Source: Alphaproteobacteria bacterium | Lineage (GTDB): Bacteria > Pseudomonadota > Alphaproteobacteria > Rs-D84 | Length of the DNA stretch: 59,154 nucleotides | NCBI GenBank assembly: GCA_017650945.1 | Contig: JAGCDW010000015.1 | Span: 1-59,154, forward strand | Direction of reading: 5' to 3' | Part shown: positions 1 to 59,154 of the stretch, in pieces | How the letters are laid out: each line of letters starts with the position of its first letter | How positions within the stretch are numbered: position 1 is the first letter of the stretch | The notes under the pieces: model-generated | Told to the model about the DNA's origin: nothing | Database searches by the model: none | Seen by the model: the letters and a program-made list of their open reading frames with translations, nothing else | Translations under genes and position numbers: made by a program

Positions 1-191
1 AAACTGCCACTCGCGCCCCTGTTGATAAGTTTAGTATGAAACCTATGCTCTAAATTCCGAATCATTTGCGACAGATTGGAATTTTTGATACCATTTTCAC
101 CCGCGGCGATTTGAATACTACCCTTATCAACAACCTCTTTCAGTGCCAGTAATTCTTTCAATAAAATTATTTTTGTTTTTAGTGTCGACAT
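1..191 (-). CDS. LysR-family transcriptional regulator, N-terminal HTH part (gene runs off the window)
   Basis: Truncated, so absent from the ORF track. Reverse translation from ATG at 189..191: MSTLKTKIILLKELLALKEVVDKGSIQIAAGENGIKNSNLSQMIRNLEHRFHTKLINRGASGS. This fits the LysR winged-HTH pattern. Confidence 0.5.
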   Translation of the reverse strand, partial: MSTLKTKIILLKELLALKEVVDKGSIQIAAGENGIKNSNLSQMIRNLEHRFHTKLINRGASGS

Positions 192-236
192 ACAATGTAT
201 CCTACACAACCAAATGCCTTTGTAAACAAAAATATT

Positions 237-467
237 TTATTGATGACAAATACACTTTATAAAATCTTCGATAGTTTTTCCGGTAGAGTTCAATATCTTT
301 GCAATACTGTTTGTCGAAGGCCACCTTGGTTGCCCATATTTCGACCAACGCTTGCTCTTGTTAAAAGTTGTTGCATCTAATCCTGAAAATCTCGCCAATC
401 CGGAACAGGACATGTTATGCTGAAAAGCGAAATTATCAATTGCTTGCCATATATCTTGATGAGTCAT
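237..467 (-). CDS. small XRE/Cro-CI-type helix-turn-helix protein
   Basis: ORF 237..500(-). I start it at the internal ATG (465..467), which is preceded by AAAGGAG. MTHQDIWQAIDNFAFQHNMSCSGLARFSGLDATTFNKSKR looks like a phage-repressor HTH. Confidence 0.6.
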   Translation of the reverse strand: MTHQDIWQAIDNFAFQHNMSCSGLARFSGLDATTFNKSKRWSKYGQPRWPSTNSIAKILNSTGKTIEDFIKCICHQ

Positions 468-866
468 GGTAATCTCCTTTTGTTTGTTAACCATGTCCAC
501 ATTATATTCATTCCTGGGAAAATTTAGGTTATCCTATTTTTATGCATCAGATACCCCAAAAGGGGCATCTAAAAACGAATTTTTTTATATAAATCACCTA
601 AAAACAAATGGATATTAGCAATTATTACGTTGTTTTTGATTATGCAAAAAACCACGAACCACAAAACACACCGCACCCCTTGATTTTCCTAGGGTTTTTA
701 TCTTTTTTTATCGGGGAAAATTTTTTATAATAGGAAAAAATATCACCCATAAAAAAATCATATTTTTGATATAAAAAACACCCATCACCGAATCGGTTTT
801 ATCAAAATCACTTGCGATTTTACCGACCGAATCGTAGAATCATTGCAAAGATAACGGGGGTCAAAA

Positions 867-1412
867 ATGCAAGACACAAATAGCATAATAGCGAACGAAA
901 AAATAGATACGCATAAACTTTCACGCGCAAAAAAAATCATTACTGAATTATATAACGAATTGCCTGACTATATTGCACGCGGGCATGGACCTTTCTTGGC
1001 GGCAATTTACGATGCGGACGGCAATTTAATTACCAAAACCGCAAACAGCGTAATTACCGACACTTGCAGCCACAACCATGCCGAAATGAACGCTATACGC
1101 GCCGCCGAAGAAAAACTGCGCACATACGATTTATCATCACACAACCTATCTTTATACGTGACGGCGGAACCATGCATAATGTGTTTGGGCGGAATAATGT
1201 GGTCTGGAATTCGGGCGGTATTTTTCGGTGTTCCGTCCAGAGCCGTCGAATCGATAACCGGATTCGACGAAGGTTTTAAACCTGATTGGACGGACGAATT
1301 CAAACGCCGGAATATAACCGTATACGGCAATATCGAACCCGAACGCGGCGAATCAGTCCTGCGCGATTACATGACCCAAAACCGAATCGTTTATAAACCG
1401 AAAAGAGATTGA
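867..1412 (+). CDS. CMP/dCMP-type zinc nucleoside/nucleotide deaminase (TadA/guanine-deaminase fold)
   Basis: HAEMNAI and PCIMCLGG form the H-A-E / P-C-x-x-C zinc deaminase signature. Confidence 0.8.
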   Translation: MQDTNSIIANEKIDTHKLSRAKKIITELYNELPDYIARGHGPFLAAIYDADGNLITKTANSVITDTCSHNHAEMNAIRAAEEKLRTYDLSSHNLSLYVTAEPCIMCLGGIMWSGIRAVFFGVPSRAVESITGFDEGFKPDWTDEFKRRNITVYGNIEPERGESVLRDYMTQNRIVYKPKRD

Positions 1413-1414
1413 TT

Positions 1415-1762
1415 TTATCCCACCAACACATACGACATTTCTATCAGTTTTTTGACATTACCCGCCGGCACAGTCCCGTTCAGCAATACCGACACCCAAT
1501 TATTTTTATTCATATGATACGCCGGAAAAATCCCCGGCACCCCTAAAAAGAATTCCACATTATCGGTTTTAACATTTATCACATCAACCGCACCATCACC
1601 AGAAAGTTGAAACTTTTCGCGCGAAATTTTCATAATTATTGCGAACCACTTTTCATTATCGCCGCGCCGAAACACGCAAAAATCCGGATACCGCCGCCAC
1701 AAGTATTCCGGATTCACACTATATTTTTTATTTATGAAATTTATGATATCTTGTCGCCCCAT
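1415..1762 (-). CDS. MmcQ/YjbR-family protein
   Basis: ORF 1415..1789(-). Started at MGRQDII to avoid overlap with the upstream gene. NPEYLWRRYPDFCVFRR..KWFAIIM..VINVK..FPAYHMNKNNWVSVLL is typical of the YjbR family. Confidence 0.7.
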   Translation of the reverse strand: MGRQDIINFINKKYSVNPEYLWRRYPDFCVFRRGDNEKWFAIIMKISREKFQLSGDGAVDVINVKTDNVEFFLGVPGIFPAYHMNKNNWVSVLLNGTVPAGNVKKLIEMSYVLVG

Positions 1763-1764
1763 GA

Positions 1765-2463
1765 TTATTTTTTCCGCGACGGGACACAATCACCATCGCC
1801 TTCCTTTGGACAGCACGCAAAGTTCAAATGTTCAACTTGCTTAAACACTTCCCCATCACAGCACCCATATTGATTCGGTTTTTCGCCATCATCACACAAA
1901 CCTTTTTCGCGGTTTTCCTTTATCTGCGCCTGACGTGCGGCCTCAGCCGCGGCTTCTTCTGCGGCTATTTCTTCTGGTGTTTTTTCGGGCACCGGGGGTT
2001 CAGTTGAAATTTCCACCTCTGGAACTGTAACGTCCATAACCGGATTTACATTTTTATAGTTATGCACCGGACGGCGCGCGGCACGTGGCGCACATTGATT
2101 ACGTTGCCGCGACAGCATATATTCCAAATCGACCTTTAATTCCGGATAAGATTTAACATCTGCGCGCAATTCTGCAACACGAATATTTATTTCATCACAA
2201 GACAATCGATCCGCAACCATTCGCGGCGCAGGCACTTCAACAATATCCGTGTCTGCGTTTTCACCCTGCTCTTCTTCGACGGCAACTGTTACTTGGTCAG
2301 ACAATTCTTCATCAATCAAGTCATCAACATCATCAAACACTTCGTATTCTTGGTATTCAACAACATCGGTATCTTCGGAATAAGAATCATCATCGGCATA
2401 TACCGGCACCAACACCCAAACCGCCAAAGCCGCAAAAATCCCAATTGTCTTGATATTCATCAC
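1765..2463 (-). CDS. secreted acidic protein with Cys-rich C-terminus, unknown function
   Basis: Signal peptide MMNIKTIGIFAALAVWVLVPVYA, a long D/E-rich region, and C-terminal GLCDDGEKPNQYGCCDGE..ACCPKEGDGDC. Lies in the same strand run as lolCD. Confidence 0.55.
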   Translation of the reverse strand: MMNIKTIGIFAALAVWVLVPVYADDDSYSEDTDVVEYQEYEVFDDVDDLIDEELSDQVTVAVEEEQGENADTDIVEVPAPRMVADRLSCDEINIRVAELRADVKSYPELKVDLEYMLSRQRNQCAPRAARRPVHNYKNVNPVMDVTVPEVEISTEPPVPEKTPEEIAAEEAAAEAARQAQIKENREKGLCDDGEKPNQYGCCDGEVFKQVEHLNFACCPKEGDGDCVPSRKK

Positions 2464-2475
2464 GTGAATCCTTTT

Positions 2476-3291
2476 TTATTCTTCTATAACCTTTTGTAAT
2501 TCCAATATGAAATCGATTCCCGGGTCAAGCATTTTTTCAACCTTGTCCAAATACCGACGCGCTTCATTTTTCATACGCAATTTTTTATAGGTGTTTATCG
2601 TAGAACGAACTTCCCGTGGATTCACATCACTTGCATTTATACGCACGCCATCGGCAATTTGTAATTCGTCCAAAGCGTTTTGACGATACTGTTCAATGTT
2701 TTCTTCGCATCCGTCTTCGGCCATCTTAGAATAAACTTCGGCATTATTAAGATGGCACTCGGACACATATTGATAATTATCGCAATTGTATATTATCCGA
2801 CGATTCAAAGCATTTTCGATTTCACGGCATGGACGTTCCATCGATTCGTTATTAGTCTTATCAAACCCGGTTAACGCATTCAAATAAATACTTTCATTTG
2901 CCGCCATATCAGAAAAATATCCACGATTTTCCCAACAACCCGTGTCCATCAAACGCTTATAAATCAAAAGATTCATTTGGTGTAACCCGATTGCATTTGG
3001 ACTTTTATCATCGATACTTTTCACAAGACGACTTTTTAAAACTTTTTCATTTATCTGGCACGGTTCTTGGGGTTCAGGATCAGCAATTTCTTCAACGATT
3101 TGTTCTTTTACTTCTTTAACTTCGGCCTTTACGCCAGAATCCGCCGTACACGCGACTTTATGCCCCAACGGATAAAGCCCCGTCATAACACCGCAACCAA
3201 ATATACCAAAAAGCAAAACCCACGCCCAAAACTTTTGCTTGCGCGAACAGATATAGCAATTTTCACAATTTGTATTTTTTACGTCTTTCAT
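2476..3291 (-). CDS. membrane-anchored protein, unknown function
   Basis: One N-terminal TM helix (FWAWVLLFGIFGCGVMTGLY) followed by a soluble Cys-containing domain. Sits directly downstream of lolD. Confidence 0.55.
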   Translation of the reverse strand: MKDVKNTNCENCYICSRKQKFWAWVLLFGIFGCGVMTGLYPLGHKVACTADSGVKAEVKEVKEQIVEEIADPEPQEPCQINEKVLKSRLVKSIDDKSPNAIGLHQMNLLIYKRLMDTGCWENRGYFSDMAANESIYLNALTGFDKTNNESMERPCREIENALNRRIIYNCDNYQYVSECHLNNAEVYSKMAEDGCEENIEQYRQNALDELQIADGVRINASDVNPREVRSTINTYKKLRMKNEARRYLDKVEKMLDPGIDFILELQKVIEE

Positions 3292-3323
3292 TTTTCTCTC
3301 TCCTTTTTTTAGTTTATTATTTT

Positions 3324-4034
3324 TTATTTAACTATTCCATTTTTGATTGTTATACGCCGGTCTGCACGATTAGCGAGTGACATATCATGCGTAACGAATA
3401 ACATCGCCATTTTATTTTTGCGCACCAAATCCAACAGTAATTCAAAAACCGCAATCGCATGATTCGGATCCAAACTGCCCGTCGGTTCATCCGCCAATAA
3501 AATATCAGGGTTATTGGCCAACGCCCGCGCGACCGCAGTCCGTTGCTGCTCCCCACCTGACATTTGCCCCGGCAAGTGCGATGCCCGATGTGCAACATTT
3601 GCCGCCTTTAACAAATTTTTTGCACGTGCCACCGCAACATCTGTATCAACACCATTAGCAAGCATCGGTAACATAACATTTTCAAGCGCAGTGAAATCCG
3701 ACAACAAATTATGCCGCTGGTACACAAATCCAAGTTTCCGCCGGCGCATCATCGTTCGCATTTCATCACTCATTTTATGCACCGGTGTTCCCGACACAAT
3801 AATACTGCCACCCGATGGCTTATCCAATAATCCGACACACTGCAACAAAGTTGACTTACCACTGCCCGATGGCCCGACAAGTGCGACAATTTCACCACGA
3901 TGCAAATCAAATCCGCCACCGGTCAGAATATGCAACGGCTGGCCCCCTTCGATAAAGGTCTTTTTTATATCACGCACCGAAAGGACGACTTCGCCCTTTT
4001 TCACCTTTGATAAAGAATTCAGTATCGATGCCAT
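3324..4034 (-). CDS. lolD: lipoprotein-releasing ABC transporter ATP-binding protein LolD
   Basis: Walker A GPSGSGKST, ABC signature SGGEQQR, Walker B ILLADEPT. Follows a LolC/E-type permease. Started at MASILNS (4034) rather than the track start. Confidence 0.85.
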   Translation of the reverse strand: MASILNSLSKVKKGEVVLSVRDIKKTFIEGGQPLHILTGGGFDLHRGEIVALVGPSGSGKSTLLQCVGLLDKPSGGSIIVSGTPVHKMSDEMRTMMRRRKLGFVYQRHNLLSDFTALENVMLPMLANGVDTDVAVARAKNLLKAANVAHRASHLPGQMSGGEQQRTAVARALANNPDILLADEPTGSLDPNHAIAVFELLLDLVRKNKMAMLFVTHDMSLANRADRRITIKNGIVK

Positions 4035-4042
4035 TTTTTTCT

Positions 4043-5296
4043 CTATTCGTTTCTCAACACCTCTACCGGGTCTGTGTTCGCCGCTTTCCACGCCGGATAT
4101 ATTGTTGCCAAGAACGCCAGTGCAATTGCAATCAGTGCGATTCCAAGTACACTTGCAAATTCCACACGCGATGGCAATTCCGACAAATAATACAATTCCG
4201 CCGGAAACAAATCACGCCCGGTTGCCCACTGAAAGAACCGCCGTATTGGTTCGATATAGATTGCGACAACTACACCCAACGCCGTTCCGAACACAGCACC
4301 AATAACCCCAATACTTGTTCCCGACAAAATAAATATACGCATCATCGAACGCCGCGACACACCAAATGTCCGCAACACCGCGATATCTTTGGATTTATCC
4401 TTTACCAACATGACAAGCGACGAAACTATGTTAAACGCTGCGACAATAACAATCAACATCAAAATTAGAAACATAACATTTGATTCGACCTGCAACGCAC
4501 CGACAAAGCCGCGATTTAAATCACGCCAATCACGAACAATATAACCATCGGGCAACACATCAATCAATGCATCGCGCACAGTATCTGTATCATCTGGATT
4601 ATTTAAAAACAAATCGATATGCGTCACCGCATCGCCCAGGTTCAGATATTTCTGTGCGGTTGTAAGGGGCATAAATATATAACCCGAATCATATTCATAC
4701 ATTCCCATAAAGAAAGAGGTTTGCACTGGATACGACATAATTCGCGGCATAGTTCCAAACGGTGTCGGCGTTGCGTTGTCTGCGGACACCAGTGAAACAC
4801 TTTCGCCCATATGCACGCCCAAATTTCGCGAAAGCGTTGACCCAATTATCAATTCGCCATCACGAATATCTGCTAAATCGCGACCATACATACGCACACC
4901 GCTTTTGGTCTTGGTCATCAAATCATTCATACGAATTCCGCGCACCATCGCACCAGAATTTTTTCCATTTGCGGTAACCATGACCTGACCTTCGGCAATT
5001 GGAACTATCGCATTTACTCCACGCGCGACCGTTTTATTTTCCATCATTTTTTCGGCCAAGAAATCATAGTCCGCAATCGCACCATCTTGATGATAAACAA
5101 CAACATGCCCGTTCATACCAACAATCCGCGCAAGCAATGTATCATGAAAACCACCCATCACAGACATCACAACAATAAGCGTTGCAACACCCAACATAAT
5201 ACCAATCAACGAAACCCACGACACCACAGAACCAAAGCCGCGTCGCTTTGCCGCCAGATATCTAAATGCAATTTTTCGTTCTAATTTTGTAAACAT
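4043..5296 (-). CDS. lolC: lipoprotein-releasing ABC transporter permease LolC/LolE
   Basis: N-terminus FTKLERKIAFRYLAAKRR, FtsX-type TM layout with a large periplasmic loop, C-terminus YPAWKAANTDPVEVLR. ATG at 5296 chosen because the track start at 5317 is TTG. Confidence 0.8.
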   Translation of the reverse strand: MFTKLERKIAFRYLAAKRRGFGSVVSWVSLIGIMLGVATLIVVMSVMGGFHDTLLARIVGMNGHVVVYHQDGAIADYDFLAEKMMENKTVARGVNAIVPIAEGQVMVTANGKNSGAMVRGIRMNDLMTKTKSGVRMYGRDLADIRDGELIIGSTLSRNLGVHMGESVSLVSADNATPTPFGTMPRIMSYPVQTSFFMGMYEYDSGYIFMPLTTAQKYLNLGDAVTHIDLFLNNPDDTDTVRDALIDVLPDGYIVRDWRDLNRGFVGALQVESNVMFLILMLIVIVAAFNIVSSLVMLVKDKSKDIAVLRTFGVSRRSMMRIFILSGTSIGVIGAVFGTALGVVVAIYIEPIRRFFQWATGRDLFPAELYYLSELPSRVEFASVLGIALIAIALAFLATIYPAWKAANTDPVEVLRNE

Positions 5297-5301
5297 ATTA
5301 T

Positions 5302-6633
5302 TTATTCCTTTAACCAATCGCGCAAAGCATCACCAACCAACGGCGCATCATCGGGGACATCTGCGGGGTTCACAATAGAAACTATTCGTGGCGACATAAA
5401 CACAACCAATTCTGCGAACGGACTTATCAGTGTTTCCGGCGTTGTTACAAAAGAATGTGTCGGAATTCCAACAATCACATAGTTATCCCCAACACTGGAC
5501 GGAATTGTAAATGAAGAAAGTTCGCCATTACTTGTCCGCAAAACGATTTTCGCATCGATTTTATCTTTGCCGCCAAAATCGCCATACTTTGCAGTTGCGC
5601 CAACAATCAAATCCGTTTCCAACCTTTCTTCCTTGCCACACTGTCCAATATCGAATCGCGATTGCCAACCATCAGGTACGACAAAGTGTCCCTGGGATAT
5701 CAAAACCACATTTGCCTGTTGCGATAAAAATTCTTGCAGTGTTTTAGTATTCACCTCTGGTCCAACAACCAGCGCGCGCCCAACGACACCAGGTATCGAC
5801 ATTTTAATATTCTTTTCACCAAACGCCGGCAACATGTTCATCCAAACGATTGGATTATCAGTTCGCGGATAAACACGATACACATCCATATCCCACGCCA
5901 TAACATATTTTTTTGACGCAATATCAGAAATAATCCGCGCCACTTCGCGTTCCGTTTGATAATTACCTTCAAATATCACCGTATTATCAGCCCAATCAAC
6001 AATCACATTTCGCACATCGGCACCATGCATAGCATCTAAAATAGCCATCACAATATCTTCATCTTTTGGCATTTTAATAAGCCACTTTCCGCGATTAAAC
6101 AGTTTCAGTTCACCAAGTTTCGCATCATACGAATAATATGACCGCCCAAGATGAGTAATCAAATCCACCGCATCCGCAAGATTTCCACCAACAATCGACC
6201 CAGATATCCGTTCATAAATTTTTTCTTGCTCTATGACAGCAATGTCGGTTCCAGCCAACAATTTATCCAAAGTATCTCGCACGCCCTGCTTTCTGAAATC
6301 ATAATTAGACACCGTCAAATCTGGCAACGGGTCGCCAACATTTAAACGCACAATTTCAATCTTTTCATCCGGCACCACAGAAACAACAGATTGCGAATCC
6401 CAATTCACCGTACACCGCCGCGGTAATTCAACGGAAAACCGACGTGCTGTATCAGTGGTAAGGGCCGCTTTTTTTGGAAAAATAGGCACAGAATTATCAT
6501 CTATGACCAAATTATCGATAACTTGAACAGTGTTGTATTCAACCTCTTCTATATCATATGGGTCAGTTACCTGCATACAACCAGCCAACATGATTCCAAC
6601 ACACATTAAAATAAAATATTTCAATTTTTTCAT
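5302..6633 (-). CDS. lipoprotein with secretin-like C-terminal region (possible R64 PilN-type secretin)
   Basis: Lipobox MCVGIMLAGC. The C-terminus ..GDNYVIVGIPTHSF..PFAELVVFMSPRIVS resembles the conserved secretin end (EL-hydrophobic-x-hydrophobic-TP-x-I-V). Its stop lies 5 nt upstream of the lolC start. Confidence 0.45.
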   Translation of the reverse strand: MKKLKYFILMCVGIMLAGCMQVTDPYDIEEVEYNTVQVIDNLVIDDNSVPIFPKKAALTTDTARRFSVELPRRCTVNWDSQSVVSVVPDEKIEIVRLNVGDPLPDLTVSNYDFRKQGVRDTLDKLLAGTDIAVIEQEKIYERISGSIVGGNLADAVDLITHLGRSYYSYDAKLGELKLFNRGKWLIKMPKDEDIVMAILDAMHGADVRNVIVDWADNTVIFEGNYQTEREVARIISDIASKKYVMAWDMDVYRVYPRTDNPIVWMNMLPAFGEKNIKMSIPGVVGRALVVGPEVNTKTLQEFLSQQANVVLISQGHFVVPDGWQSRFDIGQCGKEERLETDLIVGATAKYGDFGGKDKIDAKIVLRTSNGELSSFTIPSSVGDNYVIVGIPTHSFVTTPETLISPFAELVVFMSPRIVSIVNPADVPDDAPLVGDALRDWLKE

Positions 6634-6643
6634 ATCGTACCCT

Positions 6644-6967
6644 TTATATATTCATCGCACGTTCAAATTCTTCCAAAGACATTTCGTATATCGGCTTTTG
6701 TGATGCCGTAACCCACTCTTTCACACCGACCAATTGTTTTTTAAACAAATCAATAACAGAAACGACATCCGGCGCAACATCTTTTTTTGACTTTAGCAAA
6801 CGTTCACCATATTCCACAACAAATTCCAACACATCGGCGGCGAAAAATCGCCCAACATATTTTTCCATTGGAATTCCGCCCTTTGCGACACATATCGCAG
6901 ACATGGTCTTGGCCATTTGATTATAAAAGTTTGCCAACTTTATAAAATTCTGAACAGTCGTTGCCAT
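6644..6967 (-). CDS. hypothetical protein
   Basis: ORF 6644..7024(-). Started at MATTVQNF (6967), which is preceded by GGAGA. No recognisable motif. Confidence 0.45.
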   Translation of the reverse strand: MATTVQNFIKLANFYNQMAKTMSAICVAKGGIPMEKYVGRFFAADVLEFVVEYGERLLKSKKDVAPDVVSVIDLFKKQLVGVKEWVTASQKPIYEMSLEEFERAMNI

Positions 6968-7034
6968 CTCTTTTCTCCCGATACATTTTTTTGCATTATA
7001 AAAACTATTGCCACAAAAACGCAATTAAATTATA

Positions 7035-7424
7035 ATGCTAAATATGAAAATATTAAAAGTAATTTTATTACTTGGTTTATGTGCCTGCGCATCCCCCAAT
7101 GGGGGCAGTATTGATGACGCAACAATTCTGAATTGGGAAAACGAATCGGTTACAATGGAACAATTTGTTCGCGACCACAAGGCTTGTTTGGGCATAACAA
7201 AACCATCGTACCTGCCCCGTTCACGCATTGCAAAACTACTTTCACCAAATCAGACTGTTCGTATGCCGGATTGGGACGGACTTTGGGTAACATTCCAATC
7301 GAACGAATATCGTGATGTGGGTCAACGCGCATTACTTTCGGTACCACGTAACACAACATCTCGTTCGGTTGGCTCGTACCGCAAGTGTATGTTTCGGCGC
7401 GGTTATTTACTCCGGGCCACATAA
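7035..7424 (+). CDS. lipoprotein, unknown function
   Basis: Signal peptide plus lipobox LLLGLCAC. Confidence 0.55.
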   Translation: MLNMKILKVILLLGLCACASPNGGSIDDATILNWENESVTMEQFVRDHKACLGITKPSYLPRSRIAKLLSPNQTVRMPDWDGLWVTFQSNEYRDVGQRALLSVPRNTTSRSVGSYRKCMFRRGYLLRAT

Positions 7425-7428
7425 AGAA

Positions 7429-7455
7429 AGTGTTAGTGTAAGTGGCTAGTGATTA
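7429..7455 (+). repeat. GTTAGTGTAAGTG-family dispersed repeat, copy a
   Basis: AGTGTTAGTGTAAGTGGCTAGTGATTA begins 5 nt after the stop of 7035..7424. It forms an inverted pair with copy b. Confidence 0.7.
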
Positions 7456-7509
7456 TCGGGGAATTTCTAAAATCTTTTTGTAATTACTGATTTATTTCAA
7501 AAAACATCT

Positions 7510-7543
7510 ATCACTAACACTAACCACTAACACTTCCCACTAA
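7510..7543 (-). repeat. GTTAGTGTAAGTG-family dispersed repeat, copy b
   Basis: Plus strand reads ATCACTAACACTAACCACTAACACTTCCCACTAA, which is the family read as reverse complement. Confidence 0.7.
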
Positions 7544-7547
7544 AATA

Positions 7548-7556
7548 TGTTATAAT
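7548..7556 (+). promoter_or_regulatory. extended -10 element (TGTTATAAT) in front of ftsQ
   Basis: Perfect TGnTATAAT ending 7 nt before the ftsQ ATG (7564). This implies a leaderless or near-leaderless transcript if the element is used. Confidence 0.4.
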
Positions 7557-7563
7557 ATCCACC

Positions 7564-8244
7564 ATGAAAAAGAATCTCTGGTTTTGGCTATATTTTATTG
7601 CCGCTATTTTGCTTGCCATATATTTTGCGACACGCATAGTTATGGCATTTATGGGATACGGCCCAACGGCGATGGTGCGCCACATATCCATATCTGCGGA
7701 CACAAATGATAAAGACCTTACGCCGATTATCGCGGCGGCTGGCATTGCACCTGGCACACATTCGCACGCAATAAAACTTGAACTTGTAAATGCACGAATC
7801 GAACAAACCCCTGGAATCAAGGAATCCGCTGTACGCAGATTACCAAACGGCAATTTATCTATACGCGTAAACCTTTACCATGCCGTTGCTGAACGCACTG
7901 ATGGCGTATATTACTATCCGATTTCTGCAAACGGCAAGGATGTTAAAACACCATCCGAAACACGTGGTGCGGGGACTGTTGTTTTTCGTGGAAAAATTCC
8001 AAACGACATCGGTGAAATAACCAAGGCCGCAAACAACCTTATCGGCAACCTTGATTACCTTGAATGGATTGACGACCGCCGCTGGAATTTAATAACGCTT
8101 GGCGGAATTACGATTATGTTACCCGAAAACGACCCAATATCCGCGATTGGTAACGTTGTTGTATTGGATAAAAAATATAACATATTATCAAAGGATTTAA
8201 AAGTAATCGATATGCGCGACAACACAAGAATTTTGGTTAAATAA
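7564..8244 (+). CDS. ftsQ: cell division protein FtsQ
   Basis: N-terminal TM anchor (LWFWLYFIAAILLAIYF) followed by a POTRA-like segment (..IKESAVRRLPNGNLSIRV..). Sits immediately upstream of ftsA. Confidence 0.7.
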   Translation: MKKNLWFWLYFIAAILLAIYFATRIVMAFMGYGPTAMVRHISISADTNDKDLTPIIAAAGIAPGTHSHAIKLELVNARIEQTPGIKESAVRRLPNGNLSIRVNLYHAVAERTDGVYYYPISANGKDVKTPSETRGAGTVVFRGKIPNDIGEITKAANNLIGNLDYLEWIDDRRWNLITLGGITIMLPENDPISAIGNVVVLDKKYNILSKDLKVIDMRDNTRILVK

Positions 8245-8245
8245 G

Positions 8246-10033
8246 ATGAGAATGATTGATTCTTGTTTTTTGTGTCTTGATATCGGCACATGCGGTGTCC
8301 GTGGAGTGGCACATCGTGTTCGCAACGCGATGATTGATAAATCTGCATACTATTCTGTTGACGATTTTGATACAGTTTTCGCATTAAAATCAGTGGCTGA
8401 TGAACTTGAAAGACAACTTGGTACACACTTTGATACTGCATATATAACTGGAAATTTTGGGACGGGGTTTTTCAACATATCTACGAAAGAAACTCAATGG
8501 TCCAACGAGCATAAGATTACAATTTCGGACATCAAATCACAAATTTCACAAATTGATGCACCTGATGATTTTTACCCGATGCACATTATACCATTACGTT
8601 ACGACACAGGGAAAAATCGAAATATTCTAACCCCGCTTGGACAAATCGACACACGACTTGTATCAACTGTTTCCGCGCTGTTTTTTGAAAACGACCGCAT
8701 GCAAAAAATATTAAGTCTTTTACGGCAATCGCATATCCAAGCATCGGCATTTTATGCCCCACAATTTCTTTATGCGAATGTATTAAGACCCAAAAAAACA
8801 AATGCGATGTTCATAGATTTTGGCGCCGAACATACAATCGCATCAATTTGGACGGACCGTGGCCCAGTTTGGTATGACGGACACTTTATTGGTGGAAATG
8901 ATTTAACATCAGAAATATCGACAAAACTTGATATAAAATTTTCCGAAGCCGAAAGAATAAAACGTAATGTTGCGAATCTTTATTCGAACGAAATGGCACG
9001 TTTCAGTCCAGCCGATAGTGCGTATGCTTTTTCATGCGCAGATGTAAATGAAATAGTTGTTCCGTTTTTTTATAACCTTATCGAGCAAATAAAAAATGAT
9101 TCGGCACGATACATAGAAAAATACCAACCAACAGAGATAATTATAACCGGCGGTGGTGCAGGATTAAATGGAATTATTGAATTATTATCTCAAACATTTG
9201 ACATTGAAATAAAACAAACCGGCCCCGATACAAATGTCCGCTCGCTTGCAAAATATATATGGGAATCAGCGCGTCCATATCGGCGCGCATATATTGCGCG
9301 TTTAAAAAAATGGCAACGAATTACGAATAAAATCTTTGGTACATTTCATCACAAAAAAACAAATAAAAAACATCCAACATCTGTTCCGATTATGCCGAGC
9401 ACACTTTGTTTTGACATGTCGCGCCCCGAAACATACACAATGTTTCGCGCAGGCGGAATATCCGCAATACATGTGGATATTATGGACGGACTTTACGTTG
9501 ATAAAATTGCTGGCGGCATTGAAGAACTACGTAAAATACGCGCCATGTGGCCAGGACATTTACACGTTCATTTAATGACAGATGCGCCATCTGCATGGGC
9601 AACCGATGCGATAAACGCCGGTGCTGATACGGTAATACTTTCAACAAACACGGTTGGTCTGCGCCGCGCGGTACAAATTGTGCGCACCGCGGGCAAACGT
9701 GTTGGAATCGCGTTAAACCCCGAATCTTCCGTGTCTTTATTAAAAACGATTTTACGCGATATTGATGAAATTATGGTAATGGGCGTTGCGCCTGGTGCGG
9801 CGGGTCAAAAGTTTAATATGAATGTATTAAACAAAATATCTGTACTTGCCAGTGTTCGAAAAAAATATGGACTTAAATTTACAATATCTGTTGATGGTGG
9901 AATAAACCCTGAAACTGCGCGACTCTGTTGGGGTGCCGGTGCAGACTTGTTGGTCAGTGGTTCTTACCTTGCGCACGCCCCTGATTTTCCACTTGCCGTT
10001 CTATCACTATTACCATCAAATAAAAATATTTAA
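8246..10033 (+). CDS. ftsA: FtsA (divergent, about 367 aa) fused in frame to ribulose-phosphate 3-epimerase
   Basis: N-terminus has the actin-fold motif LCLDIGTCGVRG, later IIITGGGAGLNG, then an amphipathic tail RLKKWQRITNKIFGTF. From M383 (ATG 9392) it reads MPSTLCFDM..HVDIMDGLYV..VMGVAPGAAGQKF..SVDGGIN, which is Rpe. There is no stop between the two parts. Confidence 0.7.
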   Translation: MRMIDSCFLCLDIGTCGVRGVAHRVRNAMIDKSAYYSVDDFDTVFALKSVADELERQLGTHFDTAYITGNFGTGFFNISTKETQWSNEHKITISDIKSQISQIDAPDDFYPMHIIPLRYDTGKNRNILTPLGQIDTRLVSTVSALFFENDRMQKILSLLRQSHIQASAFYAPQFLYANVLRPKKTNAMFIDFGAEHTIASIWTDRGPVWYDGHFIGGNDLTSEISTKLDIKFSEAERIKRNVANLYSNEMARFSPADSAYAFSCADVNEIVVPFFYNLIEQIKNDSARYIEKYQPTEIIITGGGAGLNGIIELLSQTFDIEIKQTGPDTNVRSLAKYIWESARPYRRAYIARLKKWQRITNKIFGTFHHKKTNKKHPTSVPIMPSTLCFDMSRPETYTMFRAGGISAIHVDIMDGLYVDKIAGGIEELRKIRAMWPGHLHVHLMTDAPSAWATDAINAGADTVILSTNTVGLRRAVQIVRTAGKRVGIALNPESSVSLLKTILRDIDEIMVMGVAPGAAGQKFNMNVLNKISVLASVRKKYGLKFTISVDGGINPETARLCWGAGADLLVSGSYLAHAPDFPLAVLSLLPSNKNI

Positions 10034-10443
10034 TCAGCAACTTCTATTTTTCGTCCATCTTGGAATTCACTTATATATATATGTAAAGTATCAGGTGGTA
10101 ATAAATCCCGCGCAATATCCGGCCATTCAATCAAAGTAATATCATTTTGTATCGCATGTAAAAGCCCAATTTCAACCAATTCAGACGCATCAACAACACG
10201 ATACAAATCAAAGTGTGATATTTTATTTTTTCCGTTTTCATACGATTGCACAATTGTAAATGTCGGACTTGGCACAACAGTATCGGCCCCACAAAGTGTT
10301 TGAATTATTGTCCTTGCAATTTCTGATTTTCCAACACCCAAATCACCGTGCAAAGCAACCGTTACCGGGGCACACAGTTTTTTTGCAAAATCCGCTGCCC
10401 AACTATGCGTTTCTTTTATATTTTTAGTTATATATGTTTTCAT
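10030..10443 (-). CDS. tsaE: tRNA t6A37 biosynthesis ATPase TsaE
   Basis: LHGDLGVGKSEIAR P-loop, PTFTIV, HFDLYR and IEW motifs. Size is about 137 aa. Confidence 0.85.
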   Translation of the reverse strand: MKTYITKNIKETHSWAADFAKKLCAPVTVALHGDLGVGKSEIARTIIQTLCGADTVVPSPTFTIVQSYENGKNKISHFDLYRVVDASELVEIGLLHAIQNDITLIEWPDIARDLLPPDTLHIYISEFQDGRKIEVAD

Positions 10444-10446
10444 TTT

Positions 10447-12435
10447 TTACTCCAATAATAACAAATCGTCTTCCATTCTTCGAATAGCATCACGAATTTC
10501 GGCTGCTGTTTCAAAGTCCAAATTTTCCGCCGCATCGCGCATTTTTTTATTTAATTTCTTTATTTCACGTTGCAAAGTTTCCGCATCCCATACACCGTCT
10601 TTGTTATAAACAAACCTGCGTTTTTTATCGGTCTTTTCCTTAGCATCTGTAACATTATCAAACACAGCCTTGGACACAGTTTTCGGCACGATTCCATGTT
10701 CAGCGTTATACGCCATTTGTTTTTCGCGGCGCCGATTCGTTTCATTTAACGCCGCCTGCATAGATTCGGTCATAACATCTGCATAAAGTATCACACGCCC
10801 ATTTGCATTTCGCGCCGCTCGGCCTATGGTCTGAATAAGCGAACGCGTTGACCGCAAGAACCCTTCTTTATCCGCATCCATAATTGCAACCAATTCACAT
10901 TCGGGAACATCCAAACCTTCACGCAATAAATTTATTCCGACCAAAACATCAAACTTGCCCATACGCAAATCACGCAGCAATTCAATGCGTTCCAATGTTT
11001 CAATATCACTGTGCAGATATCGCGCCCGCACACCGTTTTCAACGAAATAATCTGTCAATTGTTCCGCCATTTTCTTAGTAAGCGTTGTTACTAACACACG
11101 CCCCTTTACAGATTTTACCTCTGCCAACAAATCATCAACTTGATTTTTTATCGGTCGCACAATACATTCCGGGTCAAGTAAACCTGTTGGTCTTATCACC
11201 TGCTCTGCTACAATTCCATTTGCCTGTTTCATTTCCCATTCTGCAGGCGTTGCAGAAACAAAAATTGTCTGTGGTCGCATCGCATTCCACTCATCAAAAG
11301 TAAGCGGACGATTATCTATACATGATGGCAACCGAAAACCATATTGCGAAAGTGTTTCTTTACGCGCCCTATCACCACGGGACATCGCGGCGATTTGCGG
11401 CACAGTTACATGACTTTCATCAATAAACAAAATCGCATCTTTCGGCAAGTACTCAAACAATGTCGGTGGTGGCTGCCCAGGTGTACGCCCAGATAAATAC
11501 CTCGAATAGTTTTCAATTCCGCGACACGTTCCTGTTGATTCCATCATTTCAATATCCATATTCACGCGTTCGCGCAAACGCTGTTCTTCTATATATTTCA
11601 TATTGTCATGAAAGTATTGAAGTCGTTCATTCAAATCCGCACGAATATTGCCGATAGCTTGCAATATCGACGGCATAGGTGTCGCGTAGTGTGTATTCGG
11701 ATAAACCGCGATTCTATCAATTTTTCGCAACTTCGCCCCGGTTAAAACATCGAATTCCCAAAATTCTTCAATTTCATCACCCCAAAAAGAAATTTTCCAC
11801 CCAATGTCTTGACTGTGTGATGGAAATATATCAAGCGTATCGCCACGCACACGAAAATTACCACGTTCAAAGCCGACATCATTTCTTTTATATTGTATAT
11901 TTACCAATTCGCGCATTACATCCGCGATTCCCATAATATCACCAACATGTAAAACGACCTTCATACTTGAATATTGTTCCGGCGTTCCAAGTCCATATAT
12001 CGACGACACCGAAGACACAACTATAACATCACGCTCTTCCAACATTGCGCGCGTTGCACTGTGCCGCATACGGTCCAGTTGGTCATTTATTGATGCGTCT
12101 TTATCAATGTACGTATCAGTTGTGGGCAAATACGCCTCTGGCTGATAATAATCATAGTATGAAACAAAATATTCCACATGATTATGCGGGAAAAAAGATT
12201 TCATTTCCGTGAACAATTGTGCTGCAAGAATCTTATTCGGCGCCATAAGCAACGCTGGCCGCCCAAGTTCCGCAATAACGTTTGCCATTGTAAAAGTTTT
12301 TCCCGACCCTGTAACCCCAAGCAAGACTTGGGACCGCCGACCATCTTTGATACCGTTCACCAAATCAGAAATAGCCGCTGGTTGGTCCCCCATCGGTTTG
12401 TAATCACTTTCAAGATTAAAAATTTTTTTGTTCAC
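10447..12435 (-). CDS. uvrB: excinuclease ABC subunit B
   Basis: GDQPAAI, GVTGSGKT, DESH, the YYDYYQPEAY beta-hairpin region and a C-terminal UVR domain (FETAAEIRD). I prefer the GTG at 12433..12435 (..NKKIFNLESDYKP..) over the longer track start. Confidence 0.95.
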   Translation of the reverse strand: MNKKIFNLESDYKPMGDQPAAISDLVNGIKDGRRSQVLLGVTGSGKTFTMANVIAELGRPALLMAPNKILAAQLFTEMKSFFPHNHVEYFVSYYDYYQPEAYLPTTDTYIDKDASINDQLDRMRHSATRAMLEERDVIVVSSVSSIYGLGTPEQYSSMKVVLHVGDIMGIADVMRELVNIQYKRNDVGFERGNFRVRGDTLDIFPSHSQDIGWKISFWGDEIEEFWEFDVLTGAKLRKIDRIAVYPNTHYATPMPSILQAIGNIRADLNERLQYFHDNMKYIEEQRLRERVNMDIEMMESTGTCRGIENYSRYLSGRTPGQPPPTLFEYLPKDAILFIDESHVTVPQIAAMSRGDRARKETLSQYGFRLPSCIDNRPLTFDEWNAMRPQTIFVSATPAEWEMKQANGIVAEQVIRPTGLLDPECIVRPIKNQVDDLLAEVKSVKGRVLVTTLTKKMAEQLTDYFVENGVRARYLHSDIETLERIELLRDLRMGKFDVLVGINLLREGLDVPECELVAIMDADKEGFLRSTRSLIQTIGRAARNANGRVILYADVMTESMQAALNETNRRREKQMAYNAEHGIVPKTVSKAVFDNVTDAKEKTDKKRRFVYNKDGVWDAETLQREIKKLNKKMRDAAENLDFETAAEIRDAIRRMEDDLLLLE

Positions 12436-12482
12436 AGCCAAAGTATAATAAATTATAATGAAAAAACAAGAGGACCGAGAGA

Positions 12483-14960
12483 ATGTCAATCAAACCCAGA
12501 CATAAACGTGGATTATTTTGGATAATCTTAACATTAATTGCCATTGTTATGGCGGGGTTGCTGGTTGCGCCAGTATTTATGAATTTAAATGACATCAGGC
12601 CAAAACTTGAAACAGCAATCGCCACACAAACAGGCATAGATGTTGAAATAAACGGCGATGTAACTTTTGGAATTGTTGGCAAAACGACCCTTGTCGCGCA
12701 CGATGTTTCGACACCATTTGGTAACATAAGCGAAATTTCCGTACAAATACCGTTTCAAGATTTATTTGACATACAAAACGCAAGCCTTACAGGAACGATG
12801 TCAATATCTGGGGCACAAATTAAAATAGATTCACTTGCACCATTTATGAAAGACTACAATATTACGGTCAAAAATTCTGTTATAACATTCCTCGGTAAAA
12901 ATTATAACATCGTTGACGGCGTATTTAGCGATGGAATATTCAACGGACTTATACGTACGAAACAGCATAAATATAATATTGAATTTAATGACAAAAATTT
13001 CACAATCACGAACAAGAATATTGACTTAAAAATTATTGGCGAACTCTATCCATCGGGTGGCGCATTCGGCACATTAACAATCGATACAGACAAAATAAAC
13101 ACTTGGTTTGAATTTTCTGAACCCAAGATAAATAAACGCGTAAAGCTATCAACAGATTTTGTATGGGATGGCGAATACGGATTTAAATTCGATAATATTG
13201 TTGCGAATCATGTTGTTGGCGATATAGAACTAAGTCCGAACGGTTGGCGCACAATCGATTTGACATCGAACAACATAAGTTTTGATTTTTCTTTTCTTGC
13301 GCGTTCAACGAAATTATTACGCAACACAAATTTAAATATAGATTTCTATGGCGATTTAACATTTGAAAACAATAAATTTGAACATTTAAAAATCAAAGCT
13401 ATCGGCACCGAAGATTATATTCAAATAGATAAAATTATTGCGGACGACACAACATTTACTGGTGGAATAATAGATGCAAACGGTGCACATGATATAATGA
13501 TAAAAACAAACATAGATGGTAAAGATACTGAGTGTCTTTTTTCCGGAACACCTGAAAAATGGGAATGCAGTAAATTTAAATACGGAAACATTTATGGATT
13601 TATAAAAAGTGATAACAATCGGATAACCGCAGAGATAAAATCAAATGACACAATCGATTCAAGTGGCATTTCATCATACATTGCAAAACTTGATGGCCGG
13701 CCGGCGAACATAAAATTCACATTTGCAAACGTTGGCGGCACGTACACATCAAACGGCAAAAAATCGAATACAGAATACGAATACATATATAACCAGACAC
13801 TTAGTTCTTTGAACCCGAATTTGCGTATATTACCTGGAACTATGCTAAACGAACCCGGCAACATAGTTTGGAACGGCGATGCCGTAACGTTTATACCGAA
13901 TTCAAATGCATGGTCGTTGATTGTCCAAAACAACTCATTTTATTTAACAGGAACAAACATAAAAGATTGGATTCCAAAATTCGATTTAAAATTCTTGCGC
14001 GGTCTTGAATACATCGCATCTGGGTCATACAACGAACGTGGCGATATATCAAACCTGACCATAAAAATTGCAGGACACGTATTTATTGGTTCGGTCGATG
14101 CAAATGGCATAACGTTAAAAACTGATACACTTACACTTGATGATTTTCTGAATCATGAATTTTTTGACCATTACGAAGAAATGGAATTTTTAACGAACGC
14201 CCCTATCGTATCACTGTTTGACATCGGAAAAAATTTATATCTTTCTGCAAACACACTTGTGTATGAAAACAACGCATACAAAAATTTCGTGTATTCATTA
14301 AAGTCCGGCACACAAACATTTTCTATAACTGACCGCGCGCGCGGAAATCTGCTTGCCACAATTATCAAAGAACATTCAAATTACGATATATTTATTCAGT
14401 TAAATAATTTTGTAATCAACGGCGCATTGCTAACGAAAAACTTTCCGTTAAATATAATGAATACGACCGTAACAGCCGAATTGGCACTGAACACATCTGG
14501 CCATATTGCGCATGACATTTGGTATAACTTGACGGGTGATGTAGATTTAACATTTGACGGCGGATACATTGATGGCATCGGCCTTGATGCATTCTATATC
14601 GCATACGATGATTTAACACGATTGAATATCGAAGACCGCCTTATGACGGCACTTGAATCCGGTGTTACAAAAATCAAAAATATGCGCATAATCGGCAAAT
14701 ATGACCACGGAGAATTTTCAACAACAGTACCGATGGAAATATCGATGCGCCACGCAGACGCAATCGGAAAGATGAATGTAATAAACGGCGCAATGACCAC
14801 CGAATTGAATATCACAATGCGTGGCACAGCCCCCGACCCAGTAACCGTATCTGTTGCAATCGCACCAAACGGCCGCCGTGGATATTCAATGGGCGAAATG
14901 ATTCGATATTTTGACCCCGCATACATGCGCGAATTTATAAAAACACATGAAAAATTTTAA
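12483..14960 (+). CDS. AsmA-family outer-membrane biogenesis protein
   Basis: N-terminal anchor LFWIILTLIAIVMAGLLVAPVF followed by DIRPKLETAIATQTGIDVEINGDVTF, which is typical of the AsmA N-terminus. The rest is a long beta-rich body. SD is AAGAGGA. Confidence 0.65.
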   Translation: MSIKPRHKRGLFWIILTLIAIVMAGLLVAPVFMNLNDIRPKLETAIATQTGIDVEINGDVTFGIVGKTTLVAHDVSTPFGNISEISVQIPFQDLFDIQNASLTGTMSISGAQIKIDSLAPFMKDYNITVKNSVITFLGKNYNIVDGVFSDGIFNGLIRTKQHKYNIEFNDKNFTITNKNIDLKIIGELYPSGGAFGTLTIDTDKINTWFEFSEPKINKRVKLSTDFVWDGEYGFKFDNIVANHVVGDIELSPNGWRTIDLTSNNISFDFSFLARSTKLLRNTNLNIDFYGDLTFENNKFEHLKIKAIGTEDYIQIDKIIADDTTFTGGIIDANGAHDIMIKTNIDGKDTECLFSGTPEKWECSKFKYGNIYGFIKSDNNRITAEIKSNDTIDSSGISSYIAKLDGRPANIKFTFANVGGTYTSNGKKSNTEYEYIYNQTLSSLNPNLRILPGTMLNEPGNIVWNGDAVTFIPNSNAWSLIVQNNSFYLTGTNIKDWIPKFDLKFLRGLEYIASGSYNERGDISNLTIKIAGHVFIGSVDANGITLKTDTLTLDDFLNHEFFDHYEEMEFLTNAPIVSLFDIGKNLYLSANTLVYENNAYKNFVYSLKSGTQTFSITDRARGNLLATIIKEHSNYDIFIQLNNFVINGALLTKNFPLNIMNTTVTAELALNTSGHIAHDIWYNLTGDVDLTFDGGYIDGIGLDAFYIAYDDLTRLNIEDRLMTALESGVTKIKNMRIIGKYDHGEFSTTVPMEISMRHADAIGKMNVINGAMTTELNITMRGTAPDPVTVSVAIAPNGRRGYSMGEMIRYFDPAYMREFIKTHEKF

Positions 14961-15772
14961 TGCGACACACTATTCACTAGTTTAGAATACGATTGTTGTC
15001 TTTCACGAATCGCATGCAAAAGCGCATCCGCATATAAATCCGCCCCATATCCAGGCATTTTTACGGCTTCTATAAGTTTGCACATTTCAATTGTGCGCCG
15101 CCCACTTCGTGTATCATAAATGCTTCGGCGCGCATCGCAGCCCAATCCATACCTAATTTCATTTGTACGCGACAGTTCATAATTTCCGAATTCGGTATGT
15201 CTATATACCATTTTCGCATAATTATACATAAAAGACCCATCATATTGAACTCTGTTCCCACAATAACGGTTTACAGCCCAGATTTCATATTCACGCTTAC
15301 TATCCCACGGTCTATCTCCCGAAATATAATAAGCATATCTGTGTCTCAACCCTTCATACTGTGCAAAAACAGTATCCAAATCATCTGAATCAAACTTTGG
15401 TAATATTTCAGCGATGCGTTCTTGCATAAAATCGACCTCACCCCGTAATGCCTGAACAGCGTCACGATACTCTTTATTTCCTACCACGGATTCAAAAAGT
15501 GCATCCTGTTTCGCGCGCTCATTCAAATTAACCAATATTTGAAATAACGTTATCAGCATAATTTGTTGCGCCTTGGCTACGGGTAATTTTTTAAAACCAT
15601 CTCTGTCCAAGTCACCCTTCAGCTTCCAAATCTTCGAACCAATCGGCTGTGTCACCCCCAAATCATAATTTTTTTTATTCGGGCCAAAATCCCCACATAC
15701 ACCGATTCGATTATAGACCATATGAATACCTGTATCACCACACAATAACTGCTGATTGTCAGACATAAACAC
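14957..15772 (-). CDS. hypothetical cytoplasmic protein, paralog A of a tandem pair
   Basis: Shares blocks with 15986..16870: AQQIMLITL..., and C-terminal ..CKLIEAVK.. against ..CDLIKAVRK... No signal peptide. Confidence 0.6.
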   Translation of the reverse strand: MFMSDNQQLLCGDTGIHMVYNRIGVCGDFGPNKKNYDLGVTQPIGSKIWKLKGDLDRDGFKKLPVAKAQQIMLITLFQILVNLNERAKQDALFESVVGNKEYRDAVQALRGEVDFMQERIAEILPKFDSDDLDTVFAQYEGLRHRYAYYISGDRPWDSKREYEIWAVNRYCGNRVQYDGSFMYNYAKMVYRHTEFGNYELSRTNEIRYGLGCDARRSIYDTRSGRRTIEMCKLIEAVKMPGYGADLYADALLHAIRERQQSYSKLVNSVSH

Positions 15773-15840
15773 ACACCTTTGTTCTTGGTTAAATTAATAC
15801 TTATGTTTCTACACAGTTACCACAATTTTGCCGAATGTCA

Positions 15841-15867
15841 ACAAAAATCGCCCGCAAACGCGGGCGA
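15841..15867 (-). terminator. intrinsic terminator after paralog B
   Basis: Minus strand reads TCGCCCGC-GTTT-GCGGGCGA followed by TTTTTGT. Confidence 0.6.
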
Positions 15868-15893
15868 CAAGTTCCCCTCCTGTGGAGGGGTGG

Positions 15894-15989
15894 CCAAACG
15901 GCCGCCGCGGATATTCAATGGGCGAAATCATACGATACTTTGACCCCGCCTATATGCGCGAATTCATACGAACACATGATAAGTTTTAA
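15894..15989 (+). pseudogene. duplicated 3' end of the asmA-like gene (last 31 codons plus stop)
   Basis: These 96 nt align without gaps to 14865..14960 with 11 mismatches by eye. It translates to PNGRRGYSMGEIIRYFDPAYMREFIRTHDKF*, against ..GEMIRYFDPAYMREFIKTHEKF* in asmA. Confidence 0.7.
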
Positions 15990-16870
15990 CGTGATTCTTG
16001 CAACTTGCGATATTCACCAATGCACCGCAAAACCGCGTTGCCATACAAATTAAACGCCGGCGCACAAACATATTGATTGCCCATTTTACGCACCGCTTTA
16101 ATCAAATCACAAATATCATAAACGCGTTGAAAGTCCGGATTTTTTACATCAAAAATACTGTCACGCGCATCATATTGTGGATGCGTATGCCGACACAACA
16201 TTTTTCCAAAGTCCACAAACAAAAGCGGATTTTCACCCCCATCGTGTTTTATGTAAAAATCTTGAAAGATTACACTATATTTATTTGATAAATCTTGTTT
16301 ATTCCAACTATGTGGTGTAAGAAACCGATTAGTATTACTATCATAATTATACTCTTCATTATCATCGCAATAATGATTATAACCATACCCGCGCCAACTT
16401 AAATTCCGCAACTCCTTGTACAGAGCCTTATGTGCATCTGGATATCTGTCTTCTTTTCCTTTATTTTTAACCGAATACGAATGTTCCGACATAATATCCA
16501 GTTTATCCAAGTTCTCTAAAATCGACCCCAAATGCAGATTCATATACATGGCATCATCCCGTAAATAATACCCCAATTTTTCGGATAAACGAACATCGCT
16601 TTGGTCAGAACAATATTCACAAAGCCCGTACAAAATACCAGCTAAAGTTATCAACATAATTTGTTGTGCCTGTTCCTTGGTCATTTTTGCACTGCGATTC
16701 AGGCTGTCATTCAGCACCACAATACGCTTACCGACACCTTGATACGGTAACATTTCTTTATCCTGCGCCAAACCCGTCTGCATATCTTCCGGCACCCAAA
16801 CATCTTTCCTTATAGTATTTTCAAGTTCATAAGTATTATTGTGTTTTATTCTTTTTGTCGTCCAAAGCAT
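15986..16870 (-). CDS. hypothetical cytoplasmic protein, paralog B of a tandem pair
   Basis: See paralog A. Its stop overlaps the asmA-tail relic exactly as paralog A overlaps the real asmA stop. Confidence 0.6.
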   Translation of the reverse strand: MLWTTKRIKHNNTYELENTIRKDVWVPEDMQTGLAQDKEMLPYQGVGKRIVVLNDSLNRSAKMTKEQAQQIMLITLAGILYGLCEYCSDQSDVRLSEKLGYYLRDDAMYMNLHLGSILENLDKLDIMSEHSYSVKNKGKEDRYPDAHKALYKELRNLSWRGYGYNHYCDDNEEYNYDSNTNRFLTPHSWNKQDLSNKYSVIFQDFYIKHDGGENPLLFVDFGKMLCRHTHPQYDARDSIFDVKNPDFQRVYDICDLIKAVRKMGNQYVCAPAFNLYGNAVLRCIGEYRKLQESR

Positions 16871-16930
16871 TTTTTATTTCCTTTTTTTATTTACGCTTTG
16901 CAAAAACATACCACAAAACTCCACAATGTC

Positions 16931-16957
16931 AAGAAACCGCCCGCATTTCTGCGGGCG
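16931..16957 (-). terminator. intrinsic terminator after aspS
   Basis: Minus strand reads CGCCCGCA-GAAA-TGCGGGCG followed by GTTTCTT. Confidence 0.55.
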
Positions 16958-16958
16958 A

Positions 16959-16987
16959 CTCACACTAACACTTACACTAATCACTAA
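16959..16987 (-). repeat. GTTAGTGTAAGTG-family dispersed repeat, copy c
   Basis: Minus strand reads TTAGTGATTAGTGTAAGTGTTAGTGTGAG. It contains the aspS TAG stop (16984..16986). Confidence 0.7.
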
Positions 16988-18738
16988 TTCTTCTTTCTCA
17001 CCTGAATATGCACTTCACGCAGTTGCTGTTCGGTCACTTCGCGCGGCGCACCCAACATCAAATCTTGGCCGCGTTGGTTCGTCGGGAACAGCACGACTTC
17101 ACGCAAATTGTTCGTTCCCAAAATAATCGAAACCAGTCGGTCAATACCGAACGCACAACCACCATGTGGTGGCGCACCATATTGAAACGCGGCATACATA
17201 CCACCGAACTTTTCTTTCACGACCTCTGGCCCATAGCCCGCAATCGCAAAGGCCCGTACCATCGTTTCGGGGTTATAGTTGCGCAATCCCCCACTGCAAA
17301 TTTCGGCACCATTCAGAACCATATCGAACTGATTCGCCTTTATTTTCAATGGGTCGCCGTCCAGTTCGCCCTTTGGCAAACTAAACGGATTATGGCCAAA
17401 GTCAATCGCACCTGTTTCTTCGTTCAATTCATACATTGGGAAATCTTCTATCCAACAGAATTTGAATTCATGCGGATTTATCAATCCCAAATCTTCGCCA
17501 AGTTTGATACGCAACTTGCCCGCCGCCTTGGCCGCATTTTCCGCCGTATCACACACAAAGAACAGCGATGAATTATCACCGGCGATTTCGTGCAATTTTT
17601 CGATTCGTTCCGCATCAAGTTTCTTCGCAACCGGCCCCTTGGCTTCATCCGCAAATACGATATAACCCAATCCACCAAGACCAAGTTCTTTGACCGCGTA
17701 TTCGCCAAGTTTATCGAACCAAGACCGCGGTTTGTCGGCACTGTTCGGCGCAGGAATCGCACGCACCACACTGCCGTTTTCAATCGCGTTCGCAAAGATT
17801 CCAAAATCTGACCCGCGGAAAATTTCCGTTACATCTGAAATAATAATCGGGTTGCGCAAATCGGGTTTATCCGAACCATATTTTAACATCGCCTCGTCAA
17901 ACGGGATATGCGGAATGTTTGGGTCAATAATCGCATCCGGCACAAAAGTTTTAATAAGTTCTGGCATAACCTCGTTCCCGACCGCCTGAATATCGCGCAG
18001 GTCCACAAACGACATTTCCAAATCTAATTGATAAAATTCAAGCAATCTGTCTGCGCGCAAATCTTCATCACGGAAACAAGGCGCAATCTGGAAATAGCGG
18101 TCAAACCCTGCAATCTGAATCAATTGCTTAAATTGCTGTGGCGCCTGGGGCAACGCATAGAACATACCATGATGATTACGACTTGGCACGATATAGTCGC
18201 GCGCGCCTTCGGGACTGGACACCGTCAGAATCGGCGTTTGGAATTCTGAAAACCCCAAATCCCACATTTTATCGCGCAAGAATTTCATAATACGATTGCG
18301 CGTCAAAATATTATTGTGCAAACTGTCGCGCCGCAAATCGATATAGCGATACTTTAACCGCAGATCTTCGGACACCGTATCATCATCGCCAAACACTTGG
18401 AATGGCAACACATCCGCGTTAGTCAAAACTTTCCAAGATTCCACACTTATTTCAATTTCACCGGTTGGAATTTTTTCATTTATTTGCGATTCATCACGCG
18501 CAACGACTTTACCCGTCACCTGTAAAACCGATTCCGGCCGCACACGTTCCAAATCGTCATTTCCGCCATCAAGGACAATTTGCGTAATTCCATAATTATC
18601 GCGCAGGTCGATAAACAGCAACGACCCATGGTCGCGTTTCCGATGAACCCAACCCGACAGCGTAACGGTTTCACCAACATTTTTCGCGGACAATTCCCCG
18701 CAAGTATGTGTTCTGTATTTTGATTTAAGTGATAACAT
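16984..18738 (-). CDS. aspS: aspartate--tRNA ligase
   Basis: OB-fold N-terminus (TLSGWVHRKRDHGSLLFIDLRD), class II motifs FYALPQAPQQFKQL, FRDEDLRADR and GGCAFGIDR. Confidence 0.95.
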   Translation of the reverse strand: MLSLKSKYRTHTCGELSAKNVGETVTLSGWVHRKRDHGSLLFIDLRDNYGITQIVLDGGNDDLERVRPESVLQVTGKVVARDESQINEKIPTGEIEISVESWKVLTNADVLPFQVFGDDDTVSEDLRLKYRYIDLRRDSLHNNILTRNRIMKFLRDKMWDLGFSEFQTPILTVSSPEGARDYIVPSRNHHGMFYALPQAPQQFKQLIQIAGFDRYFQIAPCFRDEDLRADRLLEFYQLDLEMSFVDLRDIQAVGNEVMPELIKTFVPDAIIDPNIPHIPFDEAMLKYGSDKPDLRNPIIISDVTEIFRGSDFGIFANAIENGSVVRAIPAPNSADKPRSWFDKLGEYAVKELGLGGLGYIVFADEAKGPVAKKLDAERIEKLHEIAGDNSSLFFVCDTAENAAKAAGKLRIKLGEDLGLINPHEFKFCWIEDFPMYELNEETGAIDFGHNPFSLPKGELDGDPLKIKANQFDMVLNGAEICSGGLRNYNPETMVRAFAIAGYGPEVVKEKFGGMYAAFQYGAPPHGGCAFGIDRLVSIILGTNNLREVVLFPTNQRGQDLMLGAPREVTEQQLREVHIQVRKKN

Positions 18739-19072
18739 TTCTGTTCCTTTTTGGTTTATCCCCCGAAGCCATTATCCACCACCAACCTAACGCCGATGGA
18801 TTGGCGAAGGGGGATGGGCGACAAAAAACAGATTGAATTTTGGCACCCATTGGTTAAACAAATTTTTCTTTCGGGGCGCATATTTGGCTATGCGCGGTGC
18901 CACCCGAATTTATCACTTTTTTGTTTTTGAATCTGGCTCCGTGGTTGTTGGTCACATCACCGCCAAACGCAAAACTTTCCTGTATTTTATATTGAAAATC
19001 TCATTTTTGCAAGTTTTTAACAAATCTCTGTTATCGCATAACTAAAACACGACGCAACGATTTCCAGAGCAC

Positions 19073-19209
19073 CGTCATCCCGGCGAAGGCCGGGATCCAG
19101 TGCGAACATATGTGAGCACTTGCGTCGCAGACAATCGTTCATCATTATCCCCTGCGGGGCAAGTTTTTGCATTCGCAAAAACTGGGCACCGCGCGTCCGC
19201 GGTGTGACG
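19073..19209 (+). mobile_element. hairpin-ended miniature repeat (MITE-like), copy 1
   Basis: Starts CGTCATCCCGGCGAAGGCCGGGATCC (hairpin) and ends CACCGCGCGTCCGCGGTGTGACG (hairpin). The internal block TGCGTCGCAGACAAT is shared with copies 2 and 3. It accounts for spurious ORF 19017..19307. Confidence 0.75.
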
Positions 19210-19357
19210 CATCTCTGGAATAAGTTGTCATCGAATTTAGTAACTTCTACAACAAGATAACGGTATTTTGGAATTTTAAGCGTCCTATTTTGAAAGTGCA
19301 TTAACACCTATTCTTTTTTTCTTTTCAATGACCGAACATTTATGCTAAAATTCGACT

Positions 19358-19540
19358 GATGGTGGATGTTCCGTCATCGGGGTGTCAAGACCTCTTTTAG
19401 ACAGTGTCGGCGTAACCTGCGCCGACAGAAAACTCCAACCTTTATCGGTTGGAGGGTTGTGAATATATTGAATAAACACACAATTTCTGTCTAAATTGTC
19501 TTGAACCTCCAACCACCTAAGAAAGAAAAAGGTGGTTTTT
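19358..19540 (+). promoter_or_regulatory. structured 5' leader RNA, copy A (candidate riboswitch/attenuator)
   Basis: A -10-like TAAAAT (19346..19351) precedes three hairpins: 19358..19378, 19405..19427 and 19433..19454. The element AACCTCCAACC (19504..19514) can pair with the 3' arm of hairpin 3. The terminator is AACCACC-N13-GGTGGTT plus a T-run (19511..19540). The second copy is at 56615..56791(-). Confidence 0.65.
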
Positions 19541-19562
19541 AAAATTGTAAAAAGGAGGTTTT

Positions 19563-21077
19563 ATGTTTAAAAAAATATTTTTTGCGTTACTTGCGACATT
19601 GACGATAAAGATTGCCGTTGCCGACACGTGCCTTAGCAATCAAATGACATTGCCGGACGGTTCGTGCGTTGATGCAAAATTTTCCGTAACAACCACCAGT
19701 GATATGCCGGATAACACAACATTTAAATTTTACCTTTCGGCCCAAGGAACATTTTACATTGATTGGGGCGAAGGCAACAATACACCCGCCGAAATTATAC
19801 CGCACGATAACACAACCGAAACACTTTATTCACACACATACACAACCGGTGGCGAAAAAATAATTCGATTCGGTGGCGTCGCAACAAAGTATAAAAGCGG
19901 TTATAATAACACCATACGTTTCGGATACACTAGCACCGCGGATGATTCCACACCCCAATTTATTTCGGCAATCAATGGTTCATTGGGCGAAATGTTTCCA
20001 ACATTAGACACCACGTACAATAATATACCGGGTTTTTCCCATGCATTTGCACGCACCAAAATAGCAACGGTTCCCGAAACATTATTTTCCGGAATTCATG
20101 ACTCAACCCCATATATGTTTCAAGCCACATTTTCCTATTCAAGCATCTCTACAATTCCCGCAAACCTTTTTCGTGATATAACCGAACCAGCCCAGGGACT
20201 TTTTAACTCAACATTTATAGCAACAACATCATTACACACAATTCCATCAACATTATTCCACAATGTTCATGGTTCCGCAAACAACATGTTCCAAAATACA
20301 TTTAGGCAATCTGGTTTAACATCAATTCCCCCTGAATTATTCCAAACAATTACCGGTTCAGCAACTAACCTTTTTGATGCAACATTTTTGGGCTGTCGAA
20401 TAACATCAATTCCTGACAACCTTTTTCCCGGTATCACAAATGTGGGAACAAGGCAATTTGGTAACACTTTTTCTAGCAATTCATTGTTAACCGGATATAT
20501 TCCGCCATCACTTTTTTCCGGATTAAACAACAGTGGTTTAGACACAACAAACCTTATGCAAAATATATTCGCCAGTTGCCCTAACCTTGCCACCACATGC
20601 CCACCTGGGACGGTTCAATTTATAACCGGATACGAAGACTATTGGGGTGGCCATGTATCATGCGTTGAAGAAGATATGGTTTGCAATGCTGGACAATATT
20701 TACCGGCACATGGATACGAATGCACAACATGCCCACGCAATAACTATTGTCCTGGTGGCACATATCAATACAGCGAAAATCAAACATCCGGCCTTACGCA
20801 ATGCCCGAACTCTTTACAGTCCCCAATCGGAATGTCATCGGCCAATCAATGCGGACGCGTTTTACACCTTGGCGATGATGTCGTTTACCTGCACAGCACA
20901 AAAAAGACCCAACACGCATTACACATCGACATGGACGGCGACGGCACAGCGGACTTTTTCGGCAACATGACAACAACCGAAACACCGATGTCTTATGGCA
21001 CAACCAGGAAATTAAAAATATGGCTTAACAACACAACATATTTCGTCTATGACGACAGCGCTGAATTAAACGAATAA
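19563..21077 (+). CDS. secreted protein with LRR-like ~24-aa repeats and a Cys-rich ephrin-receptor/TNFR-like module
   Basis: SD is AAGGAGG. Signal peptide MFKKIFFALLATLTIKIAVA. Repeats follow the pattern ..F..TF....L.SIP..LF..I.G... The C-terminal module is CNAGQYLPAHGYECTTCPRNNYCPGGTY..C. Confidence 0.7.
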   Translation: MFKKIFFALLATLTIKIAVADTCLSNQMTLPDGSCVDAKFSVTTTSDMPDNTTFKFYLSAQGTFYIDWGEGNNTPAEIIPHDNTTETLYSHTYTTGGEKIIRFGGVATKYKSGYNNTIRFGYTSTADDSTPQFISAINGSLGEMFPTLDTTYNNIPGFSHAFARTKIATVPETLFSGIHDSTPYMFQATFSYSSISTIPANLFRDITEPAQGLFNSTFIATTSLHTIPSTLFHNVHGSANNMFQNTFRQSGLTSIPPELFQTITGSATNLFDATFLGCRITSIPDNLFPGITNVGTRQFGNTFSSNSLLTGYIPPSLFSGLNNSGLDTTNLMQNIFASCPNLATTCPPGTVQFITGYEDYWGGHVSCVEEDMVCNAGQYLPAHGYECTTCPRNNYCPGGTYQYSENQTSGLTQCPNSLQSPIGMSSANQCGRVLHLGDDVVYLHSTKKTQHALHIDMDGDGTADFFGNMTTTETPMSYGTTRKLKIWLNNTTYFVYDDSAELNE

Positions 21078-21151
21078 CTGCAAAACAGATTGATTTGCAT
21101 ACCCATTCCGCTTGGGTGGCCCGCCACCCGAAGCGTCATGGACGCGAAGGG

Positions 21152-21225
21152 TGGTGCCCTAAGCAAGAATCGGACTTGCGACTCGTCCTTACCAAGGACG
21201 TGTTTTACCACTAGACTATTAGGGC
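21152..21225 (-). tRNA. tRNA-Thr (anticodon GGT), atypical
   Basis: Minus strand reads GCCCTAA TA GTCT AGTGGTA AAAC A CGTCC TTGGTAA GGACG AGTC GCAAG TCCGATT CTTGC TTAGGGC A CCA. The cloverleaf folds, but there is one D-stem mismatch, a 4-nt variable loop and C at T-loop position 55. Confidence 0.55.
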
Positions 21226-21317
21226 AGCTCGCAAAATTACTAACCGATTATACGGTCCACCACGAAAAAATCAAGGAAAAAGCGCAAAATAACGGTACAC
21301 TTAAAATTCCAAAGAAT

Positions 21318-21449
21318 CGTCACACCGCGGACGCGCGGTGCCCAGTTTTTGCGAATGCAAAAACTTGCCCCGCAGGGATAATGTCTGCGACGCAGTCGCG
21401 GCATTTGCTACGCAAAGCCGGATGGGTCCCGGCCTTCGCCGGGATGACG
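21318..21449 (-). mobile_element. hairpin-ended miniature repeat (MITE-like), copy 2, inverted relative to copy 1
   Basis: The first ~65 nt are identical to the reverse complement of copy 1 (CGTCACACCGCGGACGCGCGGTGCCCAGTTTTTGCGAATGCAAAAACTTGCCCCGCAGGG). It ends CCCGGCCTTCGCCGGGATGACG. It accounts for spurious ORFs 21090..21452, 21301..21630 and 21338..22000. Confidence 0.75.
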
Positions 21450-21457
21450 TGATGCGT

Positions 21458-22045
21458 TTACCCCACCACCTTAACCCGCCCGGCCATATCAGTATCTGGC
21501 TTTGGTTTGGGCGCGACGGCGATTCCACCGAACGGCATTTGCGCCACCAGTGTCCACGCATCTGGCAATTCAAACATTTCTCGCACCATATTATCGATAA
21601 CTGGATTATAGTGCTGCAAATTCGCGCCAATATTCATATCCGCGAACCCGACCCAAATTGCGAATTGCAACATTGCATTCGACTGCATAACCCAATCGTG
21701 AAAATTTTCAGCATATCCCGGATACGCCCGCCGTGTTTCTTCAACCGCCGCCGTATCATAGAAATAAAGAACCGTTCCATACGCCGCCGCAAACGAATCG
21801 ATTTTATCACGCGAAAACCGCCCGCCGGTAAATTTCACCATTTCATCATAAACCGCATTCCAAAATTCTTCGTGCCGCGCACCCATAACAAGAACGACAC
21901 GCTGACTCTTCATATTGAACGCGTCCGGCACATACTGCACGGCCACGCGCACAAAATCGGCAACCGCGTTTTCCGCAACCGGCAAAGTTTTATCCAATGA
22001 ATAAACCGACCGGCGATTTTTAAGCATACTTATAAAGTCCATCAT
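21458..22045 (-). CDS. nitroreductase-family protein
   Basis: MMDFISMLKNRRSVYSL.. N-terminus and a ~195-aa nitroreductase-fold pattern. Started at the ATG at 22045, which overlaps the upstream stop (ATGA). Confidence 0.75.
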   Translation of the reverse strand: MMDFISMLKNRRSVYSLDKTLPVAENAVADFVRVAVQYVPDAFNMKSQRVVLVMGARHEEFWNAVYDEMVKFTGGRFSRDKIDSFAAAYGTVLYFYDTAAVEETRRAYPGYAENFHDWVMQSNAMLQFAIWVGFADMNIGANLQHYNPVIDNMVREMFELPDAWTLVAQMPFGGIAVAPKPKPDTDMAGRVKVVG

Positions 22046-22728
22046 AAATTTCCCCTTAACGCCCTTAATTTTACCTTGTGTTCCGGCGACACGCGATAGG
22101 ATTCTATGGCTTTTTGAATTGCGCGCGCCCGTGTACATGAATCGAGTCGTTCAAAATAGGGATAGACCAAATCAAAGTGCTTTGCGGCGGCGGTTGCAAA
22201 ATACCACGCCCGCATCATATTTACATAATATTCGTCTGATTTTATACCCAAAACCATATCGGCATACTTTGTATCAAAATTCGCATTCATATAATACCGC
22301 ATAAGGCAGAGCACCGCAAAACGCACCGTATAGACGTGTTTTGACCGCAACCATTTTTTGATACAAGGCAAAAGTTTATCGGTATTTTTTGCAAAAACTT
22401 TTGGCGACATTTGGTCGCACGTTGCCCAGTTATCAACGTACACCAAGAATTCGTCCACCGCACGCACCGCAGAATCAAAATCGCGAAACCCCGAAATTAT
22501 AAATGCATGCAACTGATTTTCTTCAAAATATTTATGTGGCAATTTATGAATAAAATCTTTGTATACGCCGGATTTAGCCATATCGCGCGCCATTGCACGC
22601 AATACCGGTGTTCGCACACCAATAATTTTACCTTTATCAATATTCGGAATAAGTTTCGAATTAAAATCCCTGTATACGGCATCTGCCGCCGCATACAGGG
22701 AATCAACTATCATATTTTTATCAGGCAT
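22042..22728 (-). CDS. DNA alkylation repair protein (AlkD-like HEAT-repeat family)
   Basis: ..DFNSKLIPNIDKGKIIGVRTPVLRAMARDM.. and ..VDNWATCDQMSP.. are characteristic of the DNA alkylation repair enzyme family. Confidence 0.7.
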   Translation of the reverse strand: MPDKNMIVDSLYAAADAVYRDFNSKLIPNIDKGKIIGVRTPVLRAMARDMAKSGVYKDFIHKLPHKYFEENQLHAFIISGFRDFDSAVRAVDEFLVYVDNWATCDQMSPKVFAKNTDKLLPCIKKWLRSKHVYTVRFAVLCLMRYYMNANFDTKYADMVLGIKSDEYYVNMMRAWYFATAAAKHFDLVYPYFERLDSCTRARAIQKAIESYRVSPEHKVKLRALRGNL

Positions 22729-23261
22729 TATTTACCAATTTTCTTTAACCAAATATCAACTTTTTCGGAATAATCTTGTAAGGTTTCAACACCACGCATA
22801 GAAAAAGCATCAACAACCGTCGCGCCTGGTGCCATACGCTTTATTTCTTCAATTGAATTACCGACACCCGAACTGCCATAAGTAACAAACGGAACAATTG
22901 TTTTACCACTGAAATCATTATTCTCTAAGAAAGTATACATTATCATCGGCATTCCGCCCCACCAGTTAGGGAACCCCAAAAACACAGTGTCATAATCTGC
23001 CACATCCACACCAGTTTTTTCATACGCCGGGCGTGCATTTTCTTCTTGCTCTCGCTTTGCCACCTCAACAGTTTCTTCGTAGCTATCTGGATACGGAACA
23101 ACCGGATTTATCCGCACAATATCGCCATCTACACGTTCATATATTGCCGTCGCCAAACGTTCGGTATTCCCAGACTGTGTAAAATACACGGTAAGGTTTT
23201 CCGCCCGCGCCATACCAACAAAAGCCAACATTACAAAACCAAGAATTTTCAAAACTTTCAT
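22728..23261 (-). CDS. flavodoxin-family protein with signal peptide
   Basis: MKVLKILGFVMLAFVGMARA, then LTVYFTQSGNTERLA.. and ..FLGFPNWWGGMP.. (flavodoxin-like fold). Confidence 0.7.
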   Translation of the reverse strand: MKVLKILGFVMLAFVGMARAENLTVYFTQSGNTERLATAIYERVDGDIVRINPVVPYPDSYEETVEVAKREQEENARPAYEKTGVDVADYDTVFLGFPNWWGGMPMIMYTFLENNDFSGKTIVPFVTYGSSGVGNSIEEIKRMAPGATVVDAFSMRGVETLQDYSEKVDIWLKKIGK

Positions 23262-23327
23262 TATTTTTCTCCTTTCCTTCCTTTTATGGATAATAACCGA
23301 TTTTTATTTTTTTTCAATATGATAAAT

Positions 23328-23582
23328 TTAATTTTTTTTCCACCTTTTAAGTGTAGGGAAAACCGCCGAACAATACGCACGCATTTCATCGCCGGTCATA
23401 TTCGCCTGGGCGGCAAAAGGCACCATCATTTCGATATATTTTTCCATTGAAACATTATCAACAAATTCGCCGTTTTTATAACAGTAAACACAATAGTCCG
23501 AATTTTTCGAACCATCTTTGTTTGTTCCAAATAGCGTTTCATCGTTCATAGGCATCGCACAACTTTGACATATTTTTTGCAT
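23328..23582 (-). CDS. zinc-ribbon domain protein
   Basis: MQKICQSCAMPM..SDYCVYCY: two CxxC pairs and an 84-aa size typical of the putative zinc-ribbon family. Confidence 0.6.
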   Translation of the reverse strand: MQKICQSCAMPMNDETLFGTNKDGSKNSDYCVYCYKNGEFVDNVSMEKYIEMMVPFAAQANMTGDEMRAYCSAVFPTLKRWKKN

Positions 23583-23649
23583 AAAACACTCCTTTCTTTT
23601 TTATTATGAATCGAAACAAAGTAAAAAACATCAATAAATTTCGCGACTA

Positions 23650-23731
23650 TACCAAAATTGAAACCGGGTAAACCCGGTTTGAATTTTGGTAGCGGCGAAG
23701 GGATTCGGACCCCTGACCAAAGGATTATGAT
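23650..23731 (-). repeat. direct repeat carrying a displaced 3' half of tRNA(CAU) plus its trailer (islet boundary)
   Basis: Near-identical to 27391..27475. 23687..23731 equals the tRNA from the anticodon CAT through CCA. The trailer hairpin AAACCGGGTAAACCCGGTTT is also duplicated. Confidence 0.8.
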
Positions 23732-23987
23732 AAGTTTGAGATAGAAATTAAATAACGCAGATTCCTGCGGATTATAACGATTTTTTGACCCGTCAATTTG
23801 TTCTTTGTGTAGAGAATGTGTAGAACCGCGCATACAAAAATGCCATATGCGTTTATATCTAAACCAACCTGTATCCTATTTCCCACTAAAAACCAATTCC
23901 GCAGATTTTATAAATTGAGCGGGCCCAGGATTTTTATTGTATTATCCACAAACTTGTGCAATATTATTGCTATCAAAGGGATTGTAT

Positions 23988-25001
23988 ATGGCAACAGAAT
24001 TAAAACCGATAAATGGCGAAATATTTTTATATAAAGATGACTATGGCACGGTCAAATTGAACGGTTTGATATATGGTGAATCTTTGTGGTTAACGGCACA
24101 TGCTATAGCGGAATTGTTTAATGTTGATTATTCGAATATACTTAAACACATAAAAAATATTTATAATGATTCGGAATTGCCGGAAAACACGACTATGGCA
24201 AAATTTGCCACCGTCGTAAATCGTGGTTTTAGAGGGGAAGTAAACGAAGATTTACCTTATTACAATCTCGATATGATAATATCTGTTGGGTATCGTGTTA
24301 ATTCAAAGCGGGCGACCCAGTTTCGCATTTGGGCAACAAAGGTCCTGCACGAATACATACAAAAGGGCTTTGCGCTGGATGATGAACGCTTAAAAATGGC
24401 AGGAAAACCATTTGGGGTTGATTATTTTCGTGAATTATTGGAACGTGTCCGGTCTATCAGGGCGTCAGAACGCCGTATTTATCAACAAATAACTGATATT
24501 TTTGCCGAATGCAGTATTGATTATGACCCGAATTCTGAAACCGCTTTCAACTTTTACGCGAATATACAGAACAAATTTCACTATGCAATACATGGACACA
24601 CCGCTGCCGAAATTATCAAGGATCGTGCCAGTCTAGAAAAACCGCATATGGGCTTAACAAGCTGGAAAAATTCTCCAAACGGTCGCATATTAAAAACAGA
24701 TGTATCCATCGCAAAGAATTATCTAAGTGAAAAAGAATTAAAAGACCTTGAACGCCTAGTGACAATGTTTTTTGACTATATCGAACACCAAATCGAAGAC
24801 AAAAAAGCGTTTAATATGGCACAATTTGCAGAATCTGTGGATAAATTACTTACATTCAACGATTATAAAGTATTGCATGGCTTGGGCAGCATAAGTGCCG
24901 CCGATGCAAAACAATATGCTGAAGCAATATACGATGAATTTAACAAGACACAAAACATCGAAAGCGACTTTGACAGGATTGTAAAATTAACAAAAAAATA
25001 A
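23988..25001 (+). CDS. rhuM: RhuM-family virulence-associated protein
   Basis: ..YNLDMIISVGYRVNSKRATQFRIWATKVLHEYIQKGFALDDERLK.. is the conserved RhuM core. Started at MATELKP. Confidence 0.75.
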   Translation: MATELKPINGEIFLYKDDYGTVKLNGLIYGESLWLTAHAIAELFNVDYSNILKHIKNIYNDSELPENTTMAKFATVVNRGFRGEVNEDLPYYNLDMIISVGYRVNSKRATQFRIWATKVLHEYIQKGFALDDERLKMAGKPFGVDYFRELLERVRSIRASERRIYQQITDIFAECSIDYDPNSETAFNFYANIQNKFHYAIHGHTAAEIIKDRASLEKPHMGLTSWKNSPNGRILKTDVSIAKNYLSEKELKDLERLVTMFFDYIEHQIEDKKAFNMAQFAESVDKLLTFNDYKVLHGLGSISAADAKQYAEAIYDEFNKTQNIESDFDRIVKLTKK

Positions 25002-25407
25002 CCAGAACGAATCGGTTTTCTGGGCAAAAATAACCACTTTTAATAAAAATCGCTTAAAAATTCCGGCTTTCAAAGTGTTTTTACACAAAAAATCACAGAT
25101 TTCTGCAACGAATCGGTAGCTACAAAGTGCTGTTATCGGGCTTTACAAAATTTCAAGCACAAAATGATATTTTTAACACATTTTAGACGTTGTTAACACA
25201 TACAAAACACTATATATTGAATGGTAGAAATCGATATGTTCCACATATTGATTTAAGAAGTCCCACCGAAATTCACGGCACTGAAAATCGGTGGAAAAAT
25301 AAATAATCGGAAAAGACCGACTACATATCGACTTGCTTATGAGTGTATCATAAAAAAATAAGATTTGTAATAAGTTTTTTCCGATGCCATAACTCAAGGA
25401 GTAAAAA

Positions 25408-25695
25408 ATGGCAAACATCAAAGTAAAAAATGTACCCGGCACCGCCGGGGAAACACCCCCATATCCTTACCAAGATTACAGTTGGTTAAAATATTGGGAA
25501 AAAATGACTGGCGACACAGCAACTTTTTGTGCTAGATGCGGTTGCTTAAACTTGGCAAAACATGGTGGGCATGTGCAAAGATGTGACAATTTTTTTGATT
25601 CTAAAATATATATTGTTCCGCTTTGCGAAGAATGTAATAACCCAAATAACAAAGATGTGTTTGAGGTAGATTGCAAATTATGTCCAGTATCATAA
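25408..25695 (+). CDS. small Cys/His-rich (zinc-finger/HNH-like) protein
   Basis: SD is AAGGAG. CARCGC..HGGHV..IVPLCEECN has the spacing of a treble-clef/HNH-like metal site. Function unknown. Confidence 0.5.
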   Translation: MANIKVKNVPGTAGETPPYPYQDYSWLKYWEKMTGDTATFCARCGCLNLAKHGGHVQRCDNFFDSKIYIVPLCEECNNPNNKDVFEVDCKLCPVS

Positions 25696-25720
25696 AAAAC
25701 CGGTCGTTCGACCGGTTTTT
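25695..25720. terminator. bidirectional hairpin terminator
   Basis: AAAAACCGGTCG-TT-CGACCGGTTTTT lies between convergent genes. Confidence 0.65.
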
Positions 25721-25724
25721 TATT

Positions 25725-26594
25725 TTATAGAATACTTAACAATTTTTGTATTTCCTTATCTGGGGATAGATTTTCTTGTATATATCCGCCTATATTTTCC
25801 AAAAAGTTCGTAACAGAATGGAATTTCTGACGTTCTGATAAATAAATATCTTGGGTTTCACCATAACCTTCCAAAATATGTTTTATATCTTCGCCATAGT
25901 AATAATGCATATCTCTTGCTGGTTCTGAGAAATGTGCAGCACCAAAATCTATTAAACCAGTAATCTTTTTGTGTTCTGTATCAAACATAAAATTACCAAA
26001 ATGCATATCAGCATGCACTAAAACCAATTCAACAGGATAATGAGTAGAGAGATATTCATATCTTTCACGAACAGCATTTATTCGTTCAATATCTGATTGG
26101 TTGAAACATTGTTTAACTTCGTCAGAAAAGTATTCGTTAAACATAGCGATATTCTGTTTATAATCGCCCACAAATAACATTTTCTTATCGTCATTTATTT
26201 TGACAGAATGTAATTCGCGCATAATTTTGCCAATTTGTCGTAAAATATCTATCTGGGTATCTTTATCAAAACTGTTATGTAACTCTTTGGAATAAGTAAT
26301 CCCTGGCAACAAACTTTCACCAAATATCCAACCACCATTGTTTATTTTACCGTCATACAGAATTTTAGGGATATTAAATGACAGATTATGGTTTATCAGT
26401 TTCAAAAGATATATTTCGTGTTCTGTATCTTTAAGGGCTTTTTCGCTTGTACCTGTAATTTTAAAAACAATGTTTTTATTGACTAAACAAGTTGCTGCCA
26501 AATTACCCTTTCCAAGAATAGAAAAATCTTGAATATCTAATTCAGGAAATGTTTTTTTGATAATTGCTAAATAATCATTCATATTCAAACCCAT
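25725..26594 (-). CDS. phosphotransferase-family protein (APH/choline-kinase fold)
   Basis: LVHADMHFGNFMFD (HxDxxxxN catalytic loop) and GLIDFGAAH (DFG-like). Its start overlaps the GNAT stop (TAATG). Confidence 0.75.
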   Translation of the reverse strand: MGLNMNDYLAIIKKTFPELDIQDFSILGKGNLAATCLVNKNIVFKITGTSEKALKDTEHEIYLLKLINHNLSFNIPKILYDGKINNGGWIFGESLLPGITYSKELHNSFDKDTQIDILRQIGKIMRELHSVKINDDKKMLFVGDYKQNIAMFNEYFSDEVKQCFNQSDIERINAVRERYEYLSTHYPVELVLVHADMHFGNFMFDTEHKKITGLIDFGAAHFSEPARDMHYYYGEDIKHILEGYGETQDIYLSERQKFHSVTNFLENIGGYIQENLSPDKEIQKLLSIL

Positions 26595-27118
26595 TAGAAT
26601 TTTTTTGACATATAGATAATAACCTCGTCGTCATATTTTATATCTGTATAGTTTTCTAAATGTTCATCATTTCTCCATAAACCCGTGCCGTCTGGGACAA
26701 ATCCATGTTTAACATACAATCTGAATGCAGAACCATAATTACTATTTACCCCAACACCCAAATAAACAGTATCAGCATATTTTTTTGATATATCTTCTGC
26801 AATATTCATTAACATATTACCAACACCATTCTTCTGATATTTCTCCAACACTCTCATATCAATAATTTCTGGCCAGCCTTTACCAGCAAATGCACCCCAT
26901 TGTGAATCAAAATAGACATTGATATAACCAGCAGGATTACCTTTGTATTCAGCAACCAAGGAAACACATTTTCCGTCTGCTACGTCTTTCAATCTACGAA
27001 AATATCTAGCTGGTTGTTTGTCTAGCAACCCTTGTAAATGTTCTTCGTGGGATATTACTTCGGCATCAGATTCAACCAAATCTCTGATTAAAATATCGTT
27101 TTCATTGTAATAAATCAT
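26594..27118 (-). CDS. GNAT-family N-acetyltransferase
   Basis: ..RVLEKYQKNGVGNMLMNIAE.. is the acetyl-CoA binding motif (Q/R-x-x-G-x-G/A). The start is uncertain (27118 or 27148). Confidence 0.7.
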   Translation of the reverse strand: MIYYNENDILIRDLVESDAEVISHEEHLQGLLDKQPARYFRRLKDVADGKCVSLVAEYKGNPAGYINVYFDSQWGAFAGKGWPEIIDMRVLEKYQKNGVGNMLMNIAEDISKKYADTVYLGVGVNSNYGSAFRLYVKHGFVPDGTGLWRNDEHLENYTDIKYDDEVIIYMSKKF

Positions 27119-27390
27119 TATAAAAACCTTTGTTTTTCTTTTCGGCATTATATCATAAAACTGTCTAATTTACAACATATACACCGTGTAAACCGCCGTA
27201 TAGTCGATGTGTAGAATTATGTAAAGATTGGACAGTTTTAACAAAATTCATGTTTTTTGGTTTTGATACTATGCGGCTCGGGATTGTTTCGCTGCGCTTC
27301 ACTCCCTTGCAAAATTTGCCTGACGGCAAACTGGCGTTATCCCGCCTTTTTGCTGCGGGTCGAACCCCTTCATCGTGCTCCAAATCCCAA

Positions 27391-27475
27391 TACCAAAAAT
27401 TAAAACCAGGATAAACCCGGTTTGAATTTTTGGTAGCGGCGAAGGGATTCGGACCCCTGACCAAAGGATTATGAT
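27391..27475 (-). repeat. direct repeat partner of 23650..23731 (functional tRNA 3' half plus trailer)
   Basis: See 23650..23731. Confidence 0.8.
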
Positions 27476-27505
27476 TCCTCTGCTCTACCACTGAGCTACG
27501 CCGCC
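27431..27505 (-). tRNA. tRNA with CAT anticodon (elongator Met or Ile2)
   Basis: Minus strand reads GGCGGCG TA GCTC AGTGGTA GAGC A GAGGA ATCATAA TCCTT TGGTC AGGGG TCCGAAT CCCTT CGCCGCT A CCA. The cloverleaf is good, and the T-loop again has C at position 55. Confidence 0.75.
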
Positions 27506-27635
27506 ATAACACCGCGCATTATAACAAACTTTTTCCCGATTGCAAGAATTTCGTGTGCGCGCGAAAACCGGACAAAAATCCTGACTTCATTTTCCCATTT
27601 GAACATTGACCCAAAATAGTGTATAATTGTTTGTC

Positions 27636-28202
27636 ATGAAAAAAATTGCGATTATTTTACTTGCCACGACAATGACGGTTTTTTCGGCTTTTGCCACAAC
27701 GACCCGCAATACCTTTACCGGATATTACAAGAATCAATTTTCCCTGTATATCGGCCAAGGTATCGACAGCGGATTTTTATTGCCACCACCGTTAAAGCCC
27801 GTTCCGTTTTATTTGTTCAATCTGCAATATTCGCAACCAACAACTTTTTTCAGTTTGCCGGCGCGCCAATCGCTTAGTATCGGACAAACACTTGGCTTCG
27901 GTTCAAAGTACGGATGGGACTGGGACAAATACACGATTCCAATGGTAATGCTTTCGGGCGATGTCCGGCTTTCGGAATACAAAAAACTTTATGTTGCGGC
28001 CGGTGCGGGTGTCGGTATGCAGGCACAACAAAACGAACGGCTTGGCGCAAAGTTGTTGTTTCAATTTAAAATAACTGCCGGATATCACATAAATAACAAT
28101 TGGGCGATAGAGGCGTTTATGCACCACTTTTCAAACGGAAATACTGCGCCGGAGAATTATTCGTATGCATTCTATGGTCTTGGCATGACGTATAGTTTTT
28201 AG
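27636..28202 (+). CDS. acyloxyacyl hydrolase (PagL-like lipid A deacylase family)
   Basis: Signal peptide, a beta-barrel-like sequence, HHFSNGN (H-x-S-N catalytic motif) and a terminal ..GLGMTYSF. Confidence 0.65.
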   Translation: MKKIAIILLATTMTVFSAFATTTRNTFTGYYKNQFSLYIGQGIDSGFLLPPPLKPVPFYLFNLQYSQPTTFFSLPARQSLSIGQTLGFGSKYGWDWDKYTIPMVMLSGDVRLSEYKKLYVAAGAGVGMQAQQNERLGAKLLFQFKITAGYHINNNWAIEAFMHHFSNGNTAPENYSYAFYGLGMTYSF

Positions 28203-28273
28203 TGTATTCCCCTTCGCCGGCGAAGGGGGGGACCGGCGGAGCCGGTGGGGTAGTGGTACACTAACCATTAATA

Positions 28274-28939
28274 TCACCACTCAATCGCATGGCCACCATG
28301 CGCAACAATATATTCATTTGCTTTGGAAAAATGACGACAGCCGAAAAATCCCCGATATGCCGAAAGCGGTGACGGATGCGCGCTTTTCAGAATCAAATTG
28401 CGCGATGCGTCCACAAATTCCGCCTTGCGTTGCGCATAAGACCCCCACAGCATATAAACCAAACCGTCGCGCGCGGATAATGCACGAATCACCGCATCGG
28501 TAAATTGCTCCCACCCGCGGCCTGCGTGCGATGCCGCCAAATGCGCCGCAACCGTAAGTGTGGAATTTAACAATAAAACACCCTGACGCGCCCACGATGT
28601 CAAATCGCCGTGCGTCACGCTTGGGCGACCCAAATCCGATTCGATTTCTTTATAAATATTGACAAGTGACGGCGGTGGCGTAATTCCGTCTGGCACAGAA
28701 AAACAAAGCCCGTGCGCCTGGCCCGGTTCATGATACGGGTCTTGACCAATAATCACAACACGCACAGAATCAAACGGACACAGGTTAAACGCATTAAAAA
28801 TATTTTTTGCCGCCGGATAAATTTTTTTCCCCGCCATATATTCCCCACGCACAAAATCGGTCAATTTGATAAAATAATCTTTATCAAATTCATCCGCCAA
28901 CACCCGTTTCCAAGATTCTTCTATTTTTACTTGCACCAT
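28274..28939 (-). CDS. ung: uracil-DNA glycosylase
   Basis: GQDPYH, LLLN and HPSPLSA motifs. Confidence 0.95.
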   Translation of the reverse strand: MVQVKIEESWKRVLADEFDKDYFIKLTDFVRGEYMAGKKIYPAAKNIFNAFNLCPFDSVRVVIIGQDPYHEPGQAHGLCFSVPDGITPPPSLVNIYKEIESDLGRPSVTHGDLTSWARQGVLLLNSTLTVAAHLAASHAGRGWEQFTDAVIRALSARDGLVYMLWGSYAQRKAEFVDASRNLILKSAHPSPLSAYRGFFGCRHFSKANEYIVAHGGHAIEW

Positions 28940-29014
28940 TTACCACTTCCTTTTTTCTGAAATTGATTTATATGAGATTTATGCGCAGCGGCGGGCGAAC
29001 GTAGTGTACAAACG

Positions 29015-29674
29015 CTACATGAGTGAGCCCGACCGCAAGCAGAAATCCATAGAAATCAATTTAAGCTGACATGCTTTCCAAAGAACGACATCAATATACC
29101 CCCGTGGCAATCCTGTTTCACGCACAAGGTGCGCAAACATATCATCGCACGCCGATTTTATTTCCGGGGTCAAATCATCTATACGGCGGATTCCGGCGTA
29201 TAGCGCGCCCAAGCGCCGAATCCAAACATCATATTTTACAACATCTATTCCCAAATTCCGCCCAAGGTGATTTGCAGTTATTTTTCCAATATGCGGCAGT
29301 TGACCCAGGTATGCCAAACGCGATTCATCTGTCGCGCAATTATAAAAACCATCGCACAGCCCTGCCCTGTTTTCCCAGATTTTACAAATCGCACTTATTT
29401 TATTTTTATTATGAAACATTTGAAACAGCGCATCAAAATCCGCACCATTTTTATAGATATATTCCATTATATTTTTATGAATCCGCTTTGCGGTTTTTTG
29501 CGAAAACCCGCCCGCCAAAATCACATAGGCGCACATGGTCGCAAACTCATCTGCAGTAAACACGCGCGGCCGCGATAACATTTCACGAATTTCATCAAAA
29601 GATTGGGCGTCACTGTCTGCGCCCAAATCTTTTATTTTTTTCTCTAACCCAAAGAACCATTCCGCCGTGAACAT
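29015..29674 (-). CDS. HhH-GPD-like base-excision-repair-fold protein (tentative)
   Basis: LPHIGKITANHLGRNLG looks like a helix-hairpin-helix. Its start abuts the gyrB stop (TAAATG), so it is probably co-transcribed. Confidence 0.4.
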   Translation of the reverse strand: MFTAEWFFGLEKKIKDLGADSDAQSFDEIREMLSRPRVFTADEFATMCAYVILAGGFSQKTAKRIHKNIMEYIYKNGADFDALFQMFHNKNKISAICKIWENRAGLCDGFYNCATDESRLAYLGQLPHIGKITANHLGRNLGIDVVKYDVWIRRLGALYAGIRRIDDLTPEIKSACDDMFAHLVRETGLPRGYIDVVLWKACQLKLISMDFCLRSGSLM

Positions 29675-32098
<2,424 letters not shown>

Positions 32099-32149
32099 TC
32101 AAAAACATAGCAAATTGTGGTATAATTGTCAAAGAAAAAGGAGAAAAGC

Positions 32150-32458
32150 ATGCGATTTGATAATTTTGCAACAAAAGAAGAAAAAAAGAAGTTACCCGAA
32201 ATAACAGGTCCTCAAACCAAAACATATACAAAAGACGATTTTTTATCGGCTACAAAGTTGGTGAACGAACTCGGTTTACCGAAAGATGTCATTGAAAAGG
32301 CCATGCGGGACATGAGATTTAATCGAACAACAATCGTATTTAACAACCGCAAATCCCCCGTAATTATTGGATCAGACAAAAAAAATTTACGTGTTCACCC
32401 AATGGGTTTGGCTTTATTTAAAGAATATGTTTTAAAACAAAATGGTGGCAAAAAATGA
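32150..32458 (+). CDS. hypothetical small basic protein
   Basis: Extended -10 TGGTATAAT (32118..32126) and SD AAAGGAG before ATG 32150. Overlaps the next gene (ATGA). Confidence 0.5.
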   Translation: MRFDNFATKEEKKKLPEITGPQTKTYTKDDFLSATKLVNELGLPKDVIEKAMRDMRFNRTTIVFNNRKSPVIIGSDKKNLRVHPMGLALFKEYVLKQNGGKK

Positions 32459-33027
32459 AATTCAAATTACTATATTTTGGTGAAATTTTAATCAATCCAA
32501 AGAAACGCGCGCAACATGTGTCTGATATCCGGATGCAGTTTCACCCACAACTTAAAAAATTGTTGGAACACGAACCCTGGAACAATTTAACACAATACAT
32601 GGGACCAAATGCCAAGAAAAATCCGATTATTACCCGACATGTCGGTGGCATAGATTGGAACCCGATTATTACACCGAAACTAAAATTGATTGCGGAATTG
32701 GATATCCAAATGCTGCACCCAGAAATTATCGGTGTTCCGCGTTCGGATATCGACAATCGTATCAAGACGCTTTTTGACGGCCTGCGTTGTCCACAAAACG
32801 AACACGAAATCGGACAAAATGTGCCGCGTGATGCCGGGCCGATTTATACTCTGCTGGACGATGACCATTTGATAACAAAAATCTCGGTGAACACAAGCCA
32901 CTTGTTATCAAGTCATATGTTTGACCCGGAACTGGTAACAACAAGTCCGGATTGCGTGTTTATGATGATTGACGTAAACCTGCGTGTCGCCGAAGGAACC
33001 CTGGAAAACCTGCCATTTATGGTTTAG
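32455..33027 (+). CDS. hypothetical protein with RusA-like acidic motif (tentative)
   Basis: RSDIDNRIKTLFDGL ... LLDDDHLI resembles the RusA resolvase D-x-D-N..K...D.L ... DD..I pattern. At 190 aa it is longer than RusA. Confidence 0.35.
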   Translation: MKFKLLYFGEILINPKKRAQHVSDIRMQFHPQLKKLLEHEPWNNLTQYMGPNAKKNPIITRHVGGIDWNPIITPKLKLIAELDIQMLHPEIIGVPRSDIDNRIKTLFDGLRCPQNEHEIGQNVPRDAGPIYTLLDDDHLITKISVNTSHLLSSHMFDPELVTTSPDCVFMMIDVNLRVAEGTLENLPFMV

Positions 33028-33187
33028 TTTTTTAATGCCTCTTTGGACAACATATTGACCAACCCTGCCAATTCATCGGGTGATATTTTATACCCTGGAT
33101 TTTTTACAAAAAATTCCAAAATTGCGGCATATAGCGGTGTTTGCATTTCTTCCTCTCTTTTATGTTCTTTTCTCGATATCACCCAAC

Positions 33188-33222
33188 ATCACTAACCACA
33201 TACACTTGCACTAAACACTAAC
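33188..33222 (-). repeat. GTTAGTGTAAGTG-family dispersed repeat, copy d
   Basis: Minus strand reads GTTAGTGTTTAGTGCAAGTGTATGTGGTTAGTGAT. It contains the TAG stop (33218..33220) of the platform gene. Confidence 0.65.
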
Positions 33223-34288
33223 TTAGGAACGCGGTAATCTGGTCTTGCATTTGGAACGTCCCCAGGACAACCCATGCAATCACGCCTGATATCAACAAAA
33301 TACCAACAGTGTTCAGCGCATCCGACACAGATTCAATTTTTCGAACAGATTCTTCTAAATACTCATTTGAAATATGATTCAAATTTTCATCAAAATCGTT
33401 CATATCTGAATAGACCGCCAAATCGCCAATCAATTCTTGGCTTGGAAAATCCATACCTGTATTTTGCAACGCGTTTCCAAGGTTATCACCGTTCGCGATA
33501 TGTCGCAAAGTCTTGTCCAAAATGTTACGCAAATATTTACTGCCATTATCGGCGATAATACGCATCGCATCCGGTATTGAAACTCCAGACGACACCATCG
33601 CAGCCATAGACATCATCCAGCCAACAGAAACACGAATTTTATAAATACTCCACGGCGGCAATTTATCAAACAACACCCGTATACGTCCAGACCATACGGG
33701 CAACGAAAGCCACATCAAAACCACCGCAACCACGAATAAAAACGCAATAAACTTCCAATACTGCCCTGCCCATTCAGACAACCAAATAAGCGATGCGGCA
33801 CCACCTGTCCAAACCATACCTTCGCCGGCAACTTCGGCCAATGGCGGAACAAGGTAAATTCCAACCATAATGATAATACCAAACACCAAAACCAACAGTA
33901 ACAAAGGATATGCAATTGCACTAAACACCGCACGACTTATACGTTTGTTTGCGACAACAATCCGCCCAACATTTTCAAGTGCAACAATCAAACTCGACAT
34001 ATTACTGGACGTCAGCAACAAAGTTTCTTCGGTTGGAATCCAACCACGCGTTGCTTCGGAAAAACTAAGCCCGCGTTCAAGGTTTCTTTCCCATTCGCGC
34101 ATACATATCGCAAACGGTTCGTTTGGACGCGCCCCGCCATGCGATTCTGTCATCTGTAACCTGTTCAAAGCATTAACCAAAGTGAAATCGTTTTTAAGCA
34201 ACGATACCAATTTGCGCCAAACAGAAATCCGTTTGTCAGTGCTAAAACGACAAACCATTTTCGCGTAAAATAATTCAATCTTTGTCAT
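33218..34288 (-). CDS. type II secretion/type IV pilus platform protein (GspF/PilC family; R64 PilR-like size)
   Basis: 356 aa with three TM segments and two cytoplasmic T2SS-F-like repeats. Sits directly after the GspE-type ATPase. Confidence 0.7.
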   Translation of the reverse strand: MTKIELFYAKMVCRFSTDKRISVWRKLVSLLKNDFTLVNALNRLQMTESHGGARPNEPFAICMREWERNLERGLSFSEATRGWIPTEETLLLTSSNMSSLIVALENVGRIVVANKRISRAVFSAIAYPLLLLVLVFGIIIMVGIYLVPPLAEVAGEGMVWTGGAASLIWLSEWAGQYWKFIAFLFVVAVVLMWLSLPVWSGRIRVLFDKLPPWSIYKIRVSVGWMMSMAAMVSSGVSIPDAMRIIADNGSKYLRNILDKTLRHIANGDNLGNALQNTGMDFPSQELIGDLAVYSDMNDFDENLNHISNEYLEESVRKIESVSDALNTVGILLISGVIAWVVLGTFQMQDQITAFLS

Positions 34289-34290
34289 TT

Positions 34291-35913
34291 TTAATACACC
34301 CCCGGTCTATCCAGCAACCCAACCCAACGTTCTAATTCATCAACACCAATAATACCTTGTAACATCAACGAACATGCGGCTTCTTTTAATGTGCGACCAT
34401 CCATTTCTTCCAACCAATATTTGACGGCTTCATCTGTTTTCCCTGCAAGTGCCAATTGCAAGAAATCACTGTTGGTAATAATAATTTCGCCTGCCTTGAT
34501 ACGTCCAATTGTTCCTGTTCCGTTACAGTGTTCACATCCTGCGCCACGAATATAAACTTGATTCAAACCCAAATCACCAAACGCATCCATAACACGCGAA
34601 TATTCAGAACGTTCCGGATGATTTACAAGATGTTCTTTGCAATACGGACAAAGACGTTTGAACAACCGCATAGATATAAGTCCACGCATCATTGTTTCTT
34701 CTTTCAATTTAAACGCCTCTACCCCCATATCCAGCAAACGCACCAACGCCGCCATTGCAGAATTCGCGTGCAAAGTCGTCCAAACATTATGCCCAGACAA
34801 CGCACCTTTAACTGTAAGTTGCGCGGCAGCGAGTGTTCGTATTTCACCAACCATCAATGTATCAGGGTCGCTGCGCAACGCGGCGGCCAACGCTTCGGTA
34901 TATTCATTTTCGCGCTCTTCTTCATTTGCGGTATTTATAACAGGAATTTGATGTGCGCCAAATATTTTTTGTTCAACCGGGTCTTCAACGGTAATAAGGT
35001 TTATTTCATAATGATGTTCTTTTAACATTAAAACCATATTACGAACAAGTGTTGTTGATTTACCAGAACTTGTTGGACCAGCAACAACAACCAAGCCTGT
35101 TGGAAACGAACGCAATCTGTGTAAAAGTGTTTGTTCATATTTTCCAAATTCTTGCTCGGTTGTGATACTTTCGGACGGATTATCATACAGCAACCGCATC
35201 ACAACATAGCGCGACCCAAACGCCACCGGGTTGAATTGCATACGAATACTAAGCACACCTTCGGGCAAATATAAATCTTTTGTTCCACGCAACGGTGTGC
35301 GTCCATCTTTCTGGGCAGATTGATATTCGTTTTGGGCATAGTTTGAATTTGAAATATCTGCGGATGCAAACGCGGCACGCACAAAAGATTCGCCCCACCC
35401 CGAATTAAATTCCAAAACCGGTTGCATACTGCCATCGATACGAAAATAAATTGTTGTTTGGTCTGCAACCTCTATATGAATATCAGAAACTTTTTGTGCG
35501 GCGGCCTTGGCAACGATATCGATGAAATCTTTTTGCATTTGGTTGTTGTAATCTACACGCGACCGCGCCCCACCAAGTTTATTTTCATAATACTTATATA
35601 TTGCAGACAATAACCCAAGGTCAGAATAAAACGGCGACAGCATAGTAAGATTTCTTTTGCGCAACAAATCAAGAAACGCCAAAACCCGTCCATCATACCG
35701 ATGTGTCCGCGAAATAACTAAACCACCACCAGAAAAGTAAGCCAACAACCCTTGTGTTTCTTTTGGCAATTCAAATTCGCCACCATTGGCGGTCAGCAAT
35801 CTATTATTTTCAGAAAAAAGATATTCAACAATATCATCTGTGTCCGAACGTTCCATACCTGCGGGCACAGTTGGTCTTTTATCAAAAGAAACTTCTTCTG
35901 AAAAATCTTTCAT
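34291..35913 (-). CDS. GspE/PilB-family secretion ATPase (R64 PilQ-like)
   Basis: Walker A GPTSSGKST, EDPVE, DPDTLMVGEIR, His box TLHAN and the tetracysteine motif CPYC..CEHCNGTG. Confidence 0.9.
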   Translation of the reverse strand: MKDFSEEVSFDKRPTVPAGMERSDTDDIVEYLFSENNRLLTANGGEFELPKETQGLLAYFSGGGLVISRTHRYDGRVLAFLDLLRKRNLTMLSPFYSDLGLLSAIYKYYENKLGGARSRVDYNNQMQKDFIDIVAKAAAQKVSDIHIEVADQTTIYFRIDGSMQPVLEFNSGWGESFVRAAFASADISNSNYAQNEYQSAQKDGRTPLRGTKDLYLPEGVLSIRMQFNPVAFGSRYVVMRLLYDNPSESITTEQEFGKYEQTLLHRLRSFPTGLVVVAGPTSSGKSTTLVRNMVLMLKEHHYEINLITVEDPVEQKIFGAHQIPVINTANEEERENEYTEALAAALRSDPDTLMVGEIRTLAAAQLTVKGALSGHNVWTTLHANSAMAALVRLLDMGVEAFKLKEETMMRGLISMRLFKRLCPYCKEHLVNHPERSEYSRVMDAFGDLGLNQVYIRGAGCEHCNGTGTIGRIKAGEIIITNSDFLQLALAGKTDEAVKYWLEEMDGRTLKEAACSLMLQGIIGVDELERWVGLLDRPGVY

Positions 35914-35915
35914 GT

Positions 35916-36602
35916 TTAATTACCATTTGCAACATTCAATGTTTGTATTTCGCCATCTTTCGAAAACACAACGCCTTCGTCCAAAGATATAGATTTCACA
36001 GTATATCCATCCAAATCTTTACCAACGCTCAACTTTTTATTTTGACCATTTGATAAATCTTGAACAGTTGCCTGTAATTGCGACCCAGCCCCAAACACAT
36101 TGATAAGTTTGAATTTCTTTGTAATCTCTGTTTCAACCTTTGGCTGTGCCGGTTCCGCATAAGACGGTTGGGCCGGCGCATAGGATGGTGTTGGTGCGAC
36201 CTGTTTGTTACTCAGCGCCTCACGTTCGTTTTCCAAACGCTTCGCTTCGTTTTGTAATCGCGCGCGTTCTGTTTCAAATTCTTGTTGTTGCTGTTCAGCA
36301 CGCCCGGACAAAGTATCAATTTCCATATGCAACTTTATTTTTTCCGCCGCCAATCTATCCAAATCAAGATTCAGTTGCGCACGTTCTTTTTCCAATTGCA
36401 TCAACACTTTTTCCTGTTCCAAATCTGTAATCTGTTGAAACAGCGAACCATCAACATTATATTCTTCAACGGCATTTGCAGAAAATTCTTCATTTGCCGC
36501 AACATCGTCTACATTCACATCAATAATCGTGTCCACAGCATAACACGCTGATGTTATTCCGAACACAAACGCACACAGTAAAGTTTTAATTTTGTTTTCC
36601 AT
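35916..36602 (-). CDS. PilP-like pilus assembly protein with coiled-coil
   Basis: Signal peptide, a long coiled coil (LEQEKVLMQLEKERAQLNL..), and a C-terminal beta domain KLINVFGAGSQLQATVQDLSNGQNKKLSVGKDLDGYTVKSISLDEGVVF (PilP/GspC-HR-like). Confidence 0.5.
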   Translation of the reverse strand: MENKIKTLLCAFVFGITSACYAVDTIIDVNVDDVAANEEFSANAVEEYNVDGSLFQQITDLEQEKVLMQLEKERAQLNLDLDRLAAEKIKLHMEIDTLSGRAEQQQQEFETERARLQNEAKRLENEREALSNKQVAPTPSYAPAQPSYAEPAQPKVETEITKKFKLINVFGAGSQLQATVQDLSNGQNKKLSVGKDLDGYTVKSISLDEGVVFSKDGEIQTLNVANGN

Positions 36603-37881
36603 AGATTATCACCTCATAGTTCCACATTTTTCTGGTAGCATTCCACGACACACGCGTCATATACACACCACCAAAATCTTCAAATATTTTTATAAACTGT
36701 TCAGGGATAAGTTTTGTATCCACTGTAACCCCGGCGAAGTAAACATCAGCCGATTGCGCGCCATTTGAAATCACATCCACAACCGGAACGATACTTGCAT
36801 CAATATTTATAGATTGGAAACGACTTGTTAATTCACGAATTATCGTATCAACATCGCGCAAATCATACGAAGAATAAACGATGCGATCTGGCAATTTTGC
36901 GCGCACCAAGATTTCATCATCACTGATTTCTTGGACAAAAACACCAGGCATAATATCGCCGGCAATAACATAGAAATCATCCAAAGTTCCAAAAGAACGC
37001 CGAAAAGTTGCACTGACATGCGTCTTGCCACATTCGACACTCGTCTGATTCCACCCGGCAACCTGCTGCATCAAAAATCCAATTGCGCGATAGCACAAAT
37101 CTGCACGCTCAAACGGGTCTGGCAAAGAATCGTACGGCATAACAATCGGTTGATATAGAGGCTCTTGTCTTATATCAAATTGCGCGTCCAATTCTTTATC
37201 TTTTTCTTCAATTTTTCTTTTATATTCCGCGGCAAGTTCCGGATTTATTTTCGATATCTGGGGCTTTGGCGCAAAGACACGATTTATCGGTTCGCGAAAG
37301 AAATACAAAACCGCCAAAACAAACACGACCATCAAAATCAAAGACACCATACCCGAAGCAATCCGACTAATTGGGCGCAACACTGCATGAACGCGCCCCG
37401 AAATCAAATCAACCAAGTTACGTTCAACCGCGCGCGGAATTCCCCACGTTGCCGGCGCAAATGTTGCGTTCCAATCTGGAATCTCGTTCAATTCAGCATA
37501 TTTTTCACGCGCACTATCTTCATCTTCAAACAAAAGGTCATGTAAAATAACGCCGTTACGAACCGCAACTAAAACAAACTTTCCATCAACTTTGAACGCG
37601 CCCAACAACGAAGAATATCCCGGCAAAGCATTTATAATTTCAATTACAATCGACGGCATTCCGGAACGCAGCCCATTTGCGCGCGCGCCCAAACCAACCA
37701 TTTCATTATGCCGAACATAAAGGTTCAGCCGCCGATCAATACCGTTTGCTAATTTTTGCGCATACGCGCGCGTAGTAAACCCGGCCACCATCGGTTGCCA
37801 CATCAATCCCGATGCATATTTTTTTCTTTTAATATGAACAAATTGGCCAGACAAATTCTCTCTCCGAATTTCTGTGAACAA
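36586..37881 (-). CDS. type IVb pilus accessory protein PilO (R64/PilO2-like)
   Basis: N-terminus ..KRKKYASGLMWQP.., a central TM segment (MVSLILMVVFVLAVLYFF), ~430 aa, and a position just before PilP and the ATPase as in R64-type pil operons. The track start is TTG. Confidence 0.5.
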   Translation of the reverse strand: MFTEIRRENLSGQFVHIKRKKYASGLMWQPMVAGFTTRAYAQKLANGIDRRLNLYVRHNEMVGLGARANGLRSGMPSIVIEIINALPGYSSLLGAFKVDGKFVLVAVRNGVILHDLLFEDEDSAREKYAELNEIPDWNATFAPATWGIPRAVERNLVDLISGRVHAVLRPISRIASGMVSLILMVVFVLAVLYFFREPINRVFAPKPQISKINPELAAEYKRKIEEKDKELDAQFDIRQEPLYQPIVMPYDSLPDPFERADLCYRAIGFLMQQVAGWNQTSVECGKTHVSATFRRSFGTLDDFYVIAGDIMPGVFVQEISDDEILVRAKLPDRIVYSSYDLRDVDTIIRELTSRFQSINIDASIVPVVDVISNGAQSADVYFAGVTVDTKLIPEQFIKIFEDFGGVYMTRVSWNATRKMWNYEVIIYGKQN

Positions 37882-37920
37882 TTATAACATAAAACGAATA
37901 TCCAATTCCAGTGTAAAAAA

Positions 37921-39045
37921 TCAATAATTCCAATTCCAATTACCACTATCGGCATCAGTAATATTAAAACACCCATTCGCATCACAGAATTTTGTGTCGG
38001 ACGTATAATGACAAGTATTTTCTATGGTTCCAGCATTATCGGTGGTTTTGCCGGCACCGCAGTTATTTGGTGGACATATGTCGGCCAATGTTTCTATTTT
38101 CCCAAATGCAAGGCATGCGGTATTAAGATAACTTCCTTTTGGTACCTGTGTGCATTTACAAACCGTATATTGTCCACCTGGATCATTTTCATCAACGTGA
38201 CACCATGTCTGGCCAGATACAGGTGGTTCTAATACAGACTTTAAATCATAAGCAGCATCCACATAATAACCGCTATCACATTCGGTGCACCAATAATTGT
38301 TAATGGTATCATACGATATTTGTTGAGTAGCATATTGCGCATTTTGGGTTGTTGTTTTATTAGCTTTTGCGATGCAATGCAAATCCGGATCTGAATCAGA
38401 TGTTCCTTCGCAAATGCATTTTGTTGGGTTATTTTCCGCCGTCATCCATTGGTGGTTCTGATAATCCCATAGAACATCATTTTTTGGGGAACCGTTACAA
38501 TCACTGTTAAATTCGCCACAATTCAATGTTCCTGTGTAGCAATTTCCATCAGGTTCTATGTGTATTCTATATGTGGATACACCCTCCGGACACCAGAAAC
38601 TATCGTTTGAATAATGTTTGCATTGTAATATATTATCGCGTCTTTTATATATGCAACCAATATCGGCATAACAATCGTTAATACTTTTTGAACCTTCAAT
38701 TGATAATTTAAATTCTCCATCTGTTCCTTCTTCACAAGAACGTTGTTGATTATGCCACCCAGTACAGAAATAATTCTCGGTGCATGGGCGACATTCCGAT
38801 AAATTCGTATGATAAAAACAACCGGCTGTATTACCACATTCTTCAGAATTCGTGATACTGCTGCATGATTTGCACGCATTTTCTGTCGTTTTCCAATGAC
38901 AACCAGGTTCACGATTACACACTGTTTGATTAGTGATAGTTTCGCAATCGGTTGCTGCGTTTACAATTATTGGGTAGATCAATAATGCGAATAAAAAGAA
39001 CATTCTCATGGTTTGGAGAATAACATATAACAATTTTTGTTTCAA
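37921..39045 (-). CDS. secreted Cys-rich protein with furin/ephrin-receptor-like repeats
   Basis: Signal peptide ..FALLIYPIIVNA, more than 40 Cys with spacings such as C..C....C and CRPCTENYFC, and a C-terminus NWNWNY. Confidence 0.6.
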   Translation of the reverse strand: MKQKLLYVILQTMRMFFLFALLIYPIIVNAATDCETITNQTVCNREPGCHWKTTENACKSCSSITNSEECGNTAGCFYHTNLSECRPCTENYFCTGWHNQQRSCEEGTDGEFKLSIEGSKSINDCYADIGCIYKRRDNILQCKHYSNDSFWCPEGVSTYRIHIEPDGNCYTGTLNCGEFNSDCNGSPKNDVLWDYQNHQWMTAENNPTKCICEGTSDSDPDLHCIAKANKTTTQNAQYATQQISYDTINNYWCTECDSGYYVDAAYDLKSVLEPPVSGQTWCHVDENDPGGQYTVCKCTQVPKGSYLNTACLAFGKIETLADICPPNNCGAGKTTDNAGTIENTCHYTSDTKFCDANGCFNITDADSGNWNWNY

Positions 39046-39077
39046 TAATAAAAAGGCAAAAAGCCTTTTTACATTTT

Positions 39078-39554
39078 TTATTTATTGTGAAATTGATGCA
39101 ATCGTTGCACCGTCCATCCATGTGCAGTATACCAGATACTATCCACCAAACTCATGCCAGAAATATCATGTTCCGTACAATTTGGTAGGTGAGCCCCATT
39201 GATGGAATTTACATATAGCGTTCCCATTCCTCTAACTTTGGTTGGGTTGATATCTATCCGGGTTTGTAAAGTATCCCTTGCTCTATGAAAATTTGCTGGA
39301 CTCAAATTTGTGACATTCATTTCATTAAAATTTATAAAGACCGTCTTTACATCTGGTTTATCTGTTTCGTTTTTTATCATTTCTTTCGACGGAGCCAAAC
39401 CTACACATTGGTCCCAATCCCAATCAATAACAACCTCCCGTGTTGGTTCGTTTGTGTTATTTGTACCATTTGGTTCCTTTTTACATGCTGTCGCGAGTGC
39501 CGCCAACGCCGCAAGGAATAAAACACGATTCAATTTTGCTTTCTTCATGGCCAT
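39078..39554 (-). CDS. lipoprotein, unknown function
   Basis: Lipobox LAALATAC. Confidence 0.55.
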   Translation of the reverse strand: MAMKKAKLNRVLFLAALAALATACKKEPNGTNNTNEPTREVVIDWDWDQCVGLAPSKEMIKNETDKPDVKTVFINFNEMNVTNLSPANFHRARDTLQTRIDINPTKVRGMGTLYVNSINGAHLPNCTEHDISGMSLVDSIWYTAHGWTVQRLHQFHNK

Positions 39555-39626
39555 GCCCCTTTGGTTAAATCATTTTAATTTTAACCCAAAAATCCTGTAT
39601 TGTCAAGGCAATCCGTGTATTCTGCA

Positions 39627-40055
39627 CTAATTTTTCCCATCTTCTGGAACGCCACAGAACCAACTGCTGCACGGTTTTGCGTCATATTCCGGCATAGCCT
39701 CATCTGTGCGAGCGGTCTTTACATTATATATATTCGGGCATTCATACACATTTGCCGCCAACACAAACGCACGTTCTGGCCCGAACAGCACCCATTGATT
39801 TGGCCGTGTCCGTTGACTTACCAACCAATATGCATTACCAGGCCGCGCCTGGTCCGCAATACGGTTTTCAAGGTAACGTCGTGCATCTTCGGCATCATAA
39901 ACCGAAACCTCGGATTCTATTTTATAAAGGAAAATACACCCAATCGGTTCGCCATCCAGTTGTTTTATATACTGACTGCCGTTCTCATTTTTTATATACC
40001 CGCCACAGCCGGCCAATGCGAACAAACCTAAAAGTAAACCAAGATATTTTTTCAT
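39627..40055 (-). CDS. lipoprotein, unknown function (DUF4156-like?)
   Basis: Lipobox LFALAGC. Confidence 0.55.
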   Translation of the reverse strand: MKKYLGLLLGLFALAGCGGYIKNENGSQYIKQLDGEPIGCIFLYKIESEVSVYDAEDARRYLENRIADQARPGNAYWLVSQRTRPNQWVLFGPERAFVLAANVYECPNIYNVKTARTDEAMPEYDAKPCSSWFCGVPEDGKN

Positions 40056-40079
40056 ATGTTTTCCCTCTTTTAAATTTTT

Positions 40080-41024
40080 TTACGCATCTATTATATCATA
40101 ATTATCAGGATTACTAAATAATTTTTTAAGCACTGCATTATTTAAGGCATGACTGCCCTTGTACGATTCTAAATCTGCAACAATAAACCCACCAGAAGTA
40201 AACATATCGCCAATCGCATCGATAATTTTATGGCGCACAAATTCATCCGGCCAATAGATGCGATTTAATGTCTTTTCACCACCATAGTCTAAAACAATAA
40301 CATTTTTTTCATCCGCCCCACGGGCCATACCATGTGCTTTTAAATAACCCCATTCGGCATATTTTCCAAATGTCCGCGCAGACGCGATATTTCTTATAAA
40401 ATTTTCAGCCGACCATTTTGTATTATCAAAAGAATAAACAAAACTTTGTTTTCCGATAATAGGTTCGGTGTAAACCAACGTAGCCTTGATATTCAACGCC
40501 TTGTCTTTTGTCGGCGAAAGTTTAACATATCCGTCCAATCCGCGCCGCCGATAAAACAACCCTAAAATAAAACCTTTTAACCGTTCCAGAAACGGTAATG
40601 CCCTCAACATTTCACGCGCCGTAGCAACCACAGTTTTTTTTACAACAATTTTTTTATGCCCTGCGCCTTTTGTAATTCCCGCTTCCATAATACGGCGATA
40701 AAACAAACTTGCGCTGCCATTCATAATCGGGACTTCTGCGCCATCAACATCCACCAGTGCGCTATCCACACCCGCGACAAAAAGCGCCGCCATCAAATGT
40801 TCAATAGTCTTAACATGTGCGCCTTTTAAATTGCCAATCGTGGTATTCCGCATCTTTGTATCCGACACATTATCATATGTTGCAGGTATTAAATTTTTAT
40901 CATCCAAATCAACGCGCCGAAAAAAAATCCCAGGCTTATCAAACGGCCGAATAATCATATTGACCGGTTCACCCGAATGAATACCAACCCCCGAACAAAG
41001 AACATTATCCTTAAGTGTTCGCAT
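40080..41024 (-). CDS. lpxC: UDP-3-O-acyl-N-acetylglucosamine deacetylase
   Basis: GVGIHSG, FRRVDL, TIEHLMAAL and EVPIMNGSA motifs. Confidence 0.9.
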   Translation of the reverse strand: MRTLKDNVLCSGVGIHSGEPVNMIIRPFDKPGIFFRRVDLDDKNLIPATYDNVSDTKMRNTTIGNLKGAHVKTIEHLMAALFVAGVDSALVDVDGAEVPIMNGSASLFYRRIMEAGITKGAGHKKIVVKKTVVATAREMLRALPFLERLKGFILGLFYRRRGLDGYVKLSPTKDKALNIKATLVYTEPIIGKQSFVYSFDNTKWSAENFIRNIASARTFGKYAEWGYLKAHGMARGADEKNVIVLDYGGEKTLNRIYWPDEFVRHKIIDAIGDMFTSGGFIVADLESYKGSHALNNAVLKKLFSNPDNYDIIDA

Positions 41025-41922
41025 TTATTTTTCCTTTTATCCAATCGAAAAATCTATCTTCTATTTTTGTTTCTAACCGCGCGAATTTTATTTTTTCACG
41101 CACATCGATGGGTAACCGCACCCAATCTTTTTCAGTTGTAATAAGTTTCGCCTTTTTACGTCGCGCACTTTCAATTAAATCAGCAATATCTTTTTCCGTA
41201 TATTGATAATGGTCGCCAAACCCACGCCGCGCCACAACACCCGAAAGCGAGTTAAAAAACTTTTTCGGATATCCAATTCCGGCAAAAGCGAACAACTTTT
41301 CCCCATGCGGATACGGCGACACTGTTTTATTTTCCGCATAGAAAACCGGCACATTATCAGGTAAAATAAACTTTTTTTTCGGATTTTTATTTCTTATCAC
41401 AATAACAGCATCGGCATTTTGAACATGTTTCTTTGTTTCTCTCAACGGTCCCGCCGGCAACAAAAACCCGTTACCAAAACCCAAACCTTCATCAAAGACA
41501 TAAATAGAAATATCTTTTTTAATAGACGGATTTTGTAAGCCGTCATCCATAACAATCGGGCCACTATCTTTTTGCCGATTCAAAAGCATAATATTACTTT
41601 TCCGATGCCCTACATGAACCGCGATTCCATCAGACATAAGCATTGCGGCCTCGTCCCCTATGTTATTAGTATGCGCCGTCCGCTTGTATCCGCGCATAAC
41701 CACAGGCGCATCTAAAAAGTTCGCGATTATCCGCACAATCGGTGTTTTACCCACACCGCCCGCAAAGATTCCGCCGACACAGATAATCTTGCGCCGCGAT
41801 TTATAGGCGAACATTTTCCGCCACCCATAAACAACGCGCCCGATTCCATAGTAAACAAACGCGATTGGCAACAATAAAAAACTAAGCGGTGTTTTATGTA
41901 AAAACCACCAAGGTGTCTTCAT
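41011..41922 (-). CDS. lpxK: tetraacyldisaccharide 4'-kinase
   Basis: P-loop GGIFAGGVGKTP, RGY.., and a size of about 300 aa. Confidence 0.85.
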   Translation of the reverse strand: MKTPWWFLHKTPLSFLLLPIAFVYYGIGRVVYGWRKMFAYKSRRKIICVGGIFAGGVGKTPIVRIIANFLDAPVVMRGYKRTAHTNNIGDEAAMLMSDGIAVHVGHRKSNIMLLNRQKDSGPIVMDDGLQNPSIKKDISIYVFDEGLGFGNGFLLPAGPLRETKKHVQNADAVIVIRNKNPKKKFILPDNVPVFYAENKTVSPYPHGEKLFAFAGIGYPKKFFNSLSGVVARRGFGDHYQYTEKDIADLIESARRKKAKLITTEKDWVRLPIDVREKIKFARLETKIEDRFFDWIKGKINANT

Positions 41923-41923
41923 T

Positions 41924-42703
41924 TTATTTATACCTTTTTGTAAGTTTTGGTTCCCTGCCCTCTCTCTTGGCCTTTTTAAAGTCCGCGGAATTCATATCTT
42001 GTTCCACCACCGGCAGATTAAATTCAGAATCTAATTCACGCAATTGTCCAACCATAATATCTTCTAATTCTTTGCGCCGCGATTCAAAATCGGAATCAGA
42101 AATTTTTGAATCGATATACATTGGTTTTCCAACAATACACTTTACGCGGGTAAAAGGATATACCAATAAATACCTATCCCAACGGCGTTGAATCCAAACA
42201 TGCCGCGCGGAAAAGCACACAGGAATAATCGGCGCACCAGTCATTTTTGCGAAATAAAGCGCCCCTTCTTGGACCCGCAGCGACGGCCCGCCCGGCCCGT
42301 CCGGCGAAATACAAAGCGAATGGTCCCCGCGCCGCAACACCCGCACACCATCACGCAAAACAGATAAACCACCATTGTGCGAACTGCCATAAATCGCGCG
42401 CAGGCCGAACAAATGTTGCAATTTTGCCATCATACGGCCGTCTTTGTGTTTGCTTGCCACCGCATAGGACTTCATGCCGCCCAAACACACAATCGGCGAC
42501 AGCATAAAACTGCGCCCATGCCAGAACACAAAAATCGCAGGTTTGTGCCGAAATTTCTTAAAAGTTTCATAATTCACGACCTTTTTGCGACATGTAAAAT
42601 ACACAAACCACATCAGCACCGCCATAACCGCAGCGATAACCCATTGAAAAATCGATAGACCCAAAATCGGCTCCCAAAATTTTTTCCAAATTTTTCTAAA
42701 CAT
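41924..42703 (-). CDS. DUF374/lysophospholipid-acyltransferase-like protein
   Basis: N-terminal TM followed by ..IFVFWHGR..ASKHKDG..SPDGPGGP... This family usually lies next to waaA/lpxK in alphaproteobacteria. Confidence 0.7.
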   Translation of the reverse strand: MFRKIWKKFWEPILGLSIFQWVIAAVMAVLMWFVYFTCRKKVVNYETFKKFRHKPAIFVFWHGRSFMLSPIVCLGGMKSYAVASKHKDGRMMAKLQHLFGLRAIYGSSHNGGLSVLRDGVRVLRRGDHSLCISPDGPGGPSLRVQEGALYFAKMTGAPIIPVCFSARHVWIQRRWDRYLLVYPFTRVKCIVGKPMYIDSKISDSDFESRRKELEDIMVGQLRELDSEFNLPVVEQDMNSADFKKAKREGREPKLTKRYK

Positions 42704-42777
42704 AACGCCACAATTTTACCAATAAAAAAAACGGATTTCAAGCATACTTTGGCTACGCCACCATAGATAAACTGTTT

Positions 42778-43350
42778 TTAGTGACTAAATAATGTTTTTT
42801 TATTTTTTTGAAATTCTATAAACCTTTTTTTCCAATCAGATGTTTTTTGTACATATTTTTCGAAACTTTGTATACCATCATATTTTTTGTGATTAACCAC
42901 CTGAAATGTTTCTTGCCCCGGATTATCACAAGTCAAATCTTCAAGACAAATTCCATAAACTTGGTAATCTTTAGCATTTATCAAAAGCCATACAAAATGT
43001 GCCCCAGTCAATCTAATTAAAACCGAAGAATCATACTGATTATCCGCGACCCCATTTTTAAGCGGTGTAAAAAAACTTTTCCTTAATGACTGTTCAGATG
43101 TATAAAGTCCGCTATCTTTCAAAATATGAAAAACATTTCTTTTAAAATGATTCCTTAAATTTACCTTTTGCGGCACCGCCGACAACTCTACATACGACTT
43201 TAAAACAGGGGCACCATTAAAAATATTATAAATGCGCACAAGTTTTTCTTGTGGAACAACCAAATATCCGTCAACACAAAATGGATTATAAGAGATTTTT
43301 TCTGACATTTTACACACCTTTTCACAAATATCTCTCAACTCCCCTAACAC
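42778..43350 (-). CDS. hypothetical protein
   Basis: ORF only, with no motif recognised. AT-rich. Confidence 0.45.
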   Translation of the reverse strand: MLGELRDICEKVCKMSEKISYNPFCVDGYLVVPQEKLVRIYNIFNGAPVLKSYVELSAVPQKVNLRNHFKRNVFHILKDSGLYTSEQSLRKSFFTPLKNGVADNQYDSSVLIRLTGAHFVWLLINAKDYQVYGICLEDLTCDNPGQETFQVVNHKKYDGIQSFEKYVQKTSDWKKRFIEFQKNKKTLFSH

Positions 43351-43400
43351 CGTGTATTTTTAACAAAAACTTTGTAAAAAGCAAGCAAATAGAACACCAT

Positions 43401-43433
43401 ATCACTACCCACTTACACTTACACTAACCACTA
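43401..43433 (-). repeat. GTTAGTGTAAGTG-family dispersed repeat, copy e
   Basis: Minus strand reads TAGTGGTTAGTGTAAGTGTAAGTGGGTAGTGAT. Its first TAG is the lrgB stop (43431..43433). Confidence 0.7.
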
Positions 43434-44129
43434 TCCAAAATACACCCAAATCGCAACTGGGCCCAAAACCGCGGTCATCAATCCCGACAGGACAATTGCC
43501 AAACTGCTAAATGACCCCTCGACCGCGCCCATTTCCATCGCCTTTACCGTGCCGGCGGCATGCGCCGCATTTCCAATTGAAATTCCGCGCGATATCGGAT
43601 TCTTTAACCGCAACCATTTGCACAACTTATCACTAACCGATGCACCCAAAATTCCGGTAATTATCACCGCCGACACAGTCAACGATATAATTCCACCAAG
43701 TTTTCGCGTAATTCCTATCGCCAATGCCGTCGTCACCGATATAGAAACCAAAGACCGCGCAATCACATCCGCCAACCCAAACAAAATCACAACAATACAA
43801 ATCGATGCGACCGACGCAACACAACCCACAAAAACCGCAAAAAGTATCGTCCAAATATGTTTCTTTAACAACGGCAATTGCCGATACATCGGCACCGCAA
43901 AGCAAACCGTCACCGGCACCAAGAAATATGTTAAATATTTTGCACTGAAATTATAATTTTCATACGGAATTTTGAACCCCAGCAAAACCGCAATCACAAT
44001 CATTGTCGCCAAAAACAACGGTGTAGTAAACGGATTCGGAAACTTTTTATTGATAAATGTTGCGACAACAAAGGCACCTATGGTCAAAACCACACCAAAA
44101 TATGTCGAAGATGTCACCATTTCCATCAT
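43431..44129 (-). CDS. lrgB: LrgB/CidB-family membrane protein
   Basis: A polytopic 232-aa protein paired with an upstream LrgA-like gene (ATGA overlap). Confidence 0.75.
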   Translation of the reverse strand: MMEMVTSSTYFGVVLTIGAFVVATFINKKFPNPFTTPLFLATMIVIAVLLGFKIPYENYNFSAKYLTYFLVPVTVCFAVPMYRQLPLLKKHIWTILFAVFVGCVASVASICIVVILFGLADVIARSLVSISVTTALAIGITRKLGGIISLTVSAVIITGILGASVSDKLCKWLRLKNPISRGISIGNAAHAAGTVKAMEMGAVEGSFSSLAIVLSGLMTAVLGPVAIWVYFG

Positions 44130-44473
44130 TTTTTCCTATTCAAAAAGAAATCTGCGGTTTTCCCGGTTATAACCATTGTCACAAAATATGCCAACACCAA
44201 CATAAAAACTAAATACATCCAAATTCCTGAAATTTCCGGCCAAATATCAATAACCGCGACCGCCGGCGCAACAAAGAACAACGCCATCACACTGTGGAAC
44301 CAATCCGCCACATCCGCCACCCACGAAAGTTTTACCAACCCCACACACAGCGCAATAAACAGCAACAAAAGCCCATAAATGCTGCCCGCGATTGGCAACG
44401 GAATCAAAAACTCACACAGTTCCCCCAGGAACACAAAAACCAAGATAATCATAAATTGAAACAAATATTTCAC
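44126..44473 (-). CDS. lrgA: LrgA/CidA-family holin-like protein
   Basis: Four TM helices, including ..LIPLPIAGSIYGLLLLF... I prefer the GTG at 44471..44473 (SD GAGAGAG) to the TTG track start. Confidence 0.7.
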   Translation of the reverse strand: MKYLFQFMIILVFVFLGELCEFLIPLPIAGSIYGLLLLFIALCVGLVKLSWVADVADWFHSVMALFFVAPAVAVIDIWPEISGIWMYLVFMLVLAYFVTMVITGKTADFFLNRKK

Positions 44474-44592
44474 GGCGAAACTCTCTCTCGCCAATATTCT
44501 ACCGAAAAATACAATAAAATAAAAGAATAAAAATCTTGACAATGATTATATTTTGTATTATATATTACACAAAAGGTAAAAAGGACTATAAA

Positions 44593-46389
44593 ATGCACGA
44601 TTTATTAAATGCGTTGCAAACGGAATTTTCAAGAATCGAAGAAGATATCAAGAACGAACTTCTTGAACTGGATGATTTTAGACTAAACATTTTAACATCA
44701 ATAAAAAAAATTCCACCCAAAATAAGCATTTTTGATATTATCGATGCATTAAAGGAAATGGCTATATCCGAAGAAAAAATAAACGGTATGGTCGCGTTAA
44801 AATTAAGTTTTAGCCGCGACACAACCCCAGAAATCATGGACATTATTGCAAACGCGGCCTATCGTCGAAAAGGTGTTACCCAACGTAATTTATTAAATTT
44901 TAACATTGTTGATTTCAAAGGTAATATTATCAATTCTGGTGGCGAATGCCCTTTAGAAACATTGCCAGATGTGCACGAAAACCTTTTAAGCAAATATCCA
45001 AAATGTTATATAAAAATCAACGGCGATTTAGATCTAAGAAAGTCTGTCATTAAAAAAAACAATATTGATTTCTCTTACTTAAAAGATATTATTGTTTCTG
45101 GCGATTTTTACGCATCAAAATATAATAAAAATTTTCCACATCGGGTTGGTGGAACTTTTGATTGTTCCGGGCTTGGTAAAGATTATATCACCAAAGATAC
45201 AATTTTACCAATAACACATAAAATCAATTGCGCATACAGTATCACCGACTTTGATGTCCTTATGAACATAATGCCAAAACGATACGATAATAATTATGAT
45301 GAATTTGATACAACACATGTAGAAACATTGATTGTCGAACCAAAATTGATAAAAAAGGAATTTTTATCACAAAATAAAGAACATTTTACAAATGTATTAA
45401 ATTTTGTTGAACATTACCCATATGTTACTGTTCTTGATACCAAGGGAAATAATTTATTGGATATATTGGTTGAAAAATGTCGCGATAAAAAAGTAACCCA
45501 AGAACCAACTATTATTGAAATTACAACAACACCATCTGAAAAAACATTTGAACAAAAAATCCAAGGACAACATTTGGAAGTCAAAGAAATCCTGGCACAT
45601 TTGCGTAAATTCCAAGAATACGATATTTATTCTGACGAAGAACTTGACCGGTTAATACGTGCTGTTTTATCAAATCAACGTAAAAACGGCATACAAAAGA
45701 AGACATTGCAACGCGGGGATGGTGTAAATGTCACATGCATTGATGCATCTCAGATTGATTTAGTTCACAAAGATTTACCAAATATCGTCAAAGAACGTGA
45801 AAAAATAATGGAAGAAATTGCGCCTGTAAAACCAAAAGAAACTATAAAACCACAACCAACAAAACGCGAACCTATTAAAATAAAAAAATATATAACACCA
45901 GACATTTTGAAAAAGATAGAAAAATCTTCAAAACAAAATGTAAATCTTGTATTACAGGCAATAAACGAAGTAAACCTTGACCCACTTGAAATGCAATTCC
46001 AAGGTCCTGTTCATATAATAAAAGATGGAAAAGAAACAGTATCCGCCACAGTGACTCTTGAATCTGGTTGTTGTTTGGTCCAAAGTATAGATAGTTCAAA
46101 TCACACTGATTCAAAACGTGTTGTTTGGGGTGTTGCCGATGGTCCGGATGGACTGATTATCATAAGCATCGGTTACCGCGAACACCATAATACAAAAAAA
46201 GCGAGCAATTTATATGCAGACCTAAGAAACCAAGCATTAAAAAAACAAACATACACACAACAAGAATTAAAAAACAAAGGTTATATAGATATTGATATAT
46301 TGATAAACGATAATAATAGTGATGTATTATTACCAAATACTAATATATTAACACAAAAACTGTCAGATATTTTGATAAAAAAATACTAA
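44593..46389 (+). CDS. large Lys-rich orphan protein
   Basis: ORF 44536..46389 started at MHDLLNAL (44593). It is very AT-rich with no secure motif. Confidence 0.55.
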   Translation: MHDLLNALQTEFSRIEEDIKNELLELDDFRLNILTSIKKIPPKISIFDIIDALKEMAISEEKINGMVALKLSFSRDTTPEIMDIIANAAYRRKGVTQRNLLNFNIVDFKGNIINSGGECPLETLPDVHENLLSKYPKCYIKINGDLDLRKSVIKKNNIDFSYLKDIIVSGDFYASKYNKNFPHRVGGTFDCSGLGKDYITKDTILPITHKINCAYSITDFDVLMNIMPKRYDNNYDEFDTTHVETLIVEPKLIKKEFLSQNKEHFTNVLNFVEHYPYVTVLDTKGNNLLDILVEKCRDKKVTQEPTIIEITTTPSEKTFEQKIQGQHLEVKEILAHLRKFQEYDIYSDEELDRLIRAVLSNQRKNGIQKKTLQRGDGVNVTCIDASQIDLVHKDLPNIVKEREKIMEEIAPVKPKETIKPQPTKREPIKIKKYITPDILKKIEKSSKQNVNLVLQAINEVNLDPLEMQFQGPVHIIKDGKETVSATVTLESGCCLVQSIDSSNHTDSKRVVWGVADGPDGLIIISIGYREHHNTKKASNLYADLRNQALKKQTYTQQELKNKGYIDIDILINDNNSDVLLPNTNILTQKLSDILIKKY

Positions 46390-46405
46390 AATCTACGGTT
46401 TTTGT

Positions 46406-46433
46406 TTGACAATGTAAAAATATACTATATAAT
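46406..46433 (+). promoter_or_regulatory. sigma70-type promoter of tRNA-fMet
   Basis: TTGACA (46406..46411), 16 nt, then TATAAT (46428..46433). The tRNA starts 13 nt later. Confidence 0.7.
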
Positions 46434-46446
46434 TATTGCCGTTTAT

Positions 46447-46523
<77 letters not shown>

Positions 46524-46534
46524 AGATAGACAGA

Positions 46535-46558
46535 CCCGCCGATAAGGGCGGGATTTTG
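46535..46558 (+). terminator. terminator after tRNA-fMet
   Basis: CCCGCC-GATAA-GGGCGG followed by GATTTTGTT. Confidence 0.6.
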
Positions 46559-46644
46559 TTAGAATTGCAAGTATTTCACCAAGTTCTAAAGTAAAGTTTT
46601 AAAAAATGTAAAAAATTTTGAACTTTCGAACCAACGGTAAGAAT

Positions 46645-47721
46645 TTATTGCCTGCCGTTATCATGTGTGTATTGATAATTTGTGTTTTTTTCATTGTTAA
46701 GATTGCTTAAATCTAGTGGAATATAACCTCTCGCGTTTTCCCTTAAACGTTCAATCCATCCTCTTTCTGTCGCAGTTTTGACAAAAGTATCTGCTATTTC
46801 ATCCCATTTTGCACGTTTTCTTGTTCCAAGTACTGGGATGTCGTTCCCAAAAAATTTGTCTTCAAATGGTTTCAGATATGTTCCGCAATAATATTGTCCG
46901 AACGTTGCGACATACAATTTATGTGAACAATATGTTGTTAATACAATTTCATCATGATTTGGGTTATCGTTATACAAAAGTTCAAGCGAGTCAAAAAAAC
47001 AATTGTTGTGTTCGTTTTTAGTAATTCCTAAATTTTGGGCTTTGCTTTGTACTGTATCTATTACGTATTCGTCATTGTCGTCTGCAAATGGGCTTATGCC
47101 AGAGGCGTAAGTTGGATAAATTGCATAGTTCCCCACACAAAATCTACCATAAATTTTCGGCTCAAATGCATATTCCTGTGCTACCTGGTCTGTATAAAAA
47201 GGAGGCTTAGAGATTTTTGAACCGAAACGTTCTTGAATAATATGGGCGAGTTTGCATATATCGTCATAACCGCCTACATATACGGTCATTCCTTTGCCGT
47301 TTTCACCCCCAGAGGCAATTTTGTGTGCAACCCCAAGATCTAGTAAAAAATCCGAAATTTCACGGGTTACAGGATGATCGCGGTTTGGAACCACATCCAA
47401 ATGAAACTTCCAACCAAAATTTGGGTTCCAACCATTTACTTGTCTTTTGTTCATTTGTGCGCGTTCTTTCGGTGGTAGATTTCTATCGTTTTTCCCCCAA
47501 TTACACTCTTTATATCCAGTTCTAATTTCATGTATTTTAAAACGCATTTTATCATCGTCTCGTGATCTTCTTAAATACTCTTGATTTATTTTTTCACGTT
47601 GAATTGATAAATCGGCCATGTTTTCGTAATATGATAACATTTCATCGATGCGAACGAGTTCCGCCAGTGAAAGTTCGGCCAGATTTATTTGATTGATAGA
47701 ATTTAAAAAATCTTGAATCAT
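46645..47721 (-). CDS. candidate effector with OspF/SpvC-like (phosphothreonine lyase) motif string
   Basis: GWKFHLDVVPN..ISDFLLDLGVAHKIAS..GKGMTVYVGG parallels, from memory, SpvC GDKFHISVLRD..LSGLLF..DKWKVTD..GAQFTLYIKP. It is the only gene in the tRNA-fMet islet. Confidence 0.4.
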   Translation of the reverse strand: MIQDFLNSINQINLAELSLAELVRIDEMLSYYENMADLSIQREKINQEYLRRSRDDDKMRFKIHEIRTGYKECNWGKNDRNLPPKERAQMNKRQVNGWNPNFGWKFHLDVVPNRDHPVTREISDFLLDLGVAHKIASGGENGKGMTVYVGGYDDICKLAHIIQERFGSKISKPPFYTDQVAQEYAFEPKIYGRFCVGNYAIYPTYASGISPFADDNDEYVIDTVQSKAQNLGITKNEHNNCFFDSLELLYNDNPNHDEIVLTTYCSHKLYVATFGQYYCGTYLKPFEDKFFGNDIPVLGTRKRAKWDEIADTFVKTATERGWIERLRENARGYIPLDLSNLNNEKNTNYQYTHDNGRQ

Positions 47722-47786
47722 TTTAATTTCCCTTGCGTGTGATTATATCATAAATTTTTCAAATATGTTTAATTTATTTTTTACTT

Positions 47787-47847
47787 TATCAATCTCTTGT
47801 CCAATCTCAATCAATTCGGCTCGAGAACTGCACACCGAGCACAACCA
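47787..47847 (+). repeat. 61-bp direct repeat, copy A
   Basis: TATCAATCTC...AATTCGGCTCGAGAACTGCACACCGAGCACAACCA. The partner is at 49733..49793. The last 33 nt differ at one position. Confidence 0.75.
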
Positions 47848-47854
47848 ATTTAAA

Positions 47855-47886
47855 TAAAAAATACACCAATATGGTGTATTTTTTTG
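47855..47886. terminator. A/T-flanked hairpin (bidirectional terminator-like)
   Basis: AAAAAATACACC-AATAT-GGTGTATTTTTTT. Confidence 0.5.
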
Positions 47887-48025
47887 TTTAAATCTTGTTG
47901 TAGTCTGTGGTTTGTGACCCGCAACGCAGTTGCCGGTTCAAAATTTGTATATAAGAACGAACGATAGTGAAGTTCGAATAAATACAAATTTGCGCGCAGC
48001 CGGCACATAATGTGCCGCGCGAGCG

Positions 48026-48045
48026 AAATCCATCCCCCGCAACCA
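48026..48045 (+). repeat. 20-nt copy of the tRNA-fMet 3' end (islet boundary)
   Basis: AAATCCATCCCCCGCAACCA is identical to 46504..46523. Like the tRNA, it is followed by a hairpin plus T-run (ACCGCTC-CTTTTA-GAGCGGTTTTT). Confidence 0.8.
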
Positions 48046-48271
48046 AAGTTTACAACCGCTCCTTTTAGAGCGGTTTTTCGTTAGTTTTCCAATACCTACA
48101 AAAAGTTCGAAAGTTATATTTTTGAAAAACGTTATTTTTATACTGCTTTTGAACTATTATATTTTTATTCAGATAGTTTCATCAGATATCCATTTAAGAT
48201 AATCTGGCAGGACCATCTGTGTAATTCACAAGCTGATTTGATTCATGAAATTTTGTTGTTTGGGAAAGCTG

Positions 48272-48610
48272 TTAAAAAGTATTTAACAACGGGATAATAT
48301 TTATAACCGGCACTTCATACGGGTGTATTTCTTTGATAGCAGACAATGTTTTTTCCAAATTTTCCGATAATATTATAACCTCTACTTTTACTTCTGGGGC
48401 TTCACATACTTTATTTAATTCACCATTAAAGGGTTTTGCTTTATTTATTGGTCGCCAAACACCGATAACATCACTATACGACAAACAAGAATCATAATCA
48501 CCAATATGTCCCGCATCAACATTATGCAGAGCAATTTGTAATTGACGAAAATGGGATTTTGGTATAAAAATTTCCAATTTATAAAAAGACAACATTTCTG
48601 CATTTTCCAT
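48272..48610 (-). CDS. YqfO/Nif3-C-terminal-like (COG3323, PII-like fold) protein
   Basis: ..YKLEIFIPKSH..L..AGHIGDYDSC....G.WRP....PF.GE......E..VEVI......L..IKEIHPYEVP. Confidence 0.65.
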   Translation of the reverse strand: MENAEMLSFYKLEIFIPKSHFRQLQIALHNVDAGHIGDYDSCLSYSDVIGVWRPINKAKPFNGELNKVCEAPEVKVEVIILSENLEKTLSAIKEIHPYEVPVINIIPLLNTF

Positions 48611-48722
48611 TTTATTATACCATAAAGAATCTTATACGCGTAATCTATCCTAATTTATAAAAGAAATCAAATCATTTTTGCAAAATTTGTGATAAAATGT
48701 ATGCATAGTATAGGAGAATAAA

Positions 48723-48998
48723 ATGAACAGTTTTATTGGTGAATTTTTTGGTTATGCGAGTGGGGTCTGCACAACAATGGCTTTTTTACCACAGGCGATA
48801 AAATCTATTATCACAAAAAATGTATCTGGTTTATCTTTATCAATGTATATTATATACTGCATTGGTTTGGTATTTTGGATTTTATATGGCGTGTATCTTG
48901 GTTCTTTTCAAATCATGTTATTTAATACTATAACTTTGATATTCAACGGTATTATATTGTATATGATTATCATTGCGCAAAAACATCATAAAAAATGA
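48723..48998 (+). CDS. SemiSWEET/PQ-loop sugar transporter
   Basis: 91 aa with three TM helices and the motif AFLPQAIK. Confidence 0.75.
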   Translation: MNSFIGEFFGYASGVCTTMAFLPQAIKSIITKNVSGLSLSMYIIYCIGLVFWILYGVYLGSFQIMLFNTITLIFNGIILYMIIIAQKHHKK

Positions 48999-49059
48999 TA
49001 GTTTTGCATTATTTATTAACACATGCTATTATCACAATGAATATAAAAAGGATGTTTTC

Positions 49060-49698
49060 ATGAACAAAAATATAAAAGCAAAAACTGTTGTTGGGTTTTA
49101 TGTTTTGTGCCAAAAATTAAAAAACACTATTCGTAGCGGATGGAAGGCATGGAATGTTAAAAGCAAAAGATTAGAAAGTGTAGCTGAACATGTTTATGGT
49201 GCCCAACAACTAGCTATTGCTATGTGGAGTCAATATAACTATGACGTAGATATCTACAAAGTTATAATGATGTTGGCTTTACATGAATTGGAAGAAGTTG
49301 TTATTGGGGATTTGACTGTATGGAATATTTCATACAAAGACAAAACATCAAAAGGACATAATGCAATTAAACGCATCTTGAAAGATTTAATAAAATGCGA
49401 TGAAATTGAAAATTTGATATTAGAATTTGATGGTCGTGAGACACCAGAAGCAAAATTTGCGTATTATTGTGATAAACTGGAGTGCGACATTCAGTGCAAA
49501 TTATATGATGAATCTGGTGTCGTTGATTTAACCAAACAAAAAACTAATCCGATTATAAAAGATAAATACGTCCAAAAATTGTTAGGTAAAAAAAGCTCTT
49601 GGTCTAGCATGTGGTTAGAATACGGACGTGATAAAAATAATTATGATCCAAATTTTACAGAAATATCAAATTATGTTGAAAAACATAAAATTTGTTAA
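49060..49698 (+). CDS. HD-domain phosphohydrolase (YfbR-like 5'-deoxynucleotidase family)
   Basis: SVAEHVYGAQQLA and LHELEEVVIGD give the H...HD...D metal ligands. Started at MNKNIKAK (SD AAAAGGA). Confidence 0.7.
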   Translation: MNKNIKAKTVVGFYVLCQKLKNTIRSGWKAWNVKSKRLESVAEHVYGAQQLAIAMWSQYNYDVDIYKVIMMLALHELEEVVIGDLTVWNISYKDKTSKGHNAIKRILKDLIKCDEIENLILEFDGRETPEAKFAYYCDKLECDIQCKLYDESGVVDLTKQKTNPIIKDKYVQKLLGKKSSWSSMWLEYGRDKNNYDPNFTEISNYVEKHKIC

Positions 49699-49732
49699 TG
49701 TAAGTTCTGTAATTTCAATTTATCTTTCACTC

Positions 49733-49793
49733 TATCAATCTCCACACCTATTTCCAATAATTCGGCTCGAGAACCGCACACCGAGCACAACCA
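49733..49793 (+). repeat. 61-bp direct repeat, copy B
   Basis: TATCAATCTC...AATTCGGCTCGAGAACCGCACACCGAGCACAACCA. Confidence 0.75.
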
Positions 49794-49926
49794 CGAATTT
49801 TCTAAAAATATCGCATGTATCACCCACAAATTTTTCATTTATGGGACTTGATTGGCGATATTTTTATTTAGAAAATTCAGTGCCGCGCCGTAGTCCAAAG
49901 GACGAAGGCTGGACTTACACTACCCA

Positions 49927-51006
49927 CTAATTATTAAACAAGAAATGGCAAATGTCGCCTTCTTGCATAACATAGTCACGACCCACAAGGCGCATTTTAC
50001 CGGCCTCTTTCACCGCGACTTCACCACCAAGCGCGATATAATCCGCCGGTGAAATAATTTCCGCACGAATAAAACCCCGTTCAAAATCAGTATGAATTTT
50101 ACCGGCGGCCTGGGGCGCGGTCATACCACGGGTTATTGTCCACGCATGCGCTTCCTTGGGCCCCACGGTATAAAAAGTCTGCAGTCCCAATGTTTCATAT
50201 CCGGTTTTTATCACCTGCTCTAACCCCGATTGTTTAAGGCCCAAATCATCCAAGAACATTTTACGTTCGTCGGGGTCCACAATCTGCGCAATTTCCATTT
50301 CTATCTTGCCAGATATAACCAGAACCGGATTTTTTGCGCCAAACTTTTGCTTTACCGCATCTGAAAATTTATTTCCACTTGCCGCAGCGGCCTCTTCAAC
50401 ATTACACACATAAATCACGGGTTTTGATGTCAGTAAATTAAAAGGTTTACTATCAACATCCACATCGCGCGCCGGCACAGATTTTTCCAAATTTTCTTTT
50501 ATAATATTTGCATCGGCCAATAACTTTATCGCGCTTTTATCAAGACCGTGCGCCTTTTTTTCAAGATTTTTTATTTGCTTGTTCAAACTTTCCAAATCCG
50601 CCAGCATAAGTTCAGTTTCAATCGTATCAATATCGGCAATCGGGTCAATTCGCCCATCAACATGCACAATATCATCATTTTCAAAGCACCGTACAACATG
50701 GATAATTGCGTCAGTTTCCAATATATTACCTAAAAATTTATTTCCCAGTCCTTCGCCAGTTGATGCCCCGCGCACCAGGCCCGCAATATCAACGATTTCA
50801 AGTTGAGTTGGAATAATCTTGGCCGAATTATCAACCGCCGCCAATTTATGTAGTGTTTCGTCCGGCACAACCACACGGCCAGTATTTGGTTCAATTGTGC
50901 AAAAAGGGTAATTTTGCGCATCCGCCGCGGCACTTTGCGTCAGTGCATTAAACAAGGTTGATTTTCCCACATTTGGCAATCCAACAATTCCACAATTGAA
51001 ACCCAT
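49927..51006 (-). CDS. ychF: redox-regulated ATPase YchF
   Basis: GIVGLPNVGKSTLFNA, DIAGLV, the NV..-type G4 motif and a C-terminal TGS-like domain ..DGDIxxF. Confidence 0.95.
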   Translation of the reverse strand: MGFNCGIVGLPNVGKSTLFNALTQSAAADAQNYPFCTIEPNTGRVVVPDETLHKLAAVDNSAKIIPTQLEIVDIAGLVRGASTGEGLGNKFLGNILETDAIIHVVRCFENDDIVHVDGRIDPIADIDTIETELMLADLESLNKQIKNLEKKAHGLDKSAIKLLADANIIKENLEKSVPARDVDVDSKPFNLLTSKPVIYVCNVEEAAAASGNKFSDAVKQKFGAKNPVLVISGKIEMEIAQIVDPDERKMFLDDLGLKQSGLEQVIKTGYETLGLQTFYTVGPKEAHAWTITRGMTAPQAAGKIHTDFERGFIRAEIISPADYIALGGEVAVKEAGKMRLVGRDYVMQEGDICHFLFNN

Positions 51007-51036
51007 AACAAAATCCTTTATAATATATATGTAAAT

Positions 51037-51723
51037 ATGTCATACATGTGGAACAAATTCAATATAAAAACCTTTCCGTCCGAAACATTGGTTTACGTTG
51101 ACGGTGTTTTTAGGTCTGATTTATCGACACTTAGCGAAACAGAAATTTTTTCAAAGAAATACGATTTACCTGTGCATATTATATGTGTCGGCAAAATAGA
51201 ACGCGAAATAACACTAAATATAAACATAACTGCGGAAAATCAGTCGTTTTTTTTGACTGTTGATTTAGAAAATAATTTTCCGGGTTTTTTGAATATTTTT
51301 ATCAAAAATGCCGGGAAAAATTCTGAACTTCGCGGACATATAATGGTTAAAAATTACTCTGATTTCGCCGGAAAAATAATTGCTGAACATACCGCACCCG
51401 ATACCGGTATTTTGATTCAAACTAAAATAATTGGGCATAAAAACAGTTATTCTTGTATGTCGGCGGTGGCGATCATAAATAAAAATTGCCCTAATACGAA
51501 ATCAGATATCCGTCTTGCTGGTCATACAACAGATAATAGTGCGAAAATAAAATTCAACCCGGCCCAGCGCATAAAATCCGTTCCAGACTTTGCCGAACAC
51601 AGTGCATATATGATGCATGCGACAGGGACCCAAGAAAACTACCTGCGCACTGCCGGCCTATCTGGGGCTGAGGTAAAAGAAGCTATAACCGAGGCTTTTA
51701 CAAAAGATTTTAACCTGTTTTAA
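51037..51723 (+). CDS. degenerate SufB/SufD-family protein (tentative)
   Basis: C-terminal ..AEHSAYMMHATGTQENYLRTAGLSGAEVKEAITEAF parallels the SufB/D motif C.H.ATvg.ld.eqlFYL.sRGl...A..l...aF. Confidence 0.45.
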   Translation: MSYMWNKFNIKTFPSETLVYVDGVFRSDLSTLSETEIFSKKYDLPVHIICVGKIEREITLNINITAENQSFFLTVDLENNFPGFLNIFIKNAGKNSELRGHIMVKNYSDFAGKIIAEHTAPDTGILIQTKIIGHKNSYSCMSAVAIINKNCPNTKSDIRLAGHTTDNSAKIKFNPAQRIKSVPDFAEHSAYMMHATGTQENYLRTAGLSGAEVKEAITEAFTKDFNLF

Positions 51724-51785
51724 CCAAAATAAAATCGGCATTCCTGAAACCACAGAAACGCCGAAAAATAGCATAAAACAATGGA

Positions 51786-51920
51786 TTATTTACGTTTAAA
51801 ACCCTGTTTTGCCTTAAACTTTGGGTTATCAGGATCCATCAAAATAACCTGTTTACCACGGCGAACTTGTTTAATGTTTCCGCGTTTTTTCCATGCTTTC
51901 AAAGAACTCAAAAACTTCAT
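51786..51920 (-). CDS. rpmJ: 50S ribosomal protein L36 (Cys-less YkgO/alphaproteobacterial type)
   Basis: Below the ORF-track size cutoff. Reverse translation gives MKFLSSLKAWKKRGNIKQVRRGKQVILMDPDNPKFKAKQGFKRK*, which matches the MK..SLK....R......RRKGR.yvi.k.NPrfKarQG pattern. Confidence 0.8.
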   Translation of the reverse strand: MKFLSSLKAWKKRGNIKQVRRGKQVILMDPDNPKFKAKQGFKRK

Positions 51921-52003
51921 ATCTAATCCTTTTTGCGTGGATATTATAAACGGTTTTTCACAAAAATCAAATTATATTTAATTTTGTTGTTGTTATTTAC
52001 CCT

Positions 52004-52199
52004 GTTGAAAATATGGAAAAGTCGTTTTAAACAAAGTTTTTAACATTTTTTTGGGCTTTTTCCGGTATGTTCAGCAAATTTGTGGAAAAAACATACTTGT
52101 GGAAAACGCGTTAAAAAAAACATAAGTTTTCAACAATTTCAACAATTTTAGATTTTTATTTTTTATGCTTGTTGAAAAATATGGAAATTGTTATAATAA
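52004..52199 (+). promoter_or_regulatory. repeat-rich control region upstream of virB3
   Basis: A 19-nt direct repeat: CTGTTGAAAATATGGAAAA (52004..52022) and TTGTTGAAAAATATGGAAA (52171..52189). Two TGTGGAAAA boxes at 52083..52091 and 52100..52108. Two inverted TTTCAACAA copies at 52130..52147. Extended -10 TGTTATAAT at 52191..52199. Confidence 0.55.
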
Positions 52200-52229
52200 A
52201 AACATCCATAGGGGGGAAATCGACATAAA

Positions 52230-52532
52230 ATGAAGCAACAAGTGCTAAAAGCTTTGGCGAATCCGTCGCATTTATTCTATGTGCCATATACTTTGGCGGT
52301 GTTGAATTTTATGATTCAGTTCATTATTTTTATCATTTTATATACAATCGGTATGTTTATTTTCCCGGATAAAGTAAATGATTATTTAAATCCGCTATTT
52401 TTTATAATATCTGTGTGTATTGTCCATATGATTTTAGCCCATTATTCGCGGCGCGACCCGCAACTTGGACAAATTTTGATTGCTAAAATCAGAATGATAA
52501 GAAATAAAATTCCACGGAGACTTGCGGCATGA
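52230..52532 (+). CDS. virB3: type IV secretion protein VirB3
   Basis: 100 aa with two TM helices. Its N-terminus ..LKALANPSHLFYVPY.. resembles the VirB3 L.rP....GVP motif. Overlaps virB4 (ATGA). Confidence 0.65.
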   Translation: MKQQVLKALANPSHLFYVPYTLAVLNFMIQFIIFIILYTIGMFIFPDKVNDYLNPLFFIISVCIVHMILAHYSRRDPQLGQILIAKIRMIRNKIPRRLAA

Positions 52533-54946
52533 TACCTGAATTTTTCAAATATTTTGCCGGTAATGGGTTTTCTAATACTATAACACTAACTGTTATGGCA
52601 ATCGCGGTTATATTTGTGTTTTTAGTATTATTGATGTATATTCCAACTATTGTAAAACATGTTTTTCCAAAGTTTGGTTATAAACATTACTCTGAATATA
52701 TACCTTTTACAACTGTTTATACCGATAATTCAATTGAACTAAGTGATGGTTGTTTAATTCGTGTTTATTCAATCGCTGGTGTGCAAACCAGTATGCAAAC
52801 AGACGAGCAACGTGAAAAATTTCTTGACCTGCGTGCGCAGTTATTCAACCAAATCCACGACCCAAATATTGTGCTGCGATTTTTTACAACGCGTGACGCG
52901 GTTGCAGAAAATACGGACTATGAATTCGACCAACCTGTATTACAGAAAATTTACGACAAATGGCATTCCCAAGGGTTAAAGATATTTTTAAATAATTATT
53001 ATATTGTACTTTCTGTTCGTGGTGCGCATGCGCGTGATAAACTAAATCAGTATGGAAATTATATTGAATCGATACTTGCGCCATATAAACCAAAAATGCT
53101 TGAAAACAAATCTCGGGATAATATGGCAAAGTTTTTTGGTCGTATCTTATCACCGATTACAAAGCCAACGCCGGCGGTGTGTGATGATAAAATCACTGAA
53201 AACGCAACAGTTGATGATGTGGAATTTTTATCAAACGGAACAGTTAAATATATAAGTGGTAATTATGAATACTATGCGGCACTTTTATCTTTCCGTGCAG
53301 CACCAGATTATTTGGACGAAGATTTTTTTGATTCTGTGAATACGATTCAAACTGAAATGATTTGTATGAACGGATTCAAAATAATGAATTCCGCAGATGT
53401 AGAGGCGGTAATGCGCCAACGCCGCAGTGTTGCAAACAAAGAAAATGATTCAACCGAAGAACAAATATCAAGTGCGGAATCGGTCATGGATGAAAATGTT
53501 TCCGGAAACCAAACTCTTGTAAATTATTATCCGCTGTTTATGATATTTGCGAAAAGCGAAGCGGAATTAAAAGAACATGTTGATGAATTCAAAAAGATTT
53601 CTGCATCATTTGGCGTATCGCCAATCCAAGAAAGTTTCGCGACCAAGGTTTCATGGTTTTCAATAATACCTGGGTTTGATACATTCCCGCGGACTTTCAA
53701 AATGTTGTCGCGTGCGGCGGCAATCAGTGTTCCAATGTCGTCCGCACCACGCGGTATATCAAATTCTGATTGGGGTCCGGGGCCACTTGTTATATTCCCA
53801 ACGGCACAAGGCACACCGTATCAGTTTCAATTTCATGTGTCGGATAAACCGGCGGCGGTTGGACATACACTTACAATCGGTCCGACCGGTGGTGGTAAAA
53901 CAACATTGTTCTCGTTCCTTATTGCACAGTCAATGCGACATCAGAAATTAAAGGCATTTTTCTTTGATCGGAATAAAGGCGCAGAAATCTTTACACTTGC
54001 GACCGGTGGAAAATATATAACGATGCAAGGCAAAGAAAAAAATGAAACAAATTTCCTTGCACATCTGAACCCACTAAAAATGTCGGATACTGCGGCAAAC
54101 CGTGGATTTTTGCGGCGGTGGTTGGCGATGATTTCCGAACAATCTGACCCACTTTCCGAAGATGAAATTGCGCGCGCGGTTTCGGTGAATTTTGATTACT
54201 TGGTTGATAAAGACAGAATGTTGAAAAATTTATGGGAAAGTTGTTTTTCATCGTCCGGCAAAATGCGCGCCGCATTAAAGAAATGGGTTGACCCATTACA
54301 ATACGGCGACATATTTAATGAAGAAACGGATACGCTCGATTTGCAATCTCGTTTGACCACTTTTGATTTTACCGAAATTTTACAAGACCCCGTCCTTGCG
54401 CCCGCGGTGATATCATATATATTGCATAGGATAAATAACACAACTGTATCCGGCGGAAATCCTTCACTTATTATGATTGACGAAACAGCGCCTATGCTGG
54501 AAAATAAAATGTTTAGGGATAATTTTATCGCCGGTCTCCAAGAAGGACGCAAAAATCGCCAGGCATATATGGTCGCATTTCAACGCGCAAATGTTTTGGA
54601 TAAACTTGGAATTGGCGATGTTGTCCGTGGCCAGGCGCAAACGATTATGTTCTTCCGCAATCCGGCGGCGGATGCGGCGGACTATGAACATTGGAATTTG
54701 AATCCACTGGAAATGGCGTTCATCCAAGGCAAGGCCTACCCTAACCTAAAACGTGCGGTTTTATTGTCGCGCCCGGTCAATAATGAATCAGTGATTTTGA
54801 ATACTGAACTTGGGGGACTCGGCAGTTTACTAAAATTATTCGAATCAGGTCGTTCATCGGTTTTACTCGCCGAGGAACTTTATCGCCAATACGGTTCGGC
54901 GTTTGTTGCGGAATATTTAAAAAAACAAGGTGCAGGCGATATATAA
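52529..54946 (+). CDS. virB4: type IV secretion ATPase VirB4
   Basis: 805 aa. Walker A GPTGGGKTT, Walker B LIMIDETAPML, and a typical ..FFRNP.. C-terminal region. Confidence 0.9.
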   Translation: MIPEFFKYFAGNGFSNTITLTVMAIAVIFVFLVLLMYIPTIVKHVFPKFGYKHYSEYIPFTTVYTDNSIELSDGCLIRVYSIAGVQTSMQTDEQREKFLDLRAQLFNQIHDPNIVLRFFTTRDAVAENTDYEFDQPVLQKIYDKWHSQGLKIFLNNYYIVLSVRGAHARDKLNQYGNYIESILAPYKPKMLENKSRDNMAKFFGRILSPITKPTPAVCDDKITENATVDDVEFLSNGTVKYISGNYEYYAALLSFRAAPDYLDEDFFDSVNTIQTEMICMNGFKIMNSADVEAVMRQRRSVANKENDSTEEQISSAESVMDENVSGNQTLVNYYPLFMIFAKSEAELKEHVDEFKKISASFGVSPIQESFATKVSWFSIIPGFDTFPRTFKMLSRAAAISVPMSSAPRGISNSDWGPGPLVIFPTAQGTPYQFQFHVSDKPAAVGHTLTIGPTGGGKTTLFSFLIAQSMRHQKLKAFFFDRNKGAEIFTLATGGKYITMQGKEKNETNFLAHLNPLKMSDTAANRGFLRRWLAMISEQSDPLSEDEIARAVSVNFDYLVDKDRMLKNLWESCFSSSGKMRAALKKWVDPLQYGDIFNEETDTLDLQSRLTTFDFTEILQDPVLAPAVISYILHRINNTTVSGGNPSLIMIDETAPMLENKMFRDNFIAGLQEGRKNRQAYMVAFQRANVLDKLGIGDVVRGQAQTIMFFRNPAADAADYEHWNLNPLEMAFIQGKAYPNLKRAVLLSRPVNNESVILNTELGGLGSLLKLFESGRSSVLLAEELYRQYGSAFVAEYLKKQGAGDI

Positions 54947-54947
54947 T

Positions 54948-55580
54948 ATGTTAAAAAAAATTTTATTTTTTATTCTATTGCCTTTTGCAGTGTTCGCTGA
55001 TGATTGTGTGCAGTATAAAAAAACACCTTTTGTAAATATTAAAAATCCAGAATGGACGAAAACTGTTGAATTGTCCGATGACCCAATGGATGAATACAAT
55101 GGAAAATATTTTTCTTTCAAATTGCATGGAACAACCGAAACAAGTTTTATGGAAAAATATAATATCGATTTTAATGTTATTCCCGAACGCGATGGATACT
55201 GTGTGATTGTAAATGGTGTTGATGCAACCGTTGGTTATGAAAATTTTTTGGTTAAAATTGATAAATCGCATAAAAAAAATTCTTGTTCATATAACGCTGT
55301 TTTGAAACACGAAGAAAAACATATAGATGCATATTTATCGATATTAAATGATATGGAACCCGATATAAAAAACTCAGTTTTTAACGCGATGAATTCGATA
55401 ATGCCAATATACGCGCCCGACATAGAAAGCATAGATTTATTACTTGAAGACATGTATAAAAAACTTGAAAATCATCCTGAACTTGTTTTGCTTCATCAAA
55501 AAATAAATGCGGCCCAAGAAATTCGTAACAAACATATCGACCAAGACGAAAATAATTACGAATTAAAGCAATGTGAATAA
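54948..55580 (+). CDS. secreted protein with HExxH motif (possible DUF922-like zincin)
   Basis: Signal peptide MLKKILFFILLPFAVFA. HEEKH lies at ..AVLKHEEKHIDAY... Confidence 0.45.
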   Translation: MLKKILFFILLPFAVFADDCVQYKKTPFVNIKNPEWTKTVELSDDPMDEYNGKYFSFKLHGTTETSFMEKYNIDFNVIPERDGYCVIVNGVDATVGYENFLVKIDKSHKKNSCSYNAVLKHEEKHIDAYLSILNDMEPDIKNSVFNAMNSIMPIYAPDIESIDLLLEDMYKKLENHPELVLLHQKINAAQEIRNKHIDQDENNYELKQCE

Positions 55581-55589
55581 ATTGTAAAA

Positions 55590-55615
55590 AAAAATCGCCC
55601 TTTGGCGATTTTTTA
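55590..55615. terminator. bidirectional intrinsic terminator
   Basis: AAAAAATCGCC-CTTT-GGCGATTTTTT lies between convergent genes. Confidence 0.7.
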
Positions 55616-55629
55616 TTTAATAGTTATTC

Positions 55630-56583
55630 CTAAGAACATATATGGTTTGCTGTGTTACAGGTTTGACCACTACTGGGGCAATCCGATTCTATGCTGCATC
55701 CGCACTCAGCGGTGCCGCTTTGAAAAACACCACTACAGCAAACCGATGCAGAAGGGGGCTTGCCTGCCACAACCACTCCATACGCCCCACAACTCGGTGC
55801 GGGGGCTTGTGGTTCTTCCAAACTATACAACCAACAATAATTATCATCGTTCGCATGTCCATCAACATACCCCGCACAGGTAAGTTTTTCTTGTTTCGTT
55901 TCCACAAATCCCGCGGTCGCAAGTTTACCCGAATCGGTTGATGAATTGTATGTTGTGGAACCATTATACACACCAACCGAACCAACCGAACCCGCGGTGC
56001 CGGTATATGTAACAACATTACCCGATGTTCCCGCGGCAATAATGTTTTGTTTTAACGCAAGTCCCTGTGCCAATGATGAACCGGTTATGTATCTATCGTA
56101 ATCGCCGGACGGCCACATTCCTTTATTACCGAAATCCGTATCATATGCATTAACAGCACTGGTCTCTGTTGATGTCCAGGAAAGTGTGTTGTTAAGGCTG
56201 GTCCATATGCTACTTAATTCATTTGCCACGACACGAACCGTTGGAACAACGTTATCATAAGTTGCGGCGGTATAATGGGACAGATTAGGATTGGGCATGT
56301 TACTCACTGTCCCGTGATCCACGACACCAACCGTATTACCATTCAATGCGGTGCCGGCAGAATTAGTTAAAACCAATGCTGGAACATATGCAGTAATTCC
56401 TTCTTTTGGGTTTTCATAAAACAACACCTTGTCTGTGGTGATTTTATCTTGTTTTGTGGTATCGACATAGTATTTGGATGTAACGGTTTTCTGGTCCAAT
56501 AGTTCCTGGGCCGTTGGGTCCGCAAACGCCGGCATTGCAACCACCGCCGCGATTATTGATGTTGTTATCAATGTTTTTCTCAT
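55630..56583 (-). CDS. secreted surface-type protein with Cys-rich C-terminus
   Basis: SD is AAGGAGG. Signal peptide MRKTLITTSIIAAVVAMPAFA. The body is Thr/Ser/Gly-rich and the C-terminus reads ..SCGAYG..SVCCSGVF..AECGCS..DCPSSGQTCNTANHICS. Confidence 0.65.
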   Translation of the reverse strand: MRKTLITTSIIAAVVAMPAFADPTAQELLDQKTVTSKYYVDTTKQDKITTDKVLFYENPKEGITAYVPALVLTNSAGTALNGNTVGVVDHGTVSNMPNPNLSHYTAATYDNVVPTVRVVANELSSIWTSLNNTLSWTSTETSAVNAYDTDFGNKGMWPSGDYDRYITGSSLAQGLALKQNIIAAGTSGNVVTYTGTAGSVGSVGVYNGSTTYNSSTDSGKLATAGFVETKQEKLTCAGYVDGHANDDNYCWLYSLEEPQAPAPSCGAYGVVVAGKPPSASVCCSGVFQSGTAECGCSIESDCPSSGQTCNTANHICS

Positions 56584-56614
56584 AAAAATCCTCCTTTCGT
56601 TTTTTTATAAACAC

Positions 56615-56791
56615 CAAAAAACCACCGAAATTCTTTCATGTGGTTGGAGGTTCAGAACTATAATGTGTTGAATAGTGGGCTTATTCTATATATTCACCGC
56701 CCTCCAACCACACCGGGCTGGAGGTGTTTTATGTCCCCACGGACAAACACATTCAAGGGTTCTGACACCCCATCGATGGAATTCCCATCGA
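56615..56791 (-). promoter_or_regulatory. structured 5' leader RNA, copy B (candidate riboswitch/attenuator)
   Basis: The sense strand aligns with 19358..19540. Shared blocks are GGGGTGTCA, GGTTGGAGGG..GTGAATATAT.GAATAA and GAACCTCCAACCAC. All three hairpins and the terminator (AACCAC..GTGGTT plus TTTTTT) are conserved with compensatory changes. Confidence 0.65.
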
Positions 56792-56834
56792 CACAGGTAT
56801 AATATCACAAAACCCAAATTGTTACAATAGAAAT

Positions 56835-56867
56835 ATTAGTAGAAAGTATTAGTGGTTAGTATAAGTG
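56835..56867 (+). repeat. GTTAGTGTAAGTG-family dispersed repeat, copy f
   Basis: ATTAGTAGAAAGTATTAGTGGTTAGTATAAGTG, 3 nt upstream of MITE copy 3. Confidence 0.6.
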
Positions 56868-56870
56868 CGA

Positions 56871-57006
56871 CGTCATCCCGGCGAAGGCCGGGATCCAGTG
56901 TGAGCGGCAACGAACACCTGCGTCGCAGACAATTTTATTATCACTGCGGGACAGTCAACCTTCGCCAAGGCTTCGGTTGATGGATCCCGCGCTTCTGCGG
57001 GATGAC
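56871..57006 (+). mobile_element. hairpin-ended miniature repeat (MITE-like), copy 3
   Basis: Starts CGTCATCCCGGCGAAGGCCGGGATCCAGTG and ends GGATCCCGCGCTTCTGCGGGATGAC. These are terminal inverted repeats, and each is itself a hairpin. Confidence 0.75.
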
Positions 57007-57009
57007 ATT

Positions 57010-57042
57010 ATTAACACTAACCGCTATAGACTTACACTAACA
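57010..57042 (-). repeat. GTTAGTGTAAGTG-family dispersed repeat, copy g
   Basis: Minus strand reads TGTTAGTGTAAGTCTATAGCGGTTAGTGTTAAT. It contains the dnaG TAA stop (57032..57034). Confidence 0.65.
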
Positions 57043-58642
57043 ACTCAAACTTCTCTCTCATCTTATTCAATTCATCGTCTATACGGCGGATTTTTTCGCT
57101 TACATCATTTTCACCGGAAAGCCCACGCACAGTCAAATCACGTTTTTGTTTTTCTAAACTTTCAATATATTTTTGCAATTTTAATGATACTAAATATTTT
57201 TCCGCCGCATCAAAAGATAAACCGCAATCCGGCGTATTTTCAGAAAAATCAAGATTAAATTTACTGATAAAATCACCGTATCTTTCGGCAAGTGTCGGAT
57301 ATTTATTTATAATTGAAATAATTGTATTTTTAACAATTGTATCAATCTCTGGTACTTCTATACGCACGGTTTCCGATGTTTTTTTCCATTTATGCCAATT
57401 GTTAAATTTGCGTGATTCGTATTCATGTTCATATTCTGCGCGTAATAATTTATCAGTTATTTTTTCAAGTTCTTTTTTTAAAAACTTTTCTGCCTGTGTT
57501 CGTCCCGCCGGAGTATTTGTTAAAAAATTTTTATTTACGATGTTCCAAAGGAAGTCAACCAATGGCACCGCAGAATCAATAATTTTTTTCATATCATCTG
57601 GATTGCCTTTGCGCAGAATTTCATCTGGGTCTTTGCTGCCGGTTACGAAAGCAAATCGCACATCGGAATTATCACGCAAGAACGGCATAATTATTCCACA
57701 TGCGCGCGCGGCGGCCTTTTGCCCTGCCCCGTCGCCATCAAAACAAAAAACAATATTCCGATTTGCTTTGCATAAAATCACAATATGGTCTTCGGTAAGT
57801 GCTGTCCCAAGGGGCGCGACAGTTTCACCAAAACCATGACATTGCATTTGAATTGCATCAATTTGACCTTCGACAATTATGGCACGATTTGCACGATGAA
57901 TCGCTTCGCGTGCGAAATTAAAACCGAACAAAGTTTGGCGTTTGTGAAACATTTCTGTATCGGTCGTGTTGATATACTTTGGTTCAGACCCGTCTAAACT
58001 GCGCCCAGAAAAAGCAACAATTTGTCCACGCGCATTAAAAATTGGAAACATCAATTTATCACGAAAAAAATCATACATTCCGTATTCGCCGCGCCGCGCA
58101 AGACCGGTCGCAATAAGTTTATCTTGTTTCACATTTACAAACTTATTCGAAATAATATTATTTTTTGGCGCATAACCAACGCCATACTTTTTTATCATAT
58201 CATCACTAAACCCGCGGCCGCGAACGTATTCCAAAGCATGCGCACCATCAGGTGTGAAAAGTTTTTCCGCGTATAATTTTGCGGCCGCCGCAGTGATAGA
58301 AATATAAGATTCTTCCGCATCAATTTGTTGTTGTGATTTTGGTTTATATTCTGGCAATTTTAATCCGGCCATATCCGCAAGTTCCGCAATCGCGGCCTTG
58401 AAATCAATATGCTGCGATTCCATAGTAAAAGAAATAATATCGCCATGCTTTCCGCAACCAAAACAGTGGAAAAAACCTTTGTCTTCATTGACGGAAAAAG
58501 ACGGAGTTTTTTCATTATGAAACGGACAACAACCCCAATAATTTTGACCTTTTTTAACAAGCGGTACGCGCCGCGAAACAACATCGACAATCGAAAGTCG
58601 TTCACGCAATTGGTCAGTAAAATTATTGTCATATTTCGTCAT
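57032..58642 (-). CDS. dnaG: DNA primase
   Basis: Zinc finger CCPFHNEKTPSF..CFGCGKHGD, and Toprim motifs IVEGQIDA and FDGDGAGQKA. Confidence 0.93.
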   Translation of the reverse strand: MTKYDNNFTDQLRERLSIVDVVSRRVPLVKKGQNYWGCCPFHNEKTPSFSVNEDKGFFHCFGCGKHGDIISFTMESQHIDFKAAIAELADMAGLKLPEYKPKSQQQIDAEESYISITAAAAKLYAEKLFTPDGAHALEYVRGRGFSDDMIKKYGVGYAPKNNIISNKFVNVKQDKLIATGLARRGEYGMYDFFRDKLMFPIFNARGQIVAFSGRSLDGSEPKYINTTDTEMFHKRQTLFGFNFAREAIHRANRAIIVEGQIDAIQMQCHGFGETVAPLGTALTEDHIVILCKANRNIVFCFDGDGAGQKAAARACGIIMPFLRDNSDVRFAFVTGSKDPDEILRKGNPDDMKKIIDSAVPLVDFLWNIVNKNFLTNTPAGRTQAEKFLKKELEKITDKLLRAEYEHEYESRKFNNWHKWKKTSETVRIEVPEIDTIVKNTIISIINKYPTLAERYGDFISKFNLDFSENTPDCGLSFDAAEKYLVSLKLQKYIESLEKQKRDLTVRGLSGENDVSEKIRRIDDELNKMREKFELLV

Positions 58643-58989
58643 TTGTTGTGTTTTTCTGCATGTTTTAATAATTTTCTTGCAAACAAGGAATCAAATTCAG
58701 CCAACAAAAAACCACTTCTGTTTTTGTCGTAAATATACGCATGATATTGCAAAGGTAAATCAAAATAATACAATGCCAATAAAAATCCATTTATGATTCC
58801 ATTTGTGGCCAAATAATTTTCACGCCATACATGAATTTCATGGCAATCAGTTTTATAACTTGCATAATCAAAAAAATACGGTGCTTGGAATACAAAACCA
58901 GCGCGCTGTTTTTTATGACGAACACTCAAATCAGATGGTGTTTGACCAATAATATTTTTAAAAAGTCTGTATTTTTCCGAAATTTTCAT
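58639..58989 (-). CDS. hypothetical protein
   Basis: ORF overlapping the dnaG start (ATGA). No motif recognised. Confidence 0.45.
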   Translation of the reverse strand: MKISEKYRLFKNIIGQTPSDLSVRHKKQRAGFVFQAPYFFDYASYKTDCHEIHVWRENYLATNGIINGFLLALYYFDLPLQYHAYIYDKNRSGFLLAEFDSLFARKLLKHAEKHNK

Positions 58990-58992
58990 ATT

Positions 58993-59154
58993 TTAACTCT
59001 TTTTACGAAACCGTTTTGTTGGTTTTTTATTATTTATCAAATCGATTGCGGTTTCTAAATCAGGCTTATCTTTGACACTGACATTTACTTTATTACTTGA
59101 AATGTACGCGCCATAACGACCGGTCGGATAAAAATAAATCATCTTGTCAGTTGC
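58993..59154 (-). CDS. C-terminal end of a larger gene, probably DNA topoisomerase I
   Basis: The reverse frame gives ..ATDKMIYFYPTGRYGAYISSNKVNVSVKDKPDLETAIDLINNKKPTKRFRKKS*. The GRYG.Y...... / ..le.Ai.Li pattern is typical of the TopA C-terminus. The gene runs off the window. Confidence 0.45.
   Translation of the reverse strand, partial: ATDKMIYFYPTGRYGAYISSNKVNVSVKDKPDLETAIDLINNKKPTKRFRKKS

Follow-up and report, generated by a model that had tools for sequence, protein, structure and literature searches.

Two copies of a structured leader in the 59,154-nucleotide stretch of DNA analysed here (the window) probably constitute a cis-acting, two-state transcription-attenuation switch, in which the junction of the antiterminating fold (state A) is a divergent homologue of the small RNA sRNA-Xcc1 (Rfam RF02221) and whose cassette has been multiplied in Candidatus Enterousia. 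The promoter, leader, terminator, SD sequence and ORF lie on one strand, and an alternative pairing extends over the 5' arm of the terminator, which is the arrangement expected of an attenuator.

Organisation of the leader cassette

The leader is described below in terms of two folds. State T comprises P0, P1, P2, P3, a short P4 and the terminator, and state A is a three-way junction closed by an antiterminator helix, which is formed by the 3' arm of P3 and a downstream copy of the P3 5' arm. The parts of the two copies are as follows, with the kind of evidence for each assignment given in brackets.

19354-19542, + strand: copy A leader, with promoter, structured leader and intrinsic terminator, then SD and gene
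19322-19351, + strand: copy A promoter, TTTTCA, an 18-nt spacer and the TG-extended -10 element TAAAAT at 19346-19351 (promoter match)
19358-19378, + strand: hairpin 1, or P0, at the 5' terminus, GATGGTGG/CCGTCATC, also given as GAUGGUGG/CCGUCAUC (sequence, fold, covariation)
19379-19394, + strand: 5' element GGGG-U-G-UCAAGAC-CUC, the P1 5' strand in state T and the a:a' hairpin in state A (fold, covariation)
19398-19404, + strand: P2 5' strand, UAGACAG (fold, covariation, alignment-free complementarity)
19405-19427, + strand: hairpin 2, or P2a, TGTCGGCG/CGCCGACA (sequence, fold)
19433 to about 19455, + strand: hairpin 3, or P3, CTCCAACC/GGTTGGAG, i.e. CUCCAACC/GGUUGGAG(G) (sequence, covariation)
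19456-19483, + strand: P4 module, a short closing stem around the invariant loop, followed by a C-R-C triplet at 19479-19481 (covariation, RF02221 alignment)
19459-19475, + strand: conserved block, the invariant loop of P4, GTGAATATATTGAATAA, i.e. GUGAAUAUAUUGAAUAA (sequence)
19481-19498, + strand: P5, CAAUU/AAUUG, around the P2 3' strand CUGUCUA at 19487-19493 (covariation, RNAalifold)
19498-19514, + strand: 3' switch segment, of which GUCUUGA-ACCUC is the P1 3' strand in state T (fold, covariation, forced-fold energies)
19504-19517, + strand: downstream segment AACCTCCAACCACC (sequence)
19506-19514, + strand: antiterminator 3' strand in state A, CCUCCAACC (covariation)
19511-19540, + strand: intrinsic terminator AACCACCT...AGGTGGTT, i.e. 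AACCACCU-(11-nt loop)-AGGUGGUU, with a U run (sequence, fold, covariation)
19554-21077, + strand: SD GGAGG at 19554-19558 and the downstream gene, ATG at 19563, 504 aa (ORF)
56799-56827, - strand: copy B promoter, TTGTAA, a 17-nt spacer and TG-extended TATTAT (promoter match)
56615-56796, - strand: copy B leader, with the same parts as copy A (sequence, fold, covariance model)
56634-56709, - strand: 3' domain of copy B, the part that aligns to RF02221 (Rfam alignment)
55630-56583, - strand: gene downstream of copy B, 317 aa (ORF)

Every sequence element that the earlier note had listed for copy A was located where it had been placed, and the second copy that it had reported is real, having a promoter of its own, helices that are kept by different sequences, and a G-U pair in hairpin 3. 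The two copies are 76% identical over ~260 columns, and their folding z-scores against shuffled sequences were -7.75 (copy A) and -3.33 (copy B). In the minimum-energy folds, GGGGUGUCAAGAC pairs with GUCUUGAACCUC to form P1 and UAGACAG pairs with CUGUCUA to form P2; these two helices, which already co-vary between copies A and B, close a multi-branch loop that contains hairpins 2 and 3 and the conserved block. The segment GGGGTGTCA, which had been taken for a single-stranded joiner, is actually the 5' strand of the long-range helix P1, its partner being GTCTTGA-ACCTC at 19498-19509. The long-range helix P2 (19398-19404 with 19487-19493) was absent from that description, as were the P5 and a:a' helices of the alternative fold.

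The 3' arm of P3 (19447-19455) doubles as the 5' strand of the antiterminator helix, and the AACC of the 3' switch segment overlaps the 5' arm of the terminator. P5 and P2 are mutually exclusive, and in state A the a:a' hairpin (GGGG/CCUC) holds the P1b strand in its loop.

For the 504-aa product encoded downstream of copy A, a secreted LRR/Cys-rich protein had been proposed. The product does carry a signal peptide, and its C-terminus is rich in Cys, but the LRR-like region is weak: the protein has no Pfam or NCBIfam match, and its best match was a designed LRR protein (E=1e-3). The 317-aa product encoded downstream of copy B also has a signal peptide and a Cys-rich C-terminus; it is unrelated to the product of copy A and matches no family.

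Distribution of the leader and covariation of the two folds

We scanned a genome collection with the exact 22-base pattern GGAGGGNNGTGAATATATNGAATAA, which contains the loop, and at least 118 stretches were matched, several per MAG and nearly all from Candidatus Enterousia or uncultured gut alphaproteobacterial MAGs. A covariance model (R1) was trained on 49 diverse copies. It scored the two copies of the window at 137 and 157 bits, gave nothing better than E=0.04 elsewhere in the whole window, and recovered 120 copies in 98 sources; the helices are backed by covariation among these homologues, the kind of support that the earlier note had asked to be tested. The exact search pattern is missing from 18 of the 120 copies, which are thus unaffected by ascertainment bias and still hold roughly YGAAUAUAUnGAAUAAG. 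The conservation of the loop rests chiefly on these pattern-independent copies, most of the others having been found through the loop-containing pattern.

The lineage corresponds to the GTDB order Rs-D84, whose genomes are smaller than 1 Mb and lack the TCA cycle and respiration (PMC12306168), and some of the MAGs (genomes <1 Mb) carry at least 6-7 copies of the leader. Tandem cassettes occur in which each leader has its own promoter (locus L036), as do natural variants that retain only the 3' half, placed between a promoter and the terminator (L020, L041). In rare copies, which we term class II (L009, L071, L024), the same scaffold carries a different P4 module that keeps UAUAYAAYA, a small hairpin and AAAR; class I, which includes the copies of the window, keeps GAAUAUAUnGAAUAA and is missing the distal P4 stem. 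P2a varies in length, being missing in some homologues and reaching ~60 nt in others, and the spacing of the -35 and -10 elements is fixed across the aligned homologues. The leader is always co-oriented with an SD and a start codon, from which it lies 12-60 nt upstream. The Enterousia form had no match in phage, plasmid or IMG/VR collections, and literature searches on the loop sequence and on Rs-D84 riboswitches found no report.

Across the 120 homologues, 91.9% of the cells of state T were paired, compared with at most 46% in slid controls, and two-sided changes were seen at 40 of the 44 pairs, including all eight pairs of P0. The state-T alignment had been fitted to the structure, and the count was redone on a structure-agnostic MAFFT alignment, on which P1b, P3 and the terminator held. 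P2 was examined without an alignment; its longest complementary run had a median of 8 nt when matched to its own partner, as against 5 nt when the partners were permuted.

In state A, the antiterminator showed 96.9% pairing, and each of its three variable pairs had 11-17 compensatory cells, from which it follows that the downstream segment duplicates the P3 5' arm. The three strands change in concert (AACC, UGAC and AAUCC, among others), and this three-way covariation of both P3 arms with the downstream segment among the homologues strongly upholds the mutual exclusivity of antiterminator and terminator that had been proposed from copy A. A single MAG (JAWPOC01) contains both P3 variants (L077 versus L080), which places the partner in the P3 helix in cis and rules out a shared trans partner. 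Changes that preserve pairing were likewise seen in P5 (pair 362/383: UA78, AU29, CG4) and in a:a' (GGGG/CCCY; pair 48/62: GC75, GU18, AU15), and RNAalifold, when applied to the MAFFT alignment, returned exactly AT[P4,P5] de novo.

Column 52 (Y, U19383 in copy A) co-varies in Watson-Crick fashion with R360 of the C-R-C triplet (A19480), as UA58 and CG36, and these two positions account for essentially all of the difference between loci L011 and L074. The Y52:R360 pair would cross P2 in state T and stack on a:a' in state A, which suggests a pseudoknot by which the 5' hairpin docks onto the junction; there is also a correlation between R360 and N288, and common ancestry may add to the Y52:R360 signal. 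A mutual-information scan detected no partner for the loop among the P0 loop, the P2a loop or the other columns.

Several candidate features were rejected. P4 drawn as GUG/CRC was dropped in favour of G291:C313 and N289:N317, R360 co-varying with Y52 and N288 instead. The palindrome AAUAUAUU in the loop was discarded as a dimerisation site, its outer base being the variable position. A leader peptide starting at GGAGG-N3-GUG (MNILNK...) was dismissed, since the variable loop base turns codon 4 into UUG, UCG or UAG and the length of the ORF is not conserved. The sequence TTGAAT..TATAGT was not retained as an internal promoter or sigma-dependent pause, as P5 becomes GATTG/AATTG through RNA covariation.

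Relationship to sRNA-Xcc1 and occurrence in other hosts

The leader had been put forward as a riboswitch matching nothing known. At gathering thresholds this was borne out, the Rfam scan of the whole window detecting tRNAs only, but the 3' half of the leader gave sub-threshold matches to RF02221, so that the Rfam search proposed as a refuting check did reach a known family, below its gathering score. The similarity is lost to speed filters when large regions are scanned and is visible only in scans of 300 nt or less; a permissive scan of 500 nt containing copy A returned noise, with no RF02221 match at E<=10. With the full model, the class II copies L024 and L009 scored 44.7 bits (E=2.6e-7) and 33.3 bits (E=1.4e-4), and copy B scored 25.3 bits (E=0.01, 141-nt search space), these E-values referring to search spaces of 141-151 nt, such that copy B alone is not significant window-wide. 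The alignments span model positions 1-87, and no score reaches the gathering threshold of 53 bits.

The structure matched by RF02221 is exactly the antiterminator fold of state A, and a three-way junction consisting of an outer helix and two hairpins, as in RF02221, emerged both from RNAalifold de novo and from covariation. The outer helix of RF02221 corresponds to the Enterousia antiterminator, its hairpin AUACAAUA-[CCCGAAAGGG]-GAAUAA to P4, its second hairpin to P5, and its linker UUUUGAGC (UUGAGC-like) to the 3' strand of P1b. The distal stem CCC-GAAA-GGG of RF02221 is gone from the copies of the window, leaving a 17-nt loop.

sRNA-Xcc1 is an 88-nt RNA of X. campestris, the accumulation of which has been reported for Xcc 8004 only (PMC2996969). 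It has been termed trans-acting and dependent on HrpG/HrpX in the literature, and the published target lists are predictions. The RNA lies upstream of symE in integron cassettes (10.1101/2025.06.18.660453) and, according to the literature, upstream of an ORF6N gene in APSE phages; Xylella has seven copies, five of them in tandem, adjoining c4 and isrK RNAs (PMC12189769). sRNA-Xcc1 and the Enterousia leader thus share a position upstream of a gene on the same strand, and multi-copy, tandem occurrence as in Xylella. In contrast, neither the Rfam model nor the literature extends beyond the 88-nt 3' domain to a 5' clamp, and both treat that domain as trans-acting; the Enterousia leader has an explicit additional terminator hairpin, and it is chromosomal, is present in at least 6-7 copies per genome, and precedes genes for surface proteins and XRE regulators rather than antirepressors or symE.

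A BLAST search with the Rfam consensus gave matches in 85 of 5426 genomes, which provided the E. coli examples, and one partial match among plasmids. The E. coli prophage loci precede BRO-N or AntA/AntB antirepressor genes by 45-75 nt, and Stx2-converting phages repeatedly carry the 205-nt leader between antA and antB. In the E. coli loci, a hairpin GGUG-CUCAAAA-CACC has a loop that is complementary to the linker UUUUGAGC, the segment UUGCAAAG is complementary to the P5 loop, and CACCCGAC repeats the 3' strand of the outer helix. The clamp therefore has the same complementarities (a:a' loop with P1b, P2 with P5 loop, P3 with outer helix) in sequences unrelated to those of Enterousia, and the minimum-energy folds of the E. 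coli leaders are state-T-like (z = -4.65 and -4.18). R1 did not detect the E. coli sRNA-Xcc1 loci, so the homology with them rests on the Rfam model and the shared architecture.

Given that RF02221 was the sole sensible family on three occasions, that the helices correspond one for one, and that the E. coli loci have the clamp architecture, the state-A junction is, by comparison of sequences and predicted structures, a divergent homologue of sRNA-Xcc1, so that the leader falls short of an entirely new class of riboswitch. We place it as a lineage-expanded variant of sRNA-Xcc1 that is extended at its 5' end, in a family without a characterised mechanism. Since the E. coli loci follow the same clamp logic, the two-domain switch appears to be a property of the whole sRNA-Xcc1 family, beyond Enterousia, and our searches found no paper stating so; the annotation of sRNA-Xcc1 as a trans-acting sRNA looks incomplete. 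A broader proposal is that the entire family, with its copies ahead of antirepressor genes in Stx-converting phages and of symE in integrons, is misannotated, being the sensor half of a hitherto unrecognised, riboswitch-like two-domain attenuator that responds to one pan-Proteobacteria signal and that was domesticated in Enterousia/Rs-D84 as the main regulator of the surface proteome; we regard this as conceivable, if doubtful. The signal in such a scheme could be a ligand or a core RNA-binding factor.

Proposed switching and alternative explanations

For 119 copies, each fold was imposed in turn in ViennaRNA, and state T was favoured by a median of 7.6 kcal/mol before the 3' arm of the terminator exists and by 11.1 kcal/mol at full length. 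With state T computed to be ~8-11 kcal/mol more stable, termination should be the default. In state T, the 5' clamp domain would pair strand by strand with the 3' domain, P1 being formed by GGGGyGU-NNNNN with N'N'N'N'N'-AACCUCC; P2 would form, and P3 would lock GGUUGGAGG in a local hairpin, leaving AACCACC free, so that the terminator forms and the gene is off. In state A, the 3' domain would fold alone into the three-way junction, with GGUUGGAGG and the downstream CCUCCAACC forming an antiterminator that encloses P4 and P5, while the 5' element folds on itself as the a:a' hairpin. The terminator would be deprived of its 5' arm, and the polymerase would read through. That the 3' half is a self-sufficient unit fits with the 3'-half-only variants and with the Xanthomonas 88-nt RNA, which starts at the outer helix.

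Read-through would need either stabilisation of state A or removal or blocking of the 5' clamp. A conserved factor would bind the invariant A/U-rich P4 loop GAAUAUAUnGAAUAA or the junction and stabilise state A, making the leader an ON switch, and the loop is probably what the read-through factor recognises. The computed gap of 8-11 kcal/mol is large for one binding event, and kinetic control or RNA processing may be needed. As to the nature of the effector, we lean, tentatively, to a conserved cellular RNA-binding protein or RNase over a small molecule, which seems unlikely, and over a self-specific RNA-RNA interaction, which seems less likely still. A ubiquitous protein or RNase is favoured because the element is found in phages, integrons and distant hosts, because its cargo is related to conflict or the cell surface, and because its conserved nucleotides form one A/U-rich single-stranded stretch.

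The cargo was surveyed in 93 non-redundant first downstream ORFs, among which no metabolic theme was seen; a few of the genes belong to defence. Approximately 15-18 encode XRE-type HTH proteins, and ~60 encode products without a family, mostly with signal peptides; the survey also included four Listeria-Bacteroides-repeat (Flg_new) proteins, two PLD nucleases (PLDc_2), two Ephrin-receptor-like Cys-rich proteins, and single cases of an OMP beta-barrel, a YadA anchor, HsdM, an ABC exporter and a UvrD helicase.

This survey bears on whether the leader could be an ON-type riboswitch for a small molecule or second messenger, with the junction and loop serving as the aptamer, the ligand locking the antiterminator, and the 5' clamp sharpening the off state. 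A multi-helix junction coupled to a classical expression platform, and the tandem and multiple copies, are what such a riboswitch would look like; the isolated long-range Y52:R360 covariation (UA58/CG36) hints at tertiary structure, and the swapped P4 modules suggest an exchangeable sensor. In pbuE-type adenine riboswitches, as here, the junction-closing helix shares its 3' strand with the 5' arm of the terminator, and the three-tier attenuators (trp leader, PyrR, T-box) resemble the leader in having an upstream anti-antiterminator layer and termination as the default. However, the cargo (secreted proteins, XRE regulators, HsdM and PLD nucleases, and elsewhere antirepressors and symE) has no metabolic or transport theme, and the 93 ORFs are not associated with any one compound. 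Conservation among the unpaired nucleotides is concentrated in one contiguous A/U-rich loop instead of extending across the junctions, and no known aptamer was matched in the Rfam scans. ON-type riboswitches and attenuators share neither sequence nor Rfam similarity with the leader, the regulon of which is not metabolic; T-boxes in particular had no Rfam match, and their gene content is unrelated. We therefore consider a small-molecule riboswitch an unlikely explanation.

The pairing scheme is also reminiscent of c4 RNA. The c4 RNA of P1/P7 represses icd/ant translation in trans after processing by RNase P. In c4 (RF01695, with the a1b1/a2b2 sites RF03163) and in IsrK, as here, a middle segment is complementary to an upstream and a downstream copy and specificity co-varies three ways, and c4, like sRNA-Xcc1, forms the leader of antirepressor genes. 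By analogy, the 3' domain, once released, could target in trans the 5' clamp of transcripts still being made at its own locus, making contact at the P5 loop and linker and thereby setting how much termination or read-through occurs, with no external ligand; release might occur via termination, processing or an internal promoter. The three complementary segments resemble a1, a' and a2 of c4, the clamp is aimed at a hairpin loop and a linker in the manner of kissing antisense RNAs, and 3'-half-only variants with their own promoter exist. Furthermore, the 88-nt RNA accumulates in Xanthomonas, and sRNA-Xcc1 adjoins c4 and isrK RNAs in Xylella. Nevertheless, c4 acts on translation in trans, whereas the Enterousia pairing controls an intrinsic terminator in cis; the Enterousia P3 loop, at 4-8 nt, is too small for an internal promoter, and the conservation of the P4 loop across hosts is left unexplained. 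The c4/IsrK models (RF01695, RF01394, RF03163) did not match convincingly, the best being c4-a1b1 at 24.6 bits (E=0.054, L015) and isrK at 14 bits (E=0.45). Such self-specific control strikes us as improbable.

A gene for a solely trans-acting sRNA, with no cis role for the downstream gene, would agree with the Rfam type (Gene; sRNA) and with the papers that describe trans targets, but those target lists are predictions, the published contexts are likewise upstream of a gene, the element is invariably followed within 12-60 nt by a co-oriented SD and start codon, and its terminator overlaps the alternative pairing; this explanation is very hard to sustain. The near-palindrome TGAATA-TATTGA, the position of ~18% of the copies ahead of XRE-type HTH genes, and the multiplicity of the element could point to a DNA operator in the invariant block or to a selfish MITE-like repeat, with no RNA function. 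Yet compensatory changes maintain the RNA helices despite sequence divergence, even inside one genome, the block and the promoter are separated by a spacing that differs by ~60 nt among copies, no terminal inverted repeats of conserved sequence are present, and the phage, plasmid and IMG/VR collections contain no match to the Enterousia form, so that a purely DNA-level function is scarcely credible.

The preferred reading, a cis-acting two-state attenuator, provides a mechanism for sRNA-Xcc1, which has been catalogued since 2010-2011 and annotated as trans-acting in many genomes, Stx phages among them: it would be the antiterminator half of a bistable cis-leader. The copies in E. coli and Stx phages are genetically tractable, making the leader directly testable. 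Alternative pairing is seldom displayed in nature as clearly as in this three-way covariation of the two P3 arms with the downstream copy, which is useful for methods that detect RNA switches. Finally, given that at least 6-7 copies of the switch precede genes for adhesin-like or secreted proteins and XRE regulators, these results suggest RNA-based control of the interaction with a host or partner in a reduced genome (<1 Mb) in which protein regulators are scarce.

Long-range covariation and the opposite strand

An isolated long-range Watson-Crick covariation (UA58/CG36) was detected between window positions 19383 and 19480, which correspond to columns 52 and 360 of the homologue alignment A3. 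One partner is the Y that bulges from the 5' element, the other the R within the C-R-C triplet 3' of the conserved loop; their pairing is compatible with neither simple fold and may represent a pseudoknot. On the minus strand of copy A, hairpin 3 and, directly after it, the complementary strand of the conserved A-rich linker together have the look of an intrinsic terminator (CTCCAACC..GGTTGGAG TTTT), and on this appearance the leader might also halt antisense transcription.

19433-19454, minus strand: intrinsic-terminator-like stretch, by sequence appearance

Surroundings of the leaders

Copy A is divergent from aspS. dnaG lies immediately upstream of copy B, and two features run convergent to the copy B gene, a 216-aa ORF and the gene for a type IV secretion ATPase.

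52529-54946 (+): VirB4/TrbE-type type IV secretion ATPase gene
54930-55580 (+): 216-aa ORF
56845-56905: short intergenic repeats 5' of the copy B promoter; also in L016, L087, L019 and L105

Two such short intergenic repeats recur close to leaders in the Rs-D84 lineage, one a GC-rich palindrome, GGATCCCGGCCTTCGCCGGGATGAC, that is REP-like in appearance, the other consisting of runs of heptamers resembling TAGTGGTTAGT.

Tandem, shortened and phage-borne copies

Three complete promoter-leader-terminator cassettes precede a single XRE-like gene head to tail in gut genome stretch L036 (also L101 and L046); the terminator of the first cassette is degenerate and overlaps the promoter of the next. 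Upstream of a 64-aa protein gene, tandem copies retain the 3' half only: each has its own promoter, then immediately the antiterminator junction and terminator, and nothing else of the leader. Such copies may be naturally occurring variants that are always on or that serve only as an sRNA. Stx-converting phages carry the complete two-domain leader in their nin region, with antA on one side of it and antB on the other. Existing annotation covers part of it, as 'promoter' only, and small ORFs are annotated across it in P13374; both labels likely reflect a mis-annotated RNA element.

L036:5564-6155 (-): three tandem leader cassettes
L020:2782-3142 (-): 3'-half-only copy
L041:6179-6357 (-): 3'-half-only copy
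L042: 3'-half-only copy
L124, phage Nil2 (AJ413274 8919-9163): two-domain leader
L125, phage P13374: two-domain leader

Class II leaders and the P4 position

L009:1627-1804 (-): class II leader
L071:5698-5889 (+): class II leader
L024:1652-1872 (+): class II leader

Class II leaders share their scaffold with the other copies: a 5' element, P2, the three-way P3/antiterminator and a terminator. In place of the 17-nt loop they carry a long helix together with UAUAYAAYA, a small hairpin and AAAR. Of all copies they are the nearest to Rfam sRNA-Xcc1, and this suggests that the P4 position of the leader is an exchangeable module.

Follow-up and report, generated by a model that had tools for sequence, protein, structure and literature searches.

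Two mutually exclusive folds in a structured mRNA leader upstream of a Cys-rich secreted protein gene of the Rs-D84/Enterousia lineage

The leader at the locus and its second copy in the window

The window, that is, the whole stretch of DNA analysed in the present study, comprises 59,154 nucleotides from an alphaproteobacterium of the Rs-D84 lineage. Near its end, the minus strand carries a structured leader RNA (copy B) followed by a gene whose translation gives a protein of 317 aa with a signal peptide and a Cys-rich C-terminus. The first-pass annotation had placed a structured leader on this strand at this position, and reading of the sequence confirmed it. Copy B is a full and top-scoring member of a structured RNA family by the family covariance model. 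The same leader (copy A) stands on the plus strand before a second secreted-protein gene. The features are listed below.

19350..19545 (+): copy A, the same leader; 125.1 bits, E 6e-30 with the covariance model
19563-21077 (+): gene after copy A, for a 504-aa LRR-like, Cys-rich secreted protein
56799..56827 (-): sigma-70-type promoter of copy B from a consensus scan; -35 TTGTAA (56827-56822), 17-nt spacer, extended -10 TGaTATTAT (56807-56799)
56792..56616 (-): structured leader RNA copy B; 146.2 bits, E 3e-35 with the family covariance model
56792..56640 (-): structured core of copy B
56772..56792 (-): P1, 5'-terminal hairpin, GUCGAUGG / CCAUCGAU; structure conserved, sequence variable
56759..56771 (-): P2 5' strand GGGGUGUCAGAAC; partners are CCUC of the 3' arm for the outer GGGG and GUUCUGA for the inner UCAGAAC
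56746..56753 (-): P3 5' strand AAUGUGUU; partner AACACAUU at 56669-56662
56732..56745 (-): P4, variable hairpin UGUCC GUGG GGACA
56701..56724 (-): P5 hairpin; 5' arm CCUCCAGCC (56724-56716), loop, central strand GGUUGGAGG (56709-56701)
56677..56702 (-): P6 hairpin; short covarying stem closing the 17-nt loop GUGAAUAUAUAGAAUAA (56697-56681)
56658..56675 (-): P7 of the open fold; CUAU (56675-56672) with AUAG (56661-56658)
56640..56658 (-): P2 3' strand GUUCUGA (56658-56652), then the 3' arm CCUCCAACC (56650-56642)
56616..56645 (-): intrinsic terminator from folds; AACCAC (56645-56640), 14-nt loop, GUGGUU, U6
55630..56596 (-): presumed regulated gene; SD AAGGAGG (56596-56590), ATG at 56583

Transcription of copy B would start at about 56793-56792, at the base of P1. 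The terminator arms AACCAC and GUGGUU with their U6 run are as first annotated, with a loop of 14 nt rather than 13, and the left arm overlaps the 3' arm by AACC. The SD also lies downstream of the U-run as annotated, at a distance of about 19 nt and not about 30. The open fold, the long-range P2 and P3 stems and the family-wide promoter of the leader itself go beyond that description. Searches of the 317-aa product gave no match in Pfam and none by sequence in the PDB; it is related to another leader-preceded protein at locus L101 (E = 2e-9).

With the 77-member covariance model and its filters off, the window holds exactly two sites, copies A and B, and no further copy; the next-best match, of 16 bits, falls on the antisense strand of copy A. 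Since the antisense score is only 16 bits and G·U pairs are abundant, the transcribed strand is fixed. The window has exactly two occurrences of a 29-nt core, GGTTGGAGGGNNGTGAATATATNGAATAA (at 19447+ and 56681-), against 0.00 expected from shuffles, and the resemblance of A and B is beyond chance. Their folds are more stable than shuffles, with z = -3.5 for copy B and, more strongly, z = -8.9 for copy A. Outside the two leaders, the window contains no GGUUGGAGG site and no trans partner for the P6 loop.

The common architecture of the two copies, first seen by eye, was recovered both by direct comparison and by the covariance model, and comparison of the flanks showed no similarity beyond promoter, leader and SD. 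The downstream products, both secreted, had been called unrelated and indeed are (translations; BLASTP E = 1.5). In the structural alignment A and B are 59.5% identical. Because the nearest relatives of copy B (83% identity) lie in other MAGs and copy A ranks only 43rd of 115, the two copies are not a recent duplication, as the first reading had already argued.

Family members, promoters, terminators and downstream genes

To collect the family, GTDB species genomes were scanned for an exact pattern and a covariance model (R1, 77 members) was applied next; the two steps together gave about 140 more copies besides the two in the window. Of 125 exact-pattern matches in the species genomes, 115 were true members; R1 matched 116 sites in the window and loci L001-L099 (two in the window, 114 in the loci) and 29 more in L100-L127. 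Nearly all copies are in gut MAGs of 'Candidatus Enterousia'/Rs-D84, with genomes below 1 Mb, and at least 10 are found in one MAG. Tandem units occur at locus L040, each with its own promoter and terminator. The leader is also present on five IMG/VR contigs.

No Rfam 15 family was found for the leader at threshold and none in the window at gathering score, and a relevant Rfam 15 match was absent at E<=10 on either leader and at E<=5 on the whole window. Among the papers searched, none carries the loop sequence and none combines 'RF32' with 'riboswitch'; those mentioning Enterousia treat taxonomy and metabolism. The motif is absent from the first 200 of the 408 supplement files of a human-microbiome structured-RNA catalogue (PMC8040213). 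The element is a structured mRNA leader of roughly 180 nt that was previously undescribed.

A promoter belonging to the leader itself is a family-wide feature. In 112 distinct copies, TTG is found at -35 to -33 and TAtAAT at -12 to -7 from the P1 base; the -10 extension has G at -14 in 56% and T at -15 in 51%, with strict TG placement in 30/112. At the other end, 91 of the 93 copies with enough downstream sequence have the U-run of an intrinsic terminator, the hairpin has a median energy of -9.7 kcal/mol, and 4 nt are common to terminator and 3' arm in 79 of 103 terminators. In silico, removal of the 5' domain lowers the basal pair probability of the terminator from 0.93, the value for the full leader, to 0.20. 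The drop is from 0.92 to 0.0002 in copy B and only partial, from 0.93 to 0.51, in copy A.

A same-strand SD and ORF follow the leader in 99/115 copies, and the ORF starts at a median of 50 nt past the 3' arm (interquartile range 45-59). The first-pass annotation had proposed a regulon from two genes, and this idea is strengthened by the family, in which dozens of different genes across the lineage stand behind the same leader. About 60% of the products have signal-peptide-like N-termini and many are Cys-rich; the classes include LRR and adhesin-like secreted proteins and restriction genes. Small XRE-type HTH proteins (behind about a quarter of copies), HsdM, a UvrD-like helicase and an ABC exporter are also represented. 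The genes are heterogeneous and point to no ligand. The position of the leader suggests that it controls expression of the gene behind it, and all leaders may sense a single signal. The search for a candidate protein that binds the leader gave none: Pfam showed no RNA-binding regulator among the neighbouring window genes, and about 1 Mb of fetched DNA, a sparse sample, had no tblastn match to RfaH, NusG, Hfq or CsrA of E. coli.

The closed and the open fold

The leader has two mutually exclusive folds, each backed by covariation. The closed fold consists of P1-P6 and is compatible with the terminator. Over about 115 copies, 91.8% of its cells are paired, against 33-49% when the partners are slid. 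Both sides have changed in 32 of 36 pairs, with 806 doubly changed cells against 226±16 after shuffling, so the compensatory changes first noted between the two window copies are real and extend to about 115 family members. In P1, all eight pairs have changed on both sides across the family and 94.9% of cells are paired. The inner pairs of P2 are strongly compensatory, for example CG47/AU43/GC14/UA6 at one pair. For P3, the duplex energy of a copy's own 5' and 3' segments has a median of -8.2 kcal/mol, against -1.7 with partners swapped between copies (Mann-Whitney p = 2e-48). P4 covaries in 4/4 modelled pairs with 95% of cells paired, and P5 is paired in 96% of cells. P4 is missing or much longer in some subfamilies.

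The register of the P6 stem varies between subfamilies, and the model alignment therefore under-counts its pairs (69%). Across 115 distinct copies, some of them found by the model and not by the pattern, conservation in the columns of the P6 loop is 95-100%. Apart from pairing partners, the 5' domain shows little sequence conservation. U44 (56767) covaries with A281 (56676), the two columns being UA52/CG39, which fits neither the closed nor the open fold cleanly.

The open fold is a three-way junction with P6 and P7, in which the central strand GGUUGGAGG pairs with the 3' arm CCUCCAACC. This arm is an identical 3' copy of the 5' partner of the central strand and includes the left arm of the terminator. 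It is the switch strand: its partner is the 5' GGGG when the fold is closed and the central strand when it is open. In copy B, the helix of the open fold reaches 11 bp (56711-56701:56650-40) in the MFE fold of the 3' half. The covariation is three-way, linking the central strand to each of its partners, the 5' arm and the 3' arm; changes of the central strand from GGUUGGAGG to GUCAGGAGG, GGCAGGAGG, GGCUGGAGG or GAUUGGAGG are accompanied by changes in both partners. Pairs of the open fold that lie outside the model also covary (217:319, UA90/AU22; 283:303 in P7, UA80/AU28), and 94.7% of open-fold cells are paired, against 36-52% when the partners are slid. The P7 loop of copy B encloses the P3 3' strand (56669-56662), and P3 and P7 would exclude each other on steric grounds.

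Natural open-only units, at L045, L021, L046 and L050, have their own promoter but no P1 to P5 5' arm. The P6 loop module is the only one kept in all units, the 5'-truncated ones included. In 93-96% of copies, nearest-neighbour energies favour the closed over the open fold by about 10 kcal/mol, so the open fold would need outside help to form.

Three candidate elements inside the leader were rejected. A leader-peptide attenuator has no conserved ORF; the sole SD-like/GUG pair in copy B (GGAGG-N3-GUG) reads GUG AAU AUA UAG, ending in a stop, and the codon at the stop position is UUG, UCG or UAG across the family. A likeness to the RfaH ops element (GGCGGTG against GGCGGTAG) fails at the 'CG' positions, which vary and covary with the RNA partner. 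The spacing of an internal promoter TTGAAT...TATAGT in P6/P7 shifts with P3 length.

Proposed mechanism, rival readings and biological meaning

We believe, with a probability of about 0.72, that copy B is a cis-acting 5' leader that attenuates transcription as a bistable, riboswitch-like terminator/antiterminator device. The leader would be transcribed from its own promoter. In the closed fold, the central strand GGUUGGAGG would be held by its 5' partner, leaving the terminator free and stopping transcription before the gene. In the open fold, GGUUGGAGG would pair with CCUCCAACC and occupy the left arm of the terminator, so that no terminator forms and RNA polymerase reads through; the three-way junction would then close with P6 and P7, and the P3 3' strand would be trapped in the P7 loop. 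The closed fold is probably the default, with the gene normally OFF. A putative effector may tip the balance towards the open fold and may be recognised through the three-way junction and the invariant 17-nt P6 loop; it could be a small molecule (e.g. a second messenger), a protein or an RNA. An ON switch seems slightly the more likely: the open junction would be stabilised by the effector, with the 5' domain as an autoinhibitory anti-antiterminator.

Some observations count against a switch. The P5 hairpin forms first, and the invading 3' arm has almost no toehold. The terminator effect is only partial in copy A, and the open-only unit L045 retains the terminator beside a shortened junction helix in its MFE structure. 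The tandem units at L040 would also fit free-standing sRNA genes.

The leader has the generic features of a transcriptional riboswitch, namely a covarying structured 5' UTR domain and a terminator competing with an alternative helix. Like SAM-I and FMN riboswitches, it has exclusive helices, with an intrinsic terminator sharing one of their strands, and conserved junction and loop nucleotides. c-di-GMP-I (GEMM-I) riboswitches are found in many copies per genome, occasionally in tandem, and control surface, adhesion and regulator genes; the pattern of the leader regulon is alike in all these respects. Rfam riboswitches (c-di-GMP-I/II, T-box, SAM, ykkC and others) gave no match on the leaders at gathering score or at E<=10, and the leader is unlike them in having a promoter for each unit, near-identical competing partners and a closed fold that is, by calculation, far more stable. 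With LicT/SacY RAT, ANTAR, T-box and LoaP systems the leader shares the logic of a default terminator relieved by a factor-stabilised alternative over its left arm. As in such protein- or tRNA-dependent antitermination leaders, the invariant hairpin loop could be the recognition site. Sequence, alignment and Rfam showed none of the features of RAT, ANTAR dual-hexaloop or T-box elements in the leader; a P6 loop of 17 nt and a variable P7 loop of about 7-15 nt are unlike the dual hexaloops of ANTAR.

The strongest rival, an OFF switch of the classical small-molecule riboswitch type, we consider possible but rather unlikely. The closed four-way-junction fold would be the aptamer, locked by its ligand to yield the terminator; the P5 5' arm would play the anti-antiterminator, a layout known from SAM-I-type designs, and the open fold would form when no ligand is bound. 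The conserved domain, about 160 nt long and built around a multi-stem junction, would suit an aptamer, as would the conservation of nucleotides in junction and loops. The columns 44 and 281 might form a tertiary pair, and all three tiers (anti-antiterminator, antiterminator and terminator) are present. Multiple, sometimes tandem copies before diverse surface and regulator genes are also what second-messenger riboswitches show. However, the closed fold is already the more stable by about 10 kcal/mol with no ligand bound, and the 5' domain is poorly conserved in sequence outside pairing partners. Furthermore, the P6 loop is retained in units that have lost the 5' domain, and no gene function indicates a metabolite.

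The closest known relative of the leader is sRNA-Xcc1 (RF02221), below threshold and for the 3' half only. This 88-nt RNA was first cloned from Xanthomonas campestris, occurs upstream of symE in integron cassettes, and is described in the literature as an sRNA acting in trans. Among Rfam families it alone gave recurrent sub-threshold matches to the leader (25.3 bits in copy B, 32.9 and 36.4 bits in other leaders); bona fide members score 69-70 bits, and the score of a cousin element from the same lineage is 42.7 bits. All leader scores are below the gathering score of 53 bits, copy A has no match at E<=10, and the leaders in 10 of 12 loci were not matched by the model. The RF02221 alignment from cmscan maps onto the open fold helix for helix. 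Common to both are a three-way junction, a 9-bp G-rich/C-rich closing helix with GGAG/CUCC, a pair of internal hairpins (the first with an A/U-rich loop) and a length of about 87 nt; the J strands are similar (UUUGAG against UCUGAA). On the other hand, the conserved hairpin-1 sequence of sRNA-Xcc1 differs (AUACAAUACCCGnAAGGGGAA against GYGAAUAUAUNGAAUAA), and sRNA-Xcc1 lacks the 5' domain (P1 to P5 5' arm) and a separate terminator hairpin. The one member inspected, L128, has a U-rich stretch directly after the closing helix and, like the leader, is followed by an SD and ORF, here at a distance of about 45 nt.

This relationship gives some weight to the idea that the units are mainly free-standing trans-acting sRNA genes, whose CCUCC (anti-SD-like) motif acts on other mRNAs and whose upstream position is secondary. 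We regard this as unlikely. The models for it would be sRNA-Xcc1, detected as an 88-nt RNA and similar to the 3' half, and the 'cuckoo'/CcsR sRNAs of alphaproteobacteria, short two-hairpin RNAs that carry the CCUCCUCCC motif in their hairpin loops. The leader resembles the latter in its alphaproteobacterial host, its multiple copies, some of them in tandem arrays, and its C-rich anti-SD-like motifs; each unit, within arrays too, has a promoter and terminator. Unlike these sRNAs, the leader is about 180 nt long and fixed upstream of ORFs, and its CCUCC segments are base-paired in both folds; Rfam gave no match of the leader to the 'cuckoo'/CcsR families. Position and orientation are fixed, with a tightly spaced same-strand SD and ORF in 99/115 copies, and an antiterminator helix covarying with the left arm of the terminator would be purposeless in a pure sRNA. 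sRNA-Xcc1 itself is found ahead of ORFs, at L128 as described above and upstream of symE in Xanthomonas integron cassettes.

It is quite improbable that the invariant 17-bp block works as DNA, either as an operator for small XRE-type HTH proteins or as a pause or promoter-like element, with the surrounding RNA structure incidental or secondary. The block does contain a palindrome, AATATATT, and two TGAATA direct repeats, and small HTH genes stand behind about a quarter of copies. However, it is always in the loop of a hairpin with a covarying stem, about 100 nt downstream of the presumed transcription start, its distance to any -10-like partner changes with P3 length, and the flanking symmetry is a direct and not an inverted repeat. 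A repeat or MITE-like mobile element, or a recent duplication, structured by appearance only, would agree with the high copy number (at least 10 in one MAG of this lineage with genomes below 1 Mb) and the occurrence on five IMG/VR contigs, but is highly improbable, as similarity stops at promoter and SD, copies are 60-83% identical, A and B, at 59.5% identity, have their nearest relatives in other species, stems differ by compensatory changes and the aligned flanks showed no terminal inverted repeats.

The attenuator reading, if taken further, tentatively suggests a new riboregulator class with ancient ties to sRNA-Xcc1. It would be the master gate through which Rs-D84/Enterousia, gut symbionts with reduced genomes, control their accessory genes and variable surface proteome in answer to one signal derived from a host or partner. 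If this is true, the three-way junction and the invariant loop would sense that signal, whether small molecule, second messenger or dedicated factor. The leader family also suggests a reinterpretation of sRNA-Xcc1, which would be recast as the sensor module of a family of cis-acting leaders across Proteobacteria. As an orphan sensor, the leader offers an 85-nt three-way junction as a target in the search for a ligand or factor, and it is a clean natural case of a proposed RNA switch with independent covariation support for each conformer, which may be useful in studies of switching. The bacteria concerned are uncultured, with genomes below 1 Mb and neither a TCA cycle nor a respiratory chain (PMC12306168). 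In this lineage, the leader would rank among the main regulatory devices, and its regulon, which can be listed by computer, may provide a handle on the surface proteins co-expressed during contact with a host or partner.

Copy B and its relation to copy A

In the present analysis, reading the sequence of 56830..56580 on the minus strand placed the leader (copy B) ahead of the 317-aa ORF at 55630..56583(-), with the following features.

Features of copy B
56827..56799, minus strand: sigma-70-like promoter, TTGTAA-17-TATTAT, with TG before the -10 element
within 56830..56580, minus strand: 5' hairpin, then about 150 nt of structured sequence
end at 56616, minus strand: terminator, AACCAC, 14-nt loop, GUGGUU, U6
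56596-56590, minus strand: SD, AAGGAGG
56583, minus strand: ATG opening the 317-aa ORF

The first-pass annotation had given the terminator loop as 13 nt and the end of the U-run as about 30 nt before the SD; these distances were measured as 14 nt and about 19 nt. Its proposal that a structured leader stands before two genes was borne out. Pairwise alignment of copy B with 19330..19570(+), the region of the second leader (copy A), gave the conserved blocks GGGGTGTCARRACC, CTCCARCC..GGTTGGAGGG-NN-GTGAATATATNGAATAA and TGAACCTCCAACCAC, and the window contains exactly two occurrences of a 29-nt core, with 0 expected by chance. The stems between these blocks differ by compensatory changes, as had been claimed. 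The downstream products are indeed unrelated (E = 1.5 against each other); both begin with a signal peptide and are Cys-rich toward the C-terminus, and neither has a Pfam match. The copy B product has a relative that also follows a leader (E = 2e-9). The closest relatives of copy B lie in other MAGs (82-83% identity), and copy A, at 59.5% identity, ranks 43rd of 115 by closeness to it; therefore the two copies are old paralogues and not a recent duplication, in agreement with the annotation.

The window is chromosomal; dnaG is the gene immediately before copy B, in the same orientation, and gyrB, aspS, ychF and an HD-domain protein gene also lie in the window. The plus-strand genes of 52230-55580 converge on the copy B gene: first VirB3-like and VirB4-like genes for type IV secretion, then an ORF of 216 aa without a Pfam match. 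A weak STnc370-like match at 55551-55621(+) (36.7 bits against a gathering score of 54, E = 0.2) falls in the short space that separates the convergent ORF 54930-55580(+) from the copy B gene, whose 3' end is at 55630, and is probably a shared terminator hairpin. Between the dnaG end (57032) and the copy B promoter there is a perfect GC-rich hairpin, AUCCCGGCCUUCGCCGGGAU (56875-56894(-)), followed by no U-run and giving only weak, chance-level Rfam matches. Beside copy A, in the same intergenic region and in divergent orientation, a sub-threshold T-box leader match (RF00230; 18869-19021(-); 29.5 bits where 93 is the gathering score, local E = 1e-4) lies directly upstream of aspS (16984-18738, -); it lacks most of stem I and retains the T-box sequence AAUUCGGGUGGCACCGCGCAU...UGCGCCCCG.

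The leader family and its closed fold

An exact pattern scan with GGGNNGTGAATATATNGAATA over one genome per GTDB species matched at least 119 stretches; among the matches listed, 115 of 125 pattern occurrences were true members by the pairing test. Among these listed matches, the hosts are nearly all rumen, gut and faecal MAGs that bear the label 'Candidatus Enterousia' or uncultured Alphaproteobacteria; a few of the occurrences are in bins labelled Muribaculaceae or Prevotella and are probably mis-binned contigs. Enterousia belongs to order Rs-D84, with mostly <1-Mb genomes that lack the TCA cycle and respiration (PMC12306168). A covariance model (R1; 77 copies, 158 positions, 36 pairs) found only the two known copies in the window, at 146 and 125 bits, the next match being 16 bits on the antisense strand. 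It gave 116 matches in the window and L001-L099, loci fetched from other genomes (two being the window copies), and 29 further in L100-L127, and also recovered members without the search pattern. One MAG (JAIDWS) has at least 10 copies on the fetched tiles. The leader is a real RNA family with strong support, copy B being among its best-scoring members, and no earlier description was found in Rfam 15 or in the literature searched. Copies are also present on five IMG/VR contigs classed viral (L121, L123, L124, L125 and L126); on L124 the gene after the leader encodes a secreted protein of 316 aa and has genes for a DNA methyltransferase and a PLD-like protein as neighbours. This contig could belong to a prophage or could be cellular DNA wrongly classed.

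In the model-guided alignment (A3, 115 distinct rows), standard pairs fill 91.8% of cells, against 33-49% with partners slid by 1-3 columns. Both sides change in 32 of the 36 closed-fold pairs, with 806 doubly changed cells against 226±16 in shuffles, so that the compensatory change noted between copies A and B extends family-wide. P1 (the 5' hairpin), P2, P4 and P5 (strands CUCCAACC/GGUUGGAG) are each 95-96% paired. P2 is a long-range helix of GGGG-YG-UNNNNAC with GUNNNNA-A-CCUC, for which more than 35 distinct complementary 7-mer pairs were counted across the family. P3, also long-range, joins the segment 3' of the P2 5' strand to that 5' of the P2 3' strand; its length is too variable for alignment, and it was assessed by duplex energies, the median being -8.2 kcal/mol with own partners against -1.7 when swapped between copies (p = 2e-48). 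The register of the short P6 stem is not the same in every subfamily; the stem closes a 17-nt loop, GYGAAUAUAUNGAAUAA, conserved at 95-100% at all positions except two. On these pairing and covariation results, the closed fold begins with P1, after which P2 and P3 stack and end in a four-way junction from which P4, P5 and P6 branch. L075:5263-6479 has a convergent pair of leader-preceded genes, one for a 75-aa HTH protein and the other for a Cys-rich secreted protein of 213 aa. The P6 loop is entirely absent from the second of these leaders (6280-6479, -), which still has E = 7e-10.

Upstream of 112 distinct copies, TTG stands at -35..-33 and TAtAAT at -12..-7 relative to the P1 base, with extended -10 features (G at -14 in 56%, T at -15 in 51%, strict TG placement in 30/112). 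Since this distance is fixed, the RNA is expected to start at P1. Downstream, 99/115 copies have an SD and a same-strand ORF, starting a median of 50 nt past the 3' arm (interquartile range 45-59). Signal-peptide-like N-termini occur in 54 of 90 distinct products and at least 4% Cys in 37/90, while about two dozen are small (52-82 aa) without a signal peptide. Pfam was searched with 68 of the 90. A handful of small products carry XRE-type HTH domains (7 HTH_31, 5 HTH_19 and 4 HTH_3 matches, overlapping); others have Cys-rich repeats (Ephrin-receptor-like and TNFR-like), Listeria-Bacteroides repeats, OMP beta-barrel, YadA anchor, HsdM, ABC exporter or UvrD-like helicase domains.

The open fold and the terminator

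Three further covarying pair sets are found, none of them part of the model. In the first, the central strand GGUUGGAGG, which in the closed fold pairs with the 5' arm, pairs with the 3' segment CCUCCAACC in 95% of cells (pair 217:319, UA in 90 and AU in 22); with the central-strand variants GUCAGGAGG, GGCAGGAGG, GGCUGGAGG and GAUUGGAGG, 5' arm and 3' arm both co-vary. The second, P7, is CUAU/AUAG with variants CAAU/AUUG and CUGU/ACAG (pair 283:303, UA in 80 and AU in 28); column 283 tracks column 303 and not its nominal P6 partner G223 (GU in 82, unpaired in 31). The P7 loop contains the P3 3' strand, and P3 and P7 would exclude each other sterically because almost no linker remains. From these extra pairs, the open fold is a three-way junction of the junction helix, P6 and P7, and the family thus has two covarying, exclusive folds. 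The third set links the Y in the 5' GGGGYG by strong covariation to the R immediately 3' of P6 (columns 44-281, UA in 52 and CG in 39 in A3; U 56767 and A 56676 in copy B). This signal, flanked by invariant G/C, implies a helix of 3-4 bp crossing P2, which may be a closed-fold tertiary pseudoknot or a piece of the open fold.

The open fold overlaps an intrinsic terminator, whose left-arm AACC is part of the open-fold 3' strand. Of the 93 copies with sufficient downstream sequence, 91 have a U-run in the next 60 nt. The hairpin has a median energy of -9.7 kcal/mol, and in 79/103 copies four terminator pairs use 3'-arm nucleotides. On in silico deletion of the 5' domain, the median equilibrium probability of the basal terminator pairs falls from 0.93 to 0.20. 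The fall is from 0.92 to 0.0002 in copy B, where an 11-bp junction helix takes in the entire left arm of the terminator, and only from 0.93 to 0.51 in copy A. By nearest-neighbour energies, in which pseudoknotted pairs are uncounted, the closed fold has a median advantage of 10.9 kcal/mol with the terminator and still one of 10.0 kcal/mol without it. The calculated default is therefore termination, and reading of the gene would need something that favours the open fold.

In L040, three complete units stand in tandem (5587-6159(-)) ahead of a gene for a 78-aa HTH protein; every unit has a separate TATAAT, and most have a separate terminator. Other arrays contain units without P1 to the P5 5' arm, in which the promoter stands some 20 nt before the central strand.

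Tandem arrays with truncated units (promoter per unit)
L050:2963-3856, minus strand
L045:6176-6533, minus strand
L021:2803-3140, minus strand
L046:182-514, plus strand

In these truncated units the three-way junction is the sole fold possible. Their existence argues that every unit shares one module, the junction with the P6 loop, to which the 5' domain is a competing addition. In one truncated unit (L045), the MFE structure retains the terminator beside a shortened junction helix, so open-only units too may need a stabilising factor.

Proposed mode of action and possible relation to sRNA-Xcc1

We infer that the closed fold gives termination and the open fold read-through, that the default state is OFF, and that an effector exists. 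We lean slightly to an ON switch, in which the effector would stabilise the three-way junction, recognised via the invariant P6 loop, and the 5' domain would act as autoinhibitor, because all units keep the junction module and the closed fold requires no assistance. In the main alternative, the closed fold would be the aptamer of an OFF riboswitch. Less likely explanations are a pure trans-acting sRNA, an operator at the DNA level and a mobile repeat.

At gathering score, Rfam 15 gave nothing in the entire window besides three tRNAs. The sole recurrent signal was sRNA-Xcc1 (RF02221), on the leader 3' half, at 25.3 bits in copy B and 32.9 and 36.4 bits in two other leaders, with no match on the leader in 10 of 12 other loci. 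These scores lie below the gathering score of 53, and membership in RF02221 or any other Rfam family was rejected. The cmscan alignment matches the leader open fold helix for helix. Bona fide sRNA-Xcc1 (69-70 bits) was found on a Nitratidesulfovibrio plasmid (L128) and in L129, a 2.17-Mb Neisseria gonorrhoeae record in the plasmid collection; in L128 an SD and ORF follow it after about 45 nt, and a U-rich stretch comes directly after the closing helix. The Xanthomonas sRNA-Xcc1, which was cloned as an RNA of 88 nt, precedes symE within an integron cassette.

In the same lineage as the leader, L113:2517-2607(+) carries an sRNA-Xcc1-like three-way junction (42.7 bits against 53) whose own 5' arm, central strand and 3' arm read UUCCUGACC / GGUCGGGAAG / CUUCCCGGCC. 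It comes with a terminator and a gene for a secreted protein, and its hairpin-1 loop differs from that of the leader. This element is a divergent cousin of the leader and suggests a wider superfamily of such leaders. We file the leader as one that works like a terminator/antiterminator riboregulator, possibly a distant relative of sRNA-Xcc1.
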